Source of the DNA: Escherichia phage p000y
Sequence record: MK047718.1
Length of the DNA: 64,000 bases
Reading direction: 5' to 3' (one strand)
The notes under the pieces are model-generated. The model was not told the origin of the DNA. It saw nothing but the letters and a program-made list of their open reading frames with translations, and made no database searches. How positions within the stretch are numbered: position 1 is the first letter of the stretch; each line of letters begins with the position of its first letter. Both the position numbers and the translations under genes were made by a program. Below, piece by piece: positions 1-64,000 of this stretch.

Positions 1-35
1 GATTACAAAAACATTAATCAATTGAGGAAATTAGC

Positions 36-482
36 ATGTCCAAATATTTAACTCGTAAAGACCTTCTGGCAGTTGGTGGTGAAGTTGTTGCCGTAGTTCG
101 TAATGGCGAATACGGTTCTGAAGTTTCTAAAGAGTTTCGTTCTCGTGAAGGTTTTTACTTCTTTGTTAAAGGCTCATCCGATTGGCGACAAGTAGCAGCA
201 CGATTCTTTGTAGGACGTCAACGTTCTAAACAAGGGTTGGATGCAATTCTTTCTCACATTCGTCAAGGCCGTTCGCAACTAGCCCGCACTATGGGCACTA
301 ACAATATTGAATATGATGTAATCTTTGTTGCAGCTAAGAACATGAAACCACTGACCACTGGTTATGGTAAAGGTCAATTGGCTCTGGCATTCACTCGCAA
401 CCATACATCAGAATATCAAACACTCACTGAAATGAACCGTCTTCTGGCAGATAATTTCAAATTCATTCTTCAGAGTTACTAA
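36..482 (+). CDS. ndd: Ndd-like nucleoid disruption protein (148 aa)
   Basis: Size and position (immediately upstream of ac and gene 52) match T4 ndd; sequence resemblance from memory only; RBS GAGGAAA upstream. Confidence 0.55.
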
Positions 483-534
483 TTTATACAGGCCTATTAA
501 GTTGGGCCTTTAATTTATTTTTGAGGTAATTAAA

Positions 535-681
535 ATGATAGCATGGATTATTGCATTGCTGTGTTGGACATTTTTATTCGTTAGCACTTTAGTTACAGGC
601 GAAACAACAGTATTTCAACAGGCCATATCACAAGGTACCTTAGCGGTCTTAGCTCTTCTTAACGTGTTAAAAGGCGAGTAA
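535..681 (+). CDS. ac: Small hydrophobic membrane peptide (48 aa), Ac-like
   Basis: Hand-translated MIAWIIALLCWTFLFVSTLVTGE...; one predicted TM helix; position between ndd and 52 as in T4 ac; below ORF-track length cutoff. Confidence 0.4.
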   Translation: MIAWIIALLCWTFLFVSTLVTGETTVFQQAISQGTLAVLALLNVLKGE

Positions 682-821
682 TGATTAAGAAAATCTTAGC
701 AGGAGCCTTCGGGCTCTTGTTGTTGCTTACGGTTCTGTACTACGGTGTGATGTTTGGACTAATCCAAGTAGTGCTTTTCATTTCAGATGTTATAATGGAT
801 ATTCGTTCATTAATATGGTGA
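681..821 (+). CDS. Small hydrophobic membrane peptide (46 aa)
   Basis: Hand-translated MIKKILAGAFGLLLLLTVLYYGVMFGLIQVVLF...; ATG overlaps preceding stop (TAATG); not in ORF track. Confidence 0.3.
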   Translation: MIKKILAGAFGLLLLLTVLYYGVMFGLIQVVLFISDVIMDIRSLIW

Positions 822-825
822 AAAT

Positions 826-2151
826 ATGCAATTGAATTCTCGTAATCTAAAAAGTATTATTGATAACGAAGCCTTAGCATATGCGATGTACACCGTTGAA
901 AACCGTGCAATCCCAAACATGATTGATGGATTTAAGCCGGTTCAACGTTTTGTGGTCCATCGTGCGTTAGATTTGGCTCGTGGTAATAAAGAAAAATTTC
1001 ATAAACTTGCGTCAATTGCAGGCGGTGTTGCAGATTTAGGTTATCACCATGGTGAATCTTCTGCACAAGATGCAGGTGCATTGATGGCTAACACATGGAA
1101 CAACAACTATCCACTGTTAGATGGCCAAGGCAACTTTGGTTCTAGAACAGTCCAAAAAGCTGCAGCATCTCGTTATATTTTTGCTCGTGTAAGTAAAAAT
1201 TTCTATAACGTATATAAAGATACTGAATATGCTCCAGCTCATGAAGATAAAGAACACATTCCACCAAAATTCTATCTTCCTATTATTCCGACAGTTCTTT
1301 TGAATGGCGTCTCTGGTATTGCAACCGGTTACGCAACAAATATTCTGCCTCATAGTTTTAAATCGGTAAAAAAGGCTGTATTACAAGCTCTTCAAGGTAA
1401 AAATGTCACTAAGCCAAAAGTTGAATTCCCGGAATTCCGTGGTGAAGTACATGAAGTTGATGGGCGTTATGAGATTCACGGAACGTATAAGTTCACATCT
1501 CGCACTCAAATGCAGATAACTGAAATCCCATATAAATTCGACCGTGAAACGTATGTGAGTAAGGTTCTTGACCCGTTGGAAGACAAAGGTCTAATCTCAT
1601 GGGAAGATGATTGTGGTGAACACGGCTTTGGGTTTAAGGTGAAGTTCCGTAAAGAGTACTCGCTTCCTGATGATGAAGAGCTACGTCATGAAAAAATCAT
1701 GAAAGATTTTAGTCTCATCGAACGTCGTTCACAAAACATCACAGTGATTAATGAAAAGGGTAAATTAGCTGTCTACGATAACGTAGTGGACTTAATCAAA
1801 GATTTTGTTGAAGTCCGTAAGACTTACGTTCAGAAACGTATTGACAACAAAATCCTTGAATCTGAAAAAGCATTTAAACTGGCTTTTGCTAAGGCACACT
1901 TCATCAAAAAAGTTATCAACGGTGAAATTGTGATTCAGGGCAAGACTCGTAAAGCTTTGACTGAAGAGCTAGCACAAATAGAAATGTATAAAGAACATGT
2001 CGATAAACTGGTAGGTCTTAACATCTTCCATATCACTTCCGATGAAGCACGTAAACTAGCCGAAGAAGCTAAAGCTAAGAAAGAAGAAAATGAGTATTGG
2101 AAGTCTACTGATGTTGTGACAGAGTACACTAAAGACTTGGAGGCACTTTGA
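826..2151 (+). CDS. 52: DNA topoisomerase II medium subunit (GyrA-like), gp52
   Basis: 441 aa; GyrA-type N-terminal region (PNMIDGFKPVQRFVVHRAL ...); size matches T4 gp52. Confidence 0.9.
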   Translation: MQLNSRNLKSIIDNEALAYAMYTVENRAIPNMIDGFKPVQRFVVHRALDLARGNKEKFHKLASIAGGVADLGYHHGESSAQDAGALMANTWNNNYPLLDGQGNFGSRTVQKAAASRYIFARVSKNFYNVYKDTEYAPAHEDKEHIPPKFYLPIIPTVLLNGVSGIATGYATNILPHSFKSVKKAVLQALQGKNVTKPKVEFPEFRGEVHEVDGRYEIHGTYKFTSRTQMQITEIPYKFDRETYVSKVLDPLEDKGLISWEDDCGEHGFGFKVKFRKEYSLPDDEELRHEKIMKDFSLIERRSQNITVINEKGKLAVYDNVVDLIKDFVEVRKTYVQKRIDNKILESEKAFKLAFAKAHFIKKVINGEIVIQGKTRKALTEELAQIEMYKEHVDKLVGLNIFHITSDEARKLAEEAKAKKEENEYWKSTDVVTEYTKDLEAL

Positions 2152-2227
2152 GTGCCCTAGCCTTAGGATTTCTCGGTGCAATAGCTGCACTAGTGATTTG
2201 GCTGTATTGGTTGGACAAACATGATTA

Positions 2228-2247
2228 GGGAGCTTCGGCTCCTTTTT
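2228..2247 (+). terminator. Rho-independent terminator (GGAGC-TTCG-GCTCC + T5)
   Basis: GC stem with TTCG tetraloop followed by TTTTT, downstream of gene 52. Confidence 0.6.
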
Positions 2248-2268
2248 GTGCATTTTTCTCACAAAACA

Positions 2269-2300
2269 GTTTACACGTGCTTCAAACATGATATTATAAA
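2269..2300 (+). promoter_or_regulatory. T4-type early promoter (GTTTAC ... TATTATAA) for motA
   Basis: GTTTACA -35-like box and AT-rich -10 about 35 nt upstream of motA start. Confidence 0.55.
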
Positions 2301-2336
2301 CCTATCAAAACAAAACAACCGAATTGGAGAAATAAA

Positions 2337-2969
2337 ATGTCTAAAGTTACTTACATCATCAAAGCTTCTGAAAACGCTCTGAATGAAAAAACTGCTGCAA
2401 TAATGGTTTATATCATTAAGAACAACTTCACCACTGCTGCCAATGTCCGTGAAGCTCTGGAAGCAGAATACAATGCATCGGTTGTTAACTCTAACATTGG
2501 TGTATTGATTAAGAAAGGTTTGGTCGAAAAATCCGGTGATGGACTTGTAGCAACAGGCGAAGCAATGGATATTATCCAAAAAGCTGCAGACCTATTTGCT
2601 CAAGAAAATGCTCCAGAACTTCTTCAGAAACGTAACACCAGAAAAGCACGTGGAGTTACTCCTGAAATGCATGAATTAGCAAACTTTGTTTTTGAAAATA
2701 TTAAAGATAAAGTTGAAGTTAAAGAAATTGGTGAAAACCGTAGTAACTTAGAAGTTCGATTTGCAAAACGAGTTCTAGGTATTCGTCAGATCGAAATTCG
2801 TCGAGATGGCGCTCTTAGAATCTTTGCATACAACATGTCAGAAACTGAATCAAAGCTGTTTACTTCTCTTGAAAATGATGTTAAGATTAAGATCGGTGGT
2901 AAATATACTTACATTGACTTCCCTAATGTGTCCAAAGAAATCATTACCCTTGTAACTAACGTACTGTGA
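2337..2969 (+). CDS. motA: MotA, middle-transcription activator
   Basis: 210 aa; N-terminus MSKVTYIIKAS and internal NSNIGVLIKKGLVEKSGDGL match remembered T4 MotA. Confidence 0.85.
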   Translation: MSKVTYIIKASENALNEKTAAIMVYIIKNNFTTAANVREALEAEYNASVVNSNIGVLIKKGLVEKSGDGLVATGEAMDIIQKAADLFAQENAPELLQKRNTRKARGVTPEMHELANFVFENIKDKVEVKEIGENRSNLEVRFAKRVLGIRQIEIRRDGALRIFAYNMSETESKLFTSLENDVKIKIGGKYTYIDFPNVSKEIITLVTNVL

Positions 2970-2979
2970 GGAATACATA

Positions 2980-3309
2980 ATGAATAAGCTGAATATTATT
3001 AACGAACTTCGTAAATGTGCAGAACCTACTCAGGAAGGATGGGATATTTGGTACCACGGGGCTTATTTAGGGACAATTGTAAAGATTAAAGCAGGCCAAT
3101 ATACGGTTATTCGTGAAAATAATGACGCGCCATTTGGCCTTCGTAAAAACTACATGGCAGCGATCAGTTCATTTGTTGATGCAGCTTACGAAATCTATAA
3201 AGAAGATTATAAAGAATATCAGCAGTCACAACCGGTTATTCGTTCAATTGGTGTTAACAAAGCTCAGCAGAAAACTTTGTGGCAACGTATTAAAGGATGG
3301 TTTAAATGA
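2980..3309 (+). CDS. Hypothetical protein (109 aa)
   Basis: ORF with RBS GAGGAA; lies in the motA-asiA hyperplastic region. Confidence 0.55.
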
Positions 3310-3767
3310 AAACTTTTAAAGAACGTTTAGCTCTGTTAGATAAAGCTTTGACGCGTGAGACTCCGGAAAGTCTGGCTGCTAAATTAGCTTCTTACGGTGG
3401 TGAATATACAGAACAAAATGTTTTAGATGAAGTTCCTGAAATCTGTTGGCAGACTCTGTATTGGGATGAAAACCAAAAGTATCAACGACGAATTGTCTGC
3501 GCAGCCAACCGTTTTAAATTAAAAGATGGACGAACTCTTATTATTCCAGGTGCTCGTCATTATTCTAAAGATATGGCAGAAGTTTTAGATGTAGTTAAAC
3601 CTCAATTAGTTACTCAACAAGTTTGTGATGATGACCAAGGGTTTATTGACCAGTATAGTAATTATTGGACACGTGAAGAAGCAATGATTATTGCAACTTA
3701 CGCTGGACAAGTACGTATTGAACGTGGTGGTAATGAAAAAGAACTTTACTCTGAGGACCTTTACTAA
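3306..3767 (+). CDS. Hypothetical protein (153 aa)
   Basis: ORF overlapping previous stop (ATGA); tight operon packing. Confidence 0.55.
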
Positions 3768-4048
3768 TGAATCTTAAACAACTCCAGATTGATGCTATTG
3801 AAGCCCACATTAATCATATCAAACGCCTGAATGCTATGATGGAAGAAAATTATGGTATGTATGCTAATCAGCCTGGTTGGGATGCTTTAGACCATCCTTA
3901 TTTGGTTAATTTATGTAAAGGTGATACGTTAGCAATTATTCGTGATGGGTTAAAACCTTTCTTGCGCGACATGTATATTAAAATGAACGAAGAAATTATT
4001 AGCTCGTTGCAATATCAATTAAGGAAATTAGATGATGAGAATAATTGA
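3767..4048 (+). CDS. Hypothetical protein (93 aa)
   Basis: ORF with TAATG start overlap. Confidence 0.5.
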   Translation: MNLKQLQIDAIEAHINHIKRLNAMMEENYGMYANQPGWDALDHPYLVNLCKGDTLAIIRDGLKPFLRDMYIKMNEEIISSLQYQLRKLDDENN

Positions 4049-4250
4049 TTCTAAAGCAGATTATTTTAATTCTGTTAATGATAAGAATAAAGCTTTAATT
4101 CGCCACTTTATTACTGAGATGGGTTATACTGACTCTAAAGATTTGAAAGAGCACATTATCGAATGTTCTGTGGCTAAAAAGTTTTCTTTCACAGACAAAT
4201 GTTTAAATGAGGTTATAAATCATTATGAACAATCTTGTAGCAAAACATGA
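4032..4250 (+). CDS. Hypothetical protein (72 aa)
   Basis: ORF with RBS AGGAAA. Confidence 0.45.
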   Translation: MMRIIDSKADYFNSVNDKNKALIRHFITEMGYTDSKDLKEHIIECSVAKKFSFTDKCLNEVINHYEQSCSKT

Positions 4251-4333
4251 TTTCAATAAGGCTTCTGTCCATAAGGACAAAAAGAAATCAGAACTTCAAT
4301 CTAAACGTAAACAAAAACATAAGGGTAAAGACT

Positions 4334-4633
4334 ATGCTTACTAAAATCAAAGAAAATCCTGCCACTGAACTTGTTATTCGATGTGAAGAACTTGCAGAGC
4401 TTTATCAGGTTAACCGAGAAGTGTGTCGTAGTGTTATCGTAGATATGGAAGATGAAGTCTGTTCTCGTATTCCTTTTAGTGTCGATTTCAATCACATGAA
4501 GCCCGGTGAAATCACTATCGTCTTTGGTTCTGACTATACTGAAGAACGGGCTCTTAACGTCCTAGAATATGAAATGTCGTTTTTCGACATACAGGACTAT
4601 ATTGATAGTTATAAGGAACGATATGAGTCATAA
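4334..4633 (+). CDS. Small acidic protein (99 aa), possible Arn-like anti-restriction protein
   Basis: Start trimmed to internal ATG with RBS AAGGGTAAAG; strongly acidic; position near asiA where T4 encodes arn; identity not verified. Confidence 0.45.
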   Translation: MLTKIKENPATELVIRCEELAELYQVNREVCRSVIVDMEDEVCSRIPFSVDFNHMKPGEITIVFGSDYTEERALNVLEYEMSFFDIQDYIDSYKERYES

Positions 4634-4784
4634 TCTTCAGAACGTAGTAGAGGCCGAACGTGAGCGCGAGGCTTTAGTCTATAATGAACTATTAGTTCAA
4701 TTCTTGGTCTTACACTCGTATGAACAGGAAGACTATACCAATTACGTTAAAAGCGTAGAAAAAGCCGTTTACAATCAACACTGA
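4623..4784 (+). CDS. Hypothetical small protein (53 aa)
   Basis: ATG overlaps upstream stop; ORF-track N-terminal extension trimmed. Confidence 0.35.
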   Translation: MSHNLQNVVEAEREREALVYNELLVQFLVLHSYEQEDYTNYVKSVEKAVYNQH

Positions 4785-4830
4785 TAATGGTACTATATCC
4801 ATATCAACTAAGTGGAATGAATAAAACGTT

Positions 4831-5103
4831 ATGAATAAAGACATTGAAATCGTACGTGAAATTATTACTATTGCTTCTATTTTGATTAAATTCTCTAGGG
4901 AAGATATTGTTGAAGACCGAGCAAGTTTCATCGGATTCTTGAATGAGATTGGAATTAAAAAAGATGGTCGGCAGCTAAATCAGAATTCTTTTAGAAAACT
5001 AATTACAAATTTAACTGCCGAAGAAAAGAAAACACTGATTAGTGAATTCAATGAAGGTTTTGAAAATATTTATCGTCATTTAGCGATGTATTCTAACAAC
5101 TAA
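4831..5103 (+). CDS. asiA: AsiA anti-sigma-70 factor
   Basis: 90 aa; MNKDIEIVREIITIASILIKFSREDIVE... closely matches remembered T4 AsiA. Confidence 0.9.
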   Translation: MNKDIEIVREIITIASILIKFSREDIVEDRASFIGFLNEIGIKKDGRQLNQNSFRKLITNLTAEEKKTLISEFNEGFENIYRHLAMYSNN

Positions 5104-5766
5104 TTATTTAGCCCTTCCTAGTATTCGGATCGCTTGGTTACATATAGCCGCTAAGCGATCTTCCTCAAGTATATTATTATTCCCCTTATACCAATACATC
5201 GTCACAGTTCCAGCATAGATGTTATCCAAATTAAAGTATGGACAACTATACATATAAGAAAGTTCGGCAGTTTTAGATTTTGTAGGCAAAAATGCAAATT
5301 CTGATTTAGACGAGAAATGACGGCCACTTAAATGAATTATATATTCATTGGCCGTTTTATCCACCGGGAATCCGCCAAGGGACTTTTCAGAAATTGTGCT
5401 AGGTAGTTTGCCTTCATAAGCTATAAGGTCGACAAAATAATTTAAGTTTTTAGGTCTGAAAGAATACACAGCACTAAAATCTGCACCAGATGAGATATGA
5501 ACTATTTGCAGTTGTTCTAGAGCCGCAGATTCAAAACGTAAAGCTCGTTCTTTTTGGATTATTTCAGTATAAGTATCATACTTAGCTCTTACATAATAAT
5601 CCAGCAAAATACTTCCTTTGTACCATATTAGTGCCATTAGGAACAAAAGAATAATTACCGCTACTCGGGACATTAAAACCTTTCCAGTAGCGTTATCTTT
5701 GAAAATACGATCTAGCAACCCAAATAGAATATCACTAGGCGAAAATGACACTTTTGGTGTTGCCAT
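5104..5766 (-). CDS. t: Holin t
   Basis: 220 aa; N-terminal TM segment and large periplasmic domain; matches remembered T4 holin. Confidence 0.9.
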   Translation of the reverse strand: MATPKVSFSPSDILFGLLDRIFKDNATGKVLMSRVAVIILLFLMALIWYKGSILLDYYVRAKYDTYTEIIQKERALRFESAALEQLQIVHISSGADFSAVYSFRPKNLNYFVDLIAYEGKLPSTISEKSLGGFPVDKTANEYIIHLSGRHFSSKSEFAFLPTKSKTAELSYMYSCPYFNLDNIYAGTVTMYWYKGNNNILEEDRLAAICNQAIRILGRAK

Positions 5767-5775
5767 AATACCTCC

Positions 5776-6327
5776 TTACTTAAAGATATTTATAATCGCT
5801 TTGATAATAGATTTGTTTTCAAGGTCAGGGAATTTAGGGAATTCGCCGCCAAGATGTTCATGTTTTTCTAAAAGGGCAAAGAATTTTTTGAGCTCTTTAA
5901 ATTTTCGTTTTTCTTCTCTATTAGCAACCTCTGCGTCAATAAGAGAACTTAAAACACTGAATAATTTATAGAGTTCATGAATTTTCTTATCACGTTGAAC
6001 TACGCGTTTATATGCTTCATCTTCCTTCCACCCGTCGTCGGTCCAAATGTCAAATTCACCAGGTTCTTCCGTAGTAACATTTTGAAGAGCACCCGGAGTG
6101 TCAATAACAATTTTTTGCTTATCATAAGTCCATACTGTTTTTCCACGATGGTCTTCAACATATACCCATTCTTGTTCGTGTTCATCAAATAAAACAGCAT
6201 AGCCTTCTTTAGGGTCTAAAGGTTTTTTTGGTGTTGAATGAGCCGGAAATCCTACACCTTTTAATGGTTTATAATTTTCTTCTTTGTAAAATTCTTTAGT
6301 GTCAAAATAATAATGATAGAGTTTCAT
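5776..6327 (-). CDS. 38: gp38, T4-type tail fibre assembly chaperone
   Basis: 183 aa; MKLYHYYFDTKEFYKEENYKP... matches T4-type (short) gp38. Confidence 0.85.
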   Translation of the reverse strand: MKLYHYYFDTKEFYKEENYKPLKGVGFPAHSTPKKPLDPKEGYAVLFDEHEQEWVYVEDHRGKTVWTYDKQKIVIDTPGALQNVTTEEPGEFDIWTDDGWKEDEAYKRVVQRDKKIHELYKLFSVLSSLIDAEVANREEKRKFKELKKFFALLEKHEHLGGEFPKFPDLENKSIIKAIINIFK

Positions 6328-6360
6328 ATTATAAAAAGGGACCGAAGTCCCTTCTCCTTA
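6328..6360 (-). promoter_or_regulatory. Split ribosome-binding site of gene 38: SD AAGGAG separated from AUG by hairpin GGGACTTCGGTCCC
   Basis: On minus strand: AAGGAG-AA-[GGGACTTCGGTCCC]-TTTTTATAAT-ATG; the SD overlaps the gene 37 stop codon. Confidence 0.5.
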
Positions 6361-9300
6361 TGCTAAACGAACGATATAGTTAAAAGCAACGTTTTTAACT
6401 GTGTTTTCTGTATTTCCTGTGGCATTTACAGTTATTGTATGTCCATGGGAACCAATCGCTACCGAATGAGAGTGGGCACCAATACCTACAGTATGTGTAT
6501 GGGCACCAATACCTACAGTATGCGCGTGGTTACCTGTGGTACTTGTGGTTCCTGACCAAGAGTGTGTATGGTTACCTTCTGAAGAAGTTTTGGCCATATT
6601 CGACGATGCGGTAGCACCACTCACGGTTGCAGTGAATTTAGCGTTACCGTTTGGACCCGCACTATTGTATCCATCATAGAATACGCTAGTGGGTATGCCG
6701 CCTTGTACCTGAGGACCTGAGCGCGCATGTTGGTGGTTACCTGCAGCACTTGTAGTTCCACTCACCGTATGGTTATGGTTACCTGTGGTATTACTGGTCT
6801 TAGTACCATAATCAAAGCTTGAAGTCGTTTTGCTACCGTAATCAAAACTAGAAGTGGTCTTAGTACCCAAATCTGTGCTTGATGCACTTGCACTATGGCT
6901 ATGTGACTTAACACCGTCTGCTTCTGTACTCAATACAGCACGCCCAGATGGTTTACCCTTGATAGTTTGACCACGCATATCAGGCAGAGTGCCGGAAGGA
7001 TACACCGCAGCTAACTTAGGATACAAGTCAGCATCAAATGTTTGACCTTCCATTATGGCATAACCTTCAGGAGGTGTATCAGTAGGCCAAGGAATCGGAG
7101 CACCGATTGGGTAACTCGAGACAATATCCGTCTTAAGGTTATTTATTGTTGTATTCAAGTTAGCAAAATTACCAGAACCACCAGTGATATTACCATCAGT
7201 ACCAATACGAACATTACCAGCGCCTAATTTACCAGGAGAATAAAAATCACCGTTTTTATTAAATTCCCATCCAAGATCCTTTATAACAGCACCAGTAGAA
7301 ACGCCGTCACCACCTTCGTGATAATGAACTCTAAAGTTACCACCATTAATTAAAGTACCAATAGAATAGCAACTATTATTTTGAACGTATCTTTGTTTCA
7401 CAATAGGAACATAAGTGCTTGTATCTGTTCTATCAATATTCATATAGAACGGAGCACGAACGTTTTCATTATTTTGTGAAGCAAAAGAACCGGCTCCAGC
7501 AGGTCGTGCAGTATCAGTACATTCAGCGTCGATATATGCCGATTGTCCTAATTGCATACGGTAATTAGGAGAAATACGACTATTACTAGTGATAACAACA
7601 AGTTTATTATCATTATCGACCGTTACCATATTACCGCCAGCACCATCATCGCCTAATGTAACGGAATGGCGCATTTGTACCATACCGTTGTTAAGAGAAA
7701 CACTCAATGGGCGAAGGTTAGAAATACCACCACTTTCACCTGCATCTTTAAGTGTAGGTATAATATGCAAAGACGCTTCAGAACGACGGAAAATAGCTCC
7801 ATATTCAGCATTGTAAATACGGAAAGCATCTGCGGTATTACCGATTTTAACTTGACCGGTAATAGAACCACCGCCGGATAAAACAAGCCCGTTATCCATA
7901 GTAACTTGTCCGGATAATGTACTTAATCCATTAACTCTAAGACTTCCATCGGTGATAATGCTCCCTCTTGCATTCAGTTGTCCATTAATTTGTGTTACAA
8001 CAGGTCCCACAGTTTCTGAACCGGTTGGAGCTACGCGCTGAGAATAAAAATAATATCCCTGCCCGTCAGCTACTTCAAAAACTGTTTCACGAGTACGATC
8101 GCCGGATGCGTTAAATGAATTACCCCATGCTTTAACAGTTACGTAGCTTTTATTCTGCCCAGCACGAGTACCACCTTCCCACAAAATTTGCTTAGTGCCA
8201 TCAACTGTAGTAGTTGGAGCGAATGTTAGCCCAGCAGTAGAATTATTAGCTGCTAAATATACACCATTATATATTGAAAGCTGCTTAGTGGATGTAATAC
8301 CGCCATCAGCATAAAACATCACATTATTTGCACCGGTTACCAATTTCAAAATACCCGGGTTAATTTCCATACCTTGTTGGGTATTGATATTCATCTGACC
8401 TGTACCACGGAAATAATGGGAAAATTTACCGCCAGAATTATATCCGATGTGGGTTTGACCATCACCTGCATTGTTTGTATCAGCCTGGGTTTGAACCGAT
8501 AAAAGCGCGGCGTTGGTTCCAGGCATTGTCCAGGTTCCGCCTTGGTCTTCTGAGCGTCCAAATAATGCTTTACGAGTACTACGGAAACTATCAGGAGTAA
8601 TAGAAGCAACAGAATTCCAATTACCTACTAAATCATAAACGCCTTGCTTAATATATTTTAAACCAGTTGCAGCATCGCCCAAAGCAATATATCTTTCTCC
8701 CATTGGAGTAGGAGAGCCGTAGTTGTTAGTATTTTCGTCAGCAGTAATTGTGCCAATAGCAAGTGAACGACGTAATACCATTGCTCCATCATTACGAAGA
8801 CCCATTAATTTAGTAGTAAGTGTATTTCCGGTCCACCAAGAAATTTCATCATTCTTACCAGTTTGAGCTGAAGCGATTTCATGGTAAATGGTTCCACCTG
8901 ATTTAGCTCGAACTTTACGAAGATAGTTTATACCATTTTCTTCACCTGTTCCAGGATAAACATATTGAACTAATGACTGCGAATCGTATTGTCCAAATGC
9001 TTTTGTGTCTAAAACAATGGTTTTCGTATTAACTTGTGGAGCAGAAACTATACCATTAGCGGAGTTAATATTGCCTGACGCAGAAATATTACCTTTGCTG
9101 ACAAATAAATCACCAGTGTCAACTTGGAAATTACCATTACGATTAAAAGTCCAATATTTCGAATCCCCAGTTTCATCAATATAATGGAACTTAAAACTGC
9201 CTTCAGCAACCAATGTACCCGCTGAAAACGTACCATCTTTATAACGTTGCTTAATGAGTGGATGATATTCTGAAATAGAAGTAGTTGAACTTAAATCTGT

Positions 9301-9633
9301 AAAGATAGGAGCTTTATTTAGGTGTTGATTTGCCCACGCGCCATTACCAGCTGTTTTAGGTAAAAATTCAATATATTTTCCTGCATAAACAAACTGATTT
9401 CCATTGAGATTATATGTGCCGTTTTGTAAATAATCACCATTTTGAGTTACATTACCGTTAATATCCCCGCCCTTAGCAAAACCTAGGCTAATAATATTAC
9501 CGAGGTCATCTTTAGTAAAAAGAGTTCGATCTTTTAAGTTTATCGCTAATTCGCCTTCGGCTAATTGTGCTGCAGTAGGATTAACTCCTGCCACTTTGCT
9601 TCTTTTAAATTGTATCTGTTTTAATGTAGCCAT
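6358..9633 (-). CDS. 37: gp37, long tail fibre distal subunit (receptor-binding tip with His boxes)
   Basis: 1091 aa; C-terminal HxH repeats ([38 protein letters not shown]...) typical of T4 gp37 tip. Confidence 0.9.
6438..6527. repeat. Tandem 27-nt repeats (three copies, first degenerate) encoding HxHxVxIGx units in the gp37 tip
   Basis: GGGCACCAATACCTACAGTATGTGTAT followed by GGGCACCAATACCTACAGTATGCGCGT, preceded by a diverged copy. Confidence 0.7.
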
Positions 9634-9641
9634 AAGTCCTC

Positions 9642-10304
9642 TTAATAATAGCCGAAATCTTGAACAGAATCTTTAATTACAATCTGGTCGAAACGAGGAA
9701 CATGATTAGCCTCGGAGGCCGGATTCTGTGAGAAAAAGTTTGGTGCTGTTAAAGTACCAGTCATGGTATCGCCTTTACGCAATACACGGGAATTTGCGTT
9801 ATCCGTAACAATATTTATTCGTCCATCAACATAATCTTTACGAGTAAGGTCATTTGCTGCTATAGGAGCAGTAGCGTTAGAACGGACAGGACCAATTGCA
9901 TAAAAACCGCCCTTAGTGCTGATATCACCGGTACGAGCGTTAATTACAACAGTTCGGTCCGCTGAACCTTGTGATGACTTAAAACCAATACCATTCCACG
10001 AAACGATGTCAATATTTGCCATATCAAAAGTAGCTGCATCACCGTTACCTGGATAAACACCACACTGTTGACTACTACCTACAGTAGGAACATGTACTCC
10101 TCCATTAAATCGAACAGTTGCAGCGTAAGTACCACCATTAGCTTTAGAAACGAAATCGTTATCAGCCGCTTGTGGTTTATTATATTCTGAATAAAGTTTA
10201 AACGTTTTATACAGGACGTCATCACCTGCTGGCATTAAAGGGAAATTACCTTGATGCCATATGACAGCACCGCCAGTTGTACTACCAGCTTTTAAATCGG
10301 CCAT
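9642..10304 (-). CDS. 36: gp36, long tail fibre distal connector
   Basis: 220 aa; position between 35 and 37; size matches T4 gp36. Confidence 0.8.
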
Positions 10305-10328
10305 AGTTGTCTCCTTATATGTATACCA

Positions 10329-10336
10329 TATTTATA
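10329..10336 (-). promoter_or_regulatory. Late promoter TATAAATA for gene 36
   Basis: Plus strand TATTTATA (reverse complement of TATAAATA) about 25 nt upstream of gene 36 start. Confidence 0.6.
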
Positions 10337-10337
10337 C

Positions 10338-10361
10338 AAAAATGGGAGACCGAAGTCTCCC
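10338..10361 (-). terminator. Terminator hairpin GGGAGACTTCGGTCTCCC + T-run after gene 35
   Basis: Perfect 7-bp GC stem with TTCG loop followed by T-run on minus strand. Confidence 0.6.
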
Positions 10362-10366
10362 TAAAT

Positions 10367-11494
10367 TTATTCTGATGCTTCTTTAAATTCTTGTCCAAAT
10401 ACCTTACCAGTATCAGTTGAAGATTGAGTAGGTAATGTCATTATGTCTGGAGCACTTAAAGATTCTGAAACATAATTTACACGAATACCATTTATACCAA
10501 ACTCAGCAGGTTTTGAAACGCTTCCATTACATGATACTTCAGTGAATATAACGTTTCTTAATCCGCCTTGCCCGACTGGAGCTGTACGATAACAATAAAT
10601 CGTGAACCCGTCAGCACCAGCAGGAATTTCTATGTAGTCTTCATATATCTTCCATTCACCTGCGCCCCCATCAAAGTTTATATCCTTAAATGAAATAGGT
10701 GAAGTAGAAGGAGATTTAAAGAAACGAATAGAAAGTCGTGTCGTCCCTTGTGCTAACAAATCGGCATCGGCCATTAGTTGGAATTTCATATAAAGGAAAT
10801 CTCCAGGCTTCAATTTATACCCAGCGAGAGGTGTAATAAGGGATGTTGTAGGCATCCTTTTAATTTCATTATTAGTACCTCCAATGGCAGATAAAAATGT
10901 GTCTGACGATTCATACGTACGTCTAGGGAAGCCGGTAGCACCAATATCATCGATCGTGTCGTACACAACATCAAGTGGTGTACTATAGTCGGTTGAAGTT
11001 TTCTTATTACTATACTTAATATGTTCTAGTGCTATAGCATTCTTACCAGAAATATAAAATGCAGAATAAGAAATGTCCACTATATTTAAAACTTGTTGAG
11101 CTAATGGAATAGCAGAACTCCCAGCTTTAGTAAACCATGCAAGAACTTCTGGTGGAAAGTTTGTTTTAGCGTTAGTAACAAGAGCAAATATAAAATTTGA
11201 AGCATATGTGTCCATGAAAGTAACAAATGCACTTGACGTGGTGTCGTTTTCAGTAGAGAAATTATATGTCTTAGATTCAACTACTGCACCTGTTGTAGGA
11301 TTTATTACACGAACGTTTAATCCAACGGAAAAAACCTGGGACCCAAGTGGATTATCCTGGAACTTAATATAAGCAGGAGATGTTGATAGCGGGCAAGAGC
11401 CCGCTATGCTTAATTTAAATCGTACTGAATTGCTTTCCGATAAAAATGGCGTTTGGACGTATCCTTGTCCAAACTTAGCCATAAATTTTTCCAT
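10367..11494 (-). CDS. 35: gp35, long tail fibre hinge
   Basis: 375 aa; position and size match T4 gp35. Confidence 0.8.
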   Translation of the reverse strand: MEKFMAKFGQGYVQTPFLSESNSVRFKLSIAGSCPLSTSPAYIKFQDNPLGSQVFSVGLNVRVINPTTGAVVESKTYNFSTENDTTSSAFVTFMDTYASNFIFALVTNAKTNFPPEVLAWFTKAGSSAIPLAQQVLNIVDISYSAFYISGKNAIALEHIKYSNKKTSTDYSTPLDVVYDTIDDIGATGFPRRTYESSDTFLSAIGGTNNEIKRMPTTSLITPLAGYKLKPGDFLYMKFQLMADADLLAQGTTRLSIRFFKSPSTSPISFKDINFDGGAGEWKIYEDYIEIPAGADGFTIYCYRTAPVGQGGLRNVIFTEVSCNGSVSKPAEFGINGIRVNYVSESLSAPDIMTLPTQSSTDTGKVFGQEFKEASE

Positions 11495-11502
11495 AATACC
11501 TC

Positions 11503-14500
11503 TTATTCAATCCACTCGAATTTAACAGATTTATTCACAGGGTCTGGAATAATGCGGACATTACCAATCCTTAAGAAATCCCTTATTGTCAAGTTTCCGA
11601 TTGTTGCATTATCAGAAGGTAAAGCACCAATATCAGATGGCTGAGGAGGGTTACCCCCATCAAATACTTGAACAAAACTTGACCAAGAATTTTTAGTTTT
11701 CTGCCATGTACGAGTCCAACGGGTTGTACGTGCTTCTGGGGTTGTTGGATAAGTAATCCAATCTTGGTAAAGTGAATCAAGTGTGTTACCAAACTGAGTC
11801 AGTGTACCAGGAGATTTAACTTCTTCGCCACGTTCTAAGTATGGAAGCCCAGTCACTTCATTAGTTTTTTCAACCATTTTAAAATAACCTGGGAACTGGT
11901 TATAAGTGGCTGAATCGTTAATATCAATTGACCAGAATCCTACATTATCAGATGTTGGCGCACGGGTATATAAATCGGATGTTTTAGTACCCTGAGAACG
12001 AATTCTCGAGTTAACAGTCAAACCGCCAGAATTTATAGTAGCACCTTTGGCAATGATTAAGCTTTCACCAATCGTAACTTGACCGGATTGATTATTAATT
12101 GATAATGGACGTAATCCATTAAATCCACCGGTCTGATCACCAGATGCAGTAAGCATAAAATATGTGCTGCCACCATCATTGCGAATAAAGAATCCGTAAT
12201 CACCACTAATTGCTCTGAAAGCATTTGCAGACTTGCTAATGAATTCGCCATTGGCTGTAACTGAACGACCAAATGTTGCAACGCCATTCGCATTTAACAT
12301 GCCGGATGCGTTAACATTTATTGGCATCACAGTACCATTGATACTAAACGTTATATTCCCGGCTTTATTACGTTGAGAATAAAAGTGATTAGATGTTTCA
12401 TCGCCAACTTCAAATACAGTAGAACGTGTTGTATCTGAACCACCACCAAATTCATTTCCCCAAACTCTGATAGTCATCGTCTGTGCTGGGTTAGTTCCAG
12501 TTTGAGGTCCTTTCTCAAAAATCAGACGAGTTGCCGTTCCAGTATTAGAAATAGTTAATGTACTATTTGCCGAAACTGAACCACCAAACGTAGCAGTACT
12601 AGATGATACAAGAGGGGCACTCAGATTCGTTTGTTGGGTTAAGGTTAGTGAACCATTAACCGTCTGTGCAATGTCCCTACGAATGAACTGAGATGAATCT
12701 AGGCCATCTAATAAATTTGCGTCAGCAGCTTTTGCTTTTAATGGCAAATAGTTAGCAAGTACACGGTTTAATTCATATGGAGAAATAGCATAACTATTTT
12801 TTTCATATGATTCTAAAGGTTGTGTTGAACCAACTGTATCATTACCAACGAATGTAATTGAACCAGATGAAGTTTTAACAAAACCTCTTATTGCAGTAGT
12901 AGCAGCCCATGTCGGTTCATTCTGGACAATCCATTTTAAATTCTTAGGAGATACAGCAGTATTAGCAGAAGTTCCTGTTACAGTTTCAGCCTGAGTAGCA
13001 ACCTTAATTACGCCTTCAGACGTTTCAGTGGACTTAGTCCCTAAAAGCTTTTTAGGAGTAATAAGAACATCATCTAAAGTTCCTGCATTAGATTCTGCTT
13101 GGGTCGCTACACGAAGTGTACCACGTTGTGTTTCATTTGCTTTAGAAATATCAAGAGTATAATGGTTCCACAAGGTTCCTTCTTCAATAAGTCCGGAATC
13201 AGAATTAACACTGGTACGGTCAGAAGAATCAAAATGAGTTTTAATTTTCAGTGGAGTTGAGATACGAGTATCATCAGTTCCAGTATCAAATTCAACTTGC
13301 GTAGCAAGTTCGGCTATGCCGGATAATCCTTCCGTAGCTTTCCTATCATTTAACGTCTTAGGCGTTACTGCACGTGTATAATCAGTCCCAGCATTAGTTT
13401 CTGTTTGCGTAGCAATTTCAATTAAACCAATACGTCCATCAGTAGAAGTTTTCTTATGTAGTGTTTCAGGAGTTACTACAGCGTGAGAATAACCTGCTTG
13501 AGATTGGCCGGCAATTACTTCACTATCAACAGCTAAAATTACTGCACCTTGTTGAGCATAAGTTGCTTTATATTGGTCAAGGGCTTTAGGAGAAATAGTT
13601 AAATTATTTACGGTTTTATTATAAACGTTAGTGCCTGCGGTACCACGAGTTTCAGCAGGAGTAGCAGAAGTAGTTGATACATATTTAACTATACCAGATA
13701 GTGTTTCAGAACCCTGACGGGCCTGTAATTTCTTAGGCGTAATAATCGTTGTGTCATCAAGACCAGCATCGGTTTCAGCCTGAGTAGCAATTTCAGCAAG
13801 ACCGCGACGAGTTTCAGTTGCTGTACGCCCATTTAGTTTTTTAGGCGTAACAATAGTATCGTCCACAAATGTTGCTGTGGAATTCTGGTTAACTTGTGCT
13901 GTTGTAGCAATTTTAGCGATACCACGTCGAGCTTCAGTTGCTGTACGATTTGCCAACGTTTCAGGAGTAATAGCCACTTCTTTAGCCGGAGTATTCTCTA
14001 AATCAACATTTGCTTGCGCTTGAGTAGCAAGAGCAATAACACCTAAACGAGCTCGTGTAGCATCAGTTCCAGCATCAACACGTTCTACCGTAGGGACGTT
14101 TTGTTGAACGACCCAATAACGTGTACCAGCAACGGTGTCTTCGATATACGCTAATTCTAATACAGGAACATATGAAGTAGTGCCATTGAATTCTAGTTCA
14201 GTAACAGAGACCCATTGAGCATCAGGTGGATATTCAGAACGTTTAGGGAACTGAAGCAATGCAACAGAAGAAGCAATTGTATCACCTTCGGCAGCTTTAA
14301 TTTTTACTGTTTGGCCTTTACGCATGTAGTTCATTGAAATTTTAACAGTGTCACCACTCAAAATTCCGGAAGGCAGCGTAAGATTAATAGTTCCGGCTGT
14401 AGCGTTATTTGTGCCAAAAATAAGAACTTCTTCATTTGGACGAATATTTGAATCCGCACGGATAATACGAAGACGCGATTTCTGGTCGCCTTCCCATATA

Positions 14501-15378
14501 CGCCATAAACTATTTGCAGCATCAAAAACAAAAAACGCGTCAGAGTCATTTCTGCCTTCGGCAATATGAGTCCCGACTTCACCAATAGACGTTGTATCAT
14601 CAAATGTTTTAACAATTGTATGATACAGTGGGTTTAATTTATCTAAATCAACTAGGTGGATTATATCACCGTTGTTAGCATTACGTGGAAGTGTAATGTT
14701 GATTGGTGCTGCACTAGTAAAACGACGAACGATAAAATCATTTGCTTGTGCTTGATATGGTGTCGCAGGTGTAACAGTGATTGATTCTTTACCATAATCG
14801 GTAATATACATCTGCCACAAACGATTACTAAACACAAACAATAGTTGTGAACGTGGGCGCGTCATTAAAACCGTACGAACTTGTTCACCTCTAAAGTTTA
14901 AAATACTCTGTACAGACGCGTTAATCTGTACTTTAACTGTCCCGGTTCTTCCACCAATATCAGCCAAAACAACAGTATCACCATCAACCGGCGTATTTGG
15001 CAACGTGAAAACCATATCATTGCCGGCACCAGTGTTAACCGAAATAGATTCACCTGAAGAAAGTTGATAAGTCCCAGAAGCGACAGTTATCCATTGTGCA
15101 TCAGTACGAACTGCACGCCATTGTAAAAGGTTAAATGCCCCGGAAGGAGACACGATATCATTTATTGCTTGATATAAACGGTTGTCATAAAGAACAACAA
15201 ATCCTTTGTTATATCCACGCGTAGAATCATATACTTGAACGGTGTTTTCTTGTACCAGGAAGTCAACGTTTACGCCATCAGTACCTACTGTACGGTCGGC
15301 TAATGCTACGTTAACAATCTTGTCGCCACCGGCGTCCAGACCGTCTTCGGCTCTGAACTTACGTTTGATGTCGGCCAT
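11503..15378 (-). CDS. 34: gp34, long tail fibre proximal subunit
   Basis: 1291 aa; multiple roughly 40-aa tail-fibre repeats (ITPKKL ... ATQAE ...); size matches T4 gp34. Confidence 0.9.
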   Translation of the reverse strand: MADIKRKFRAEDGLDAGGDKIVNVALADRTVGTDGVNVDFLVQENTVQVYDSTRGYNKGFVVLYDNRLYQAINDIVSPSGAFNLLQWRAVRTDAQWITVASGTYQLSSGESISVNTGAGNDMVFTLPNTPVDGDTVVLADIGGRTGTVKVQINASVQSILNFRGEQVRTVLMTRPRSQLLFVFSNRLWQMYITDYGKESITVTPATPYQAQANDFIVRRFTSAAPINITLPRNANNGDIIHLVDLDKLNPLYHTIVKTFDDTTSIGEVGTHIAEGRNDSDAFFVFDAANSLWRIWEGDQKSRLRIIRADSNIRPNEEVLIFGTNNATAGTINLTLPSGILSGDTVKISMNYMRKGQTVKIKAAEGDTIASSVALLQFPKRSEYPPDAQWVSVTELEFNGTTSYVPVLELAYIEDTVAGTRYWVVQQNVPTVERVDAGTDATRARLGVIALATQAQANVDLENTPAKEVAITPETLANRTATEARRGIAKIATTAQVNQNSTATFVDDTIVTPKKLNGRTATETRRGLAEIATQAETDAGLDDTTIITPKKLQARQGSETLSGIVKYVSTTSATPAETRGTAGTNVYNKTVNNLTISPKALDQYKATYAQQGAVILAVDSEVIAGQSQAGYSHAVVTPETLHKKTSTDGRIGLIEIATQTETNAGTDYTRAVTPKTLNDRKATEGLSGIAELATQVEFDTGTDDTRISTPLKIKTHFDSSDRTSVNSDSGLIEEGTLWNHYTLDISKANETQRGTLRVATQAESNAGTLDDVLITPKKLLGTKSTETSEGVIKVATQAETVTGTSANTAVSPKNLKWIVQNEPTWAATTAIRGFVKTSSGSITFVGNDTVGSTQPLESYEKNSYAISPYELNRVLANYLPLKAKAADANLLDGLDSSQFIRRDIAQTVNGSLTLTQQTNLSAPLVSSSTATFGGSVSANSTLTISNTGTATRLIFEKGPQTGTNPAQTMTIRVWGNEFGGGSDTTRSTVFEVGDETSNHFYSQRNKAGNITFSINGTVMPINVNASGMLNANGVATFGRSVTANGEFISKSANAFRAISGDYGFFIRNDGGSTYFMLTASGDQTGGFNGLRPLSINNQSGQVTIGESLIIAKGATINSGGLTVNSRIRSQGTKTSDLYTRAPTSDNVGFWSIDINDSATYNQFPGYFKMVEKTNEVTGLPYLERGEEVKSPGTLTQFGNTLDSLYQDWITYPTTPEARTTRWTRTWQKTKNSWSSFVQVFDGGNPPQPSDIGALPSDNATIGNLTIRDFLRIGNVRIIPDPVNKSVKFEWIE

Positions 15379-15408
15379 TCGTTTTTCCTTTATTGTTTCA
15401 ATAATACT

Positions 15409-15416
15409 TATTTATA
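15409..15416 (-). promoter_or_regulatory. Late promoter TATAAATA for gene 34
   Basis: Plus strand TATTTATA about 30 nt upstream of gene 34 start codon. Confidence 0.6.
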
Positions 15417-15419
15417 CCA

Positions 15420-15450
15420 GTTTACGCTTTCAAATGAGTGTGTTACTATA
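15420..15450 (+). promoter_or_regulatory. Early promoter (GTTTACG ... TGTGTTACTAT) for rnh
   Basis: GTTTAC box, extended -10 TGTG, TACTAT. Confidence 0.55.
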
Positions 15451-15481
15451 GACAAGTTGACTAACTGAACAAGAGGTTCAT

Positions 15482-16399
15482 ATGGATTTAGAAATGATGT
15501 TGGATGAAGATTACAAAGAAGGTATTGCGCTTGCCGACTTTAGTAACATTGCACTGGCAGCCGCATTAAACAACTTTGAAGACGGCGATAAAATTACAGT
15601 TCCAATGGTTCGCCATGTAATCTTGAATTCAATTCGTAAAAACGTAGTGATGTTCCGTAAGCAAGGCTATACAAAATTTGTATTGTGTATGGATAATGCT
15701 ACTTCGGGTTATTGGCGTCGAGACTTTGCTTACTATTACAAGAAAAATCGTAAAACCGATCGTGAAGCTTCAAAGTGGGATTGGGAAGGATATTTTACTG
15801 CACTCCATCAAGTTGTTGATGAGATTAAGAAATACATGCCATACGTTGTAATGGATATTGACAAGTATGAAGCGGATGACCATATCGGTGTATTAACTAA
15901 ATATTTGTCATTAGCTGGACATAAAGTATGTATTGTTGCATCAGATGGTGACTTTACACAATTACACAAATATCCTAACGTTAAACAGTGGTCGCCACCA
16001 CAGAAAAAATGGGTTAAAATTAAGAATGGTTCTGCTGAAATTGATTGCATGACTAAAATTCTTAAAGGTGACCGTAAGGATGGTGTTGCATCTGTTCGAG
16101 TTCGTGGCGACTTCTGGTTTACCAGAGTTGATGGTGAACGAACTCCGAGTATGAAAACATCGATTATTGAAGCAATTGCCAATGACCGTTCTCAAGCTGA
16201 AGTATTATTAAGTGCAGAAGAATATAAACGGTATCAAGAAAATTTGGTTCTCATTGATTTTGATTATATCCCTGATAATATTGCTTCAACCATTATAGAG
16301 TATTATAACTCGTATAAACAACAACCTAAAGGCAAGATTTATTCATACTTTGTAAAATCTGGTCTTTCTAAATTAACAAGTGTAATTAATGAATTCTGA
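15482..16399 (+). CDS. rnh: RNase H (5'-3' exonuclease / flap endonuclease)
   Basis: 305 aa; matches remembered T4 RNase H N-terminus and size. Confidence 0.9.
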   Translation: MDLEMMLDEDYKEGIALADFSNIALAAALNNFEDGDKITVPMVRHVILNSIRKNVVMFRKQGYTKFVLCMDNATSGYWRRDFAYYYKKNRKTDREASKWDWEGYFTALHQVVDEIKKYMPYVVMDIDKYEADDHIGVLTKYLSLAGHKVCIVASDGDFTQLHKYPNVKQWSPPQKKWVKIKNGSAEIDCMTKILKGDRKDGVASVRVRGDFWFTRVDGERTPSMKTSIIEAIANDRSQAEVLLSAEEYKRYQENLVLIDFDYIPDNIASTIIEYYNSYKQQPKGKIYSYFVKSGLSKLTSVINEF

Positions 16400-16406
16400 G
16401 GTAAAC

Positions 16407-16676
16407 ATGGCTAAGAAAGAAGCAGTTGAATTTAATCAAGATGTGCACGGTGAAGAACTGGCTAAACTAGTCAAGGAAGCTTCCGATAACAAACTTAAAA
16501 TTTCTGGTTATAATGAACTGATTAAAGACATTCGTACTCGTGCTAAAGAAGAGCTTGGTGTTGATGGAAAAATGTTTAATCGTTTGTTAGCTCTTTATCA
16601 TAAAGACGCTCGTGACCAATTTGAAGCTGAAAACGAAGAGGTAGTCGAGCTTTATGACACAGTTTTCACTAAGTGA
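16407..16676 (+). CDS. dsbA: DsbA, dsDNA-binding protein
   Basis: 89 aa from internal ATG (MAKKEAVEF...); RBS GAGG; matches remembered T4 DsbA. Confidence 0.75.
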   Translation: MAKKEAVEFNQDVHGEELAKLVKEASDNKLKISGYNELIKDIRTRAKEELGVDGKMFNRLLALYHKDARDQFEAENEEVVELYDTVFTK

Positions 16677-16992
16677 TATTAAACCGGTTGATGAGGCCGG
16701 TTTATCTGAACAAGAATTAGCAGTAAAACACGATAAAGATGATATCGCTAAATTGCTTGACCGACAAGAAAACGGATTCATTATCGAATCCATGGTTGAA
16801 CAATTTGGTATGTCTTATTTAGAAGCAACAACTGCTTTCTTGGAAGAAAATTCTATTCCAGAAACACAATTTGCTAAATTTATTCCTACAGGAATTGTTG
16901 AAAAAATTACAAGCGAAGCAATTGACGAAAACATGCTTCGCCCATCAGTTGCTCGTGGTGAAAAAACTAATACGTTAGATTTCTTATTATGA
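16654..16992 (+). CDS. 33: gp33 late transcription co-activator
   Basis: 112 aa; position and size as T4 gp33. Confidence 0.7.
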   Translation: MTQFSLSDIKPVDEAGLSEQELAVKHDKDDIAKLLDRQENGFIIESMVEQFGMSYLEATTAFLEENSIPETQFAKFIPTGIVEKITSEAIDENMLRPSVARGEKTNTLDFLL

Positions 16993-17642
16993 TTAAAATA
17001 CGCATGCCTCCTGATGGAGAACGTTATATTAACGGAAAATCGGTATACAAACTATACTTGATGTGCAAACAACATTTTAATGGTCGGTATGACGTAATCA
17101 AATATAACTGGTGCATGCGTGTTTCGGATAATGCGTATCAAAAACGCCGAGATAAATATTTCTTTGAAAAACTAGCAGAGAAATATAAATTGAAGGAACT
17201 CACCTTGATATTCATAAGCAACTTAGTTGCTAACCAAGACGCATGGATTGGTGAGATATCAGACGCTGATGCATTAGTTTTCTATAGGGAATATATTGGA
17301 CGTCTCAAACAAGCTAAAGAGACGTTTTCTGAAGACGTACGTAACATCTACTATTTCAGTAAGAAAGTTGAAGTTAGTGCGCTTCAAGAGATATTTGATT
17401 ATAATAACAACGTTCAGTCGAGCTACATATTCAAATTGCTACAAAGCAATATAATTTCATTTGAGACTTTCTTATTGTTAGACTCGTTTTTGAATATTAT
17501 AGATAAGCACGACGAACTCACTGACAATTTAGTGTGGCAAAATTATTCTACCAAATTAAAGGCATATCGAAAAATACTTCAAATCGATGGAAATGCTGCT
17601 AAGAAATTGTTCATAGAAACAATCAAATCATGTAAGTATTAA
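16989..17642 (+). CDS. 59: gp59 helicase loader
   Basis: 217 aa; MIKIRMPPDGERYINGKSVYKLYLM... closely matches remembered T4 gp59. Confidence 0.85.
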   Translation: MIKIRMPPDGERYINGKSVYKLYLMCKQHFNGRYDVIKYNWCMRVSDNAYQKRRDKYFFEKLAEKYKLKELTLIFISNLVANQDAWIGEISDADALVFYREYIGRLKQAKETFSEDVRNIYYFSKKVEVSALQEIFDYNNNVQSSYIFKLLQSNIISFETFLLLDSFLNIIDKHDELTDNLVWQNYSTKLKAYRKILQIDGNAAKKLFIETIKSCKY

Positions 17643-17671
17643 GCTTTATTTCTTGTGTGTTAAAATTACTT

Positions 17672-17679
17672 TATAAATA
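17672..17679 (+). promoter_or_regulatory. Late promoter TATAAATA upstream of gene 32
   Basis: Exact TATAAATA in the 59-32 intergenic region. Confidence 0.5.
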
Positions 17680-17699
17680 AATCATACCAGCTACGAGGT

Positions 17700-17767
17700 A
17701 TAAGTGTCGTAGCAACCAACTGTAAATAAATTAAATAATTTAAATAATCTAAATAAAGGTAAATATA
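17700..17767 (+). promoter_or_regulatory. Gene 32 translational operator: A/U-rich repeated (T)AAATAA tract in the 5' leader
   Basis: TAAATAAATTAAATAATTTAAATAATCTAAATAAA immediately upstream of the gp32 start; resembles the unstructured gp32 autoregulatory site. Confidence 0.5.
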
Positions 17768-18670
17768 ATGTTTAAACGTAAATCTACTGCTGACCTCGCT
17801 GCTCAAATGGCTAAACTGAACGGTAACAAAGGTTTCTCTTCAGAAGATAAAGGCGAATGGAAGCTGAAGCTAGATGCATCCGGTAATGGTCAAGCGGTAA
17901 TTCGTTTCTTGCCAGCAAAAACTGATGATGCACTACCATTTGCAATTCTTGTTAACCACGGTTTCAAGAAAAATGGTAAATGGTATATTGAAAATTGCTC
18001 TTCTACACATGGTGATTACGACTCTTGTCCTGTATGTCAGTACATTAGTAAAAATGACCTGTACAATACCAACAAAGCTGAATATTCTCAACTGAAACGT
18101 AAAACTTCTTATTGGGCTAATATTCTGGTTGTTAAAGACCCTCAAGCTCCAGATAATGAAGGTAAAGTATTTAAATATCGTTTCGGTAAAAAGATTTGGG
18201 ACAAAATCAATGCAATGATTGCAGTTGATACCGAAATGGGTGAAACTCCAGTTGATGTTACTTGTCCGTTTGAAGGTGCTAACTTCGTTCTGAAAGCTAA
18301 GCAGGTTTCTGGTTTTAGCAACTATGACGAATCTAAATTCTTGGGTCAATCTGAAATTCCTCGTATTAATGACGAAGCATTCCAGAAAGAACTATATGAC
18401 CAGATGGTAGACCTTACCACTTTGACGGCTAAAGACCAGTTCAAATCCTTTGAAAAATTAAATGAATCTTTCGCTAAGGTTCTTGGTACTGCCGCTCTTG
18501 GTGGTGCAGCAGCCGCAGCAGCTTCTGTTGCAGATAAAGTTGCTTCTGACCTTGACGATTTTGATAAAGACATGGAAGCCTTTAGTTCTGCAAAAACTGA
18601 AGATGACTTCATGAGTTCTACCTCATCCTCTGATGATGGTGACCTCGATGACCTGTTAGCTGGTCTATAA
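17768..18670 (+). CDS. 32: gp32 single-stranded DNA-binding protein
   Basis: 300 aa; zinc-binding H-x-C...C-x-x-C core ([11 protein letters not shown]); acidic C-terminal tail. Confidence 0.9.
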
Positions 18671-18676
18671 TAAATC

Positions 18677-18698
18677 GGGAGACTTCGGTCTCCCTTTT
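18677..18698 (+). terminator. Terminator GGGAGACTTCGGTCTCCC + TTTT after gene 32
   Basis: Perfect hairpin plus T-run. Confidence 0.65.
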
Positions 18699-18725
18699 GA
18701 GTATCTGTAAATTGCCGAAAAAGTT

Positions 18726-18760
18726 GTTTACTTCTTCCCTGGATGTATTAGTATAGACAT
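18726..18760 (+). promoter_or_regulatory. Early promoter (GTTTAC ... TATTAGTATAG)
   Basis: GTTTAC box and AT-rich -10 upstream of ORF 18784. Confidence 0.45.
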
Positions 18761-18783
18761 ATCAACAACATGAGGAAATCAAA

Positions 18784-19188
18784 ATGGAAATCGGAAAATC
18801 TTATATCATTAACCCTTTATTTAAAGACGACTTTGTTCAAGAAGCACCACATAATAACGCTAAGATGTTAAAACTGATTGAACTCCATGGGCCTAGTTTT
18901 GTTGTAAACGGAATGGAACCTGATTACGATAGCGATACGCCAAACGTAGTAAGTGTAACTATGGAAGATGGTACTGTATGTTCTGCCGGTGGTGAAATTG
19001 AAACTTATTTTGAGATTTATCCTGATGAGTTCAAATACTTTATTGAGTACTTTACTGAGGTAGATTTAGTAAAGCCTCAACCTACTAACGAAGGTATAAC
19101 TTTAGGTGTAACAAAAATCCATTGTATCGTAGATGAAACCAACGTCGACGAAATCATCGAACTTTTGCAAAAAACTTTTAAAAAGTAG
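18784..19188 (+). CDS. Hypothetical protein (134 aa)
   Basis: ORF with RBS GAGGAAA following early promoter. Confidence 0.6.
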   Translation: MEIGKSYIINPLFKDDFVQEAPHNNAKMLKLIELHGPSFVVNGMEPDYDSDTPNVVSVTMEDGTVCSAGGEIETYFEIYPDEFKYFIEYFTEVDLVKPQPTNEGITLGVTKIHCIVDETNVDEIIELLQKTFKK

Positions 19189-19220
19189 TTTACAATCAGA
19201 TAGGGTTATGTTATAGTAGC
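19188..19220 (+). promoter_or_regulatory. Early promoter with stem-loop (GATAGGG ... CCCTATC flanking the -10)
   Basis: GTTTACA then inverted repeat enclosing TATAGT. Confidence 0.5.
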
Positions 19221-19251
19221 CCTATCAAATAAAAGTGAAGAGGAGAATAAA

Positions 19252-19494
19252 ATGAGATTGCAACGCCAGAGCATCAAAGATTCAGAAGTTAGAGGTAAAT
19301 GGTACTTCAACATCGTTGGTAAAGATGCTGAACTCCTTGAACAAGCTGAAGAAGCTTTACGTGAAATGGGTTGGAACGAAGAATGTGATGGATGTCCACT
19401 CTACGAAGATGGTATATCATCCGGATTCTGGATTTATCACTCGGATGTCGACCAATTTAAAGCTGATTGGAAAATTGTGAAAAAGTCTGTTTGA
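19252..19494 (+). CDS. Hypothetical protein (80 aa)
   Basis: ORF with RBS GAGGAGAA. Confidence 0.6.
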   Translation: MRLQRQSIKDSEVRGKWYFNIVGKDAELLEQAEEALREMGWNEECDGCPLYEDGISSGFWIYHSDVDQFKADWKIVKKSV

Positions 19495-19503
19495 GGAAAT
19501 ACA

Positions 19504-19755
19504 ATGAAAACACTAAATTTACTTAAGGTTGGGGAAGACATAGATATTGCTGATATCTACAAAAATCTAACTTATTATGATAATTTATTTGTCGTTCAAA
19601 CCTTAAATGGCGATTATTACACTGTTTCTTTAGTGCGAAATAAATTTAAAAACAAATTTTACTTTTGTATTTATAATTATCACGGCCAACGCTCTAGCAA
19701 TTATATTGAACCATCTGACATATTTTATATTGAGGAATTAAAATGCTTAAATTAG
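19504..19755 (+). CDS. Hypothetical protein (83 aa)
   Basis: ORF with RBS GAGGAAA. Confidence 0.5.
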   Translation: MKTLNLLKVGEDIDIADIYKNLTYYDNLFVVQTLNGDYYTVSLVRNKFKNKFYFCIYNYHGQRSSNYIEPSDIFYIEELKCLN

Positions 19756-20330
19756 TATTCGCATGCGCACCATCTAAAACAGTTGATGATAAACTGGAAT
19801 ATGCTTTTGGATTAGGTGATGGACTTCCATGGAAGCATATCAAACAAGATATGAGTAACTTTGTTGCTCGCACTAAAAACACTGTAATGGTTATGGGTGC
19901 TAAGACTTTTGCATCATTACCTCGTCTACTCCCAGATCGTACTCATGTAGTTGTCACCGATATGTCTAGAAAACTGCCTAGGACTAAAAGCGACGAACTT
20001 GCACGGTTCTATATCACCCAAGCAGAATTTATTACCCTGGTGACTGGTAGTGAAATTAACTTGTTCGGCCCTTCAACAGACGTACCATTTAAACTTTCTA
20101 CTGAACATGTTGATGTATCTGTTATCGGTGGCCCGGCTCTATTAAAACAAGCACTGCCTTATGCCGATGAAATTGTGATGACTAAAATCATTAAGAAATG
20201 TCGTGTTAATTCAGACGTTCAACTTGATAAAGATTTCATCCAAGATATTATGCTTCAACGTTCTATGGTAGAATCTCATTACTACAGAATCGATGAACTC
20301 ACCGAAATTACTGAGAGCGTATATAAATGA
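19743..20330 (+). CDS. frd: Dihydrofolate reductase
   Basis: 195 aa; DHFR-like LPW and MGAKTF motifs; adjacent to td as in T4. Confidence 0.85.
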   Translation: MLKLVFACAPSKTVDDKLEYAFGLGDGLPWKHIKQDMSNFVARTKNTVMVMGAKTFASLPRLLPDRTHVVVTDMSRKLPRTKSDELARFYITQAEFITLVTGSEINLFGPSTDVPFKLSTEHVDVSVIGGPALLKQALPYADEIVMTKIIKKCRVNSDVQLDKDFIQDIMLQRSMVESHYYRIDELTEITESVYK

Positions 20331-21187
20331 AACAATACCAATACCTGATTAATGATATCCTAGAAAATGGCTACGAAACAGACGACCGTACAGGCACAGG
20401 AACAATTGCCCTGTTCGGAACTAAATTACGTTGGGACCTGACTAAAGGATTCCCTGCAGTAACAACTAAGAAATTAGCATGGAAAGCTTGTATTGCCGAG
20501 TTACTGTGGTTCATGTCTGGTTCTACCAATGTTAATGATTTACGTATTCGTACTCACGGTAGTCTTATTCAAGGTAAAACTATTTGGGACGACAACTATG
20601 AAAATCAGGCAAAAGACCTTGGATATCATAGCGGCGAACTTGGTCCTATTTATGGTAAGCAATGGCGTGATTTTGGCGGTGTAGACCAATTGGTCAAAAC
20701 TATCGACCGCATTAAAGCTCTTCCTAATGATCGTCGTCAAATTGTTTCTGCCTGGAATCCGGCTGAAATAAATCAAATGGCACTTCCTCCTTGCCATATG
20801 TTCTATCAGTTCAATGTGCGTAATGGTCATCTTGATTTACAATGGTACCAGAGAAGTGTTGATGTTTTCTTGGGCTTGCCGTTCAACATTGCCTCGTACG
20901 CTGCCTTGACTCATATTGTAGCTAAGATGTGTAATCTTATCCCGGGTGATTTAGTGTTCTCAGGCGGCAACACGCATATCTACAGCAATCATGTCGAGCA
21001 ATGCAAAGAAGTTCTTCGTCGTGAACCTAAAGAGTTATGTTCTCTTGAAATTAATTGGCCTAGTAATTTTGAGAATTGGCCTACAAAAATCCAAATGGAC
21101 TGGGTTACTGGAACGATGACACATTCTGATTTCGTTCTTAAAAATTACGAATCTCATCCAGCTATCAAAGCTAAAATGGCGGTATAA
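20327..21187 (+). CDS. td: Thymidylate synthase (uninterrupted, no intron)
   Basis: 286 aa; closely matches remembered T4 Td across the whole length including the active-site region PPCH. Confidence 0.9.
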   Translation: MKQYQYLINDILENGYETDDRTGTGTIALFGTKLRWDLTKGFPAVTTKKLAWKACIAELLWFMSGSTNVNDLRIRTHGSLIQGKTIWDDNYENQAKDLGYHSGELGPIYGKQWRDFGGVDQLVKTIDRIKALPNDRRQIVSAWNPAEINQMALPPCHMFYQFNVRNGHLDLQWYQRSVDVFLGLPFNIASYAALTHIVAKMCNLIPGDLVFSGGNTHIYSNHVEQCKEVLRREPKELCSLEINWPSNFENWPTKIQMDWVTGTMTHSDFVLKNYESHPAIKAKMAV

Positions 21188-21188
21188 A

Positions 21189-21443
21189 ATGATTTTACGT
21201 TTTATTAATTCATATGGCACCACAATTTTTGAAATGAAAAATCCAAGTGAACTGGATATCCCTTCACCAAATAGTGAAATCACAGTTAAAGGTGAACGAT
21301 TCATTTGTTATTCACATGAACGAATTTATGAATATCGTGAATTCTGTGGTGGATTCGGTATAGAAAAAGAACCGTTGGTTTATTTTAATATCACGGTCTT
21401 GACTCCTAAAGAATACGAAGAAATTATTGCAGAGGACATGTAA
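21189..21443 (+). CDS. Hypothetical protein (84 aa)
   Basis: ORF between td and nrdA. Confidence 0.5.
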   Translation: MILRFINSYGTTIFEMKNPSELDIPSPNSEITVKGERFICYSHERIYEYREFCGGFGIEKEPLVYFNITVLTPKEYEEIIAEDM

Positions 21444-21748
21444 TGAAAATGTGCCGCGTTGTGAATAAATATAAATCCGATTTTGATGTTAATATTCATC
21501 GTGGCACATTCTGGGGAAATTATGTAGGCAAGGATGCCTCTTCCCGAGAAGAAGCTATTGAGCTTTTCAAAAAGGATTTTATTAAGAGAATTAAGTGTGG
21601 AGAAATCACAAAAGCTCATCTAGAACCTTTACGTGGTATGCGTCTGGGATGCACATGTAAACCAAAAGCCTGTCATGGTGATATAATATCTCTAGTGGTT
21701 AATAAACTTTTTAAAGACGAATTTAATATAGAGGACATATGCAAGTAA
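21443..21748 (+). CDS. Hypothetical Cys-rich protein (101 aa)
   Basis: ORF; contains GCTCKPKACHGD motif. Confidence 0.5.
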   Translation: MKMCRVVNKYKSDFDVNIHRGTFWGNYVGKDASSREEAIELFKKDFIKRIKCGEITKAHLEPLRGMRLGCTCKPKACHGDIISLVVNKLFKDEFNIEDICK

Positions 21749-23994
21749 CTAAGAGCAGTGGCGTATCCCAAAATTTTGATGCACAGAAAATTATCCAAGT
21801 TCTGACCTGGCAATGTGAAGGAACACAAATTGACCCATATGAATTGTACGAAGAAATTAAGACCCATCTTGTCGACGGGATGAGCACCAAAGATATTCAG
21901 AAGATTTGTATTAAAGTTGCAGCTAACTCGATTTCTGTCGAAGAACCTGATTATCAGTATGTCGCCGCCAAAGGGCTAATGTTTGCACTTCGTAAAGATG
22001 TGTATGGCCAGTTTGAACCGCCTGCTTTTATCGACCATATTTCTTATTGTGTTAATGAAGGCAAATATGACCCTGAGCTGTTGTCTCAATATTCAGCAGA
22101 AGAAATCATTTATCTCGATTCACAGATTAAACATGAACGAGACTTTGACCTGACTTATGCTGGTGCTATGCAACTTAAAGAAAAATATCTAGTTAAAGAT
22201 AAAACAACTGGGAAGATTTATGAAACTCCCCAGTTTGCTATCATGGCTATTGGCATGGCCTTACACCAAGACGAAACTCATGACCGTTTGAAACATATTA
22301 TTCGTTTTTATGATGCCGTTTCTACTCATCAAGTTTCATTGCCAACCCCAATTATGGCAGGTGCTCGTACTCCGACTCGCCAGTTTTCTAGTTGTGTAGT
22401 TATTGAAGCCGGTGATTCCTTAAAATCTATTAACAAAACTTCAGCATCAATTATTGAATATATTTCTAAACGAGCTGGTATTGGTATCAACGTTGGTATG
22501 CTTCGTGCAGAAGGTTCTAAGATCGGTATGGGTGAAGTTCGACATACGGGTGTTATTCCGTTCTGGAAACATTTCCAAACTGCAGTAAAATCTTGTTCTC
22601 AAGGCGGTATTCGTGGTGGTGCTGCTACAGCATATTATCCGATGTGGCACTTAGAAGTAGAGAACCTATTAGTTCTGAAAAATAACAAAGGCGTGGATGA
22701 AAACCGTATTCGACATATGGACTACGGAATTCAGATTAATGACCTTATGATGGAACGCCTTGGTAAAAATGATTATATTACTTTATTTAGCCCTCACGAA
22801 ATGTCAGGCGAACTATACTACTCGTTCTTTGAAGATCAAGATAAATTCCGTGAGCTTTATGAGAAAGCTGAAAAAGACCCAACAATCAGAAAGAAAAGAA
22901 TCAAAGCACTAGAACTCTTTGAATTGTTCATGACTGAACGTTCTGGCACCGCTCGAATTTATCCGCAATTCGTTGATAACACGAACAACTACACTCCATT
23001 TATTCGTGAAAAAGCTCCAATTCGTCAGAGTAACTTATGTTGTGAAATCGCTATTCCAACTAATGATGTGAATGGTCCTGATGCTGAAATTGGTTTATGC
23101 ACATTATCTGCTTTTGTATTAGATAAATTTGATTGGCAAGACCAAGATAAAATTAATGAACTTGCTGAAGTACAAGTACGTGCACTTGATAACCTGTTAG
23201 ACTATCAAGATTATCCGGTTCCAGAAGCTTTAAAAGCTAAAAAGCGTCGAAACCTCGGTGTTGGTGTGACGAACTATGCCGCATGGTTAGCTTCTAACTT
23301 TGCTTCATATGAAGACGCTAACGATTTGACTCATGAATTGTTTGAGAGATTGCAATATGGCCTTATCAAAGCATCAATCAAACTCGCCAAAGAAAAAGGA
23401 TGTTGCGAGTATTATTCAGACACTAAATGGTCTAGAGGCGAATTACCTATCGACTGGTACAATAAAAAGATTGACCAAATCGCAGCCCCGAACTACGTCT
23501 GTGACTGGGAAGAACTTCGAGCTGAACTCAAAGAACATGGAATTCGTAACTCAACGTTGTCTGCACTCATGCCTTGTGAGTCAAGCAGTCAAGTATCAAA
23601 CTCTACAAACGGGATTGAGCCACCACGTGGTCCAGTAAGTATTAAAGAATCTAAAGAAGGCAACTTCCGACAGGTTGTTCCTAATATCGAACATAACATG
23701 AGTCTTTACGACTACGCGTGGAAACTTGCTAAGAAAGGTAATAAACCTTATTTGACCCAAGTTGCTATCATGTTGAAATGGGTGTGCCAATCTGCTTCTG
23801 CTAATACTTACTATGACCCTGCAGTATTTGAGAAAGGTAAAGTGCCAATGTCAGTAATGCTTGACGATCTGCTTTACTTCTGGTACTTTGGCGGAAAAAA
23901 CCTCTACTATCATAACACTCGTGATGGGTCCGGTACAGACGACTATGAATTAGAAACACCTAAAGCAGAAGATTGTTCTGCTTGTAAGCTTTAA
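21739..23994 (+). CDS. nrdA: Ribonucleotide reductase large subunit (class Ia)
   Basis: 751 aa; closely matches remembered T4 NrdA (conserved active-site and C-terminal Cys regions). Confidence 0.9.
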   Translation: MQVTKSSGVSQNFDAQKIIQVLTWQCEGTQIDPYELYEEIKTHLVDGMSTKDIQKICIKVAANSISVEEPDYQYVAAKGLMFALRKDVYGQFEPPAFIDHISYCVNEGKYDPELLSQYSAEEIIYLDSQIKHERDFDLTYAGAMQLKEKYLVKDKTTGKIYETPQFAIMAIGMALHQDETHDRLKHIIRFYDAVSTHQVSLPTPIMAGARTPTRQFSSCVVIEAGDSLKSINKTSASIIEYISKRAGIGINVGMLRAEGSKIGMGEVRHTGVIPFWKHFQTAVKSCSQGGIRGGAATAYYPMWHLEVENLLVLKNNKGVDENRIRHMDYGIQINDLMMERLGKNDYITLFSPHEMSGELYYSFFEDQDKFRELYEKAEKDPTIRKKRIKALELFELFMTERSGTARIYPQFVDNTNNYTPFIREKAPIRQSNLCCEIAIPTNDVNGPDAEIGLCTLSAFVLDKFDWQDQDKINELAEVQVRALDNLLDYQDYPVPEALKAKKRRNLGVGVTNYAAWLASNFASYEDANDLTHELFERLQYGLIKASIKLAKEKGCCEYYSDTKWSRGELPIDWYNKKIDQIAAPNYVCDWEELRAELKEHGIRNSTLSALMPCESSSQVSNSTNGIEPPRGPVSIKESKEGNFRQVVPNIEHNMSLYDYAWKLAKKGNKPYLTQVAIMLKWVCQSASANTYYDPAVFEKGKVPMSVMLDDLLYFWYFGGKNLYYHNTRDGSGTDDYELETPKAEDCSACKL

Positions 23995-24048
23995 GACTTT
24001 TTATTATAATTTACTCATGGATGAGTTAATAACTAAGTGAGAAATATA

Positions 24049-25227
24049 ATGAGTACAGTTTTTAACACACAACAAGTCGATGTTTTGAATGAACCGATGT
24101 TCTTTGGTTCTGGTCTTGGCCTCGCACGGTATGATATTCAGCGTCATAAAGTTTTTGAAGAGCTTATCGAAAAGCAGCTCTCGTTCTTTTGGCGTCCCGA
24201 GGAAGTAAACTTGATGTTGGATTCGGCCCAGTTTAATAAGCTTCCACAGTTCCAACAGGACATCTTTACCAACAACCTTAAGTATCAATCATTATTAGAT
24301 TCTATCCAAGGTAGAGCACCATCTGCGGTACTTATGTCATTGCTTTCAGACCCTTCATTAGATACATGGGTTGCTACATGGACTTTCAGTGAAACTATTC
24401 ACTCTCGTTCATATACTCATATTATGCGAAATCTTTATACAGATCCATCGAAGGTGTTTGATGAGATTGTATTAGATGAAGCTATTATGAAGCGTGCCGA
24501 ATCTATCGGACGATATTATGATGATGTTCTGGTTAAAGCTCGTTATTGGGAAAACGCTAAAGCTGATATCGAATACCAAAAAGAAATTAATGCAGACGAA
24601 GACGTTATTGAAGATGCTATTGAGCATGAGACATATTGGAAGCGTGAGCTAATGAAATCTCTTTACCTCTGTTTGCACGTTATTAATGCCTTAGAAGCTA
24701 TTCGTTTTTATGTATCTTTCGCATGCACCTTTAACTTCCACAAGAATATGGAAATCATGGAAGGTAATGCCAAGATTATGAAGTTCATTGCTCGTGATGA
24801 ACAGCTCCACCTCAAGGGCACTCAATATATTATTCGCGCTTTACAAGATGGCGAAGACGGTGATGAATGGGTCAAAATTGCTCAAGAGTGTGAACAAGAA
24901 GCAGTTGATATTTTCATGGAAGTTAACGCTCAAGAAAAAGAATGGGCTGAACACTTGTTTAAAGATGGTGCTCTTCCAGGTCTAAATGTTAAAATCCTAA
25001 GTGAATTTGTGGATTATCTTACCGTGTCTCGTATGCGTAGTTGTGGTCTGCCATGTCCTCTTAAAGACGTATCAACTCGTCATCCTATTCCATGGATTCG
25101 TGAGTATTTGAACTCTGATTTGGTTCAAGCAGCCCCACAAGAAGTTGAAATCAGTTCTTATCTTGTCGCACAAATTGATAATGATGTAGACCAAAATGTA
25201 ATCAATTCATACAAAAAATATTTCTAA
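24049..25227 (+). CDS. nrdB: Ribonucleotide reductase small subunit (uninterrupted, no intron)
   Basis: 392 aa from MSTVFNTQQVDVLNEP...; start trimmed to the ATG preceded by RBS GAGAAA; matches remembered T4 NrdB. Confidence 0.9.
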   Translation: MSTVFNTQQVDVLNEPMFFGSGLGLARYDIQRHKVFEELIEKQLSFFWRPEEVNLMLDSAQFNKLPQFQQDIFTNNLKYQSLLDSIQGRAPSAVLMSLLSDPSLDTWVATWTFSETIHSRSYTHIMRNLYTDPSKVFDEIVLDEAIMKRAESIGRYYDDVLVKARYWENAKADIEYQKEINADEDVIEDAIEHETYWKRELMKSLYLCLHVINALEAIRFYVSFACTFNFHKNMEIMEGNAKIMKFIARDEQLHLKGTQYIIRALQDGEDGDEWVKIAQECEQEAVDIFMEVNAQEKEWAEHLFKDGALPGLNVKILSEFVDYLTVSRMRSCGLPCPLKDVSTRHPIPWIREYLNSDLVQAAPQEVEISSYLVAQIDNDVDQNVINSYKKYF

Positions 25228-25231
25228 GGAC

Positions 25232-25252
25232 GGGACTTCGGTCCCACTTTAT
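25232..25252 (+). terminator. Hairpin GGGACTTCGGTCCC after nrdB (weak T-run)
   Basis: TTCG tetraloop hairpin. Confidence 0.4.
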
Positions 25253-25253
25253 T

Positions 25254-25664
25254 ATGAAAGATATCGCCGCCGAATATTCCTTTATTAAATATACAGAATT
25301 GGAGCTATTAGAAGATGCAACAATTAAAACAGTTGATGTCCCTAATAAGAAAAATGTCATATATGCTATTGCTATAGATGACGAACTTGTGTATATTGGT
25401 AAAACCAAGAATTTAAAGAAACGCATTAACTATTATCGAACAGCCATAAATCGAAAAGACCAGACTTCAGATTCAAGAAAATCACTTATGATTTTGGATG
25501 CCTTAATGCAAGGCAAAAAGGTTGAATTCTGGGCCCGCCAATGTTTTGACCTTTCAGTCACCAACGAACTTGGTTCAATGACCATCGCAACAATGGACCT
25601 TGAAGAACCACTTTTTATCAAAAAGTTCAACCCGCCTTGGAATATCCAACATAAGAAAAAGTAG
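25254..25664 (+). CDS. denA: Endonuclease II (GIY-YIG family)
   Basis: 136 aa (T4 DenA is 136 aa); GIY-YIG-like motif IYAIAIDDELVYIGKT...R...YY; position next to nrdB. Confidence 0.65.
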   Translation: MKDIAAEYSFIKYTELELLEDATIKTVDVPNKKNVIYAIAIDDELVYIGKTKNLKKRINYYRTAINRKDQTSDSRKSLMILDALMQGKKVEFWARQCFDLSVTNELGSMTIATMDLEEPLFIKKFNPPWNIQHKKK

Positions 25665-25695
25665 TTTACATACCACAAGGATTGTGGTACAATTT
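25664..25695 (+). promoter_or_regulatory. Early promoter (GTTTAC ... TACAAT) with stem CCACA/TGTGG
   Basis: Upstream of rnlA. Confidence 0.5.
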
Positions 25696-25710
25696 AAAAA
25701 AACTAACTGA

Positions 25711-26844
<1,134 letters not shown>

Positions 26845-26846
26845 CG

Positions 26847-26878
26847 GTTTACAAACACCAAGGATGGTGATACTATGG
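26847..26878 (+). promoter_or_regulatory. Early promoter (GTTTAC ... TACTAT)
   Basis: Upstream of alc; conserved leader TATCAACAACA(T/C)GAGGA shared with other early units in the window. Confidence 0.5.
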
Positions 26879-26905
26879 GTTTATCAACAACACGAGGAGA
26901 AAATT

Positions 26906-27406
26906 ATGAATATGCAATTGATTACTAACGATATGGTCGTAAACGCTTTTGGAGACACAACTGACGGAATCCGGGTCTTTAAGAAAGGACGTCCAGTTGG
27001 TTATCTTACTGACCTACGGGTTACACTGGCCAAAAATCTTAAAAAGAAAGTAAAACAAAAAGAGTATTCAACCCGATACGCTGAAGAGAAACGCGAAGCG
27101 ATGCCAGAAGCAGTTAATGCTATGGTAGAATTTCTTCAAAACAATTTGACTAAATATGACGCTAATGTGTTCATTAATATTAGTCAACCAAACGTACATA
27201 TCGCAGGTATAAAATTCTACATTATTTGCGACCCTCTTACCGACAAATTCAACCGTCTCGGAATTTCAAGTCCATATCATACAGCAGAAGAGTTGTGTGT
27301 ATTGTTTGAATCGTACAAAATCCAGTGTGATGGTTTGAAAACCGTTCTTATCAATGGATTATCCCGAGATGAAATCATTGAGATTATTAAAACATGCTTA
27401 AAGTAA
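26906..27406 (+). CDS. alc: Alc-like protein (166 aa)
   Basis: Start trimmed to ATG with RBS GAGGAGA; size (T4 Alc about 167 aa) and position between rnlA and pseT. Confidence 0.55.
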   Translation: MNMQLITNDMVVNAFGDTTDGIRVFKKGRPVGYLTDLRVTLAKNLKKKVKQKEYSTRYAEEKREAMPEAVNAMVEFLQNNLTKYDANVFINISQPNVHIAGIKFYIICDPLTDKFNRLGISSPYHTAEELCVLFESYKIQCDGLKTVLINGLSRDEIIEIIKTCLK

Positions 27407-27750
27407 ATCCTATTTACGCTATAGTAGCAGCTTTTGCTCTAGTTTCTACGGTAACAATAGTTGTCTTAAACAACAAAGTTGATTCGTTGAATACTGAATT
27501 AGCTTCTGTCAAAGAGACTGCTAAAAACAATGCTAAAGTATTAGATGACTTCAAGGTTCAATATCAGTCAATCGAAGAAATGACTTATAAGAACCGTGTT
27601 TTAGTTGACCAACTTAAGGCCGAAAATGAAAAGCTCCGTAAGGATTCGAAGAAGAAGAACGTGGTGGCAAGTAAGCCAGGATTGGTCGAAAAACAAATCA
27701 ACAGGTCCTTCGATTCCTTTGCAGAAGACCTCAGGAAGCTCTCAGAATGA
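27394..27750 (+). CDS. Membrane-anchored coiled-coil protein (118 aa)
   Basis: N-terminal TM helix (IYAIVAAFALVSTVTIVVL) followed by charged helical region. Confidence 0.55.
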   Translation: MLKVNPIYAIVAAFALVSTVTIVVLNNKVDSLNTELASVKETAKNNAKVLDDFKVQYQSIEEMTYKNRVLVDQLKAENEKLRKDSKKKNVVASKPGLVEKQINRSFDSFAEDLRKLSE

Positions 27751-28037
27751 TTAAATTAACTGTGGCTGTATTATCTATTGGTCTCCTAGTTGGATGTACT
27801 CAGGATGTGCCAGTAAGCCCTAAAGAAACTTTACATCCTTCATGGCCTACGCCTATTTCCGAATACAACCAGAAATGGCAAGTAAAGGTTATTGATGGTA
27901 ATCCGTGGGTTGGAATGCCATTTGAAGACTCTCAAGAATTTCGTATCTGGTTAAACGACGTAAAAAGATATATACATGACCAGAAGACTATGTTATGTTA
28001 TTATCGTAGTGGTTTAAAAGAGGAAAAATGCCAATGA
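27747..28037 (+). CDS. Predicted lipoprotein (96 aa)
   Basis: Signal peptide with lipobox LLVGC (MIKLTVAVLSIGLLVGCTQD). Confidence 0.55.
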   Translation: MIKLTVAVLSIGLLVGCTQDVPVSPKETLHPSWPTPISEYNQKWQVKVIDGNPWVGMPFEDSQEFRIWLNDVKRYIHDQKTMLCYYRSGLKEEKCQ

Positions 28038-28252
28038 CTAAAGAACAGCATGAATACATTAAAGGGCTTATCTATGAATCTGAAATGGCGGCTATGATTT
28101 ATGGACGCCAGATTCAACGATTAGAATCTTTGCCTCCGACTAATGACCGCTTGTTAGTTCAGTCTCGTGCTAATCTGAAAAATGAATATCAGAATAAGTG
28201 GGCAGTAGCGACTAAAGCTCTTCATGAGTATATTGAATCTTTAGTAAAATAG
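28028..28252 (+). CDS. Hypothetical protein (74 aa)
   Basis: ORF in pseT-proximal cluster. Confidence 0.45.
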   Translation: MPMTKEQHEYIKGLIYESEMAAMIYGRQIQRLESLPPTNDRLLVQSRANLKNEYQNKWAVATKALHEYIESLVK

Positions 28253-28283
28253 TTTACAAACTCTCAGGAGCAGAGTATAATGC
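28252..28283 (+). promoter_or_regulatory. Early promoter (GTTTAC ... TATAAT) with stem AGGAGC/GCTCCT
   Basis: Consensus -10 TATAAT enclosed by inverted repeat. Confidence 0.55.
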
Positions 28284-28309
28284 TCCTATGGATAATTGAG
28301 GAAATCTAA

Positions 28310-28608
28310 ATGAAAACATTACTAGAGAATTACATCAAACGGTCTGATGAGTATATTGATATCTGTCGTGGAATGTCACTTGGCAATTATGACAAAGATG
28401 CAGCAAAGGCACTAGATGAAGCAGGTAAAGCTCTTCGTAAAGCTGCTAAAGAAAAAGGGTTGGATTTGCAACAACTCAAAAGTCATATGATTAAATTTAT
28501 TTCTTCAAACGTTAGAAGTACGTCAATTAATAAAAACGTTGCTGAAATTAATAAAGACCGGCGCGAGCATAACATTCGTATTCTTGAAATTTTCTTAGGA
28601 ATAAAATA

Positions 28609-28609
<1 letters not shown>
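28310..28609 (+). CDS. Hypothetical protein (99 aa)
   Basis: ORF with RBS GAGGAAA. Confidence 0.55.
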
Positions 28610-29696
<1,087 letters not shown>

Positions 29697-29888
29697 ATGA
29701 AACGATTATATGAAGTGATTGAGGCCATCGAACATCATAAAGAATATTTGTTTGTAGCCTGGCCTTTAGTAAATGGACAGTTCGGTATTGATGTGCTGGA
29801 CTATGAGCATGAAGAACGTTTGGACGGCGGTATATTTGATAACGTCGACCAGGCAATTGAATGGTTAAATGAAAACTATGTACGATAA
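29697..29888 (+). CDS. Hypothetical protein (63 aa)
   Basis: ORF. Confidence 0.45.
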   Translation: MKRLYEVIEAIEHHKEYLFVAWPLVNGQFGIDVLDYEHEERLDGGIFDNVDQAIEWLNENYVR

Positions 29889-30093
29889 ACATCATGAAAT
29901 AGAAGATGAAGCATACAAAATGCTTCGTAAACTAGTGGGACTTAATATGAGTCCTACATTAATCAACAAACTCGCAGGAATTCGTAATGATCTGAATACT
30001 CGTTACAAAGGTGAATATCATGTAGAGTTTGTTCCTGTAGGTGAACCAACCGAGCGATTTGTTGTTCGAGTTAAAGTAAATACTGTGCACTGA
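29869..30093 (+). CDS. Hypothetical protein (74 aa)
   Basis: ORF. Confidence 0.45.
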   Translation: MKTMYDKHHEIEDEAYKMLRKLVGLNMSPTLINKLAGIRNDLNTRYKGEYHVEFVPVGEPTERFVVRVKVNTVH

Positions 30094-30100
30094 GGTAATT

Positions 30101-30376
30101 ATGTTCCCAACTTATTCTGAAATTGTAAAGGTAGTCTTCAGTCAGATTATTGCTAATAATATGTTTGAAGTGCTTGATAATGCAGCCGAACTCAGAGTTC
30201 ATGCTCAAGTAACTCATGTACTCAATGCTTTGCTCCCAGACCAAGTAGATTCTATTGCTATTACTCTTCTCCCTGGATCTGCACACGTCATCGTGGTATT
30301 TGATCTTGACGGCGATTTAGTTATCCAATGTGATATCAATTTCGGTACACAAAAAATTGAATGCAAAGCAATTTGA
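30101..30376 (+). CDS. Hypothetical protein (91 aa)
   Basis: ORF. Confidence 0.5.
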   Translation: MFPTYSEIVKVVFSQIIANNMFEVLDNAAELRVHAQVTHVLNALLPDQVDSIAITLLPGSAHVIVVFDLDGDLVIQCDINFGTQKIECKAI

Positions 30377-30378
30377 TG

Positions 30379-30410
30379 GTTTACAACATGGTGGAGTTGT
30401 GATACTATAA
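30379..30410 (+). promoter_or_regulatory. Early promoter (GTTTAC ... TACTAT) with stem GGTGGAGTT/AACTCTACC
   Basis: Likely drives ORF 30437 and the DAHP synthase gene. Confidence 0.5.
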
Positions 30411-30436
30411 CTCTACCAACAAATGAGGAAATAGAA

Positions 30437-30673
30437 ATGCTAAGTGAAAACCCAATTACAGTACACGAATTTCAGATTAAAGTAAAAGAATTTGCTCAAG
30501 CACTCATCAATAAAGTGTCTGAACGTTTCCAAGATGCAACATTACGAGTTATTCAAGAATCTCCACGTTCTTTTCTCATAATCGTTAATCCTAAAGATGG
30601 TGACCAAATTACTAATCTTAAATTAGGCAGTGATGGTCTTGTTGAAGCAACTCGAGTATATGGAACACTATAA
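30437..30673 (+). CDS. Hypothetical protein (78 aa)
   Basis: ORF with RBS GAGGAAA. Confidence 0.55.
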   Translation: MLSENPITVHEFQIKVKEFAQALINKVSERFQDATLRVIQESPRSFLIIVNPKDGDQITNLKLGSDGLVEATRVYGTL

Positions 30674-30793
30674 TGAGAGCTATCTCATTACTATCGAGAA
30701 TGGTCATAAATCTGAGCACTACCAACTTAGCCTGTCTAATCCGGTTAAAGGTATTGTTGAATCAGAATCTGTTTATATCTCCTAAGGATTGTT

Positions 30794-31786
30794 ATGTTAC
30801 CTGTCGTCGGAAAACTTATTTCTCCAAAAGAACTGGCTGAGATTATTCCTTTGTCGGAAGCTTACGCATCACAAGTGGCTTCTCATCGCGAACAAGTTAA
30901 TTCGATTATGAACGGTGAAGACCCACGCAAACTTATTGTTGTAGGTCCTTGTTCAATTCATGACCCTATTGCTGCTGTTGAATACGGCAAACGTCTGGCT
31001 GAACTTCAAACTCGTCTTCCTAATGTTCTGTTAGTGATGCGCGTTTATTTTGAAAAGCCTCGAACTACCGTAGGTTGGAAAGGTCTTGTAAATGATCCAT
31101 ATCTTGACGGAAGTTTTGATATGAACCACGGTCTTATAGTTGCACGAACATTGTGTCGTAAACTTCTACGTATGGGACTTCCATTAGCAACTGAAGTATT
31201 AGACCCATTCACGATTAAGTATCTTTCTGGTATTTTCTCATGGGTTGCTATTGGCGCCCGTACGACTGAAAGTCAGACACATCGTGAAATTGCTTCAGGT
31301 CTACCGATGTGCGTAGGCTTCAAGAACGCAACCAATGGTTCTATTAAAGTAGCTACAGACGCGATGTATAGCGCCGCCTGGCCTCATCGGTATATGGGTA
31401 TGGACGTCGATGGTACTGTAGGCATTGTTGAAGCTGAAGGTAATCAGAATACGCATATCGTATTGCGTGGCGGGACCAACGGCCCGAACTATCATTCTTC
31501 TGATATTCAAGAAGCTTCTAACAAAGCAAGTGCAGTAGGTCTGAATCATTATGTAATGGTTGACTGTAGCCATGCAAACGCTGCTGGGCATTATAGCAAT
31601 CAAATTGGTATTGGTAAAAATTTAGCAGCTAATGATTTGGTCAAAGGAATTATGATAGAATCATTCCTACATGAAGGAAATCAAAAAATTTCTGATAATA
31701 TGTCCTATGGCGTTTCCGTTACCGATGCGTGCATCAGTTGGGAACAAACTAAAGAGCTGTTAACTTATATTAATAAGGTTCAATAA
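30794..31786 (+). CDS. 3-deoxy-D-arabino-heptulosonate-7-phosphate (DAHP) synthase, class I (AroG/AroF/AroH-like)
   Basis: 330 aa; colinear with E. coli AroG incl. catalytic motifs GPCSIHD, VYFEKPRTTVGWKGL, IGARTTESQ, HREIASGL, CSHAN, ESFLHEGNQ, TDACI; RBS AAGGA. Confidence 0.85.
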   Translation: MLPVVGKLISPKELAEIIPLSEAYASQVASHREQVNSIMNGEDPRKLIVVGPCSIHDPIAAVEYGKRLAELQTRLPNVLLVMRVYFEKPRTTVGWKGLVNDPYLDGSFDMNHGLIVARTLCRKLLRMGLPLATEVLDPFTIKYLSGIFSWVAIGARTTESQTHREIASGLPMCVGFKNATNGSIKVATDAMYSAAWPHRYMGMDVDGTVGIVEAEGNQNTHIVLRGGTNGPNYHSSDIQEASNKASAVGLNHYVMVDCSHANAAGHYSNQIGIGKNLAANDLVKGIMIESFLHEGNQKISDNMSYGVSVTDACISWEQTKELLTYINKVQ

Positions 31787-32367
31787 TGAAAGCTAGCACA
31801 TATCTTCAAATTGCTTATTTGATTTCTCAAGAATCAAAATGTTGTTCATGGAAAGTTGGTGCCGTCATTGAAAAAGATGGACGCATTATTTCTACAGGTT
31901 ATAATGGCTCTCCTTCAGGTGGTACAAACTGTTGCGAACATGCATCCGAAAACGGTTGGTTGAAGAATAAACCAAGCCCGGTCATCGTTGCTGGGCATAA
32001 AGAAGGCACTACAGCATTTGGACGGGTGGATAATTTTGTTTTGGCTAAAGAACATCGAGCGGCTCATAGTGCATGGTCTGCTAATAATGAAATCCATGCT
32101 GAATTGAATGCAATTTTGTTTGCAGCTCGTAAAGGTAATTCTATTGAAGGTGCTACGTTATATACGACGCTTTCTCCGTGTCCTGATTGCACTAAAGCTA
32201 TTACACAGTCAGGTATTAAAAAGGTTGTATACGCAGAATTATATGACAGATCTCCTGAAAATTGGGCAGACATTCTAAAACAAGCCGGTATTGAAGTAAT
32301 TCAGTACTCTCGTAATAATCTTCGTTCTCTGAATTGGGAACAAATCCGAAACTTTTGTGGTGAATAA
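31786..32367 (+). CDS. cd: dCMP deaminase
   Basis: 193 aa; zinc-binding HAELNAI ... PCPDC deaminase signature; size equals T4 Cd. Confidence 0.85.
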   Translation: MKASTYLQIAYLISQESKCCSWKVGAVIEKDGRIISTGYNGSPSGGTNCCEHASENGWLKNKPSPVIVAGHKEGTTAFGRVDNFVLAKEHRAAHSAWSANNEIHAELNAILFAARKGNSIEGATLYTTLSPCPDCTKAITQSGIKKVVYAELYDRSPENWADILKQAGIEVIQYSRNNLRSLNWEQIRNFCGE

Positions 32368-32368
32368 T

Positions 32369-32665
32369 ATGATTTTAACTGAACAAGAGACTATGGTTCT
32401 TCGTGAACGTATTAAAACTATTCTGTCTGTAGGCGTTCATTGTGTTGTATTTGAAAAGGCTAACGGTGAGGTACGCACTATGTTTGCTTCGCGCGATGAA
32501 CTTGAAGTCAAATATGAAAATAACAATCCGGCAACAGAAGTTCGTTCTGAACCTCGTGAATCAGTTCGAGCATTCGATACCAAGTTAGGTCAGTGGCGTT
32601 CTTTCCGCCTTGATAAAGTAATTTCGGTTGATGGTACTCCGGTAGAACGTTTGCTTCTTATGTAA
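32369..32665 (+). CDS. Hypothetical protein (98 aa)
   Basis: Trimmed to ATG (ORF track begins at an upstream GTG). Confidence 0.5.
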   Translation: MILTEQETMVLRERIKTILSVGVHCVVFEKANGEVRTMFASRDELEVKYENNNPATEVRSEPRESVRAFDTKLGQWRSFRLDKVISVDGTPVERLLLM

Positions 32666-32722
32666 TATGCTTTACGAATAGTATGGTATTATTAATCTAT
32701 CGTCAAACAACAAGGAAATAAG

Positions 32723-33055
32723 ATGTCTGAAGTACAACTCCCAATTCGTGCTGTTGGTGAATATGTCATTCTGGTTTCTGAACCCGCTCAAGCAGGTGAT
32801 GAAGAAGTTACCGAATCAGGACTTGTGATTGGTAAACGTGTTCAAGGTGAAGTTCCTGAACTATGTATAGTTCATTCTGTAGGTCCTGATGTTCCTGAAG
32901 GTTTTGTTGAAGTCGGTGATTTGACTCCACTACCAGTTGGACAAATTCGAAATGTTCCACATCCATTTGTGGCTTTAGGACTTAAACAACCTAAAGAAAT
33001 TAAACAGAAATTCGTAACATGCCACTATAAAGCTATTCCGTGTCTTTATAAGTGA
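32723..33055 (+). CDS. 31: gp31 co-chaperonin (GroES analogue)
   Basis: 110 aa; near-identical to remembered T4 gp31 ([29 protein letters not shown]...). Confidence 0.9.
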
Positions 33056-33179
33056 TATAAATAACTATATGAAGAGAACACTCTTCTAAGCGGTAGCCTA
33101 CAACTGAGAGACTTGTCGAAAGAAGGTGAAATTCAGACGAACGTGGCTACTAAATATTATCTCGAATTGAGAATTTAAA

Positions 33180-33428
33180 ATGATTAAACAATTACAACAC
33201 GCTCTTGAACTGCAACGAAACGCATGGAATAACGGTCACGAAAACTACGGCGCGTCAATTGATGTTGAAGCCGAAGCACTGGAAATCCTGCATTATTTCA
33301 AACATCTGAACCCGGTACAGGCAGCTTTGGCCTCTGAACTGGAAGCAAAAGATGAACTGAAATATGCTAAGCCTTTGGCTTCTGCAGCTCGTAAAGCAGT
33401 ACGTCATTTTGTTATTACCCTTAAATAA
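33180..33428 (+). CDS. rIII: rIII lysis inhibition accessory protein
   Basis: 82 aa; closely matches remembered T4 rIII. Confidence 0.8.
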   Translation: MIKQLQHALELQRNAWNNGHENYGASIDVEAEALEILHYFKHLNPVQAALASELEAKDELKYAKPLASAARKAVRHFVITLK

Positions 33429-33723
33429 GTTTTAGGTGATTCGCTACCTTAAGTGCGGCTAGAAAATCGAGGAGCCGTCGAACTGTCTGATTAATGATTT
33501 GCGAATCATTATAGTTTTAAGGCCCCGGCAGTTTTACGGTGTACCTCTTGAATGTATTTTGTACTATCACGCGTCAGAAAAAGGTTATCTGTCTAAGTCG
33601 TGGTTGGTATGATGACGGGTTTATGGTTATCCTGTCGTTAAATATCCAAAACCTATGTTCCCCTTGAGGGCTTGCGCAGGCAATGTCAATAAGTCCTGCA
33701 TTTTCATTTAAAGAGAATTTATA

Positions 33724-33903
33724 ATGGCAAAACAAGCTAAAGCAAAGAAAGCAGTTGAAAAGAAAGTTGATGGTACCTCTAAACGCGCTGGATACAAGCG
33801 TGGGTCGAACTCTCGTATTAATCAAACAGTTGAGAAGATCATGCGCAGAGCACGTGCAGTTCTTCGAGATGATGCTTCTCGTTTTGGAAAGGTTGTTGCA
33901 TAA
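33724..33903 (+). CDS. Small lysine/arginine-rich protein (59 aa)
   Basis: Hand-translated MAKQAKAKKAVEKKVDGTSKRAGYKRG...; immediately followed by a strong terminator; weak RBS; below ORF-track cutoff. Confidence 0.35.
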   Translation: MAKQAKAKKAVEKKVDGTSKRAGYKRGSNSRINQTVEKIMRRARAVLRDDASRFGKVVA

Positions 33904-33908
33904 TTTTA

Positions 33909-33930
33909 GGGAGACTTCGGTCTCCCTTTT
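33909..33930 (+). terminator. Terminator GGGAGACTTCGGTCTCCC + TTTT
   Basis: Perfect hairpin and T-run. Confidence 0.65.
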
Positions 33931-33963
33931 GTGCGTTTAGGGCAGAAAAAGTTTAAAAAAGAT

Positions 33964-33994
33964 GTTTACTCTCCTGTAGGATGTGTTACTATAG
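33964..33994 (+). promoter_or_regulatory. Early promoter (GTTTAC ... TGTGTTACTAT)
   Basis: Upstream of ORF 34035. Confidence 0.5.
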
Positions 33995-34034
33995 ACTTGT
34001 ACCACCTAATCAATAAAACAAACCGGAGAACAAA

Positions 34035-34403
34035 ATGAAAATCAATCTGAACTCATACATCAAATGTAAAGACCACGATGGTTATAAAGCTATCGAAATT
34101 AAAGAATTCCAGTGGATGTTATACAAAGAGCAATTTGAGTTCGTAGGTTGTATGACCCCTGAAGGTCCTTCAGATGATTTCTCTTGGAAAATTGTGTTAG
34201 CAAACTTTTTCACAGGTGACACATACGAATTAAAAACTATTATTACCGGTAAAATTCGTTCAGAAACATATGTTGACGAAGAAACTGGTTACTCTGAAGT
34301 TGTTACATGGTATCAAAATGGACGCATTACAGCAGATAACCTGATCGAAAAAATGAAAGCCAAAGGTGTTTTAAATTTAGACAATTGGATTAAAGTTGCA
34401 TAA
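34035..34403 (+). CDS. Hypothetical protein (122 aa)
   Basis: ORF with own early promoter. Confidence 0.6.
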   Translation: MKINLNSYIKCKDHDGYKAIEIKEFQWMLYKEQFEFVGCMTPEGPSDDFSWKIVLANFFTGDTYELKTIITGKIRSETYVDEETGYSEVVTWYQNGRITADNLIEKMKAKGVLNLDNWIKVA

Positions 34404-34407
34404 AACA

Positions 34408-34438
34408 GTTTACTTTGGTACAGGTTATGTTATTATAG
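34408..34438 (+). promoter_or_regulatory. Early promoter with stem-loop (GGTACAGGT ... ACCTGTACC around TATTAT)
   Basis: 9-bp inverted repeat enclosing the -10. Confidence 0.55.
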
Positions 34439-34477
34439 ACCTGTACCAACAAACAACTTAAACATCTGGAGAATAAA

Positions 34478-34843
34478 ATGAACTACATCAACTTCGAACG
34501 TAAATATGTTTCTAACGGTATCGCTGGTTCTTCTGAAGTTATTTGCCTGTGGAAACACGAAAACGGTTCAGTATGTGAAATTGAGCAGTATATGACTCCT
34601 AATTACGTTTATATGCGATTTGAAAATGGCATCACGGTTTCAATCACGATGGAAGGTTCAAATTTTAAAATTGCATTAGATGATGATTTCCGTCAGCGTG
34701 ATTTAGGTACTCATCCTTGCTGGAATGGTGTTAATCGTAAACTTCTGGTTAAAACTTGGATTCGTCATATCCTGAGTAACCGAGCTAAACCTGAACATCT
34801 CGAAGCAATCTTTGATGTAGTTCTTAACGAATTTGATATCTAA
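34478..34843 (+). CDS. Hypothetical protein (121 aa)
   Basis: ORF with own early promoter and downstream hairpin GGGAGCCGAAGCTCCC. Confidence 0.6.
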   Translation: MNYINFERKYVSNGIAGSSEVICLWKHENGSVCEIEQYMTPNYVYMRFENGITVSITMEGSNFKIALDDDFRQRDLGTHPCWNGVNRKLLVKTWIRHILSNRAKPEHLEAIFDVVLNEFDI

Positions 34844-34879
34844 ATTAATTGGGAGCCGAAGCTCCCTATTGAGGAAATT

Positions 34880-35494
34880 ATGTTTAAAGTTAATACTTTT
34901 TATAAAATGAATTTTAAAAACGGGGATATTACTCCACGCCTTAAAAACATGTTCTCATATGACCTTATCGAGCCTTTTGAAGTTTTAGAAGTTACTGATG
35001 CTGGCTCGGTTTGTGAAATTAGAACTTCTGAAGGTAAAATTTATCAGGCAGGTGTTGGTAAATTCAGTAATTGTTTTACTTTAATATTCTCGACTGATTT
35101 AGATGAGCATTTTATTGAATGTCCTAACCATAAGGTCTACGAAGTTCCATGGAAAGAAACTAAGAAAAATGGACCGCATGAATACACGAAGGTTGAAACT
35201 CCTCACGGCGATATGTGGCGGCATAACTCTCCTTTCGGAAGTAAAGGAACATTTGCTCAACTGCCTAAACCTTATGACGATGAAAAATACATCGTCGCCT
35301 TTTTATCTGAACAGGGTACTCAAGACCGTGGATGTCAACGAAGTGGTTTACTAAGTGAACTTGAAGCTCATAACCAAGCACGTGAATTCGTTGAGAAAAA
35401 TCCTGGCTCTGAAGCTCTAGTCATGAAAGCAATTACTCAATATATCACTGCTCAACCTGTTGTTCATCCGGTAGAAATTAATTTCATTAAGTAG
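34880..35494 (+). CDS. Hypothetical protein (204 aa)
   Basis: ORF with RBS GAGGAAA. Confidence 0.6.
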   Translation: MFKVNTFYKMNFKNGDITPRLKNMFSYDLIEPFEVLEVTDAGSVCEIRTSEGKIYQAGVGKFSNCFTLIFSTDLDEHFIECPNHKVYEVPWKETKKNGPHEYTKVETPHGDMWRHNSPFGSKGTFAQLPKPYDDEKYIVAFLSEQGTQDRGCQRSGLLSELEAHNQAREFVEKNPGSEALVMKAITQYITAQPVVHPVEINFIK

Positions 35495-35526
35495 TTTACA
35501 TCCAAGGACGGATTAGAGTATAATGA
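35494..35526 (+). promoter_or_regulatory. Early promoter (GTTTACA ... TATAAT)
   Basis: Upstream of the 35549-38980 operon. Confidence 0.5.
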
Positions 35527-35548
35527 TTTCTTTAGTAAGTGGAAAAAT

Positions 35549-35746
35549 ATGAAATTTTTAATAGCACAAACAGTCCAATTAAAAGGTGTTGGAATTCCTG
35601 GGGTGATTTTTAAAGTTCTCCCTGAATTTAAAACCGGCGCTGGAATTATCAATGAAGCGTATGCTGTTCAATGGGTTGATTGGACTTCTGACATACGTAT
35701 GGGTAAAGAGTTATCTCCTATTAAAGGGTTGAAACATGTTGAATAA
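35549..35746 (+). CDS. Hypothetical protein (65 aa)
   Basis: ORF. Confidence 0.45.
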   Translation: MKFLIAQTVQLKGVGIPGVIFKVLPEFKTGAGIINEAYAVQWVDWTSDIRMGKELSPIKGLKHVE

Positions 35747-35948
35747 ATTAATCCAGAAATTGTTAGGTACAGAAATGGTTGAAGTTACGTATCGTGTGAC
35801 TGATGTAAGCCCATGGACCCGAAAAGTTGAACCATATACTAAAACAATTAAAATGCTGAAATATGACAGTGGATTATCTATCAAAGACCGTCTACCGGCT
35901 TATGGTCATTGGGCTGATGTTGAAATTATAAGTGTTAAAGATGTCTGA
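35736..35948 (+). CDS. Hypothetical protein (70 aa)
   Basis: ORF. Confidence 0.45.
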   Translation: MLNKLIQKLLGTEMVEVTYRVTDVSPWTRKVEPYTKTIKMLKYDSGLSIKDRLPAYGHWADVEIISVKDV

Positions 35949-36399
35949 GTTAGAGATAAGAAGTAATTTCAAGTGGCCGTCATGTGCATTAAGTAATTTT
36001 GCTCAATGGCCTTTTGTTATGGATGGTATTCAATTCGGAGGTCTTGAAGGATTTCTCCAAGGATGTAAGGTGAAAAATGTTGAACAACAAAGACGTATAT
36101 TTGGGTTGTCTGGATTGGCTGCACAGCAAGCTGGAAGGTCTTATGCAAGAGCTCAGGACCGTGGGACTCTCTTCTGGTTAGGAGTTCCGTTTTCAAGATA
36201 CTCCGAAGCGTGGAAAGAATTATACACAAATGCATATTTTGAAGCCGCGATCCAAAATAAGGGGTTTCGTGATGCCTTACAAGCCTCTAAAGGAAAAATT
36301 TTGAAGCACAGCATGGCTAGCCACCTAACAAAAGATGATACAATACTAACCGAAGCTGAATTTATTGATGTGTTAAACCTATTAAGAGACTCTTTATGA
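35932..36399 (+). CDS. NADAR / YbiA (DUF1768)-like protein, putative ADP-ribose-processing N-glycosidase
   Basis: 155 aa; LSNFAQWPFVMDG resembles the E. coli YbiA FSNFAAWPIKVDG signature, followed by E...FLQGCK region; the true start may be the ATG at 35941. Confidence 0.5.
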   Translation: MLKMSELEIRSNFKWPSCALSNFAQWPFVMDGIQFGGLEGFLQGCKVKNVEQQRRIFGLSGLAAQQAGRSYARAQDRGTLFWLGVPFSRYSEAWKELYTNAYFEAAIQNKGFRDALQASKGKILKHSMASHLTKDDTILTEAEFIDVLNLLRDSL

Positions 36400-37211
36400 A
36401 GCCTACTATTTTGACTGATATTGATGGTGTATGTTTAAGCTGGCAATCTGGACTTCCTTATTTTGCCCAAAAATATAACCTTCCATTAGAACATATTTTA
36501 AAAATGATTCAGGACGAAAAATTTATTTCTCCTGGTAAACTGTTCAATACCGACGATAACCTTGGTAAACAATTAATAGAAAAATATAATAGCTCTGATT
36601 TTATTCGTTACTTAGCGCCTTATTCTGATGCTCTTCGAGTTATCAATAAACTAAAAGAAGACTATAATTTTGTAGCCGTGACGGCGCTAGGTGATTCAAT
36701 TGATGCTCGATTGAATAGACAATTTAATTTGAATGCTTTGTTCCCAGGCGCTTTCTCTGAAGTAATGATGTGTGGTCATGATTCTTCAAAGGAACAATTA
36801 TTCGAACTAGCTAAAACAAAATATAACGTAATTTGTTACGTTGACGATTTAGCTCATCATTGCGACCATGCGGCAGAAATTCTTAATGTACCGATTTATT
36901 GGTTGGCTCGTGGTGAACGTGATGATATTCCTCGCACTGCACAACGTGTACACACGTGGGATGATATTGAATCTCGTTTGGTTCCACCTGAGCATAATTC
37001 AGATTCAGATCGTGAAGACCTTTTAAAACGATTGGCGGATTTGCTTAAAGAATCAGGTGCAACAAGCCCAGGTGCATGGCCTAATCAAATTGGCGCTCCG
37101 TCGAATCCGTATACTTGGCGAACTCCAGGACCAACCGATATGCAGCCATGGTGGACGATTCAAAACTTTCCTTTAGATTCGTCCAAATGGACTTGGTCTA
37201 TAAATTGTTAA
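36396..37211 (+). CDS. HAD-superfamily hydrolase, putative (deoxy)nucleotidase
   Basis: 271 aa; HAD motif I ILTDIDGV near N-terminus, motif IV YVDD; Pro/Trp-rich C-terminal tail. Confidence 0.55.
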   Translation: MKPTILTDIDGVCLSWQSGLPYFAQKYNLPLEHILKMIQDEKFISPGKLFNTDDNLGKQLIEKYNSSDFIRYLAPYSDALRVINKLKEDYNFVAVTALGDSIDARLNRQFNLNALFPGAFSEVMMCGHDSSKEQLFELAKTKYNVICYVDDLAHHCDHAAEILNVPIYWLARGERDDIPRTAQRVHTWDDIESRLVPPEHNSDSDREDLLKRLADLLKESGATSPGAWPNQIGAPSNPYTWRTPGPTDMQPWWTIQNFPLDSSKWTWSINC

Positions 37212-37220
37212 GGGCTAATT

Positions 37221-37490
37221 ATGTTTGTAGTTCATGATATTACAGATGGCAAAAACACCACACGTGACTACGGTCATGTTAACATGTTCTTTCGAGACTG
37301 GCCGGTGTTTCGTTCAGTAAAAGACGCAGAAATATTTAAAGAGTGTGTTGAACAAGGGTTCATCTACATTTCAGAATATTATGTTGAAGGACTCGGTAAA
37401 TGGATTACCACTTATCAGAAAACGCTGAAATCGCTTCTAGATGAAGTGGCTTATAATAGAACCGTAACCAAAATCGAGGACATCAAATGA
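37221..37490 (+). CDS. Hypothetical protein (89 aa)
   Basis: ORF. Confidence 0.5.
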   Translation: MFVVHDITDGKNTTRDYGHVNMFFRDWPVFRSVKDAEIFKECVEQGFIYISEYYVEGLGKWITTYQKTLKSLLDEVAYNRTVTKIEDIK

Positions 37491-38980
37491 TTTTAGATAT
37501 TTTAAACCAAATAGCTGCGATCGGTTCTACTAAAACAAAACAAGAAATCCTTAAGAAAAATAAGGACAACAAATTACTTGAACGTGTGTATCGTTTAACA
37601 TATGCACGTGGTATCCAGTATTATATTAAGAAATGGCCAGGACCAGGTGAAAGGTCTCAAGCGTATGGTCTTCTTGAATTAGATGACATGTTGGATTTTA
37701 TTGAGTTCACATTAGCCACTCGTAAACTCACTGGTAATGCTGCAATTAAAGAGCTCATGGGTTATATCGCTGACGGTAAACCTGATGATGTAGAAGTCCT
37801 TCGTCGTGTAATGATGCGAGACCTTGAAGTAGGTGCTTCAGTGTCTATCGCGAATAAGGTGTGGCCTGGACTTATTCAATTGCAGCCACAGATGTTAGCA
37901 TCTGCATATGATGAGAAATTGATTACTAAAAATATTAAATGGCCTGCATTTGCCCAATTAAAGGCAGATGGTGCTCGTTGTTTCGCTGAAGTTCGCGATG
38001 ATGGCGTTCAATTCTTTTCTCGTGCCGGTAACGAATACCATGGTCTTACTCTATTAGCAGATGAACTAATGGAAATGACTAAAGAAGCTCGTGAAAGACA
38101 CCCTAATGGGGTTTTAATCGACGGTGAATTAGTTTATCATTCATTTGATATTAAAAAGGCTGTGAGCTCAGGAAATGACCTGTCGTTCTTATTTGGCGAT
38201 AATGAAGAATCCGAAGAAGTACAAGTTGCAGACCGTAGCACTTCAAATGGTTTAGCAAATAAATCTCTTCAAGGGACTATTTCTCCTAAAGAAGCTGAAG
38301 GTATGGTTCTTCAAGCCTGGGACTATGTTCCTTTAGATGAAGTCTATTCTGACGGCAAAATTAAAGGTCAGAAATACGATGTTCGTTTTGCTGCTCTTGA
38401 AAATATGGCTGAAGGCTTTAAACGAATTGAGCCAATTGAAAATCAGTTAGTTCATAATCTTGATGAAGCTAAAGTGGTTTATAAAAAATATGTTGACCAA
38501 GGTCTTGAAGGTATTATCCTTAAAAATCGTGATTCATATTGGGAAAACAAACGCTCTAAGAACCTAATTAAATTTAAAGAAGTTATTGATATCGCTTTAG
38601 AAGTTGTAGGATACTATGAACACTCTAAAGACCCTAACAAATTAGGTGGTGTCGAACTCGTATCACGTTGTCGTCGTATTACAACCGATTGTGGTTCGGG
38701 TTTTAAAGATACAACTCATAAAACAGTTGATGATGTAAAGGTTCTTATTCCTTTAGATGAGCGTCATGATTTAGACCGTGAACGATTAATGGCTGAAGCT
38801 CGTGAAGGTAAATTAATTGGACGTATCGCTGATTGTGAATGTAATGGTTGGGTTCATTCTAAAGGCCGTGAAGGTACTGTAGGTATTTTCCTTCCAATTA
38901 TTAAAGGGTTCCGTTTTGATAAAACAGAAGCGGATTCATTTGAAGACGTATTTGGACCGTGGTCCCAGACAGGTTTATAA
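37487..38980 (+). CDS. 30: ATP-dependent DNA ligase
   Basis: 497 aa; adenylation motif KADGAR present; matches remembered T4 ligase. Confidence 0.9.
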   Translation: MILDILNQIAAIGSTKTKQEILKKNKDNKLLERVYRLTYARGIQYYIKKWPGPGERSQAYGLLELDDMLDFIEFTLATRKLTGNAAIKELMGYIADGKPDDVEVLRRVMMRDLEVGASVSIANKVWPGLIQLQPQMLASAYDEKLITKNIKWPAFAQLKADGARCFAEVRDDGVQFFSRAGNEYHGLTLLADELMEMTKEARERHPNGVLIDGELVYHSFDIKKAVSSGNDLSFLFGDNEESEEVQVADRSTSNGLANKSLQGTISPKEAEGMVLQAWDYVPLDEVYSDGKIKGQKYDVRFAALENMAEGFKRIEPIENQLVHNLDEAKVVYKKYVDQGLEGIILKNRDSYWENKRSKNLIKFKEVIDIALEVVGYYEHSKDPNKLGGVELVSRCRRITTDCGSGFKDTTHKTVDDVKVLIPLDERHDLDRERLMAEAREGKLIGRIADCECNGWVHSKGREGTVGIFLPIIKGFRFDKTEADSFEDVFGPWSQTGL

Positions 38981-39168
38981 TGAAAGCTTATTTAGAAACA
39001 GTTATTGTAGCTAAGAAGGATGGTGGAGATGTTTCCACCTCTTGCTCTCAGATTATATTAGATTTTCCTAATAACGATTCCTATCATATTTTTATGGACA
39101 ATTTTGATAAGTACGAAAAAGGCCCTAATTTTGAAGTTTATCGTACTTTGCTCCCGATTGTGGATTAA
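38980..39168 (+). CDS. Hypothetical protein (62 aa)
   Basis: Trimmed to ATG overlapping ligase stop (TAATG). Confidence 0.4.
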   Translation: MKAYLETVIVAKKDGGDVSTSCSQIILDFPNNDSYHIFMDNFDKYEKGPNFEVYRTLLPIVD

Positions 39169-39187
39169 GAGCCTTCGGGCTCTTTTT
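39168..39187 (+). terminator. Terminator AGAGCCTTCGGGCTCT + TTTTT
   Basis: Hairpin and T-run. Confidence 0.6.
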
Positions 39188-39223
39188 GGCATAAATATAA
39201 ATTATTACTAAAAGGAAAACACT

Positions 39224-41311
39224 ATGTCTGAACAATTAAATGAAGTGTTTGAATCTGAAGGCAGTCTTCCTGTCGTCAATTTGAACCCTAAAGCTAAAGT
39301 TCCACAAGTCTGGAAAATTGGTGATATCGATACAAATATTGTAGTTCGTTTATTCTCTTACCTTTCCGAAGGCGACGCTGTAAAACAAGTTAAACTTGGC
39401 GACAAATACGCTCATGTTGTTATTATGAGTCTGTCTGAAAAGGGTAATCTCGCTGAATTGAAAAATGGTCTTGGTCCTGCTCCTATTGATGCAATCAACA
39501 CCATTTTCAATACAGTGTATGAACAGGTTAAAGCTCTTCGTATGGATGCAGTTTTGTTCCGATTCCCTACTAAGAAATTGAAAGGACGTGGACAACAACT
39601 TCAAACTCTTCTTGCTCGTTTAGTTTCTACTAAAACTGGTGGTCGTTTTAAAGTATTGTCTGCAATGTATCAATTCACAGGTAAACACACATATGTGATG
39701 ATGGTTCGTAAAAATGCCAACATTGAAGATATTAAAGGCATCCCTAACATTAACACAGAGTTGTACACGAAAGTAGATTCTGATGTTGGTGAAGTTTATG
39801 TGAGTAAAAAGACTGGCGAAAAGGTCACCAAAGAAACGGCTATCGCTGGTTCTATTGCTGCTGTAGAAGAAAAACGTAAAGATAAGCCTGTTATTGCTCG
39901 TACTAAAATTTCTCGTCGCGCCATTGCAGCAAGTCAATCTTTAGAAGCTGACCGCCAAGAAGGTGAGCTATTCCAGAAATACGAAAATTCTGCTAAAGAA
40001 GTTAGTGGCCCAGCTACAGCTGAATTACTTCCTGAAGCATATGAAATCGTACTAGCCCAAGCATCGTCCACAGCAAAAGGCACTTTAGTTGCTGATATCG
40101 AAAATAAGATTTATAATCGTATTGATGAATCCTTTAGATTTGCTGATGAAGTTTCTTATGGCAGTGTTATTAAGCCAACTTTAGAAAAGTTTGCTAAGAA
40201 AATTAAAACTGAAAAAACAACATCTGTTAAAGCATTAGCTGCTTTTGTTGAAGCTGCAAATGAAATTGCAGACTCTATTAAAGACGAATGGTTTGAAGAT
40301 TTTAGACGAGATAATTTCCAACTGGCTGACGACGTTTTAGCTGAAGTATCTGAAAAAACTTGGAAACAACGTAAATCAGCGTTCTTGTCTAATGTGATGT
40401 ATACTTATGCACGAGAATCGGCTAGAGGCACCTTTAATATAACAATGAATCGGGACCCTAAACAATACTCTGTTGCTGAAAAACGAGCTATTCGTGAATA
40501 TGCCTCTTCTGCGTATACCGATATCAATAATATGTTGTTAGGCCGTTATAAACCGGATTTTTATGATGTTGCAGATGAAGATGAAGTTAAACGCGCTATT
40601 GATGGTCTTGATTCGGCGTTTTTAAATGGAGACCGTTTACCTGAAGGACTAACGTTGTATAGAGCCCAGTCTATCAGAATGCCTATTTATGAAGCAATGG
40701 TTAAAAATAAGGTATTCTACTTCAGAAACTATGTTTCCACTTCACTAGCTCCTATTATTTTCGGTGGGTTTAAAGAGAACGTTGCCCTTGGACTTGCTCC
40801 TGAAGAAGTTCGCAAAGAGCTTAACATTGACAATAATGACGAAGGTGTTACTATTTCTCCTAGTCAAGTAAGAACAGCTATGCATGCACCAGAACAAATC
40901 CGTGTTAACGTTGGATGGGCTATTGATGGCGCTCATAAAGTTAACGTGATTTATCCAGGACAGTTGAGTAATCACCCTAATGAGCAAGAAATTATTTTGC
41001 CTAGAGGCATTCTCTTGCAGATAAATAAAATTACAGATGCGTCATCTGACACTGGTGCAGGTTTAGAATCCAACCTTAAATTTATTCAAGCTGAAGTCAT
41101 GTCCTCAGACCAGTTGGACGAAGCTGTCATTTACGATGGTGATGTTCTCATGGAAACAGGCGAGGTGGTTGCTATGACGGGTGAAATCGAATCGGATGAG
41201 CCGGTATCGTTCTCCTCATTTGTAGAAAAAACTAGTGCTCCTAAAGGATTGAAACTGTTAGCATCTTTAATGGATTTGGAATCGGTTCCGTTTAAATTTG
41301 TTCAAGGATAG
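39224..41311 (+). CDS. alt: Alt-like ADP-ribosyltransferase
   Basis: 695 aa; C-terminal ART signature (R ... STS ... EQEIILP); size and position next to ligase as in T4. Confidence 0.8.
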   Translation: MSEQLNEVFESEGSLPVVNLNPKAKVPQVWKIGDIDTNIVVRLFSYLSEGDAVKQVKLGDKYAHVVIMSLSEKGNLAELKNGLGPAPIDAINTIFNTVYEQVKALRMDAVLFRFPTKKLKGRGQQLQTLLARLVSTKTGGRFKVLSAMYQFTGKHTYVMMVRKNANIEDIKGIPNINTELYTKVDSDVGEVYVSKKTGEKVTKETAIAGSIAAVEEKRKDKPVIARTKISRRAIAASQSLEADRQEGELFQKYENSAKEVSGPATAELLPEAYEIVLAQASSTAKGTLVADIENKIYNRIDESFRFADEVSYGSVIKPTLEKFAKKIKTEKTTSVKALAAFVEAANEIADSIKDEWFEDFRRDNFQLADDVLAEVSEKTWKQRKSAFLSNVMYTYARESARGTFNITMNRDPKQYSVAEKRAIREYASSAYTDINNMLLGRYKPDFYDVADEDEVKRAIDGLDSAFLNGDRLPEGLTLYRAQSIRMPIYEAMVKNKVFYFRNYVSTSLAPIIFGGFKENVALGLAPEEVRKELNIDNNDEGVTISPSQVRTAMHAPEQIRVNVGWAIDGAHKVNVIYPGQLSNHPNEQEIILPRGILLQINKITDASSDTGAGLESNLKFIQAEVMSSDQLDEAVIYDGDVLMETGEVVAMTGEIESDEPVSFSSFVEKTSAPKGLKLLASLMDLESVPFKFVQG

Positions 41312-41342
41312 TTTACAAGCACATGGATGTGTGATACTATCA
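41311..41342 (+). promoter_or_regulatory. Early promoter (GTTTACA ... TGTGATACTAT) with stem GGATG/CATCC
   Basis: Upstream of ORF 41370. Confidence 0.5.
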
Positions 41343-41369
41343 TCCTATCAACAACATGAGGAAAACGTT

Positions 41370-41663
41370 ATGAAATCTATGCTTCGCTTTAATGGTCAAG
41401 AACTAGTAGTTGAAGATGCTATCCCAGCGGATGATGTTTTTAACGAAGCTGTGATTGACGAATTGAATCGAGTATTCCCAGGTGCATTCCATATTGCTAT
41501 GGAACCTCTTAAAAACTTTCGTGACCCTGAACACACTGATCAAATTTTTATCGGTGTACTGACAGGTCATTTAGAAACAGAGGTACCAATGGTCGTATTA
41601 GTTAAATACTCTAAAGATGATACTCCATTCCGAGCACCAGCATTCCTTTCATTCCGTAAATAA
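41370..41663 (+). CDS. Hypothetical protein (97 aa)
   Basis: Trimmed to ATG with RBS GAGGAAA. Confidence 0.55.
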   Translation: MKSMLRFNGQELVVEDAIPADDVFNEAVIDELNRVFPGAFHIAMEPLKNFRDPEHTDQIFIGVLTGHLETEVPMVVLVKYSKDDTPFRAPAFLSFRK

Positions 41664-41672
41664 ACCCCTAAA

Positions 41673-41694
41673 GGGAGACGTTGTCTCCCTTTTT
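41673..41694 (+). terminator. Terminator GGGAGAC-GTTG-TCTCCC + TTTTT
   Basis: Hairpin and T-run. Confidence 0.65.
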
Positions 41695-41695
41695 C

Positions 41696-42658
41696 TTATA
41701 GACCTAAAACTCTTGATGCAGAATTCACCACACCTGTCAAGGTGTTTATATTAGACACACCTCCGGCAGTCCCACCTAATCTAGAAAGTCTTGATACTGC
41801 ACTTCCTAGCCCAGAATCATTTTGATTATTCCCAAACATTCCTGAAACGCTACTAATAAGTCCTGATTCCAGCCATTCTAAAGCAGCCTGTCTATTTACA
41901 GCACCTGATTGCATAACGCGATAAGCAAATGTTACGTCAAAAACTGTTATCTGATTATCACCATCATACGTTAACTCAGGAGAAGAGACACTAACAGGAA
42001 TACATCCAGTGAACATGACGGCGGTATGTGGTAAACCATTTCGTGCATGTAAATTAACCTGAATATCTGCTTCGACGTCTTGTGGTAAAGCACGAAGACC
42101 TGTTACAGGGTCTTGGACTGAGTTTACCCAGTCTTGCATTGCTCTAAAGTTAGATGCTTCGGAATCCATTCTAAAGCTTATTACTAACGGGTCCATTTCA
42201 CGTCCGGTAATTCGGATGTTCGGGGAGTTATAGTTGAAATCTGTTTCATACGATAATCGGTTCTCAGGCATTTTTACAGAATAAATCATTAAACCTGTAT
42301 TATTATATGCCATATTGAAGAAGTCTATCAGATAAGCTCCTACCGTGAACTCACCTAACAAGCTTTGTACCGTACGTTGGCTCATTGCTCCAATCAGATA
42401 TTTACTTATACCCGATTTTCGAATTAATTTCTGTGTTCCTGCTGTAATCAGGGTTGTTACGCCCTGATTGATATCACCTTGAGACAATCCTAACCAATCA
42501 GAATCCAACCCTAAGTTATTATAAGCAAAACTACCAATTGACGAAATTAGTGAAGATGATTTGGTCGATGGCGTAGTAGCAAATACACAACTAAACATAT
42601 TGTTTCGTTGGAAATCTGCGTTTATAGCTTGGTTATTAAATTCTTCTAAAGAGTACAT
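41696..42658 (-). CDS. 54: gp54 baseplate tail-tube initiator
   Basis: 320 aa; size and position as T4 gp54. Confidence 0.8.
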   Translation of the reverse strand: MYSLEEFNNQAINADFQRNNMFSCVFATTPSTKSSSLISSIGSFAYNNLGLDSDWLGLSQGDINQGVTTLITAGTQKLIRKSGISKYLIGAMSQRTVQSLLGEFTVGAYLIDFFNMAYNNTGLMIYSVKMPENRLSYETDFNYNSPNIRITGREMDPLVISFRMDSEASNFRAMQDWVNSVQDPVTGLRALPQDVEADIQVNLHARNGLPHTAVMFTGCIPVSVSSPELTYDGDNQITVFDVTFAYRVMQSGAVNRQAALEWLESGLISSVSGMFGNNQNDSGLGSAVSRLSRLGGTAGGVSNINTLTGVVNSASRVLGL

Positions 42659-43767
42659 TAGAAAGTCCCCGCATAAAGTGAAGAACGGTTTAATGTAATA
42701 ATTTCTCGCATTGTTATCTCTAACGTAAATGTTGACGGTAAGTTAGGAGCAACAGCGAGACCATTAAATTGTCCATTTGGAGTTTTATCAAAACGTACGC
42801 TTTGAATTTGGCATGGACCAAATACGTCAGTTAACCCGTCAAATTTAGATGTATAACCAAAGTTTTTAACCATCCAAATTGTAGGGTTGCTTACAACTAA
42901 TACGTTTGTTAATGACGCAGTAATCTTTTCAAACAATGTCTTATTTTTTACTGCATCATCTGGCGTCATAGGCTCAATAAACGTTGAACGGTACCATTCG
43001 TCTAAATAACTTTTAATCTCTTGGGCGTACTGTGATTTACCGGTCTCACCATATGAGAAATAGTTAAAATACTGGTAAATGTTTATAATAGCCATAAGGT
43101 CTTCAGTCGAACGTGGAGTTAAATCCCATGTAAAGACTTTAGTACGGTTCTCAGCACCGCCATACATACTACGAGAAGTCGTATAAATCTGTTCGTTATT
43201 ATCAGCCATAAGCCCTTGAGTAATAGAATCTAATGCACCAAAGACTGCAGTAGAAGCAATGTTACTTAAAACACCCGTAGCAGTACCTCCACCTTTAGTA
43301 ATAAGGCTATCACCGATATCATTAAAACGATGCGAAGTTGTATCAACGTCAGATTTGGAACGTGGCAAAAGTATATTAGCAACAGGAGTTTTATTTATAG
43401 TAGACTTATTAGCTCCGGCAGGAAGCAATCCATTTGAGAATTTAGTCACTGCATCTTTCACGTTATCAGTTAAATCTGATATGATACCATTAGATGAAGT
43501 CCCGGCGTATGCCGGACGTAAATTCCTGAGGGATCCTGAATCGCGTGCAGACATATTGTACGCGGTAAATAATAATCCATTCTTATAAAGGTCTGTTACC
43601 TGGAAGTCTCCTGTGGAGTCATTTCCGGCTGCTCTTCCTGTAGGAAATTGAGCAACATAAGTTTTAGTAGTTGTTTCGGTTTTAGTGCTTTGCCCAGCAC
43701 TTTCTGAGACTGGGATTGCTTTATTTAAATCCTTTGCATCTACTACTATTTCTTTTACACTAATCAT
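42658..43767 (-). CDS. 48: gp48 baseplate tail-tube cap
   Basis: 369 aa; size and position. Confidence 0.8.
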   Translation of the reverse strand: MISVKEIVVDAKDLNKAIPVSESAGQSTKTETTTKTYVAQFPTGRAAGNDSTGDFQVTDLYKNGLLFTAYNMSARDSGSLRNLRPAYAGTSSNGIISDLTDNVKDAVTKFSNGLLPAGANKSTINKTPVANILLPRSKSDVDTTSHRFNDIGDSLITKGGGTATGVLSNIASTAVFGALDSITQGLMADNNEQIYTTSRSMYGGAENRTKVFTWDLTPRSTEDLMAIINIYQYFNYFSYGETGKSQYAQEIKSYLDEWYRSTFIEPMTPDDAVKNKTLFEKITASLTNVLVVSNPTIWMVKNFGYTSKFDGLTDVFGPCQIQSVRFDKTPNGQFNGLAVAPNLPSTFTLEITMREIITLNRSSLYAGTF

Positions 43768-43775
43768 AATAATCC

Positions 43776-45548
43776 TTAATTAACACCGGTGGCATGGAAA
43801 ATTCCAGGAGCCGTTGTACTTGTTACAGGGGTCATATTCTGGACTACGGTATTCTTTTTGACGACATTATTTGTGTTACTAATCGCCGCTACCGGTTGCT
43901 GTTGTTTAGATTCAGAAGCACGTCCTTTCTCTATTGACTGAACTTGTTTTGCTTCCGGAGATTTAGTCGAAGATTCAGGCTTAACTGTTGTCTGAGCCTT
44001 TTTGGCTTCAGCCATTTTATTATTTAGCTTTTCAAATCTAGCATCTATTTCCTTTTTAACAACAGGAGTTTTATTAAGTTCAGGGTCTTTAATAAGTTTA
44101 CTTAAATCAGCATAAGACTTCTCGACGTTTTTAGCATTTTCCGGATTAGTCATATCGATTTTATCGATATAATCCTCAAATCTAACCAGTGCAGCACGAG
44201 TTTCATTCGCTTTTATGTACGCCTCTTTACGTTCCTCTTCAGGTAACTCTTTTAATTTTGCTGATTCCGCAGCGCGCTCATCACTTGTACTAAACTCTTC
44301 TTTATTGTCATTACCACGAACCCAGTTAGTAACGAATGTTTTGCCGCGTTGTAACATATCAAGACCTTTAGAAACGGTTCCTAATTCCCCATCGTCACGC
44401 TTCATTTGATATTTAGCGACTTTCTCTTGGTCTTCTTTCTTTAATTTGTTCCCAGTAGTTTCTTGGAATCCTTCTAAAGCACGTCCTTCTATTTCGTCTG
44501 CGGTATCACCAAAACCTATAGCACGCAATATAGACGCGGAGAGTTTAGCCATTCCTAATTGAATTAGTTCACCTAAGTTCATTAATGCTGTTCCTACACC
44601 TTTGACAATAGCAACAGTTAAACCACCCCAGTCTCCAGCTTCCCACAATTGTTTTATCGAGTCAATAGAAGTGAATATATCACTTAAGAATTTACCCCAC
44701 TCTTTAGCTTCATCGGAGAATTTAGTAAAGTTTTCATCAAATAAATCCCAGGCAGAAGTGAACTTGTCTGTCCAATATTTGAAATGGACTATCAATAAAT
44801 CAATACCGATAACAATGCCAAGAATAAGTGCGGCCATTTTTGCTGCTTCAATAGCAGCCGTTATAGTGTATTTGAAAAGCATTCCAGCAATTCTGTCTGA
44901 AATTGATATTGATTTATTAAACCCGGTTTGAACTGTTTTGGTGAGCATTGCAATTTTATCGCTCAATTTAAAGTTAATTCCGCCTTTAGAATCGGAAGTA
45001 GAATTAGCACTTTCTTGAACCGGGACCGGGAAGAAATCTTCGTCTGGCTTATTATCAATCTTTTCAGGTGTAGGTAATGCTTTAAACAACTCATCAGAAG
45101 TTTCGTTCTCAACCACTTTAACAGGTATCGCGTTCTCAATTACTTCAAGAGAGGTGCCTCCTGTATTTTGAATAGCGGTAGATGTTTGTAATTTTTGCTC
45201 TAATAATGTAGCTAATCGGTCCAACTTAGAGCTTATTGCACTAGAAACTTCGTTTATACTTTTAGTGACTTCAGTTTGTTTTTCAATAACTTCTGCGATA
45301 AGCTCTGTGCCTTCAGCAGTATTATCTGTAGAATTCTTTAAGTCTCCAATTGATTCAATAATTCCATTGCCTTTATCTTCTACACTTTGCGATGTGAGTT
45401 CAGACGCGGCTTGGACATCGTCTAGTTTTGATGAAATATCATTCAATGCTTCTAATGAATCGGTAGCTGCTGTTGCAGCTACTTTTTGTGGTTTATTATC
45501 GGCAATGACCTTATTTCTACGCATGGATTTCATTTCTTCAGGTTTCAT
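43776..45548 (-). CDS. 29: gp29 baseplate hub / tail length determinator
   Basis: 590 aa (T4 gp29 is 590 aa); position. Confidence 0.85.
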   Translation of the reverse strand: MKPEEMKSMRRNKVIADNKPQKVAATAATDSLEALNDISSKLDDVQAASELTSQSVEDKGNGIIESIGDLKNSTDNTAEGTELIAEVIEKQTEVTKSINEVSSAISSKLDRLATLLEQKLQTSTAIQNTGGTSLEVIENAIPVKVVENETSDELFKALPTPEKIDNKPDEDFFPVPVQESANSTSDSKGGINFKLSDKIAMLTKTVQTGFNKSISISDRIAGMLFKYTITAAIEAAKMAALILGIVIGIDLLIVHFKYWTDKFTSAWDLFDENFTKFSDEAKEWGKFLSDIFTSIDSIKQLWEAGDWGGLTVAIVKGVGTALMNLGELIQLGMAKLSASILRAIGFGDTADEIEGRALEGFQETTGNKLKKEDQEKVAKYQMKRDDGELGTVSKGLDMLQRGKTFVTNWVRGNDNKEEFSTSDERAAESAKLKELPEEERKEAYIKANETRAALVRFEDYIDKIDMTNPENAKNVEKSYADLSKLIKDPELNKTPVVKKEIDARFEKLNNKMAEAKKAQTTVKPESSTKSPEAKQVQSIEKGRASESKQQQPVAAISNTNNVVKKNTVVQNMTPVTSTTAPGIFHATGVN

Positions 45549-46078
45549 TCAAGCAATCCAATAATTTCTGCTATACCCTTAATAGGACCATTAGGGCCTG
45601 GAATAGCAATAGTTGTCGAAAGGTCTTCTGCCCATTTGATTACAAAAGCAGGCATCTCAAGGAAAGAAATTTCTTTCTCTTCGTCATTAACTTTTATTAA
45701 GCAATTTGATAGCATTTCACTGATTGTAGCGAATTGTTCAAATTTGCCTGGAGGTCTAAAATAAAAAGTATTGCCTTGGAATTGGAATTCTGTTCGTTGG
45801 CATACATAGACGTCATCTAGTTTATATGTGAATCCGTCTTTTTCAACTTCAGACTTAAGTTTGTTATTAAATTCCAATATATGTAGACATGCAAAATCAA
45901 AATCAGCAGGACTCATATTTTTACAAATAGAATCAGCTAAGATTTTCATGTTTTCATCAGGACCTTTAACGTCCTTTAAAAGATTATAATGTTTGAGCCC
46001 TAATTTGGGAATCATTACCTTTTTATTAGACTGTGGTAGAATTATTTTCTTTAGAGGTAGAATCAGATTTAAGTTCAT
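45545..46078 (-). CDS. 28: gp28 baseplate hub distal subunit
   Basis: 177 aa; overlaps gene 27 end; an alternative internal start at 46015 is possible. Confidence 0.7.
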
Positions 46079-47198
46079 TTTTAACCTTAACTGGGTTAAC
46101 AGGTTCTAACACCATTGAGTTGGTAAACATGTACAGATGAGTTTGTGAGTTGTTATTTGATAACTCATGAATAACTTCATCCACGTAAAATTCGGATTTG
46201 AATTGGTTCTTTTGGTCAACGAATATAATTTTAGTAGCAGGCGTTATGTTAAAATTACCTGTAGTAGTGCATTTAGCATAACCGTCGTATTGAGCCATTG
46301 TCTGAAGACGACTTGCTTCTTCAAATCCATTACGGTAGGTCATTTCGGAATATCCGCCGGATCTTGACACAAGAATAGCATTATCGCCATCGCCAGTAAC
46401 AATAACCGGAATAGATGTATCTAAAAATGAATGAGCGAATATCGTGGCGTTTTTAATAGGGTCTCTTGTAAATTGGTTAGCTTTAGTCATCCAGGTGAAA
46501 TCCCATACTAATGGATACTCAAGCTCTTGAATATACTGACCTACAGTATTTGGCTCGCCTACAATCATCTTAATGCCTTCCTGACCAATAAGAGTATCAT
46601 AGTCAATCATGTTTACGCCTAAAATATCTTGCCATACGAATACGAACTTATCACTCGCTGTAGCAAGTCCTAATTCTCTGACATATGCCAAATAATCATC
46701 AAATGTGCTTGTCCAAGGAATATCAGGAACATAAGCATTAATAGTGTTTATTGGCGGAGTAATTAACGTACGGTCTTTGTATATGACACCTAGCATTTCA
46801 CGTATAGATTCGCCTGCGTCTGGGAAGAATGGTCGCCCAAATTTAAGGTTCTCTATAGAATGTATTGTTCCAAGCTCAATTGCAATAATATTGTCACCTT
46901 TTGAGTCCACAGACACAGAATAATGTCTACATCCGTAAATTCGAGTTCTAACTTGGAGAGGTGTGTTTGAATTTGAAACAGAGATTTGGACTATCTGTCT
47001 ACCATCCATTTTAGTGTGGATGTTTTTAGTGTCATAAAATTGAAGAATCCCTTCATTTCTTCCATATAGTGAATCTCGCATGGTTAAAGTTGTTATTGTT
47101 GCCGCGAGTTCAACGTATCTATTTTCTTGCCAAGCCGAATAATCTTGATATAATTTAACGCTTAAGTTAGGATATCCTGGACGTTGGAATACTGTCAT
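46026..47198 (-). CDS. 27: gp27 baseplate hub subunit
   Basis: 390 aa; size and position. Confidence 0.85.
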
Positions 47199-47947
47199 TT
47201 TTTATGGTCCTTTTCTACTAATGTTAAAGCAATACCACGTTCAACAGGAATCATTTGCATAATAGAATCCAATGTGTATTGACTCTTTACTAGTGAATGG
47301 TTTATCTGATAGAATGTAAAAATCTCATCAGGGTTAACTAACAATTTAAAAACCTCTAAGATATCAGTATATGTTTTAACATGGCGTTCACAACAACCTA
47401 ATCCAAGGGTCAAATTAATAGGGTTCATAGAAGCAATAACCTTCTCGAGAGAGTCAATGTCTATTGCTTCTATTACTTGGATTTGGTTCTCTTCAGTCAA
47501 ATCATTCCATGGGTACCATTCATCATTATAATATATTTCTTTTATGTTTTCACTTATCATTAATGCTTTATTGTCATAAAACTTTTCAGGGAAAGAAAAA
47601 CGTATTTTTATACCAGCAACATCAAGTTCAGGTTCGACTAGTTCTTTTTGATATATCTCAAATGGTGCAGTTTTTTCTTTAGAGCATTTAGGGCAAGTGA
47701 AAATAACGGGAACTTTTGTTTTGCCTATAGATCCTGCAAAAACTTGCAGGAATATAAATGGTTGCCATGTTTTAGGGTACTCGCCAAAATAATCATCAAT
47801 CAGATCGGCAATTATTTCTTTTTGTTCTTGCGGCGAACGATGTTCGATATCATTTCTAACTAGTAAAAAGTCTCTATAATCCGCCACAGTGAACGGCTTA
47901 AAACGATGAACACCATCCGGTAATTTACAACGAATTATATTAGCCAT
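47195..47947 (-). CDS. 51: gp51 baseplate hub assembly catalyst
   Basis: 250 aa; size and position. Confidence 0.8.
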
Positions 47948-47964
47948 AATTACTCCTTTTCTAT

Positions 47965-47976
47965 TATTTATAAATA
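47965..47976. promoter_or_regulatory. Overlapping divergent late promoters TATTTATAAATA (genes 51 and 26)
   Basis: TATTTATA (minus-strand TATAAATA) and TATAAATA share four nt in the 51/26 intergenic region. Confidence 0.6.
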
Positions 47977-47994
47977 CACAATAAAGGAGTTAAC

Positions 47995-48621
47995 ATGTAC
48001 AAATATACGTTTACCGTACGTTTAGGTGATAAAGAAGTGAATTGTAGGGCCTTTACTTTAAAAGAATATTTAGGGCTCATAGGTGCTCGGGCTACTGGTA
48101 CTATTGAATCAGCAGTGAACAATATTATCACTAATTGCTCTAATGCTAAAAACTTGACTAAACAAGAAGCCGAGCTATTGTTGGTAAATCTGTGGGCACA
48201 TTCATTAGGTGAAGTGAATCAAGAACACACCTGGAATTGTTCCTGTGGGCATTCATTTCAAGTCTATATGAATTTATTGCACACTCAATTAGATGAACAG
48301 GCCGATCCCTGGTATTCGTTCAGCGGTATTAAAATTAAGTTCCGTCAACCTAAATTATTTGATGATAAAAATATCGCATTAATGATTGCTTCATGTATTG
48401 AGGCTGTTTTTGTCAATGGAGAGTCCATCCCTGTTGAAGATTTAACTGAAGCAGAAATAAACGACCTTTACGGCCTTATAACAGAAGATGACATGATCAA
48501 TATTAAAAATCTTTTGGTGTCGCCATCAATTTATCTGGCAACCCCTATTAAATGTCCCAAATGTGGGGCGTCACACGTTCACACAATACGAGGCCTCAAA
48601 GAATTCTTTGAGTTACTATAA
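47995..48621 (+). CDS. 26: gp26 baseplate hub subunit
   Basis: 208 aa; size and position; RBS AAGGAG. Confidence 0.8.
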   Translation: MYKYTFTVRLGDKEVNCRAFTLKEYLGLIGARATGTIESAVNNIITNCSNAKNLTKQEAELLLVNLWAHSLGEVNQEHTWNCSCGHSFQVYMNLLHTQLDEQADPWYSFSGIKIKFRQPKLFDDKNIALMIASCIEAVFVNGESIPVEDLTEAEINDLYGLITEDDMINIKNLLVSPSIYLATPIKCPKCGASHVHTIRGLKEFFELL

Positions 48622-48623
48622 TG
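48590..48623 (+). promoter_or_regulatory. Split ribosome-binding site of gene 25: SD GAGG 27 nt from AUG with intervening hairpin CTCAAAG-AATT-CTTTGAG
   Basis: Perfect 7-bp stem and 4-nt loop between SD and ATG. Confidence 0.6.
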
Positions 48624-49019
48624 TCTAATATCAATAAACTTTATTCAGATATCGACCCAGAAATGCGTATGGATTGGAACAAGGACGTTGCTCGTTCTGT
48701 AGGACTTCGTTCTATTAAAAATAGTCTTCTTGGCATAGTGACAACTAGAAAAGGCTCACGCCCCTTCGACCCTGAATTTGGATGCGATTTGGTTGACGAA
48801 CTTTTCGAGAACATGACACCACTTACAGCCGATACGATTGAGCGTAATATCCAGGCAGCTGTTCGTAACTATGAGCCACGCATCGACAAACTTTCTGTAA
48901 GTGTAACGCCAGTATATGATGACTATACAGTTATAGTAGAGATTAGATTTTCAGTCGTAGACAACCCTGATGATATCGAACAAATCAAACTTCAGTTAGC
49001 ATCAAGCAATAGAGTGTAA
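48621..49019 (+). CDS. 25: gp25 baseplate wedge / sheath initiator
   Basis: 132 aa; size and position. Confidence 0.85.
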   Translation: MSNINKLYSDIDPEMRMDWNKDVARSVGLRSIKNSLLGIVTTRKGSRPFDPEFGCDLVDELFENMTPLTADTIERNIQAAVRNYEPRIDKLSVSVTPVYDDYTVIVEIRFSVVDNPDDIEQIKLQLASSNRV

Positions 49020-49099
49020 TGCTTCAAGGCAACCTATGTATAATGGTTTTAGGTCCTTCCGATACAGCCGGGAGATTATTAGTTAAAAGAGAGAACATT

Positions 49100-49513
49100 A
49101 TGAAGCTGGAAGATTTACAGGAAGAGTTAGACGCAGACTTAGCTATTGATACGACAAAGTTGCAATATGAGACGGCGAATAATGTTAAGTTATACAGCAA
49201 ATGGCTACGTAAGCACTCATTTATTCGTAAAGAAATGTTGCGTATAGAGACTCAGAAGAAAACTGCTCTAAAAGCAAGATTAGACTACTACTCGGGACGA
49301 GGTGACGGTGATGAATTCAGTATGGACCGATATGAGAAATCTGAAATGAAAACTGTCCTGGCCGCAGATAAAGATGTGCTTAAAATAGAGACTACTTTAC
49401 AATACTGGGGAATTTTACTTGAGTTCTGTAGTGGTGCACTTGACGCAGTTAAGTCTCGTAGTTTTGCACTTAAACATATCCAGGATATGCGAGAATTTGA
49501 AGCGGGGCAATAA
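49100..49513 (+). CDS. uvsY: UvsY recombination mediator
   Basis: 137 aa from ATG with RBS AAGAGAGAA; closely matches remembered T4 UvsY. Confidence 0.85.
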   Translation: MKLEDLQEELDADLAIDTTKLQYETANNVKLYSKWLRKHSFIRKEMLRIETQKKTALKARLDYYSGRGDGDEFSMDRYEKSEMKTVLAADKDVLKIETTLQYWGILLEFCSGALDAVKSRSFALKHIQDMREFEAGQ

Positions 49514-49737
49514 TGCGTTATTCAATTGAAGATGCCTTTAATAATGATGAAGAATTTGAAACAGAAATTAAATTCTTAATGGAAAAGTACCGTCTACGAC
49601 GTCAGGATATTCGTATCCTGGCAGACCACCCTTGTGGTGAAGACGTCCTTTATATTAAAGGGAAGTTTGCTGGGTACATCGACGAGTATTTTTATACAAA
49701 AGATATGGGTATAGATATGTGCACGCGAGTGGTATAA
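49513..49737 (+). CDS. Hypothetical protein (74 aa)
   Basis: ORF downstream of uvsY. Confidence 0.5.
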   Translation: MRYSIEDAFNNDEEFETEIKFLMEKYRLRRQDIRILADHPCGEDVLYIKGKFAGYIDEYFYTKDMGIDMCTRVV

Positions 49738-49769
49738 ATAGATATGTAATTTCAACTTAGGAGGCAATC

Positions 49770-49937
49770 ATGTCAGATAAGATTTGTGTTGTCTGTAAAA
49801 CTCCAATCGATTCTGCATTGGTTGTTGAAACAGACAAAGGTCCAGCACATCCTGGTCCTTGTTATAATTATGTACAACAATTGCCGGTTTCAGAAAGTTC
49901 AGAAGAGCAATTGAACGAAACCCAACTTTTACTATAG
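49770..49937 (+). CDS. Small Cys-containing protein (55 aa)
   Basis: Hand-translated MSDKICVVCKTPIDS...; strong RBS AGGAGG. Confidence 0.45.
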   Translation: MSDKICVVCKTPIDSALVVETDKGPAHPGPCYNYVQQLPVSESSEEQLNETQLLL

Positions 49938-49963
49938 TGTTACCTTTTTTGCCTATGGTTTTT

Positions 49964-49993
49964 GGCCCTTCCAAAAAGGTCGGGCCTTTTTTT
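49964..49993. terminator. Bidirectional terminator between convergent units (GGCCC ... GGGCC, T-runs both sides)
   Basis: Hairpin flanked by T-runs on both strands. Confidence 0.5.
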
Positions 49994-49995
49994 AA

Positions 49996-50229
49996 TTAGA
50001 AGTCTTCTTCCTCATCCTCATCATCGTCGCCTTCAAGTTCGGCACGCTTACCTGCTAAGGCATCCCTGACAGAAATATCGTCTGTATCTTTTAATTCCGT
50101 TTCTTTTATACGTTTCTTATAATAAGCTTCCAATTCTTCAAGCCCTTCTAAGGTATGACAACTAGCAATTTTACCCATGAATTCGTCAATAGATGCTTCG
50201 TATAAAAATTGTTTAAATTCAAGTACCAT
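49996..50229 (-). CDS. uvsW.1: UvsW.1-like small acidic protein
   Basis: 77 aa; directly downstream of uvsW as in T4. Confidence 0.6.
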   Translation of the reverse strand: MVLEFKQFLYEASIDEFMGKIASCHTLEGLEELEAYYKKRIKETELKDTDDISVRDALAGKRAELEGDDDEDEEEDF

Positions 50230-50254
50230 TTTTATCTCCTAAGGGCCGAAGCCC

Positions 50255-51769
50255 TTATAAATTAATTGTTTTCATTACATAGTTAAATTTCTCATCAGCG
50301 TAACGTTGGATACGATCAATACCGTGTTTTAACAAGTAATTAAGATGAGTATACTTCTTTTTAGTATTTAATGATTTAGGTTTTACACCTGCATCGTCGA
50401 TGAGATCCCAAACTGTAGCAACAGCTTTAGAACCATGCTTGCGAAGCACACGACCTACGGTTTGAAGTACGATAATTTTTGATTTAACACCATGAGCAAA
50501 AATAACATGATGAAGATTCTTTACTGAAATACCAGTAGAGAATACTCCATATGATGCGACAATAATAATGCCTTTACCATTTTCTGCCATGACTTTAAGC
50601 GCGTTACGTGTTTCAGTATCAACTTCACCTGATACGTAATAAACTTTTTCGTATCCAAGCTCTTTAATAGCTTCAAATATTTCTTTACCGTGTGTAACGT
50701 GTTTAAACATTACAAAGGCGTTCTCGTCTTTCTTGGCCAATTTGACTGAAAGTTGGGCAATCCACTTTGTACGTCGTTTTAGTCCGGTAATAATTTTAAC
50801 TTCTTCTTGGTATGTTTTACCTTTTAATTTAGTGGCGAATTCGTCCGGATAACGAAGGAAAATACTATTAATCTTAAGCTCAGTTACCTGTCCGTCTTCC
50901 ATTAATTTAGACGTGCTAACAGGACGGAAGATTTCGCCGAACATACCTACGTACTGCATTACATTGGCTTTTCCGTCTCTTAATGAGCCGGATAAACCGA
51001 ATTTAAACATGCAATTATTTAATCCTGAGATGATTGAAGAAATACTTTTGCCTGTTGCTAAGTGGCATTCATCGTTCATCATCATACCGAACTGAGAGAA
51101 CCATTCTTTAGGCTGCTTAACTACCGTTTGCCATGTGCCAACAATAATTGGAGCGTCGTTTTTAGATTTGTCTGCTTTATCAGCACCACCGCCAATTTTC
51201 TTAATCATCGAATGACTAAACAAGCGATAATCAACAAAATCATTAGCCATCTGGGTTGTCAATGCTGTTGTAGGGACGATAATGAGAATTTTACCTTCAT
51301 AGTTCTCTAGATAATATCGAGCTAAAAGTGCTTGGATTAGTGATTTACCTGCTGATGTCGGAAGGTTTAAAATTCGACGACGATTAACTAGTCCTTCATA
51401 TACTGCATCTTTTTGATACCAATGTGGTTCGATTTTGGAGTTGCCTGAATAAATTTCTTGTTTAGAAAGCCATGCGTCAAAATCTTCTCTGGTAAGGTCT
51501 TCGGTCTCAAAGATTTTAGGGTCAATCCATACAGAATAACTCATATTGCTACAGAACTTTTTTATTTGTCCTACAAGGCCATATGGTAACAAACGGTTGT
51601 AATCTAAAAGACGAATTCTACCATCCCAGTTCCCATATTTGTAACGCGGGTTGAATTTGTACCCATCGGCTTCAAAGCTAAAAAAGTCGCGTAATTCATA
51701 GAACACGCTTTCGTCGCATTCAATTCTTACATGGCTAAAATCATGAAAATGTACTTTAATATCTGTCAT
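50255..51769 (-). CDS. uvsW: UvsW DNA helicase (SF2)
   Basis: 504 aa; SF2 helicase motifs (LNLPTSAGKS Walker A, DECH box). Confidence 0.9.
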   Translation of the reverse strand: MTDIKVHFHDFSHVRIECDESVFYELRDFFSFEADGYKFNPRYKYGNWDGRIRLLDYNRLLPYGLVGQIKKFCSNMSYSVWIDPKIFETEDLTREDFDAWLSKQEIYSGNSKIEPHWYQKDAVYEGLVNRRRILNLPTSAGKSLIQALLARYYLENYEGKILIIVPTTALTTQMANDFVDYRLFSHSMIKKIGGGADKADKSKNDAPIIVGTWQTVVKQPKEWFSQFGMMMNDECHLATGKSISSIISGLNNCMFKFGLSGSLRDGKANVMQYVGMFGEIFRPVSTSKLMEDGQVTELKINSIFLRYPDEFATKLKGKTYQEEVKIITGLKRRTKWIAQLSVKLAKKDENAFVMFKHVTHGKEIFEAIKELGYEKVYYVSGEVDTETRNALKVMAENGKGIIIVASYGVFSTGISVKNLHHVIFAHGVKSKIIVLQTVGRVLRKHGSKAVATVWDLIDDAGVKPKSLNTKKKYTHLNYLLKHGIDRIQRYADEKFNYVMKTINL

Positions 51770-51774
51770 AATAA

Positions 51775-52506
51775 TTACCTTAAACGGCCTTTAACATATC
51801 CATCTGGGATGGATAACGGATTTACTAATTTATTTATAGCCCCGTTATTTACCCATATTCTGCCGGTGGTCGTAGGTTTTACTTCACAACCCTTTCTAGA
51901 TTTTCTATTAAGTTGGACCATTCCTTTTACAAATCCTTCAGGCATCGGGTCCTCGGCTGATATAAATCTGTTTTCTTTACCGTTGTTAACACAAATTTTA
52001 TTTAGAGTTGTAGGATTTTTAGGACCTTTAATTTTATCAATCTTTGGCTTTCCTGTACCATACCGCCCGTGGCATGTTGGGTCTTCAGAGTATCGACGTT
52101 TATTTGTTTCAGATAGTTTTCTTTTTGTTTCTTCCGATCTGTGTTTTCCTAAAAGATTATGACCAAGCCTCTTTATTCGTTCTTTAGCACTATTAGACAT
52201 TTTAATCTTATCAGCTTCGGTGTACTTATACCTTCCACCTTCACCGCCTTGGCGCATATTATAATACTCGTTAGATTTGACCAAATCCTCTGTTACTAAC
52301 TGAGCTTCGTATTCTAAAGCTTCAGCGGAAGTTTCAAATTGTTTAATTATTGAACGTTTAAATGATTCTTCTCCGTATTTTTTGATAGCGCGATTTAAGG
52401 CAACACCTGACCCTAGATACGAATCATTTAAATTTTCTGTAGAATGTTTGCCAATGTACTTTTTACCATTGATTAAATTTACGGTCTCATAAACAAAGTG
52501 ATACAT
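51775..52506 (-). CDS. GIY-YIG homing endonuclease (Seg-like, likely segE equivalent)
   Basis: GIY-YIG motif YHFVYETVNLINGKKYIGKHST at N-terminus; basic C-terminal DNA-binding region; start uncertain (52506, 52518 or 52557); late-promoter-like TATTTATA upstream. Confidence 0.7.
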   Translation of the reverse strand: MYHFVYETVNLINGKKYIGKHSTENLNDSYLGSGVALNRAIKKYGEESFKRSIIKQFETSAEALEYEAQLVTEDLVKSNEYYNMRQGGEGGRYKYTEADKIKMSNSAKERIKRLGHNLLGKHRSEETKRKLSETNKRRYSEDPTCHGRYGTGKPKIDKIKGPKNPTTLNKICVNNGKENRFISAEDPMPEGFVKGMVQLNRKSRKGCEVKPTTTGRIWVNNGAINKLVNPLSIPDGYVKGRLR

Positions 52507-52555
52507 ACTCTTTTCCATGTAATAAATATAGTTATATTTATAATGAGGAAATATC

Positions 52556-53224
52556 ATGATCGATAAAGACTATATTGAAGAGTTACGTGCTCTTTCTGAT
52601 AAAAAGGAAGCCAAAGCTAAACTGTTCGAATATGCGAAACAATTTGGCATTAGTGTTAAGAAAACAAAATCATTCGATAATATTGTTATTGATATCGAAG
52701 AAGCTCTTAACGCACTGGCTGATGAACCATTACCTGAAACCGATGGATTATCTATCACCGATTTAATTACTGCCGCAGATGATGTGGACGGTGTTAATTT
52801 CACCAACGAAGAAGTTAAAGAAGAAGCTATTCTGTTGTTTGATTCTCCAACAGAACAAGTTGAAGTATTAGAAGTTGTCGAACAAGAAAAAGAATTCGAC
52901 CATGATAAATTCGAAGAAGCAATTACTCAGGTTGTTGAATCCGAAAAAGAGTCTGAGACAGAGGTAAATAAAGAAGTAAAATTTGTTCTGCCTGAAAATT
53001 TTAGTCCTACACTCATTAAATTAGGCAAAGCCCCAGGATATGTTACTGTTCCTTGGTGGATTTATCAATGGATAGCCGAAACCCCAGATTGGAAATCTCG
53101 TCCAACCAGTTTTGTGCACGCTTCTGCTCACCAAACATTATTTAGCTTAATTTATTATATTAATCGCGATGGATCAGTTCTAATTCGTGAAACTCGTAAT
53201 TCTTCTTTCGTAACATTAAAATAA
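52556..53224 (+). CDS. inh: Inh-like protein (putative inhibitor of prohead protease)
   Basis: 222 aa; position immediately upstream of hoc as in T4; very acidic central region. Confidence 0.55.
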   Translation: MIDKDYIEELRALSDKKEAKAKLFEYAKQFGISVKKTKSFDNIVIDIEEALNALADEPLPETDGLSITDLITAADDVDGVNFTNEEVKEEAILLFDSPTEQVEVLEVVEQEKEFDHDKFEEAITQVVESEKESETEVNKEVKFVLPENFSPTLIKLGKAPGYVTVPWWIYQWIAETPDWKSRPTSFVHASAHQTLFSLIYYINRDGSVLIRETRNSSFVTLK

Positions 53225-53233
53225 GGATAACTT

Positions 53234-54364
53234 ATGGCTTTTACAGTTGATATAACTCCTAAAACACCTACTGGAGTTATAGATGAGACTAAGCAGTTTA
53301 CTGCTGCACCCAGTGGTCAAACTGAAGGTGGAACTATTACCTATGCGTGGAGTGTAGACGATGCTCCTCAAGTAGGATCGGCAGAAACTTTTGATTACGT
53401 GTTAAAAGGACCTGCTGGAACAAAAACAATTAAAGTTGTTGCAACAAATACTATTCCTGATACTGACGCTGAAACAGCAGAAATTACTACGACTATCACG
53501 GTTAAAAATAAAACTCAGTCAACTACGTTGGCAGTAACTCCCAATAGTCCTTCAGCTGGAGTAATTGGAACTCCAGTTCAATTTACTGCTGCCTTAGCTT
53601 CTCAACCGGCTGGAGCGTCTGCTACGTATCAGTGGTATGTAGATGATTCACAGGTTGGCGGAGAAACTAACTCTACATTTAGCTATACTCCAACTACAAG
53701 TGGAGTAAAAAGAATTAAATGTGTAGCCCAAGTAACTGCGACAGATTATGATGCAAAGGAAGTTACTTCGAATGAAGTATCATTAACGGTTAATAAGAAG
53801 ACAATGAATCCACAGGTTACATTGACTCCTCCTTCTATTAGCGTTCAGCAAGATGCTTCGGCTACATTTACGGCTAATGTTACGGATGCTCCAGAAGAAG
53901 CGCAAATTGCGTATTCATGGAAGAAAGATTCTTCTCCTGTAGAAGGGACAACTAATGTATATACCGTTGATACCTCGTCTATTGGAAGTCAAACTATTGA
54001 AGTTACTGCAACTATTACTGCAACTGATTACGATAGCAAAACTATTACAGCAGAAGGTCAAGTTCAAGTAACCGATAAAGTTGCTCCAGAACCAGAAGGT
54101 GAATTACCTTATGTCCATCCTCTTCCACATCGTACTTCAGCTTACATCTGGTGCGGTTGGTGGGTTATGGATGAAATCCAAAAAATGACTGAAGAAGGTA
54201 AAGATTGGAAAACTGAAGATCCAGATAGTAAATACTACCTGCATCGTTACACTCTTCAGAAGATGATGAAAGACTATCCGGAAGTTGATGTTCAAGAATC
54301 ACGTAATGGATACATCATCCATAAAACTGCTTTGGAAACTGGTATCATCTATACATATCCATAA
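53234..54364 (+). CDS. hoc: Hoc, highly immunogenic outer capsid protein
   Basis: 376 aa; tandem Ig-like domains with repeated T-Y-x-W and V-x-A-T motifs. Confidence 0.85.
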   Translation: MAFTVDITPKTPTGVIDETKQFTAAPSGQTEGGTITYAWSVDDAPQVGSAETFDYVLKGPAGTKTIKVVATNTIPDTDAETAEITTTITVKNKTQSTTLAVTPNSPSAGVIGTPVQFTAALASQPAGASATYQWYVDDSQVGGETNSTFSYTPTTSGVKRIKCVAQVTATDYDAKEVTSNEVSLTVNKKTMNPQVTLTPPSISVQQDASATFTANVTDAPEEAQIAYSWKKDSSPVEGTTNVYTVDTSSIGSQTIEVTATITATDYDSKTITAEGQVQVTDKVAPEPEGELPYVHPLPHRTSAYIWCGWWVMDEIQKMTEEGKDWKTEDPDSKYYLHRYTLQKMMKDYPEVDVQESRNGYIIHKTALETGIIYTYP

Positions 54365-54370
54365 TCGTAA

Positions 54371-54397
54371 GGGGCTTCGGCCCCTTTCTTCGTTTTT
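54371..54397 (+). terminator. Terminator GGGGCTTCGGCCCC + T-rich
   Basis: Hairpin with TTCG loop followed by TTTCTTCGTTTTT. Confidence 0.6.
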
Positions 54398-54459
54398 AAA
54401 GCATACAAAACACAACTTGAGATTGATGTATATAATGGCACAAACCAAATAATACGGGA

Positions 54460-54660
54460 TTGATTATGAGAGCTGAAGTTGAAGTTTATACATTACATGA
54501 GGCGGGATTTTCATTCGTAGAAATTGCTCAAAAAATTGGTTTACAACCTAAAGAAGTTGGATTACTATGGACTAAAGCCGAGACAGCTCGGTCAAAGTTT
54601 AAAGCAAAAGAAAAAGTTGTATACCGTAAACGTTTGATTAACAAAAAGGTGAAGAAATGA
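54460..54660 (+). CDS. Hypothetical protein (66 aa)
   Basis: ORF. Confidence 0.5.
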   Translation: MIMRAEVEVYTLHEAGFSFVEIAQKIGLQPKEVGLLWTKAETARSKFKAKEKVVYRKRLINKKVKK

Positions 54661-54908
54661 GTTTTGCACAGGAATTAAGAGAAAGGGCACTGGCCACTAA
54701 AGCTAATTTGTTGAGTGATTTTATTACTAACTTCTCTGTGATGGCAGAGAAAGCCGCTGACAAAGGCCAGACACAATTCACGTACTACCCGTCAAAGAAC
54801 GATTTAACTATAACTGAACAAGTCGGTCAATGGCTTCGTGATAACGGCTTTCAGTACAAAATTAATCACGACCAGCGTGATGGTCATTGGATAGAAATCA
54901 AGTTCTAA
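54657..54908 (+). CDS. Hypothetical protein (83 aa)
   Basis: ORF. Confidence 0.5.
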   Translation: MSFAQELRERALATKANLLSDFITNFSVMAEKAADKGQTQFTYYPSKNDLTITEQVGQWLRDNGFQYKINHDQRDGHWIEIKF

Positions 54909-54937
54909 TATGCTTTACATTTTTTGATGGTATAATG
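54908..54937 (+). promoter_or_regulatory. Candidate MotA-dependent middle promoter (Mot box TGCTTTA + 13 nt + TATAAT)
   Basis: TATGCTTTACATTTTTTGATGGTATAAT upstream of rnlB. Confidence 0.4.
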
Positions 54938-55027
54938 AATCTAGGTTCTATCCATTCAAATTAAACATCTGGTCAGAGACAGAGTCTCTGCTAATTATTT
55001 TGATATTATTATTTATAATGGTGATTT

Positions 55028-56026
55028 ATGTTTAAGAAATACAGCAGTCTTGAAAACCACTACAACTCTAAGTTTATTGAAAAACTCTACACTAATGGTT
55101 TGACTACTGGTGTTTGGGTAGCACGTGAGAAAATCCACGGGACTAACTTCTCGTTAATAATTGAACGTGACAACGTCACATGCGCCAAGCGCACAGGCCC
55201 TATTCTTCCAGCAGAAGATTTTTATGGTTATGAAATTGTACTCAAGAAGTATGATAAAGCTATTAAAGCCGTTCAGGAATTCATGTACACAGCTCGAGCC
55301 GTATCATATCAAGTATTCGGTGAATTCGCTGGTGGTGGAATCCAGAAAGGTGTTGACTACGGTGAAAAAGATTTTTATGTGTTCGATATCCTTATCAATA
55401 CAGAAAGTGGTGATAATACGTATTTGACCGATTACGAAATGCAAGATTTCTGTAATGAATTCGGTTTTAAAATGGCACCAATGCTTGGTCGTGGCACATT
55501 TGATGCTCTTATCATGATTCCAAACGACCTTGATTCCGTCTTAGCCGCTTATAATGCTACTGCGTCAGAAGACCTTGTAGAAGCAAATAATTGTGTATTT
55601 GATGCTAATGTTATTGGAGATAATACGGCAGAAGGTTATGTTCTGAAGCCTTGTTTCCCTAAATGGCTGCCAAACGGTACTCGTGTAGCTATTAAGTGCA
55701 AGAACTCTAAATTCAGTGAAAAGAAAAAGTCTGATAAGCCTATTAAAACTCAGGTTCCATTAACCGAAATTGACAAAAACTTGCTTGATGTTCTAGCTTG
55801 TTATGTTACATTAAATCGTGTTAATAATGTGATTTCTAAGATTGGGACTGTAACGCCAAAAGATTTTGGCAAAGTGATGGGATTGACTGTTCAAGATATT
55901 CTGGAAGAAACTTCTCGTGAAGGTATTGTATTAACATCATCCGATAATCCGAATCTTGTTAAGAAAGAATTAGTCCGAATGGTGCAAGATGTTCTGCGTC
56001 CTGCATGGATTGAATTAGTATCATAA
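55028..56026 (+). CDS. rnlB: RNA ligase 2
   Basis: 332 aa; nucleotidyltransferase motif I EKIHGTN; size as T4 Rnl2. Confidence 0.85.
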
Positions 56027-56028
56027 CG

Positions 56029-56058
56029 AAAAAGGGACCGTAAGGTCCCTTTTTTTTT
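56029..56058. terminator. Bidirectional terminator GGGACC-GTAA-GGTCCC flanked by A-run/T-run
   Basis: Between convergent rnlB and gene 24. Confidence 0.65.
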
Positions 56059-56061
56059 CAT

Positions 56062-57345
56062 TTATTCATCTATAATAATTTTAGGCAATTTAACACCGAG
56101 TAAAACAGACAAGTCTGAACGTCCCGCCATTTTATCCATGTCCCCGCCATCAATTACTCTCGCTTCTTTTTCATCTTTTGCTACTGTGTAAGGATTTGCT
56201 GATAAAGCATATCTAACCAATAATCCAATAGACGGTTGCAAGCTTTCCGGATCAACTACAACTTTAAATGCACCAACATGTTCCGGGTCATCTAAATCTA
56301 CTCCTTCAGTGTATGGAGCATAAAAGATGGACCCTACAATTTCTTTTTCGCCGATATTTTCTACAACACCCACAATAACATAATCTAATGGACTGTTGGT
56401 ATCGCAGTAAAGAGGTAATCCATTTGCCAAGAATCCATAAGCATTTTGTGAAAGATACTTGTCATCTTCTGGCTTATGTTTTAACCAACCAGAAGCAGCA
56501 AGAATAGCAGCTGCACGAGCTGAGGCTACACAAAACGTTGCAGTATAAGTTGTCTCTTTTTGAATGTGTGATACCATTTCACACACCATTCGATATAATG
56601 AACGACCTGCTTCTGGAGCGGATGCATAGCTCAAGTCAATAAATCCGGTGTCAGTAATTCCAGTAACTTTATAACGTTTCGATACAGTAATTAAAGACTG
56701 AAGAATATCTTTATTAATTTCATCAGCCATTTCAGTAGCAAGCAAATCTTCTAAGAAGTTAGGGGCATCAAATCCATTCGCTTCCAAATCTTGCGCTAAT
56801 TCAACCGTGAGGCCAGTTTTAAGTTTACGAGATTTGACTGAAGTTTGCCATTTATTAATCTGGAATCTTGCATCAGAAATTTCGCTATCAGAGCTTTCAA
56901 ATTTGCTTGTTACCGCTGCATCTGAAAATAACCGTACCTTTAAATGAACGACTGCAATCTGAAGAGCTAATTCTAGATCACTTTCTTGAATATCTGCAAA
57001 TGGTGTATCTTCTAACACTTTATAGACGATATTATTATATTTGAAAAAATCACCTTTATTTAGTGTGACTTTTGATTCTTCTGTGAGCTCAGTAATTTTT
57101 TCTCGGTCTACATATCCAACTTCGCCAGCATAAGTAGCACCGGTTTTAAATGTGAATTCGTTATCTGGGTTAAGATATTTGATACCATAAAAAGCAGCAA
57201 CAGGTTGATTAGTTCTTTGTGTTGCTACAATGTCAGAATATACTAATTTAGTCGTAGCGCGAGTCAAAGCAACGAGATTTGGGCGACCAATTGAGTTGCT
57301 AGTAGACGTTGTAGATTCACGCAATAATTTTTGGATTTTACTCAT
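56062..57345 (-). CDS. 24: gp24 head vertex protein
   Basis: 427 aa (T4 gp24 is 427 aa); shares the gp23-like fold (FQINKWQTS, LAQDL). Confidence 0.9.
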   Translation of the reverse strand: MSKIQKLLRESTTSTSNSIGRPNLVALTRATTKLVYSDIVATQRTNQPVAAFYGIKYLNPDNEFTFKTGATYAGEVGYVDREKITELTEESKVTLNKGDFFKYNNIVYKVLEDTPFADIQESDLELALQIAVVHLKVRLFSDAAVTSKFESSDSEISDARFQINKWQTSVKSRKLKTGLTVELAQDLEANGFDAPNFLEDLLATEMADEINKDILQSLITVSKRYKVTGITDTGFIDLSYASAPEAGRSLYRMVCEMVSHIQKETTYTATFCVASARAAAILAASGWLKHKPEDDKYLSQNAYGFLANGLPLYCDTNSPLDYVIVGVVENIGEKEIVGSIFYAPYTEGVDLDDPEHVGAFKVVVDPESLQPSIGLLVRYALSANPYTVAKDEKEARVIDGGDMDKMAGRSDLSVLLGVKLPKIIIDE

Positions 57346-57372
57346 TGCATTTTTTCCTTATGTGATATAGAT

Positions 57373-57380
57373 TATTTATA
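57373..57380 (-). promoter_or_regulatory. Late promoter TATAAATA for gene 24
   Basis: Plus strand TATTTATA about 28 nt upstream of gene 24 start. Confidence 0.55.
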
Positions 57381-57386
57381 AAGATT

Positions 57387-57416
57387 GTTTACAACGTATT
57401 TGGTATGTGATACTAT
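57387..57416 (+). promoter_or_regulatory. Early promoter (GTTTACA ... TGTGATACTAT)
   Basis: Upstream of ORF 57447. Confidence 0.5.
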
Positions 57417-57446
57417 AGACTTATCAACTACAGAGGAGTAAACAAA

Positions 57447-57716
57447 ATGACTAAAGCACGTTTCTTACGAGATACTTTAAAAGTTCTGGAAGCTGAAGCA
57501 GTTAAGTTAGTAGAAAAATATGGTGCAAAAGTTAATGGTAATGCCTTCAACAAAGTATGGATGAAAGTTGATTCTGAAGCTCGAGCTAAAGGTTATTGGG
57601 CCACTGATAAACTTGCATCATTCAAAAACAAAGATGGTTCTCCGGCATATGTCCAAGAAGGTATGCCTAATTGGCAAAATATTTTGAAAACTTACATCGA
57701 AATTGCACAGAAATAA
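57447..57716 (+). CDS. Hypothetical protein (89 aa) in the gene 24-23 intergenic cassette
   Basis: ORF with RBS GAGGAG and its own early promoter. Confidence 0.55.
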   Translation: MTKARFLRDTLKVLEAEAVKLVEKYGAKVNGNAFNKVWMKVDSEARAKGYWATDKLASFKNKDGSPAYVQEGMPNWQNILKTYIEIAQK

Positions 57717-57720
57717 AACC

Positions 57721-57744
57721 AAAAATGGGAGACCGAAGTCTCCC
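57721..57744 (-). terminator. Terminator GGGAGACTTCGGTCTCCC + T-run after gene 23
   Basis: Perfect hairpin and T-run on minus strand just past the major capsid gene stop. Confidence 0.65.
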
Positions 57745-57768
57745 AAAATAAGATTTAATCAATTAAGA

Positions 57769-59337
57769 TTAGATGCCTTTTACATATACACGGCGGAAGT
57801 AAGCGTTCTTACCAAGGCTGTTCAGGATAGATGGCATACCGGACTGGATGCGAGCACCTGGAGCCTGCAGGGAACTTTCAGCAAACGGGTTAACACCGAT
57901 ACCGTAACGAGTTTTAAAGCCCATTACCGGTTGGAAGTTCTTAGGATCGGAACCACGCAGTGGGGTAAGTGCAACGTAAGGAGCATAGTAAATACCTGCA
58001 TCCATTTCGTTAGCGCCTTTGTAACCAACGGTGAAGTAATCCTGTTTAGCATACTGGTCGATGTATACGCGGTATTTACCACCAAGTACACCGGCAAATA
58101 CAGATTTAGTAGTGTCGGTATTAAAACCAGAAGCCAGGCCCTGTGCAGCGTAAGAAATACCAGTATCAACTGAAGCCAGTACGTTAACTACGTTACGGGA
58201 AGCGATAATGAAGTTACCTTCACCACGTCCGGTTTGACGAGCAATTTCAACTGCTTCTTTATCAATCTGGAACAACAGAGATTTAAAGCTTTCACCGGCC
58301 CAACGAGCACCACGGATATCAATCGGGTCCTGGAAGTCAAATACACCGGCTTTAGAACCCGGAGTCAGGGTCATACCAGATTTACCAACCTGTGCAGAGT
58401 AGTTAATCCAATCAACAACTTCACGGTTGATTTCTAGCATAATTTCCGTAGCCAGAATACCGCTCAGTTCAGCATCAGCATCCATACCGTGTACTGCACG
58501 GAGGTCTTGTGCTAATTCGATAGAGTAAGCAGCTTTCAGCTGGCGAGATTTAGCTTCGATAACTTGTTTATCGATACGGAAGCCCATTTCATTCCATGGG
58601 TTATCGGTAGAACCGTTGAAACCTTCCTGGAGTTCAGCGATAGAAGTAGCCATACCTTCAGCGATTTCTACCAGTGCACCAGCTTCCATTTGTTTCTTAA
58701 CTTCTGCATCTAATTTAGCTGCATCAGTTGCACCAGAATCAAGTGTTACGACAGCAGAAGCTTGCAGATATACAGTACCAGTTTCTTGGAAGAAGTGAGT
58801 ATAGATATCACCTACAACAGTAGTAGTGTCAGCAGCCAGAGCTGGGAATTTCTTAGCAGCACCCTGACCAGAGAACATCGCGTCTGGGGCATACATCGGA
58901 TGGAAAGCTTCTTTAGCGCCAGCAGCGATAGGGTCTTTACCATATACTGCACGGAGAGCAAATACCTGACCGGTAGGGCTGTTCATAGGCTGAACACCAC
59001 AAATATCAAAAGCGATCAGATTAGGAATAGCACGACGAACCATACCCATAACTGCCGGCCCAATTTGGGTTACTGCACCAGAGGTTTGACCTGCTGCGAT
59101 GTTCTGAGCATTATAACCGTGGTCACCACCAATTTCAGCTTCGGTCAAGAAAGAACCAAATGCCTGAGCGATTTTCTCGTCTTTATATTCAGGGGATACT
59201 TCGAAATCTTTTTCCTGGTTTTCGAAGATTTTAGCGATAATAGCCTGCTTGCTATTAGCGATTTCCGGCAGGCCTTCACCTTCCAGCAGTTCTTTCCATT
59301 TGTCTACGAGCTGAGCTTTAGTTTTGATAGTAGTCAT
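57769..59337 (-). CDS. 23: gp23 major capsid protein
   Basis: 522 aa; HK97-fold T4 MCP; size matches. Confidence 0.95.
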   Translation of the reverse strand: MTTIKTKAQLVDKWKELLEGEGLPEIANSKQAIIAKIFENQEKDFEVSPEYKDEKIAQAFGSFLTEAEIGGDHGYNAQNIAAGQTSGAVTQIGPAVMGMVRRAIPNLIAFDICGVQPMNSPTGQVFALRAVYGKDPIAAGAKEAFHPMYAPDAMFSGQGAAKKFPALAADTTTVVGDIYTHFFQETGTVYLQASAVVTLDSGATDAAKLDAEVKKQMEAGALVEIAEGMATSIAELQEGFNGSTDNPWNEMGFRIDKQVIEAKSRQLKAAYSIELAQDLRAVHGMDADAELSGILATEIMLEINREVVDWINYSAQVGKSGMTLTPGSKAGVFDFQDPIDIRGARWAGESFKSLLFQIDKEAVEIARQTGRGEGNFIIASRNVVNVLASVDTGISYAAQGLASGFNTDTTKSVFAGVLGGKYRVYIDQYAKQDYFTVGYKGANEMDAGIYYAPYVALTPLRGSDPKNFQPVMGFKTRYGIGVNPFAESSLQAPGARIQSGMPSILNSLGKNAYFRRVYVKGI

Positions 59338-59354
59338 TTGTGTTAACCTTTAAA

Positions 59355-60167
59355 TTAGAAACGAGATGCGACTTTCGCATATAAACTTACATTAGAATTC
59401 TGTTCTACCTGAGTTGTGGTAGTGTCAACTGCTTCGGCAACAAAATTAAGACCGGCAGCGTCATTGTCAACTGTATTTATACTTTCGGTAATAGCGGCTT
59501 CTTCTTTAGTAGAACCTTTAACCATTTCTACAATAGCAGTTAACTTAGTACCAAATGCGTCAGAATAATCCATACCTTCAACCAGGCCAATAACTTTTTC
59601 TTTCTGAGATTCAGTCAGGTCTTTTACGCTTTCATTAATAGCGGTTTCACGCTGAACGTAATTGATATATGCATCACGTTTGGTAACTTCTTCGAACAAA
59701 CGAGCGGTTTCTTCTTTATGTTCGGCCAGCTCTTCTTCCATTTCTGCTACAACATCTACAGATTCTTCTGGAACAACAACGTTATGTTCAACAAACAGTT
59801 CTTTCAGACCACCAAGCATGGATTCGAACAAATCAGCTTTAATGCCTTTATCAACTGCGATTTGGTTTTCTGCGAGCCATTCTTTTGCAAGATGGTCTAG
59901 GAATTTAGAAGCTTGTTCAGCCAATTTTTTATCAGCTTTCTCTTCAGCATCTTCTTTAGCCTTTTCAACTTCTTCTTCGGCCTTTTCGGCGATGGCTTTG
60001 ATATGAGATTCAGCCAGTTTGACTGCTTCCTGCTTAACGGTGGCTTCGAATACAGTGCTGAAATTAGCTTTAACGTCCGGAGACAGTTCTACTGATTCGA
60101 AAACACTATTAAGAGCAACTGAAGTCTCGATGTTCTGAGCTTCTTTCAAAAGTTGTTCTTTGATCAT
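59355..60167 (-). CDS. 22: gp22 prohead core scaffold protein
   Basis: 270 aa; highly charged, helical, Glu/Lys-rich. Confidence 0.85.
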   Translation of the reverse strand: MIKEQLLKEAQNIETSVALNSVFESVELSPDVKANFSTVFEATVKQEAVKLAESHIKAIAEKAEEEVEKAKEDAEEKADKKLAEQASKFLDHLAKEWLAENQIAVDKGIKADLFESMLGGLKELFVEHNVVVPEESVDVVAEMEEELAEHKEETARLFEEVTKRDAYINYVQRETAINESVKDLTESQKEKVIGLVEGMDYSDAFGTKLTAIVEMVKGSTKEEAAITESINTVDNDAAGLNFVAEAVDTTTTQVEQNSNVSLYAKVASRF

Positions 60168-60200
60168 TTTAGTGTCCTGTGGTTTAGATTACATTATTAT

Positions 60201-60842
60201 TTATAATGCTTTTAAACTCTCTGCGAGAGCTTTAAATGCTTCATCAGCACTGTTTTTGGTGGTTTCCACCGAATTTTCTGATTCTGATATTTGTTTAGGA
60301 GTAACCCAAGCATCTGGAGCAGAAGGTCCCCATACGGCATCTACGCCGACGGTTAATTTAAATCCTTCGTTCACGATACGGTACCCTTTATTGGTGTCGG
60401 TTAAAGAACCAAGACCACGAGAGGAAACACCTGGAATCCAACCAGCTCGTATATTAGCAGCTAATTTATCACCGGGACCATGGTCGCCTTCAATAATTCT
60501 AGCACGTCCATATACATCGTTTCCTTTCCACCACATATCTTCAATAATGATAGCGGCTTGCATAGGGTCAACATTTGCACGAGGTGGATGGTTTAATTCT
60601 CCAAGGGCTTGTTTGGTTGCGACTTGTTCTTTAATATAGTCACTTACTGCTTTTTCCAAAACGCGTTTAGGATATAAACGTTTATTTCGGTTAACAACCT
60701 CTGCCTGAAGAAAAATACCTTCTATATAAAGCCCTGGTTTTAAGCCAGAATCTTTTCCATCATGAGATTCCAACATTGGAACGCCATCAATAATCTCACC
60801 GGGTTGACCCCAAGTTTCAATAAGTAACTCGGGTTTATTCAT
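60201..60842 (-). CDS. 21: gp21 prohead protease
   Basis: 213 aa; size and position. Confidence 0.85.
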   Translation of the reverse strand: MNKPELLIETWGQPGEIIDGVPMLESHDGKDSGLKPGLYIEGIFLQAEVVNRNKRLYPKRVLEKAVSDYIKEQVATKQALGELNHPPRANVDPMQAAIIIEDMWWKGNDVYGRARIIEGDHGPGDKLAANIRAGWIPGVSSRGLGSLTDTNKGYRIVNEGFKLTVGVDAVWGPSAPDAWVTPKQISESENSVETTKNSADEAFKALAESLKAL

Positions 60843-61267
60843 TAGCTTAATCCTAATGCTTTACGACGTTTAAGAGCCTTTTTACGCTTACGCAAGCCTT
60901 TAACTTGGCCTGAAGGGTTAGCTTTTTTAGCTTTAACGACCTTACGAGCGATTTGTCTACGTTTTGCTTTAGAAAGACCAGTGGTTTGGAACGCGTTACG
61001 TTCACGAGTTTTACGGTCTTTAGTGCGGGTGACTTCACCACGAGAAGAAACATGTTTAACGATAAACTCATTTAACTGTTCTTCATTAATAATGGAAGCC
61101 ATTGCAACAGCTAAATCCGTTTCAGTTTCAAGCATGTTCTCGATAATAGTATTTATATCGTCAATATCGAGAGCAGAAGACAATGCATCGATTCGGCCCT
61201 GTGCTTCAGGAATAAGTGCTTCGACATTTTCGAGTACCAATTCATAAGATTCAGGGATAAGATACAT
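60842..61267 (-). CDS. 68: gp68 prohead core protein
   Basis: 141 aa; position between 67 and 21. Confidence 0.7.
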
Positions 61268-61503
61268 TATTCGTCGTCCTCATCATCTTCGTCTTCGTCG
61301 TCATCGCCTTCATCAGCGTCGTCTTCCGAAGCTTTAGCTTTCTTTTCTTCTTCAGGTTCTTCGCCTTCAATCAAAAATTGAGAAGCGATTTCTGCTTTGC
61401 GTGCTTCAATCAAACGAACCGCTTTTTCTGCCATTGCACTTTCAAAAAACTTTCGAGTAGCAACGAGGTCGTTTGATTTAATAGCTTGAATTAAATCGTC
61501 CAT
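61267..61503 (-). CDS. 67: gp67 prohead core protein
   Basis: 78 aa; acidic C-terminal tail; position after gene 20. Confidence 0.7.
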
Positions 61504-63074
61504 TAAAAATCCTCTTGTTCTTGGTCGGGGTCTTGGAAACGAGCCTCTTTCGACTCTTCTTCAATTTGCTTAGCCTCTTGTTCAATTTCCTCGTCAGACA
61601 TCTGAAGAATATCTTTCATAGCTGTTCTGTGAGAAATATATTTACCAATAAATGGTTCGGCCATCTGAAGCATATTAATGCGACGCTCCAGAATCTCAGC
61701 ATCCTTTAATTCCGAGAAATAACTATCCCGATGAAATTTTATCTTAATATTATTTATTTCATCATTCCACTCATCTTCTGTAATAATTCCTTTAAGAATT
61801 AAATTAGTTTTAAGCGGGTCTAGGAATATCTCTTCAAATTTATGTTGCAGCTCACGAATAAATTTACCAAATGACAATTCATCTCGTGTAATAGAAGTAC
61901 CAGCATCAAACTGTATACCACCTTGGTCACTTGGAATACGGGTAATAGGAATACGTAAAGCCATATAAAGCGCATTACGGAACCAACGTACATCTTCCAT
62001 GTTTCCAGTATTATCTGCACCTGGTAATGTGTCAACTTCTGTTACTGCTTTACCGTCACGTCGTTGTAACCAATAATCTTCGGTCATCGACATAATATGC
62101 TGCTGGTTTTTAATCTTGCCTGTAGTAGCATCATATGCAATACGGTTTTTCATCGTATTCATAACATGCTGCATATGTTCTGCTGCTTTTCTTGAAGGCA
62201 TATTACCTGTATCAACGTACCATACACGACGATCTGGAGCACGAGTAATACGATAAATTACAACGGCATCTTCAAGAAGTTTTAATTGGTTCGCTGGCTT
62301 AATAGCCCGATGCAAATAACCGATGATATTTTTACCACAACAATCAACTAAACCAGAATGGGCATAAACAATCGCGGCTTTAGGGATTTTTATTTTTGTG
62401 CCAGCTTCATATATGCGGCCATCACAAGCATAAGATTCGTGTGATGTGTCATAAATGAAATATTCTTTATAACCCTTGACTATTTTAACACCGGCTTCAG
62501 TGGTTGTAATAACTTCACGGACATATTGAACTTGACGTGGGTCTAAACGACGAAGCTCTTTAATACCTTCTTTAGGGCGTTTAGGGTCAATAATTTTATG
62601 GAAGAAAATTCGAGAATCTACATACCAACGTCTAAAATGGTCTGAACCTTTACGTTGGAAAGATAAATGATTCAACACTTCGTTAAATTCATCCAACATC
62701 ATTGATTTTATATTTGGACTAAATTTTGTGTTGTCTAAATTTATAGAAACGACTTCTGTATCATCTTCATATACGATAGCATCAGAAACTATTTCAGAGA
62801 CTGCATTATCCACTTCATAGTTCGTCATCAAATTTCGATACGTATCAATTAATTCACGGGTTGATTTGAGCCCTGGTTCTTGACTACCGAACATTCTCTG
62901 AAACATAGCATTATATGTTTGCTGTGCTTCATTTTCAGATACTTCGTATTCTTTAGCGCCGTCGTCTAATTTTGGTGTGGTGATAGATTCTAAATTTTCT
63001 TTTTCTTGGTCTTTGTAATCACGTTCGTCCATTTTTGCCCATGGAGCAAACAAACTTAAGATATTAAATTTCAT
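61503..63074 (-). CDS. 20: gp20 portal vertex protein
   Basis: 523 aa; size and position. Confidence 0.9.
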
Positions 63075-63158
63075 TGTATTCTCCGAATGGGAATTATAGT
63101 TATATTTATATGGACTTCTCCGTCATCACGGGAAGCTGGGGATTTCTCCCCAACCAGA

Positions 63159-63650
63159 TTATTCCCACCAATCAAGAGCAAGAGTTACTTCGAACGTTTC
63201 AATCTCGTTATTCGAATCCCAATCAAGAGATACTTCACCGACGTTAGTAGGCCACAAGCCAACAATTTCAACTTCTTTAGTGACCGTTTTAGCATCACGA
63301 GCAAATTGACGAACGATAGCGGTCTTTTTATATTCAGCAGGTTTACCACCGGTAATTTCATTACCTTGTCCAGCCGCAATACCTTGCCAATCAACAAATT
63401 TCTGACGAATGCTATGAGCATCATCGTTCATTACTGTAATAGTCCAATCATCGAATGTACGATCACCGGCCACGTTAATTTTACGGTTCATATAAGAAAC
63501 AGGAACCTTTTCAACGATCGCAGCAGGAAGAGCCGTAGCACGACACTGGAAGCTAAAGTTTTGCCCAAGATAAGAGATTTCTACTTCGAACAGGTTAGGG
63601 CGAGCGAAATCACCTGATTCGAAGGCACGAGTTACGTCATCTACAAACAT
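63159..63650 (-). CDS. 19: gp19 tail tube protein
   Basis: 163 aa (T4 gp19 is 163 aa). Confidence 0.9.
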   Translation of the reverse strand: MFVDDVTRAFESGDFARPNLFEVEISYLGQNFSFQCRATALPAAIVEKVPVSYMNRKINVAGDRTFDDWTITVMNDDAHSIRQKFVDWQGIAAGQGNEITGGKPAEYKKTAIVRQFARDAKTVTKEVEIVGLWPTNVGEVSLDWDSNNEIETFEVTLALDWWE

Positions 63651-63763
63651 ATTAGCCTCTGTAGTAATATGGGCTTAGGATTAACCAGATGCCCATAGAA
63701 TTAATTTTTAAACGATATAGTTATATTTATATGGGCTACCGAAATAGCCCATCAGGCGTCTTA

Positions 63764-64000
63764 TTAACCACCTACAGCACCAATTAGTTCGTCGAAATCG
63801 GCACCCGTTGCTGTTGCTACAAAGTTCAACGTAATATAATTTATCGATCTCGCAGGTTGTAAGTAGAAAGTAGCTACAAATTCATTACGGTCGATAACTG
63901 CTGGGGTGTTATTGGTAGTATCACAAACAACTTTAAAGTTATATACACCACCAAGAGCTTTAATACCCTGTAGATATTGAGAAGTCTCTGTACGGAAAGA
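63764..64000 (-). CDS. 18: gp18 tail sheath protein (C-terminal fragment; gene continues beyond the window)
   Basis: Minus-strand frame open to window edge, ends ...FDELIGAVGG; followed by hairpin and TATAAATA late promoter for gene 19. Confidence 0.65.
   Translation of the reverse strand, partial: SFRTETSQYLQGIKALGGVYNFKVVCDTTNNTPAVIDRNEFVATFYLQPARSINYITLNFVATATGADFDELIGAVGG

Follow-up and report, generated by a model that had tools for sequence, protein, structure and literature searches.

Do two adjoining genes upstream of the DNA ligase gene of a T-even phage encode a two-enzyme system directed at ADP-ribosylation, or does each act on its own account? The question arises from the window analysed here, a 64,000-nucleotide stretch of Escherichia phage p000y (MK047718.1), in which the first-pass annotation had described a NADAR/YbiA-like open reading frame (ORF1, 35932-36399) paired with a HAD-like hydrolase (ORF2, 36396-37211), and had proposed that the two serve as an ADP-ribosylation counter-defence or an NAD-metabolite salvage module. 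Both ORFs exist in the sequence as described. Our overall reading, which we hold with high confidence, is that ORF1 is AdfN, acting against DarT1, that the ORF2 product gp30.2 is a HAD enzyme, and that the two do not constitute an obligate pair.

The window belongs to an RB69-like T-even phage. Escherichia phage FP43 matches the two ORFs and their surroundings (1.8 kb) at 98.8% identity, and Mosigvirus members, among them moskry, ATK47 and JS09, do so at 96-97%; the identity with RB69 from 30.4 to alt.1 amounts to 94-99%, with the exception of 30.4 itself (79%). The genes, all on the + strand, follow the order 30.5-30.4-30.3-30.2-30.1-ligase-alt.1-alt, and the order of the flanking genes agrees with the T4 and RB69 annotations. 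The features of the region are:

35495..35524, + strand: candidate sigma-70-like promoter, TTTACA-18-TATAAT, within the gap that lies upstream of 30.5 (best scan score, 11/12)
35549..35746, + strand: small ORF of 65 aa in the place that gene 30.5 takes in T4 (phrog_1690, E 2.6e-28), with an 11-nt overlap with the next gene
35736..35948, + strand: gp30.4 homologue, 70 aa (phrog_2042, E 4.5e-34), with an 8-nt overlap between its stop and the start of adfN
35941..36399, + strand: adfN (gene 30.3), 152 aa, by orthology a phage-type NADAR DNA ADP-ribosylglycohydrolase, intact allele (PF08010, E 1.9e-69)
36396..36980, + strand: core of gp30.2 (residues 1-195), a C1-capped HAD-superfamily hydrolase, putative Mg-dependent small-molecule phosphatase/nucleotidase
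36981..37211, + strand: C-terminal tail of gp30.2 (residues ~196-271), predicted as a single helix and then a disordered stretch rich in W, P and G
37221..37490, + strand: gp30.1 (DUF3045; PF11243, E 1.1e-26)
37487..38980, + strand: gp30, ATP-dependent DNA ligase (PF01068, E 1.7e-26; phrog_114, E 5.9e-156)
38980..39168, + strand: alt.1 homologue, 62 aa (phrog_1976, E 6.3e-33), with the length and position of T4 alt.1
39167..39187, + strand: terminator-like hairpin AAGAGCC-TTCG-GGCTCTT with TTT after it, seen on inspection of the sequence and absent from the consensus-scan list
39196..39203, + strand: box TATAAATT resembling a T4 late promoter (7/8 match to TATAAATA); the alt start codon lies 20 nt downstream
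39224..41311, + strand: alt, encoding the Alt ADP-ribosyltransferase, a neighbour outside the feature under study (PF03496, E 5.9e-28; phrog_802, E 1.4e-261)

As far as alt.1 the gene junctions are overlapping or near-abutting, an arrangement consistent with a single transcript that spans 30.5 through alt.1; a scan of the sequence found no terminator-like site between these two genes, and the hairpin at 39167-39187 probably marks the end of this 30.x-ligase transcript. The promoter candidate at 35495..35524 may conceivably drive it, although promoter-like sites in the region as a whole are in no excess over shuffled sequence. The earlier placement of the ORF pair in one early operon with the ligase, just upstream of Alt, holds up in part: co-transcription with the ligase fits the junctions and alt does lie downstream, but apparently as a unit of its own. 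Between alt.1 and alt there are both the hairpin with its T-run (39167-39187) and the TATAAATT box (39196-39203), which, if the box acts as a promoter, suggests that alt is a separate, late-type transcription unit.

Whether the two ORFs are orthologous to T4 30.x genes had been left open at first pass; they are, and correspond to gp30.3 and gp30.2. The ORF1 product shares 147 of its 152 residues with T4 gp30.3 over the full length and matches PF08010 (Phage_30_3) with 232 bits against a cut-off of 36. As judged by this similarity, the ORF at 35941-36399 is the orthologue of T4 gp30.3, since renamed AdfN, for anti-DarT factor NADAR (Johannesman et al., Nat Commun 2025, PMC11825919). The GTG start at 35932 initially assigned to ORF1 is likely 9 nt too early: the true start is most likely the ATG at 35941, yielding a protein of 152 aa, which we prefer because of its end-to-end colinearity with T4 gp30.3 and the 8-nt overlap with the 30.4 stop, as in T4. 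Some public annotations begin adfN at an internal Met (126 aa) despite the full frame being open. The second ORF (36396-37211) encodes a protein 70% identical to T4 gp30.2, with the first ~195 residues conserved and the tail divergent; phrog_420 is its family assignment.

The proposal that ORF1 encodes a NADAR-superfamily protein had been based on the motif LSNFAQWPFVMDG. The motif is present, and the family profile aligns it with FSNFAAWPIKVDG of YbiA (PDB 2b3w, E 0.0012), the match spanning the SNF...E..Q.K motif. YbiA is reached by the family profile only: a single-sequence search of PDB sequences with ORF1 returned no match. The HMM check suggested at first pass came out differently from what had been expected, with no match of ORF1 to the Pfam NADAR model PF08719 at E <= 1 and PF08010 as the model that matches; an NCBIfam search of ORF1 similarly yielded no NADAR match. 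On one homologue (P0181) PF08719 and PF08010 do match together. The AlphaFold model of the ORF1 protein (45 homologues) has a mean pLDDT of 94.6, and the top three Foldseek matches in the PDB are E. coli YbiA 2b3w (E 4.5e-5, TMq 0.67), the Phytophthora NADAR 8bau, with ADP-ribose, and the Geobacter lovleyi NADAR 8bat; beyond these three NADAR-type structures, Foldseek found nothing in the PDB below E = 1. Residues S18-N19-F20, E36, K43 and H123 are invariant among the 45 aligned homologues and are all present in the window protein, with H123 located directly after the last predicted strand (residues 120-122). The gp30.3 proteins have been described as a phage NADAR subfamily set apart by a His at the position occupied by Glu in YbiA and by Asp in DarT1-linked NADARs (PMC11125620). 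Membership of ORF1 in the NADAR superfamily is thus borne out, resting on fold, profile-level similarity and the literature.

What this protein does is best known from T4. Deletion of adfN leaves both T4 and T2 unable to form plaques on DarTG1, AdfN being both necessary and sufficient for T-even phages to resist this system; purified T4 AdfN strips ADP-ribose from DarT1-modified DNA, and the substitutions E36A and K43A impair the protein, assigning a catalytic role to E36 and K43 (PMC11825919). Hydrolysis of guanine-linked ADP-ribose in vitro by the gp30.3 NADAR of phage T4 has also been reported separately (PMC11125620). The activity is specific to DarT1, which modifies guanine: AdfN is inactive against the thymine-modifying DarT2 (PMC11825919, PMC11125620) and is without effect on DarTG2 (PMC11825919). 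The T4 phenotype recurs in an independent transposon screen, HIDEN-SEQ, in which 30.3 insertions are lost on DarTG1 (log2FC -7.25, adjusted p 0, in the table that we take, by sheet order, to be Data S6, control vs DarTG1).

By analogy, the mechanism would run in three steps. Host DarT1 would add ADP-ribose to guanine in the phage DNA; AdfN would hydrolyse the N-glycosidic bond between ADP-ribose and guanine; and, with ADP-ribose removed during infection, replication could proceed in DarTG1-carrying hosts. The suggestion of DarT-type counter-defence by ORF1 accordingly appears well founded by way of the T4 orthologue, for DarT1 only, and we infer both the activity and the phenotype of the window AdfN from the 97%-identical T4 protein.

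The family being already characterised, what is new here is only the assignment of an intact allele to the present phage. RB69 itself is sensitive to DarTG1: a one-base insertion shortens its AdfN by 15 residues, the frameshift removing the C-terminal helix on which full activity depends, and ectopic expression of adfN rescues the phage (PMC11825919). The RB69-type insertion is absent from the window adfN and the C-terminal helix is intact, so that the window represents an RB69-like phage with an intact allele, predicted to be DarTG1-resistant.

Since YbiA is the best PDB match of ORF1 in both structure and sequence, and some databases label homologues YbiA or DUF1768, one may ask whether ORF1 acts on small molecules instead of DNA, either as a YbiA-like N-glycosidase of the riboflavin pathway or in the salvage of NAD or ADP-ribose. 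We consider this extremely improbable. At the last strand the YbiA subfamily has a Glu, whereas His123 stands there in the window protein and in each of the 45 homologues aligned; for the T4 orthologue, ADP-ribosylated DNA is the substrate and a DarTG1 phenotype is on record. As for salvage, the known phage routes of NAD+ reconstitution (NARP1-3) proceed through an ADPR-pyrophosphate route, NAMPT/NMNAT and PnuC/NadR, that is, through other enzymes; in NARP1-3 as described, including in the NARP3 paper, we found no NADAR or HAD component. The idea of an NAD-metabolite salvage module finds no counterpart in any of the three, and we retain the reading of ORF1 as a DNA ADP-ribosylglycohydrolase.

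Does AdfN work together with its neighbour? The adfN stop and the 30.2 start overlap as ATGA; translational coupling through this overlap, and co-transcription of the two genes, are probable. This arrangement would suit a two-enzyme module in which the HAD protein processes the ADP-ribose freed by AdfN, or a derivative of it, or in which gp30.2 is the T-even helper of AdfN. The existence of such a helper is itself a published proposal: AdfN is fully effective only in T-even infection, and T4 AdfN fails to rescue uninfected cells from DarT1 (PMC11825919). It is also compatible with a helper role that RB69, fully rescued by ectopic AdfN, has a gp30.2 of its own.

Synteny and genetics speak against such a module. 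We sampled 76 viral loci with gp30.2 and 80 loci with gp30.3, with fetched flanks of up to 8 kb. While gp30.3 adjoins gp30.2 in 21 of the 76 loci and lies within about 1.2-1.3 kb of it in 14 more (together 35), in 41 it is not found within 8 kb; conversely, gp30.2 lies within the fetched flanks (<= 8 kb) of ~22 of the 80 gp30.3 loci and is not found in those of the other ~58, and in ~10 matched viral contigs the two genes are ~55 kb apart. In the HIDEN-SEQ tables, T4 30.2 insertions are neutral on DarTG1 (log2FC -0.12, p 0.61, 71 TA sites), as compared to -7.25 for 30.3. The gene is non-essential, with 72/72 sites hit, and is equally neutral for RnlAB and for LB vs M9. Furthermore, AdfN alone is active in vitro (PMC11825919, PMC11125620). 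The neutrality of T4 30.2 on DarTG1 argues against gp30.2 as the AdfN helper, unless a redundant activity masks it, and we rejected that role.

The module is thus largely refuted for T4 by the transposon data, and we regard it as very unlikely overall; the earlier description of the NADAR and HAD proteins as one functional unit is not supported, their adjacency being conserved only within a subset of T4-like phages and T4 30.2 insertions carrying no DarTG1 cost. The proximity of adfN and 30.2 instead reflects inherited T4-like gene order and not an obligate functional pair. The ATGA overlap, together with 92% nucleotide conservation of the 5' end of 30.2, may leave room for a coupling that the T4 screen missed, for example through redundancy.

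The same tables bear on two further neighbours. T4 30.4 insertions are mildly but significantly depleted on DarTG1, which is most simply a polar effect on adfN. Insertions in T4 alt are neutral on DarTG1 (log2FC -0.01). Alt, a packaged protein ADP-ribosyltransferase, has proteins and not DNA as its targets; NADARs work on adducts of guanine. With alt neutral on DarTG1, apparently transcribed as a separate unit and its product directed at protein targets, we rejected Alt as a functional partner of AdfN; for the link to Alt drawn at first pass, we find no support in either the transposon data or the apparent unit structure.

What, then, is gp30.2? It does contain the motifs noted previously, DIDGV (D8-D10) and YVDD (D150-D151), and both show conservation over 43-44 homologues, among which D8, D10, G11 and K132 are invariant and T96 and D150/D151 are kept in >= 90%. 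All four HAD catalytic motifs (DxD, T, K, DD) being conserved, the Asp-nucleophile machinery is intact. The predicted model has a confident core with a helical C1 cap at residues 16-86, and pLDDT falls below 50 from residue 227 (disordered). A Foldseek search of the PDB with this model gave 107 matches at E <= 1e-3, every one of the 50 listed being of HAD type. The lowest rmsd values among those listed include those of 5'(3')-deoxyribonucleotidases, with cdN, mdN and 3bwv among the top matches, though not set apart from other HADs. The HAD fold proposed for ORF2, with its Rossmann-like core, is thereby confirmed at the level of predicted model, structural matches and motifs.

Sequence similarity to known enzymes is faint. 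Curated HMMs all score below threshold for gp30.2 (HAD_2, 16 bits vs a cut-off of 23.8; TIGR01428, 12.7 vs 125.4), and of 43 family members six touch PF06941 (best E 0.0029) and nine PF00702. The sole sequence similarity in the PDB, to cytosolic 5'(3')-deoxyribonucleotidase, falls below significance (E 0.18-0.19); the aromatic residue W16 of gp30.2 is aligned with the Phe after motif I of cdN. The gp30.2 family is a divergent HAD lineage. It comprises 1439 phage records, and a profile search of 1.84 billion protein representatives recovered 1142 relatives, among which a few are longer fusion proteins for which Pfam revealed no informative partner domain. Homologues range from 176 to 347 aa, the tail varying in length or missing altogether, and relative to T4 the tail retains 40% nucleotide identity as compared to 78% for the core. 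Distant gp30.2-like loci (L155-L158) have no ligase, and the neighbours at one of these, L155, offered no functional hint. Our literature search on gp30.2 and gene 30.2 found no functional study and no characterised family member.

Caps in HAD enzymes close over small substrates; polymers are handled by members without a cap, for instance Pnkp. The helical cap predicted for gp30.2 thus suggests a small-molecule substrate. Most probably the protein is a phosphatase that depends on Mg and whose substrate is a small phosphorylated metabolite, perhaps a (deoxy)nucleoside monophosphate, the choice of substrate being a guess. The dTMP phosphatase of PBS1 provides a precedent for a phage nucleotidase of the NT5C family, in a paper that draws no link to T4 30.2.

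The position of the gene suggests a different role: that of a 3'-phosphatase which heals DNA ends in the manner of the T4 polynucleotide kinase HAD domain and makes nicks ready for the ligase, whose gene lies downstream. The ligase gene follows gp30.2 immediately, and on the same strand, in 67 of the 76 loci, even where gp30.3 has moved, and one public record names a homologue 'polynucleotide kinase'. We nonetheless think this reading improbable, given the predicted C1 cap over residues 16-86 and the fact that T4 already encodes PseT; adjacency inside one virus family may be nothing but inherited gene order, and T4 30.2 is fully dispensable while the ligase is essential. A small-molecule phosphatase remains our preferred assignment for gp30.2. 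It is similarly unlikely, if slightly less so, that 30.5-30.4-adfN-30.2-30.1 form a co-transcribed accessory island with a second member in a conditional role, be it gp30.2 breaking down an immune signal of phosphorylated nucleotide type, or a toxic product, of some defence system beyond those screened, or gp30.4 serving as the T-even helper of AdfN.

The locus thus presents a case, of a kind published in 2024-2025, in which a lytic phage removes a defensive mark from DNA by means of an orphan enzyme resembling an antitoxin; and, unlike its near-twin RB69, the present phage should form plaques on DarTG1-carrying E. coli. Among known systems, the closest to the window protein is T4 AdfN itself, with 97% identity over 152 residues, the same neighbours (30.4 upstream and 30.2 downstream), E36, K43, His123 and the C-terminal helix. 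The differences, K11R, E89P, I120V, M125I and H128G (window residue first, T4 residue second), are all non-catalytic, and the genome background is RB69-like, not T4-like. The RB69 gene has 96.5% nucleotide identity across its length, but its product is truncated and the phage DarTG1-sensitive, whereas the window allele is full length. The DarG1/DarT1-associated NADAR antitoxins (Geobacter lovleyi, 8bat) and the Phytophthora NADAR (8bau) have the same fold and, according to the literature, the same guanine-ADP-ribose glycohydrolase chemistry (PMC11825919, PMC11125620); the phage protein differs in being an orphan without a toxin partner or N-terminal extension and in having His in place of the Asp found in DarT1-linked NADARs. 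E. coli YbiA (2b3w) is the best structural match (TMq 0.67) and has the SNF...W/H-P...DG and E..Q.K motifs, but is only 18% identical and carries a Glu in place of the phage family's His123. For gp30.2, the closest counterparts are the 5'(3')-deoxyribonucleotidases (cdN/mdN, PF06941) and other C1-capped subfamily-I HAD phosphatases, with which it has the HAD core, the helical cap and DxDGV in common; from the deoxyribonucleotidases it differs by its additional variable, disordered tail and a sequence similarity that stays below significance.

When the window was compared with T4 (L001) and RB69 (L159) at the nucleotide level, adfN (gene 30.3; 35941-36399), encoding the predicted NADAR DNA ADP-ribosylglycohydrolase expected to counter DarTG1, proved 91% identical to its T4 counterpart. 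The corresponding identities to T4 are 62% for ligase, 61% for 30.1, and 78% and 40% for the core and the tail of 30.2, respectively. In the comparison of this RB69-like phage with T4, adfN thus stands out as an unusually well conserved island. Strong purifying selection could explain this, as could a recent exchange among T-even genera.

Public annotations and gene calls frequently start AdfN at an internal methionine, yielding a 126-aa product, as in phage moskry and database proteins P0103-P0105; the SNF motif would be missing from a protein that starts there. In moskry the short form is a start-codon annotation artefact, since the full 152-aa frame is open there (L002 4242-4700); the overlap with 30.4 is probably the cause, and the short forms of P0103-P0105 are likely to have the same origin. 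The gp30.3 database entries also include many short fragments of 83-154 aa (P0106, P0112-P0117, P0121, P0150 and P0201), and some short entries carry additional Pfam matches to other families (PF11097, PF06919, PF06019 and PF26911), hinting that adfN may be recurrently truncated or deleted among natural T-even phages, as in RB69, where it is frameshifted. As for 30.3', the alternative-frame ORF annotated inside gene 30.3 of T4, a stop codon interrupts its frame in the window (36077-36304), suggesting that this ORF is not conserved as a gene.

Published transposon-screen data for T4 on DarTG1 show that insertions in 30.4 were significantly depleted (log2FC -1.79, adjusted p 0.014), while insertions in 30.5 showed a downward trend that was not significant (log2FC -3.0), and those in 30.6 showed no downward trend (log2FC -0.30). 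The simplest reading of the 30.4 depletion is polarity on the overlapping adfN; gp30.4 (35736-35948) is also a candidate for the helper factor proposed in the T4 study for full AdfN activity.

On the other side of adfN, the tail of the HAD-fold hydrolase gp30.2 (36981-37211, residues about 196-271) is predicted by modelling to form one helix followed by a disordered Trp/Pro/Gly-rich stretch, and contains a recurring W-x-x-P-G-like element. Missing from many homologues (forms of 176-220 aa) and far longer in others, it might serve in protein interaction.

Further downstream, a hairpin lies just upstream of alt:

39167-39203: hairpin AAGAGCC-TTCG-GGCTCTT with a T-run, then TATAAATT

Our consensus terminator scan of the sequence did not list this hairpin. 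Across the window there are 19 exact copies of the late-promoter box TATAAATA, as compared to 7.3 expected.

Finally, an ORF lies in the interval that separates 30.7 from 30.5:

34880-35494: 204-aa ORF, phrog_17531

It has no match in Pfam. The 30.7-30.5 interval looks like a variable accessory-gene slot: in T4 it is filled by 30.6, and RB69 has 30.6 and lacks 30.5.

Follow-up and report, generated by a model that had tools for sequence, protein, structure and literature searches.

A segE-like GIY-YIG homing endonuclease gene between inh and uvsW of Escherichia phage p000y and the uvsW tract that accompanies it

The gene situated between inh and uvsW in Escherichia phage p000y (record MK047718.1) is very probably a functional free-standing GIY-YIG homing endonuclease gene and the Mosigvirus counterpart of T4 segE, as judged from sequence comparisons and structural models. 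It lies in a stretch of 64,000 nucleotides that was analysed as a whole (hereafter, the window). Several GenBank records already label the gene as a homing endonuclease, and the class to which it belongs, as an ordinary representative, is well known; as an annotation, a recognisable SegE-family homing endonuclease is of little importance. The locus nevertheless offers a natural experiment, with dozens of near-isogenic carriers, empty sites and intermediates distributed over two genera. This allele set predicts the cutting site of SegE-type enzymes and the small number of nucleotides that would give immunity, and the flanks appear to show a free-standing endonuclease dragging part of the conserved gene uvsW along. 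The features of the locus are listed in Table 1.

Table 1. Features of the inh–segE–uvsW locus, with positions in the window
Feature	Position	Strand	Remarks
uvsW helicase gene	50255..51769	-	Pfam UvsW_N, ResIII, Helicase_C
Candidate SegE target or immunity patch core, uvsW codons 42–47	51629..51646	-	Inferred from the smallest patch
Carrier-specific haplotype, spacer and uvsW codons 1–47	51629..51777	-	Co-conversion or immunity tract
ORF from first ATG	51775..52557	-	260 aa; contains YHFVYETVNLINGKKYIGKHST
segE-like homing endonuclease CDS	51775..52506	-	243 aa and stop; start at the third in-frame ATG
Inserted cassette relative to empty-site relatives	51778..52514	-	About 737 nt, ±2 owing to GG microhomology
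Two C-terminal repeats	51778..51993	-	CVNNGKENRFISAEDPMPEGFVKG (aa 172–197) and WVNNGAINKLVNPLSIPDGYVKG (aa 218–243)
Second TATAAATA, inside the last segE repeat	51831..51838	-	Codons A-I-N-K; 69 nt 5′ of uvsW ATG
Basic linker with NUMOD3-like helix LLGKHRSEETKRKLSETNK	51997..52233	-	aa ~92–170; gap in comparison with T4 SegE
GIY-YIG catalytic domain	52234..52506	-	aa 1–91; Y6, Y17, G19, E67, N83; Pfam, AF2, Foldseek, profile alignment
TATAAATA, T4 late-promoter consensus	52535..52542	-	36 nt 5′ of segE ATG
inh, prohead protease inhibitor	52556..53224	+	Divergent from segE; PHROG 1051, E 5e-91

Gene layout, start codon and promoters

The first-pass annotation had placed the gene between uvsW and inh, in the slot that T4 segE occupies, and had considered its start codon ambiguous among three in-frame ATGs. 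The neighbours are as claimed, with hoc coming after inh, and T4 segE (encoding NP_049795) indeed occupies the identical slot (between inh/hoc.1 and uvsW) in the same orientation and with a homologous left junction. The three ATGs likewise exist, at 52557, 52518 and 52506, but the ambiguity is largely resolved toward the third, which is most likely the true start, as in T4 SegE, because T4 SegE and the whole family begin with MYHFVYE. A public database holds the matching 243-aa protein, while the poor spacing of the Shine–Dalgarno-like sequence ahead of the third ATG counts against this start. The first ATG was rejected because it shares sequence with the start codon of inh and is positioned 5′ of the late-promoter motif. 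The second, which some annotators chose as the start, belongs to ancestral spacer sequence that empty sites have as well, and is a less likely start. An antisense ORF of 143 aa (51731–52162, plus strand) was treated as spurious, being located wholly inside conserved segE/uvsW coding sequence on the other strand. No paralogue of the SegE-like protein was found elsewhere in the window.

T4 late-promoter motifs, which were searched separately from the sigma-70 scan, occur upstream of the segE start and inside the last repeat of the gene. The upstream TATAAATA element stands at the same distance from T4 segE as from the window gene and appears to have been captured in both cases, since in empty sites the same element precedes uvsW by 37 nt; the authors of the SA79RD record annotated this motif as a T4-late promoter. 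The second TATAAATA, near the 3′ end of the window gene, is absent in its exact form from T4 segE. It is also present, at -66, in two further segE alleles, also situated between inh and uvsW, namely those of Yersinia phage MHG19 (P0006) and of a Mosigvirus-like metagenome contig (P0003/L026), and probably supplies uvsW with a late promoter in place of the original one. The scan for sigma-70 promoters and terminators returned nothing beyond shuffled expectation, and no terminator was found between segE and uvsW, which follows segE after a 5-nt gap and is probably co-transcribed with it. Expression as we picture it would start with late transcription of segE from the captured uvsW promoter, with uvsW being served by read-through and by the second TATAAATA in the 3′ end of segE.

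Catalytic domain, linker and C-terminal repeats

The first-pass annotation had based its GIY-YIG homing endonuclease reading on an N-terminal GIY-YIG sequence, which is YHFVYETVNLINGKKYIGKHST and is present in the ORF, and on a basic C-terminal region. This reading is supported by Pfam SegE_GIY-YIG PF19835 (30.3 bits, cut-off 25), Pfam GIY-YIG PF01541 (25.7 bits, cut-off 22.6), PHROG 314 'homing endonuclease' (E 3e-43) and a match to T4 SegE (tblastn: 49% identity at 99% coverage, E 1e-65). No non-identical relative in the phage collection is closer than T4 SegE itself. The region that follows the catalytic domain is also basic as described, with 36 K/R per 152 residues and a net charge of +21. 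The sole NCBIfam match, TIGR01453 'group I intron endonuclease', scored 51.8 bits, under its cut-off of 56.05, and the intron context is absent.

Aligned with T4 SegE over the full length, as the first-pass annotation had suggested for a check, the window protein is about 49% identical, with values of ~65% in the catalytic domain and ~70% in the two C-terminal repeats. The difference in length (243 aa in the window protein versus 205 aa in T4 SegE) is due to a NUMOD3-like insertion of approximately 50 aa in the linker, which T4 SegE lacks in the alignment. The latter, in turn, has an 11-residue C-terminal tail that the window protein lacks.

In a profile alignment, FVY (Y6) and YIG (Y17, G19) match Y6, Y17 and G19 of the T4 intron endonuclease I-TevI, and the catalytic, metal-binding Glu (E67) and the conserved Asn (N83), both invariant across 42 relatives, correspond to its E75 and N90; all 13 family-invariant positions are kept. 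The catalytic domain is modelled by AF2 with pLDDT >96 over aa 1–90, and Foldseek ranks the catalytic domain of I-TevI first (1MK0/1LN0, probability 1.00, target TM-score 0.62–0.65). A PDB search by single-sequence phmmer produced chance matches only, and I-TevI was reached only with the family profile. The two enzymes have in common the catalytic fold and its two Tyr, Glu and Asn residues, together with a two-part design in which the linker may carry a NUMOD3-type helix (a weak match). However, I-TevI is intron-encoded, whereas the window gene is free-standing, and I-TevI does not possess the C-terminal β-hairpin repeats of the window protein.

Another difference concerns the catalytic Arg. 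The helix that corresponds to the Arg27 helix of I-TevI is shorter by 6 residues in the window protein, and the SegE-family profile has no Arg aligned with R27 of I-TevI, which falls inside a 6-residue segment that the family is without. The first-pass annotation had proposed that loss of the catalytic Arg/Glu would speak against a GIY-YIG nuclease. The Glu is kept, but the Arg part is unusable as written, because the whole SegE family has no Arg27 segment, including T4 SegE, which is reported to be an active endonuclease (PMC2330249, PMC2988022). The missing Arg27 is a trait of the whole family and therefore weakens strict conformity to the motif, not the likelihood of activity. Candidates for its substitute are H21, Y30 and K43, which are invariant or nearly so.

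The linker is modelled by AF2 with helices at 97–114 and 125–141. Its match to NUMOD3 (PF07460) is sub-threshold in the window protein (16 bits versus a cut-off of 20.4), PF07460 is precomputed for many of its relatives, and the family profile weakly matches the minor-groove helix region of the I-TevI DNA-binding domain (1I3J, E 0.06). The repeats that follow have the pattern "xVNNG...PxGFVKG", present twice and common to T4 SegE, and are modelled as β-hairpins (170–183 and 217–228, pLDDT 85–94); they are presumably DNA-binding. A Pfam scan of the isolated repeats, with E values up to 10, assigned them to no family; the repeats have no characterised homologue, and neither a zinc finger nor a helix-turn-helix domain was detected in the window protein. 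The last repeat does match the C-terminal end of an HNH endonuclease family, PHROG 10820. The MHG19 and metagenome alleles share the NUMOD3-like linker with the window protein but have only one WxNNG repeat at the C-terminus, where the window protein has two, and their 3′ half is different. Such an allelic series, in which the same catalytic domain is combined with or without the NUMOD3 linker and with one or two C-terminal repeats, could aid the understanding and engineering of modular GIY-YIG nucleases.

The cassette, its spread and the linked uvsW tract

Occupied and empty loci were examined by junction-anchored comparisons. In the empty site, TTATTACATGG is followed directly by TAATTTGACATG (uvsW), while in the occupied site TTATTACATGG is joined to AAAAGAGTATG at one end of the cassette and CGTTTAAGG is joined to TAATTATTATG (uvsW) at the other. 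The insertion point, which T4 segE shares, separates the late promoter of uvsW from its start codon. The cassette was found in 10 of ~141 related Mosigvirus records (~7%), and the rest have a clean 50-nt spacer; the T4-type gene, by comparison, is present in ~30% of Tequatrovirus records. JM17 is among the carriers, and ATK47 and JK45 are among the empties. The empty sites are uninvaded and contain no segE remnants.

Among carriers, the diversity of the cassette amounts to 0.35%, as opposed to 1–2.3% in their own flanks, i.e. it is 3–6 times lower. By their flanks, carriers are interspersed with non-carriers, their nearest neighbours often being non-carriers, and the cassette occurs in several flank backgrounds. 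The low diversity combined with this interspersion indicates that the cassette spread recently by horizontal transfer and is apparently still spreading. The presence/absence polymorphism, the clean empty sites, the low internal diversity and the linked flanking tract described below all agree with the mobile selfish element that the first-pass annotation had envisaged.

The tract lies on the uvsW side of the insertion. Carriers differ from empties by ~20% over the first ~141 nt of uvsW and by 2% beyond, and the diverged sequence always accompanies segE. Both T4 segE and the window gene are linked to a diverged tract of uvsW codons 1–47, and its boundary is the same codon (47) for the window-type, metagenome-type and T4-type alleles, across two genera. 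The metagenome gene is ~90% identical to the window gene over its first ~410 nt and has the same left junction; its uvsW 5′ tract, 87% identical to the carrier haplotype, stops at this same end codon. Within the tract, K42R and Q/H47N are fixed across all carrier alleles, and the carrier type at codons 42–47 is kept in all 10 inspected Mosigvirus carriers. The same six codons constitute the smallest carrier-type patch in otherwise empty-type alleles, found in G53, SA79RD, AV112 and PE37 and in both genera. Of these, G53 is of carrier type at codons 42–47, and SA79RD and AV112 at codon 47 only, while in the intermediate allele of OLB35 the carrier type covers nt ~62–140. Across the tract, identity reaches at least 95% in every one of the ~158 Tequatrovirus carriers, a threshold that a 7-nt empty-type patch would still pass, and 30 empties are intermediate.

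Patches of this kind, anchored on the right, are also expected in empties from single crossovers between a carrier and an empty allele. The 20% divergence alone may, moreover, suppress recombination inside the tract and so keep the carrier tract whole.

Mechanism, cleavage site and competing readings

The flank pattern, and the tract end shared by three alleles, suggests a cut, recognition or immunity site near uvsW codons 42–47. In the mechanism we propose, the C-terminal repeats and the NUMOD3-like helix would, upon co-infection with a gene-less relative, bind the uvsW 5′ region of this relative, where the tethered GIY-YIG domain would then make a double-strand break. Its repair by recombination, with the carrier genome as template, would copy segE and the interval that reaches from the cut to the insertion point, while the carrier's own uvsW 5′ sequence would be spared because it differs from the target. 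The cut or key recognition site would be ~125–140 nt away from the insertion point, and repairs that do not extend as far as segE would yield 'empty' alleles that are resistant. Similar behaviour is described for T4 SegE, which, in phages without it, cuts the region from hoc.1(inh) to uvsW, homes with an efficiency of almost 100% and has its flanks co-converted (PMC2330249). T4 SegF and SegG, too, cut inside a neighbouring essential or conserved gene, with obligatory co-conversion up to the endonuclease gene (PMC2988022), and the behaviour proposed here would be alike. Their loci and targets (genes 56 and 32) are different, however, and the distant cut in our case is drawn solely from population patterns.

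We put forward only tentatively, and at slightly less than an even chance, the specific proposal that the mobile unit consists of segE plus uvsW codons 1–47 as a cleavage-immune allele. It would have the same right boundary over at least three segE alleles in two genera and a target at approximately codons 42–47, beside the conserved WDGRIRLL coding sequence; immune empties would be survivors of abortive homing, and one slot would be contested by shuffled alleles. If this is true, ~15% of the Mosigvirus empties and ~9% of the Tequatrovirus empties are abortive-homing survivors with the immunity patch alone, and the segE alleles, whose DNA-binding modules are shuffled (with or without NUMOD3, one repeat or two), represent a small arms race over one site.

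Alternatively, the same mechanism may operate with a cut at or beside the insertion point, within the 50-nt spacer that separates inh from uvsW or within the first codons of uvsW; the 141-nt tract would then be a co-conversion relic of donor DNA and not the interval between cut and insertion. We regard this as possible, though less likely than not. When 10 carriers are compared with 13 non-carriers, perfect linkage to the gene is seen only for differences in the spacer and in codons 2–3 of uvsW, TAATT[TGAC>ATT]ATGAC[T>A]GA[C>T], and the empty junctions are nearly identical between Mosigvirus and Tequatrovirus. A cut at the junction, however, leaves unexplained why the diverged tract is one-sided, why three alleles in two genera share its end codon, and why carrier-type sequence is frequent at codons 42–47 of empties. 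Published sources disagree on this point: one paper from the SegE laboratory assigns the site of T4 SegE to intergenic sequence, not to uvsW (PMC2330249), whereas a review lists uvsW as the SegE target in its table and describes free-standing endonucleases as cutting far from their own gene (PMC2988022), which argues against the junction.

Much less probable than either placement of the cut is that the endonuclease is decaying or inactive, kept for the embedded uvsW late promoter or for want of time to decay, and patchy through ordinary recombination and loss. The TATAAATA that probably drives uvsW does lie in the 3′ end of the gene, such promoters have been argued to favour retention (PMC2988022), and no Arg aligns with R27 of I-TevI. 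Yet each of the 10 carriers has an intact 243-aa ORF, with 9 variable nucleotides in 727 nt and 2 variable residues, every family-invariant residue is kept, the empties are clean and without remnants, and a cassette that varies less than its own flanks and sits on several backgrounds is what recent active spread would be expected to produce.

Least probable of all, and to our mind very unlikely, is that the nuclease mainly serves the phage, as a weapon on co-infecting relatives (marker exclusion) or by contributing to recombination or replication in the uvsW region, homing being a by-product: Seg endonucleases do exclude markers of a competitor (PMC2330249, PMC2988022), and SegB is reported in a recent paper (PMC13096335) to be beneficial to the phage, but carriage by only ~7% of the related Mosigvirus records argues against a strong general benefit, and nothing at the locus points to another role. 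A benefit of this kind would be compatible with homing.

A SegE-family gene between inh and uvsW

The first-pass annotation had read an ORF between uvsW and inh as a GIY-YIG homing endonuclease, and this reading holds. The ORF is present in the ORF listing of the window, with 260 aa counted from its first ATG and the N-terminal module YHFVYETVNLINGKKYIGKHST. Two Pfam families score above their cut-offs, SegE_GIY-YIG (30.3 bits, cut-off 25) and GIY-YIG (25.7 bits, cut-off 22.6), PHROG 314 'homing endonuclease' matches at E 3e-43, and Pfam NUMOD3 stays below threshold at 16 bits. The allele belongs to a Mosigvirus, a T4-like phage of the Straboviridae. Escherichia phage JM17 has an identical copy of the ORF (100%), and nine further records have one at 99.2-99.9% identity; several of these already label the gene 'homing endonuclease', and NCBI has a matching 243-aa entry, 'GIY-YIG nuclease family protein'. 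The gene thus has a generic public annotation. The novelty here is descriptive: an allelic series at a single site, a travelling unit defined as segE plus uvsW codons 1-47, and a concrete predicted target/immunity patch, none of it unexpected to a specialist.

Features of the segE locus and its surroundings (window positions)
Feature	Position	Strand
uvsY ORF	49019-49513	+
uvsW.1	49996-50229	-
uvsW	50255-51769	-
uvsW nt 1-142	51629-51769	-
Antisense ORF	51731-52162	+
segE ORF	51775-52557	-
C-terminal repeats of segE	51778-51993	-
Insertion relative to empty site	51778-52514	
TATAAATA copy upstream of segE	52535-52542	
inh	52556-53224	+
hoc	53234-54364	+

Outside the near-identical records, T4 SegE, with which an alignment had been proposed, is the best tblastn match among 50,697 phage records (~49% identity, 99% coverage, E 1e-65). 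As had been claimed, T4 segE occupies the same slot; the order there is inh, segE, uvsW, with segE co-oriented with uvsW, and its left junction is homologous (TTATTACTCGG/AAAATAGTATGTACCAC in T4, TTATTACATGG/AAAAGAGTATGTATCAC in the window, the slash marking the junction). The T4 match, the common locus and the homologous junction thus support the original interpretation; judged by its sequence, the gene is a SegE-family free-standing GIY-YIG homing endonuclease. It differs from T4 SegE in its 49% identity, a NUMOD3-like linker insertion, the lack of T4's C-terminal tail and a different host genus. In phage ATK47 (L002 1-2, record 62750-64033), 'homing endonuclease' is the product name of a CDS whose note describes the head vertex protein gp24, probably an annotation slip.

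Three in-frame ATGs exist, but the ambiguity claimed among them stands only in part. The third (52506), yielding a 243-aa product, is the most likely start, since MYHFVYE, encoded there, is the N-terminus of T4 SegE and of all close relatives. The second (52518), chosen by some annotators and lying within spacer sequence that phages without segE also have, is less likely; the first (52557) was rejected, as it overlaps the start codon of inh on the opposite strand and lies upstream of TATAAATA, the consensus of T4 late promoters. A 143-aa antisense ORF opposite segE and the uvsW start is assumed to be spurious, since the other strand is conserved coding sequence throughout it. Start-codon ambiguity also affects uvsY, whose 164-aa ORF has a long N-terminal extension and is annotated in relatives as either 137 or 164 aa.

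Catalytic domain, linker and repeats

The AlphaFold model of the protein (mean pLDDT 82.5, above 96 across aa 1-90) finds its top Foldseek matches in the I-TevI catalytic domain (1MK0, 1LN0; probability 1.00). In a profile of 42 relatives, I-TevI Y6, Y17, G19, E75 and N90 correspond to Y6, Y17, G19, E67 and N83. Lack of the catalytic Arg and Glu had been named as grounds for rejecting the assignment: the Glu is present (E67), whereas no Arg is aligned, I-TevI Arg27 falling in a stretch of 6 residues missing throughout the SegE family, T4 SegE included. Because T4 SegE is nevertheless reported to be enzymatically active and to home with nearly 100% efficiency (PMC2330249), the missing residue is a family trait and no sign of inactivity.

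Downstream of the catalytic domain the protein is, as had been stated, long and basic (net +21, 36 K/R per 152 residues). The modelled linker comprises helices 97-114 and 125-141. The latter is a NUMOD3-like motif, GKHRSEETKRKLSETNK, with a weak match (E 0.06) to the part of the I-TevI DNA-binding domain (1I3J) around its minor-groove helix; T4 SegE lacks ~50 residues of this linker. Two C-terminal repeats (CVNNG...PEGFVKG and WVNNG...PDGYVKG), modelled as beta-hairpins, are ~70% identical to those of T4 SegE and matched no Pfam family. The repeat pattern x-V-N-N-G ... P-x-G-F/Y-V-K-G is also that of the T4 SegE C-terminus (L003:3400-3627), and the motif is C-terminal in many phage endonucleases, HNH family PHROG 10820 among them; it has the look of a DNA-binding module not yet catalogued and common to different nuclease classes. 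Related proteins encoded between inh and uvsW in Yersinia phage MHG19 and a Mosigvirus-like metagenome contig (L026) keep the NUMOD3 linker but have a single repeat instead of two, so that the slot is home to a series of alleles among which DNA-binding modules have been shuffled.

Distribution of the cassette and its linked uvsW tract

The distribution of segE fits the claim that such genes are selfish mobile elements. Only 10 of the 141 records matching at the locus carry the gene, intact in all 10, the others (empties) having a clean 50-nt spacer (TTATTACATGG/TAATTTGACATG, leading into uvsW) into which the carriers' ~737 nt are inserted. Nucleotide diversity among the 10 cassettes is 0.35%, against 1.0-2.3% in the carriers' own inh/uvsW flanks, a value equal to that among non-carriers. 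Several carriers have non-carriers as their closest relatives in both flanks: the carrier NicPhage differs from the non-carrier mar008P4 by 0.29% in uvsW, and the non-carrier JK45 is closest to the window phage in both flanks. This pattern is the one expected of recent horizontal spread rather than vertical inheritance. In the left flank, beyond inh, hoc is strongly variable among otherwise close relatives (376 aa in the window, 471 in ESh27, 283 in AV112, 421 in L026, two ORFs in NRG-P0074), its part of the flank showing 10-20% diversity versus 1-2% in inh.

One TATAAATA copy precedes the segE ATG by 36 nt. In empties, the same element precedes uvsW by 37 nt, and the SA79RD record's authors marked it as a late promoter. 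Insertion of the cassette therefore separated uvsW from its late promoter, which the cassette captured. A second exact copy, in codons A-I-N-K of the last segE repeat, precedes uvsW by 69 nt and recurs in the L026 and MHG19 alleles. Between segE and uvsW, which are 5 nt apart, there is no terminator-like site. Across the window the motif occurs 19 times versus 7.3 expected (2.6-fold; none of 100 shuffles reached 19). Together with the strand distribution (15 of 19 minus), this enrichment fits late promoters of the T4 type that serve mainly late genes on the window's minus strand.

No polymorphism on the inh side is associated with segE presence. On the uvsW side, all carriers share one haplotype from the spacer through uvsW nt ~141, differing from empties by ~20% (~35 fixed differences, among them Y9H, T22V, K42R and Q47N); past this tract, starting at nt 143, the difference is ~2% and the two types are intermixed. 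Tequatrovirus is independently alike, T4 and ECML-134 (carriers) differing densely from T2, Sf22 and Sf21 (empties) to nt ~139 and being ~99% identical thereafter, and the L026 allele has an identical boundary. For three diverged segE alleles in two genera, the foreign tract thus stops at codon 47, directly ahead of the conserved sequence coding for WDGRIRLL. The carrier BEU50 (L006) is mosaic: its junction and nt ~100-140 are of carrier type, and what lies between (nt ~24-80) is of empty type. Mismatch repair in patches, or two exchanges inside 140 nt, would be suggested by this, although its 193-kb record is flagged UNVERIFIED_ORG and may contain an assembly artefact.

Candidate cleavage site

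Some empties are of empty type near the junction and of carrier type deeper in, always reaching codon 47. In Mosigvirus, carrier type is confined to codon 47 in SA79RD and AV112, covers codons 42-47 in G53, and begins at nt ~100 in AV109 and ZQ3 and at nt ~62 in OLB35; in Tequatrovirus, it covers nt 123-139 in PE37 and begins at nt ~85 in UFV05. BLAST identity classes suggest ~21 Mosigvirus and ~30 Tequatrovirus records of this kind. Codons 42-47 are carrier-type in all 10 inspected Mosigvirus carriers, and all ~158 Tequatrovirus carriers are at least 95% identical over the tract, a criterion under which a 7-nt patch would slip.

Because intermediate alleles reach codon 47 and carriers keep their type at codons 42-47, we lean towards a cut or key recognition site near these codons, in keeping with what is generally seen for free-standing endonucleases, whose cleavage sites lie away from the endonuclease gene itself (PMC2988022). 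Under such a site, the interval from cut to insertion would be obligatorily co-converted, carriers would be obliged to retain the immune uvsW version, and short repair tracts would give rise to immune empties. A cut at or next to the insertion point is a less likely alternative. The reading in favour of codons 42-47 stays tentative: single crossovers would equally produce right-anchored patches, and divergence of the tract alone would suppress recombination inside that of the carriers. For T4 SegE, the site is given as the intergenic region in PMC2330249 and the target as uvsW in the review PMC2988022.

Two groups of sites separate the three carrier alleles from all empties, which agree with one another there across both genera: one near the start (nt 6, 9 and 25; further 39, 63 and 69) and a second at nt 124, 125 and 139 (K42R, Q/H47N), the latter within the codons favoured here as the candidate site. 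Over uvsW nt 1-142, Mosigvirus and Tequatrovirus empties are 83.8% alike, versus ~75% in the rest of uvsW; possible reasons are that the endonuclease target is conserved or that the genera have exchanged this segment.

Follow-up and report, generated by a model that had tools for sequence, protein, structure and literature searches.

Between the late genes 23 and 24 of Escherichia phage p000y (MK047718.1), an RB69-like T-even phage of the genus Mosigvirus, lies what is probably, at roughly three chances in four, a monocistronic early accessory-gene cassette that runs antiparallel to both of its neighbours. The window analysed here is a stretch of 64,000 nucleotides of this genome. The anatomy of the cassette, its conservation, the purifying selection on its product and its modular replacement emerge from sequence comparison; early timing and the role of the protein are what we infer. 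The cassette is an ordinary case of the known swappable phage gene cassette, with an uncharacterised protein, and indicates no new principle. What it offers is a natural series of states at one precisely bounded site (empty, ORF, ORF plus segD, segD alone) within the most conserved part of T-even genomes. This series is a handy model for the entry of accessory cassettes and homing endonuclease genes, and for the ways in which they combine and replace one another.

A megablast search with the 501 bases around the ORF found phages vB_Eco_mar005P1, moha and FL18 to be 100% identical and APCEc01 to be 99.8% identical, and the best-matching phages belong to the genus Mosigvirus, the RB69 group of T-even phages (Straboviridae/Tevenvirinae). 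The orthologue in APCEc01, APCEc01_119, is annotated as a hypothetical protein; its neighbours are gp23 (major head protein) on one side and gp24 (capsid vertex protein) on the other, and past gp24 comes rnlB. As described in the first-pass annotation, an 89-aa ORF stands on the strand opposite to the late head genes and between genes 24 and 23. The locus comprises the following features, in window coordinates:

56062-57345, minus strand: gene 24 (gp24, head vertex protein), which flanks the exchangeable module on its left and is conserved
57373-57380, minus strand: gene 24 late promoter, an exact match to TATAAATA, 28 nt upstream of the gp24 ATG
57387-57416, plus strand: predicted T4-type early (sigma-70) promoter with -35 GTTTACA, a 17-nt spacer and a TG-extended -10 TACTAT
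57433-57438, plus strand: Shine-Dalgarno sequence GAGGAG, 8 nt before the ATG, as read from the sequence
57447-57716, plus strand: coding sequence of the 89-aa ORF (from the ORF list; PHROG 6003), antiparallel between gp24 and gp23
57726-57745, minus strand: predicted intrinsic terminator of gene 23, TGGGAGAC-UUCG-GUCUCCCA followed by a U-run
57769-59337, minus strand: gene 23 (gp23, major capsid protein), which flanks the exchangeable module on its right and is conserved

Some further observations concern the surroundings of the cassette. Downstream of it, phages of the Dhakavirus and Gaprivervirus types have a tandem pair of gp24 paralogues (loci L003, L004, L012 and L024). The rnlB gene (RNA ligase 2), which adjoins gp24, is annotated in two pieces in DalCa (L005 2814-3818) and phiR1-RT (L008 2807-3798), which suggests disruption or frameshifts. 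An imperfect 22-nt palindrome within the ORF, TTCTCCGGCATATGTCCAAGAA at 57638-57659, is probably there by chance. Megablast reported a second place per record, and the idea of a second gene copy was discarded, the repeated terminator hairpin being the most likely source. Elsewhere in the window there is just one more strong match, a 30-nt copy (10337-10366), and therefore there is no sign of a second gene copy.

The first-pass annotation had given the ORF an early promoter of its own, and the two elements it quoted are present on the plus strand: GTTTACA at 57387-57393 and TGTGATACTAT at 57406-57416. A promoter scan scores TTTACA-17-TACTAT with TG before the -10 (57388-57416, plus strand), and transcription is predicted to start near 57423. 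A single consensus match means little, as four were found in 1.1 kb versus 3.2 expected. It is as a class that the early promoter is convincing, far above chance: the pattern GTTTAC-N16-19-TANNAT occurs 15 times in the window (2269-57416) versus 1.3 expected, all 15 on the plus strand, its putative timing being read from the consensus. This set is strictly strand-biased, and GTGATACTAT is common to several of the 15 copies. As in T4-type early promoters, a -35 GTTTAC, a spacer of about 17 nt and a TG-preceded -10 of the form TAnnAT face the ORF with its ribosome-binding site, and the element fits TTTACW-N17-TAYWAT, the PST/T4 consensus (Comeau et al. 2014, PMC4122927). Orthologous promoters of RB69 have been predicted earlier (early Pe:109605 and late Pl:109573; Nolan et al. 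2006, PMC1524935, supplement). The same paper describes novel ORFs that sometimes stand singly between conserved genes, often with early promoters (PMC1524935).

The regulatory elements have been retained beyond the closest relatives. The -35, the -10 and the ribosome-binding site are kept across Mosigvirus, Dhakavirus, metagenomic relatives and T4. All ORF-bearing loci share TATTTATAAA(A)G..GTTTACA, a TG-extended -10 and GGAG, with Gaprivervirus differing in its -10 region and its longer leader, and GGAG is kept at equal spacing to the ATG in all homologous loci. The initiation region is unstructured (MFE -1.4 kcal/mol). The late promoter box of gene 24 is one of 19 TATAAATA sites in the window, versus 7.3 expected, and is kept in every compared locus, empty sites included. 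The early -35 element begins only 7 nt from this late box on the other strand, so that the two promoters stand back to back; a search for a late promoter on the plus strand at the locus found none. We propose that host sigma-70 RNA polymerase would start at the early promoter (57387-57416) soon after infection, and that the short unstructured leader and the strong ribosome-binding site would lead to translation of a basic, soluble 89-aa protein. Transcription of gene 24 would begin anew at its late promoter (57373-57380), right beside the early one.

The hairpin downstream of the ORF had been taken for a bidirectional terminator belonging to the cassette. A perfect 8-bp hairpin does occupy 57726-57745 (plus strand TGGGAGAC-CGAA-GTCTCCCA), but in place of a GC-rich hairpin with a U-run on both strands we found one that the consensus scan calls terminator-like on the minus strand only. 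On the minus strand the loop is UUCG within C(UUCG)G, the tail is the T-run ATTTTTGGTTTTATTT and the predicted fold reaches -17.4 kcal/mol versus -13.7 on the plus strand, where the hairpin is followed by AAAATAAG without a U-tract. Because the terminator call, the UUCG loop, the T-run and the stabler fold all fall on the minus strand, we assign the hairpin to gene 23 as its terminator and not to the cassette; it is present in empty-site phages also. The U-run (57710-57725) overlaps the last codons and the stop codon of the ORF. The corresponding hairpin of Gaprivervirus has A and T runs on both sides, and a search of Rfam across the locus returned nothing near threshold. On its own strand, the hairpin would end the late gene 23 message as an intrinsic terminator. 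The ORF transcript, convergent with gene 23, would gain the same hairpin at or near its 3' end, where, judging by the sequence, it would form without a U-tract.

The core of this hairpin recurs in the genome. An identical 18-nt element, GGGAGAC-(UUCG/CGAA)-GUCUCCC, is present in four copies in the window versus 0 expected. Two of these copies, those at 18677 and 33909, precede early promoters by 30-40 nt, and both make up a complete PeSL (promoter-early stem-loop) in the sense of Arbiol et al. (2010, PMC2839356) and Comeau et al. (2014, PMC4122927):

10344-10361: hairpin copy
18677-18694: hairpin copy
33909-33926: hairpin copy
57727-57744: hairpin copy, downstream of the ORF
18677-18754: complete PeSL-type element with hairpin, early promoter (GTTTACT...TAGTAT), ribosome-binding site and plus-strand gene
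33909-33992: complete PeSL-type element with hairpin, early promoter (GTTTACT...TACTAT), ribosome-binding site and plus-strand gene

In each of the four copies the UUCG orientation follows the strand of the gene upstream.

A comparison of the 23-24 intergenic region across relatives had been suggested as a check on the locus, and it brought out several states of the gap:

Empty, about 85 nt, with the late promoter box and the CGAA-loop hairpin only: Tequatrovirus DalCa, Karamvirus EnC15, Klebsiella phage Roth20
ORF alone: the p000y window, Dhakavirus VR5, Gaprivervirus VR20, three metagenomic T-even contigs
ORF and GIY-YIG endonuclease gene, 3 nt apart: KAW3E185 (Mosigvirus), IME341, vB_EcoM_005
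segD alone, on the strand opposite to genes 23/24: T4
Other nuclease genes: Tegunavirus phiR1-RT, Acinetobacter phage Octan
Longer, about 740 nt, and containing a small ORF on the same strand: RB49-type phage kvi

The presence of segD in this interval of T4, mentioned in the first-pass annotation, is thus borne out. The endonuclease that accompanies the ORF is 53% identical to T4 SegD (E 3e-83), and the loci with both genes (KAW3E185, L029 2501-3430; also L018 and L021) carry a Dhaka-type ORF allele. By sequence, ORF and segD apparently form a two-gene early operon behind one promoter. Upstream of segD in T4 (L002 2916-3000, reverse strand) we found TATTTATAAAG, TTTACA-N17/18-TATAAT, GGAG and the ATG, and this promoter and ribosome-binding site stand where the window ORF has its early promoter. 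A review had stated that no segD-specific promoter was identifiable in T4 (Edgell et al. 2010, PMC2988022). The alignment of the two loci suggests that T4 segD may be served by the conserved early-type promoter.

These states bear directly on how the cassette came to be where it is. The junction had been read as a recombination hotspot that captured a different cassette in place of segD. Its description as a hotspot stands, in that the site is sharply bounded and has seen gain, loss and exchange; the capture in place of segD does not, as the ORF is common in three genera and co-occurs with segD in KAW3E185, IME341 and vB_EcoM_005. A recent capture of the cassette as an alternative to segD, complete with its own bidirectional terminator, would agree with the finding of segD at the same position and on the same strand in T4, with the variability of the site among T4-like phages and with the sharp break of identity at the cassette borders. 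We nevertheless consider it unlikely, since members of the ORF family that are 30-38% identical share this site across three genera, their promoter and ribosome-binding site architecture being kept, since ORF and segD stand together in some phages, and since the hairpin is found in empty sites also and is here terminator-like on the late strand only. Judged from the loci compared, the ORF is the usual occupant of the gap in Mosigvirus, Dhakavirus and Gaprivervirus. It is therefore no one-off capture, and segD is an addition or a replacement, not an alternative. This three-genus distribution may be compatible both with an ancestral origin and with early horizontal spread between genera.

The close association with segD in some genomes could also mean that the ORF is part of the segD mobile element, as cargo, helper or modulator, and that loci with the ORF only are remnants after segD loss. 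In KAW3E185, IME341 and vB_EcoM_005 segD indeed follows 3 nt past the ORF stop codon behind a common promoter, and a homologous promoter precedes segD in T4. Most members of the family, however, are without segD, which 3 of the 16 sampled loci carry, and the distant homologues in other phage families have no adjoining endonuclease gene; ORF and segD are moreover unfused, with no co-variation evident. An origin as part of the segD element is on this account improbable.

Direct evidence on the exchange of cassettes comes from pairs of close relatives. The window and KAW3E185 share 98-100% nucleotide identity through most of gp24, up to the gene start, and 93-100% in gp23, up to the stop codon. 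Across the cassette, from about 57379 to 57790, identity drops to about 45% (0.43-0.60), and KAW3E185 is longer by 660 nt that carry segD. In LF82-9, gp24 is 98% identical to that of the window and the ORF only 32% identical. Both contrasts support the junction as a site of recombinational cassette exchange. Measured from GTTTACA up to its stop codon, the cassette spans about 330 nt and fits exactly into the space that separates the late promoter from the hairpin; the empty site of about 85 nt contains these two elements and no other. As we reconstruct it, the cassette would be an old non-essential resident of the gap in the Mosigvirus, Dhakavirus and Gaprivervirus lineages, exchanged as a block via homologous recombination in the near-identical head-gene flanks and in common regulatory motifs; such an exchange would sometimes take segD along.

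That the ORF is non-essential follows from its fate in several relatives. The RB69 reference (L011 8292-8532) has two frameshifts, a 1-nt insertion amid a mismatch cluster and a 1-nt deletion, and its broken ORF is annotated as two tiny ORFs, ORF188c and ORF189c; it is either a pseudogene or the result of errors in the old sequence. In mogra the ORF is split, and neither T4 nor the empty-site phages hold a homologue. The absence from T4 also disposes of the concern that the ORF might be a named T4 gene that had gone unrecognised.

The cassette codes for a protein of 89 aa and 10.1 kDa with a pI of 9.6, which from its sequence is soluble and has neither cysteine nor a hydrophobic segment. It matches PHROG 6003, a family without known function, over its full length (E 2.1e-45; protein 1-89 versus profile 1-90). 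Where synonymous sites are unsaturated, dN/dS is 0.05-0.14: VR5 and the L017 member differ by 16 synonymous and 6 non-synonymous changes, and the window versus L012 gives 0.14. An AlphaFold2 model built from a 14-sequence alignment reached a mean pLDDT of 90.2 and a pTM of 0.75. The predicted topology comprises helix 3-25, helix 31-48, a beta hairpin (52-60/66-70) and helix 76-88. Residues K3, F6, G31, N32, N35 and Q70 are invariant family-wide, and an N-G-N motif is placed at the turn joining helices 1 and 2. From the dN/dS values and the confident compact model, the protein is real and under strong purifying selection.

This selection on the amino-acid sequence also weighs on the idea that the transcript is itself the product of the cassette, tuning head-gene expression either as antisense into the 3' end of gene 23 ('anti-late' RNA) or by occlusion of the gene 24 late promoter. 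Such a function would suit the plus-strand hairpin without a following U-tract, the mere 7 nt between the early -35 and the late TATAAATA, and the promoter kept in T4 despite segD in place of the ORF. We think it has little to recommend it: apart from the dN/dS values and the compact fold, there are homologues in unrelated phages, away from head genes, and empty-site phages express genes 23 and 24 without the cassette. A protein-coding accessory gene accounts for the locus better.

The earlier remark that the protein has no recognisable motifs stands, as no Pfam, NCBIfam or PADLOC family was found at threshold. The nearest Pfam entry was DUF4859 (17.9 bits, E 0.003, against a gathering threshold of 22.6 bits), and Pfam gave no match to a GIY-YIG or HNH nuclease domain of the kind that would mark a homing endonuclease. 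NCBIfam and PADLOC returned nothing for the window protein and sub-threshold noise only for two homologues. PDB sequences, searched with a profile, yielded no match at E<0.01; fold searches gave no informative neighbour, and our literature search for RB69ORF188c/189c and VR7 gp190 no report. With no informative fold neighbour, function can be approached only indirectly. JGI names one 90-aa member, P0006 (L012 3001-3273), 'NADPH-dependent curcumin reductase CurA', which is clearly a mis-annotation.

Homologues outline how far the family has travelled. A tblastn search places it in 239 phage records, which fall into about 120 with an identity of at least 80% and 119 with 30-38%. Position and orientation are unchanged in Dhakavirus VR5, Gaprivervirus VR20 and three metagenomic T-even contigs; a scan of IMG/VR returned only nine loci, of Dhakavirus and Gaprivervirus. 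A profile search of 1.84 billion representative proteins gave nine matches. Two giant proteins, P0022 and P0024, were set aside as artefacts, each score being the sum of 9-11 sub-threshold matches (2-12 bits each) to Ig-like repeats. Genuine distant homologues are P0021, in an array of small ORFs, and P0023, which adjoins a GpJ-type tail tip gene. P0021 is most closely related to a protein from 'Acinetobacter phage ABPH49', a Vequintavirinae record, and the P0023 contig is distantly related to 42-kb Serratia siphoviruses. The metagenomic loci of P0021 and P0023 (L026 and L027) each show the gene behind a sigma-70-like promoter of its own, with one hairpin upstream and another downstream. The ABPH49 copy has the downstream hairpin, and no promoter was picked out upstream of it. 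An endonuclease gene adjoins none of the distant homologues in other phage families. Taken together, the family appears to be horizontally spread, in similar self-contained units in unrelated phages.

The distribution likewise speaks against a minor head or virion protein, which we judge highly improbable. Its position among head genes and a very weak PHROG match to 'internal virion protein' (E 0.09) are all that would point there, against the opposite strand and early-type promoter, the lack of a plus-strand late promoter at the locus, homologues in non-structural contexts and dispensability in RB69, mogra and T4. As to what the accessory protein does, our guess, made with low confidence, is a host-directed role: the protein would bind a host factor or nucleic acid and so serve takeover or counter-defence, which suits a product that is small, basic, putatively early, dispensable and horizontally spread among Enterobacterales phages. 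A bolder version, which we put forward tentatively, is that the family is an unrecognised host-directed effector with a new small fold that moves between unrelated Enterobacterales phages as a self-contained promoter-ORF-hairpin unit and, in T-even phages, is from time to time swept or replaced at the 23/24 gap by SegD-associated recombination. If so, the effector family could comprise, for example, an inhibitor of a host defence or of a takeover target. As a family predicted to be well folded, it merits inclusion in anti-defence and host-takeover screening lists.

Among known systems, PeSLs offer the first comparison. Like a PeSL, the cassette has an early sigma-70-type promoter of the PST/T4 PeSL consensus followed by a ribosome-binding site and start codon, its promoter (15 copies) and hairpin (4 identical copies) are genomic repeats that supply short homologies, and it lies exactly at a replacement or indel boundary between close relatives. 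Unlike a PeSL, it has no stem-loop just upstream of its promoter: the plus strand at 57340-57400 folds with -3.6 kcal/mol (z +0.63), and a search for an inverted repeat upstream of the early promoter found none. Its sole hairpin comes after the ORF and is oriented with the opposing late gene, and the cassette is situated inside the conserved head module and not in a hyperplastic region. At best it is a degraded or half PeSL, a category of Comeau et al. (2014, PMC4122927), that uses the terminator of the opposing gene.

The segD locus of T4 is a second comparison. It occupies the same site in the same antiparallel orientation, with the late promoter, an early-type promoter and the ribosome-binding site upstream and a CGAA-loop hairpin downstream, and in some Mosigvirus and Dhakavirus genomes segD directly follows the ORF. 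T4 segD codes for a free-standing GIY-YIG homing endonuclease, however, whereas the ORF is unrelated to SegD and has no nuclease motif. RB69ORF188c/189c is the orthologous locus, with about 97% DNA identity and the same early and late promoters predicted; the ORF is broken in the RB69 reference and intact in the window.

A further parallel is with the morons of lambdoid phages, a concept reportedly due to Juhala and Hendrix. The definition of a moron comes from temperate phages, with expression typically from the prophage, whereas the cassette described here resides in a virulent phage behind a predicted early lytic promoter. In its build it nonetheless resembles them, being by sequence a promoter-ORF-hairpin unit between adjoining conserved genes that is present in some relatives and absent from others. 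It shares with them, too, that it is dispensable and has homologues in unrelated phages within similar self-contained units.
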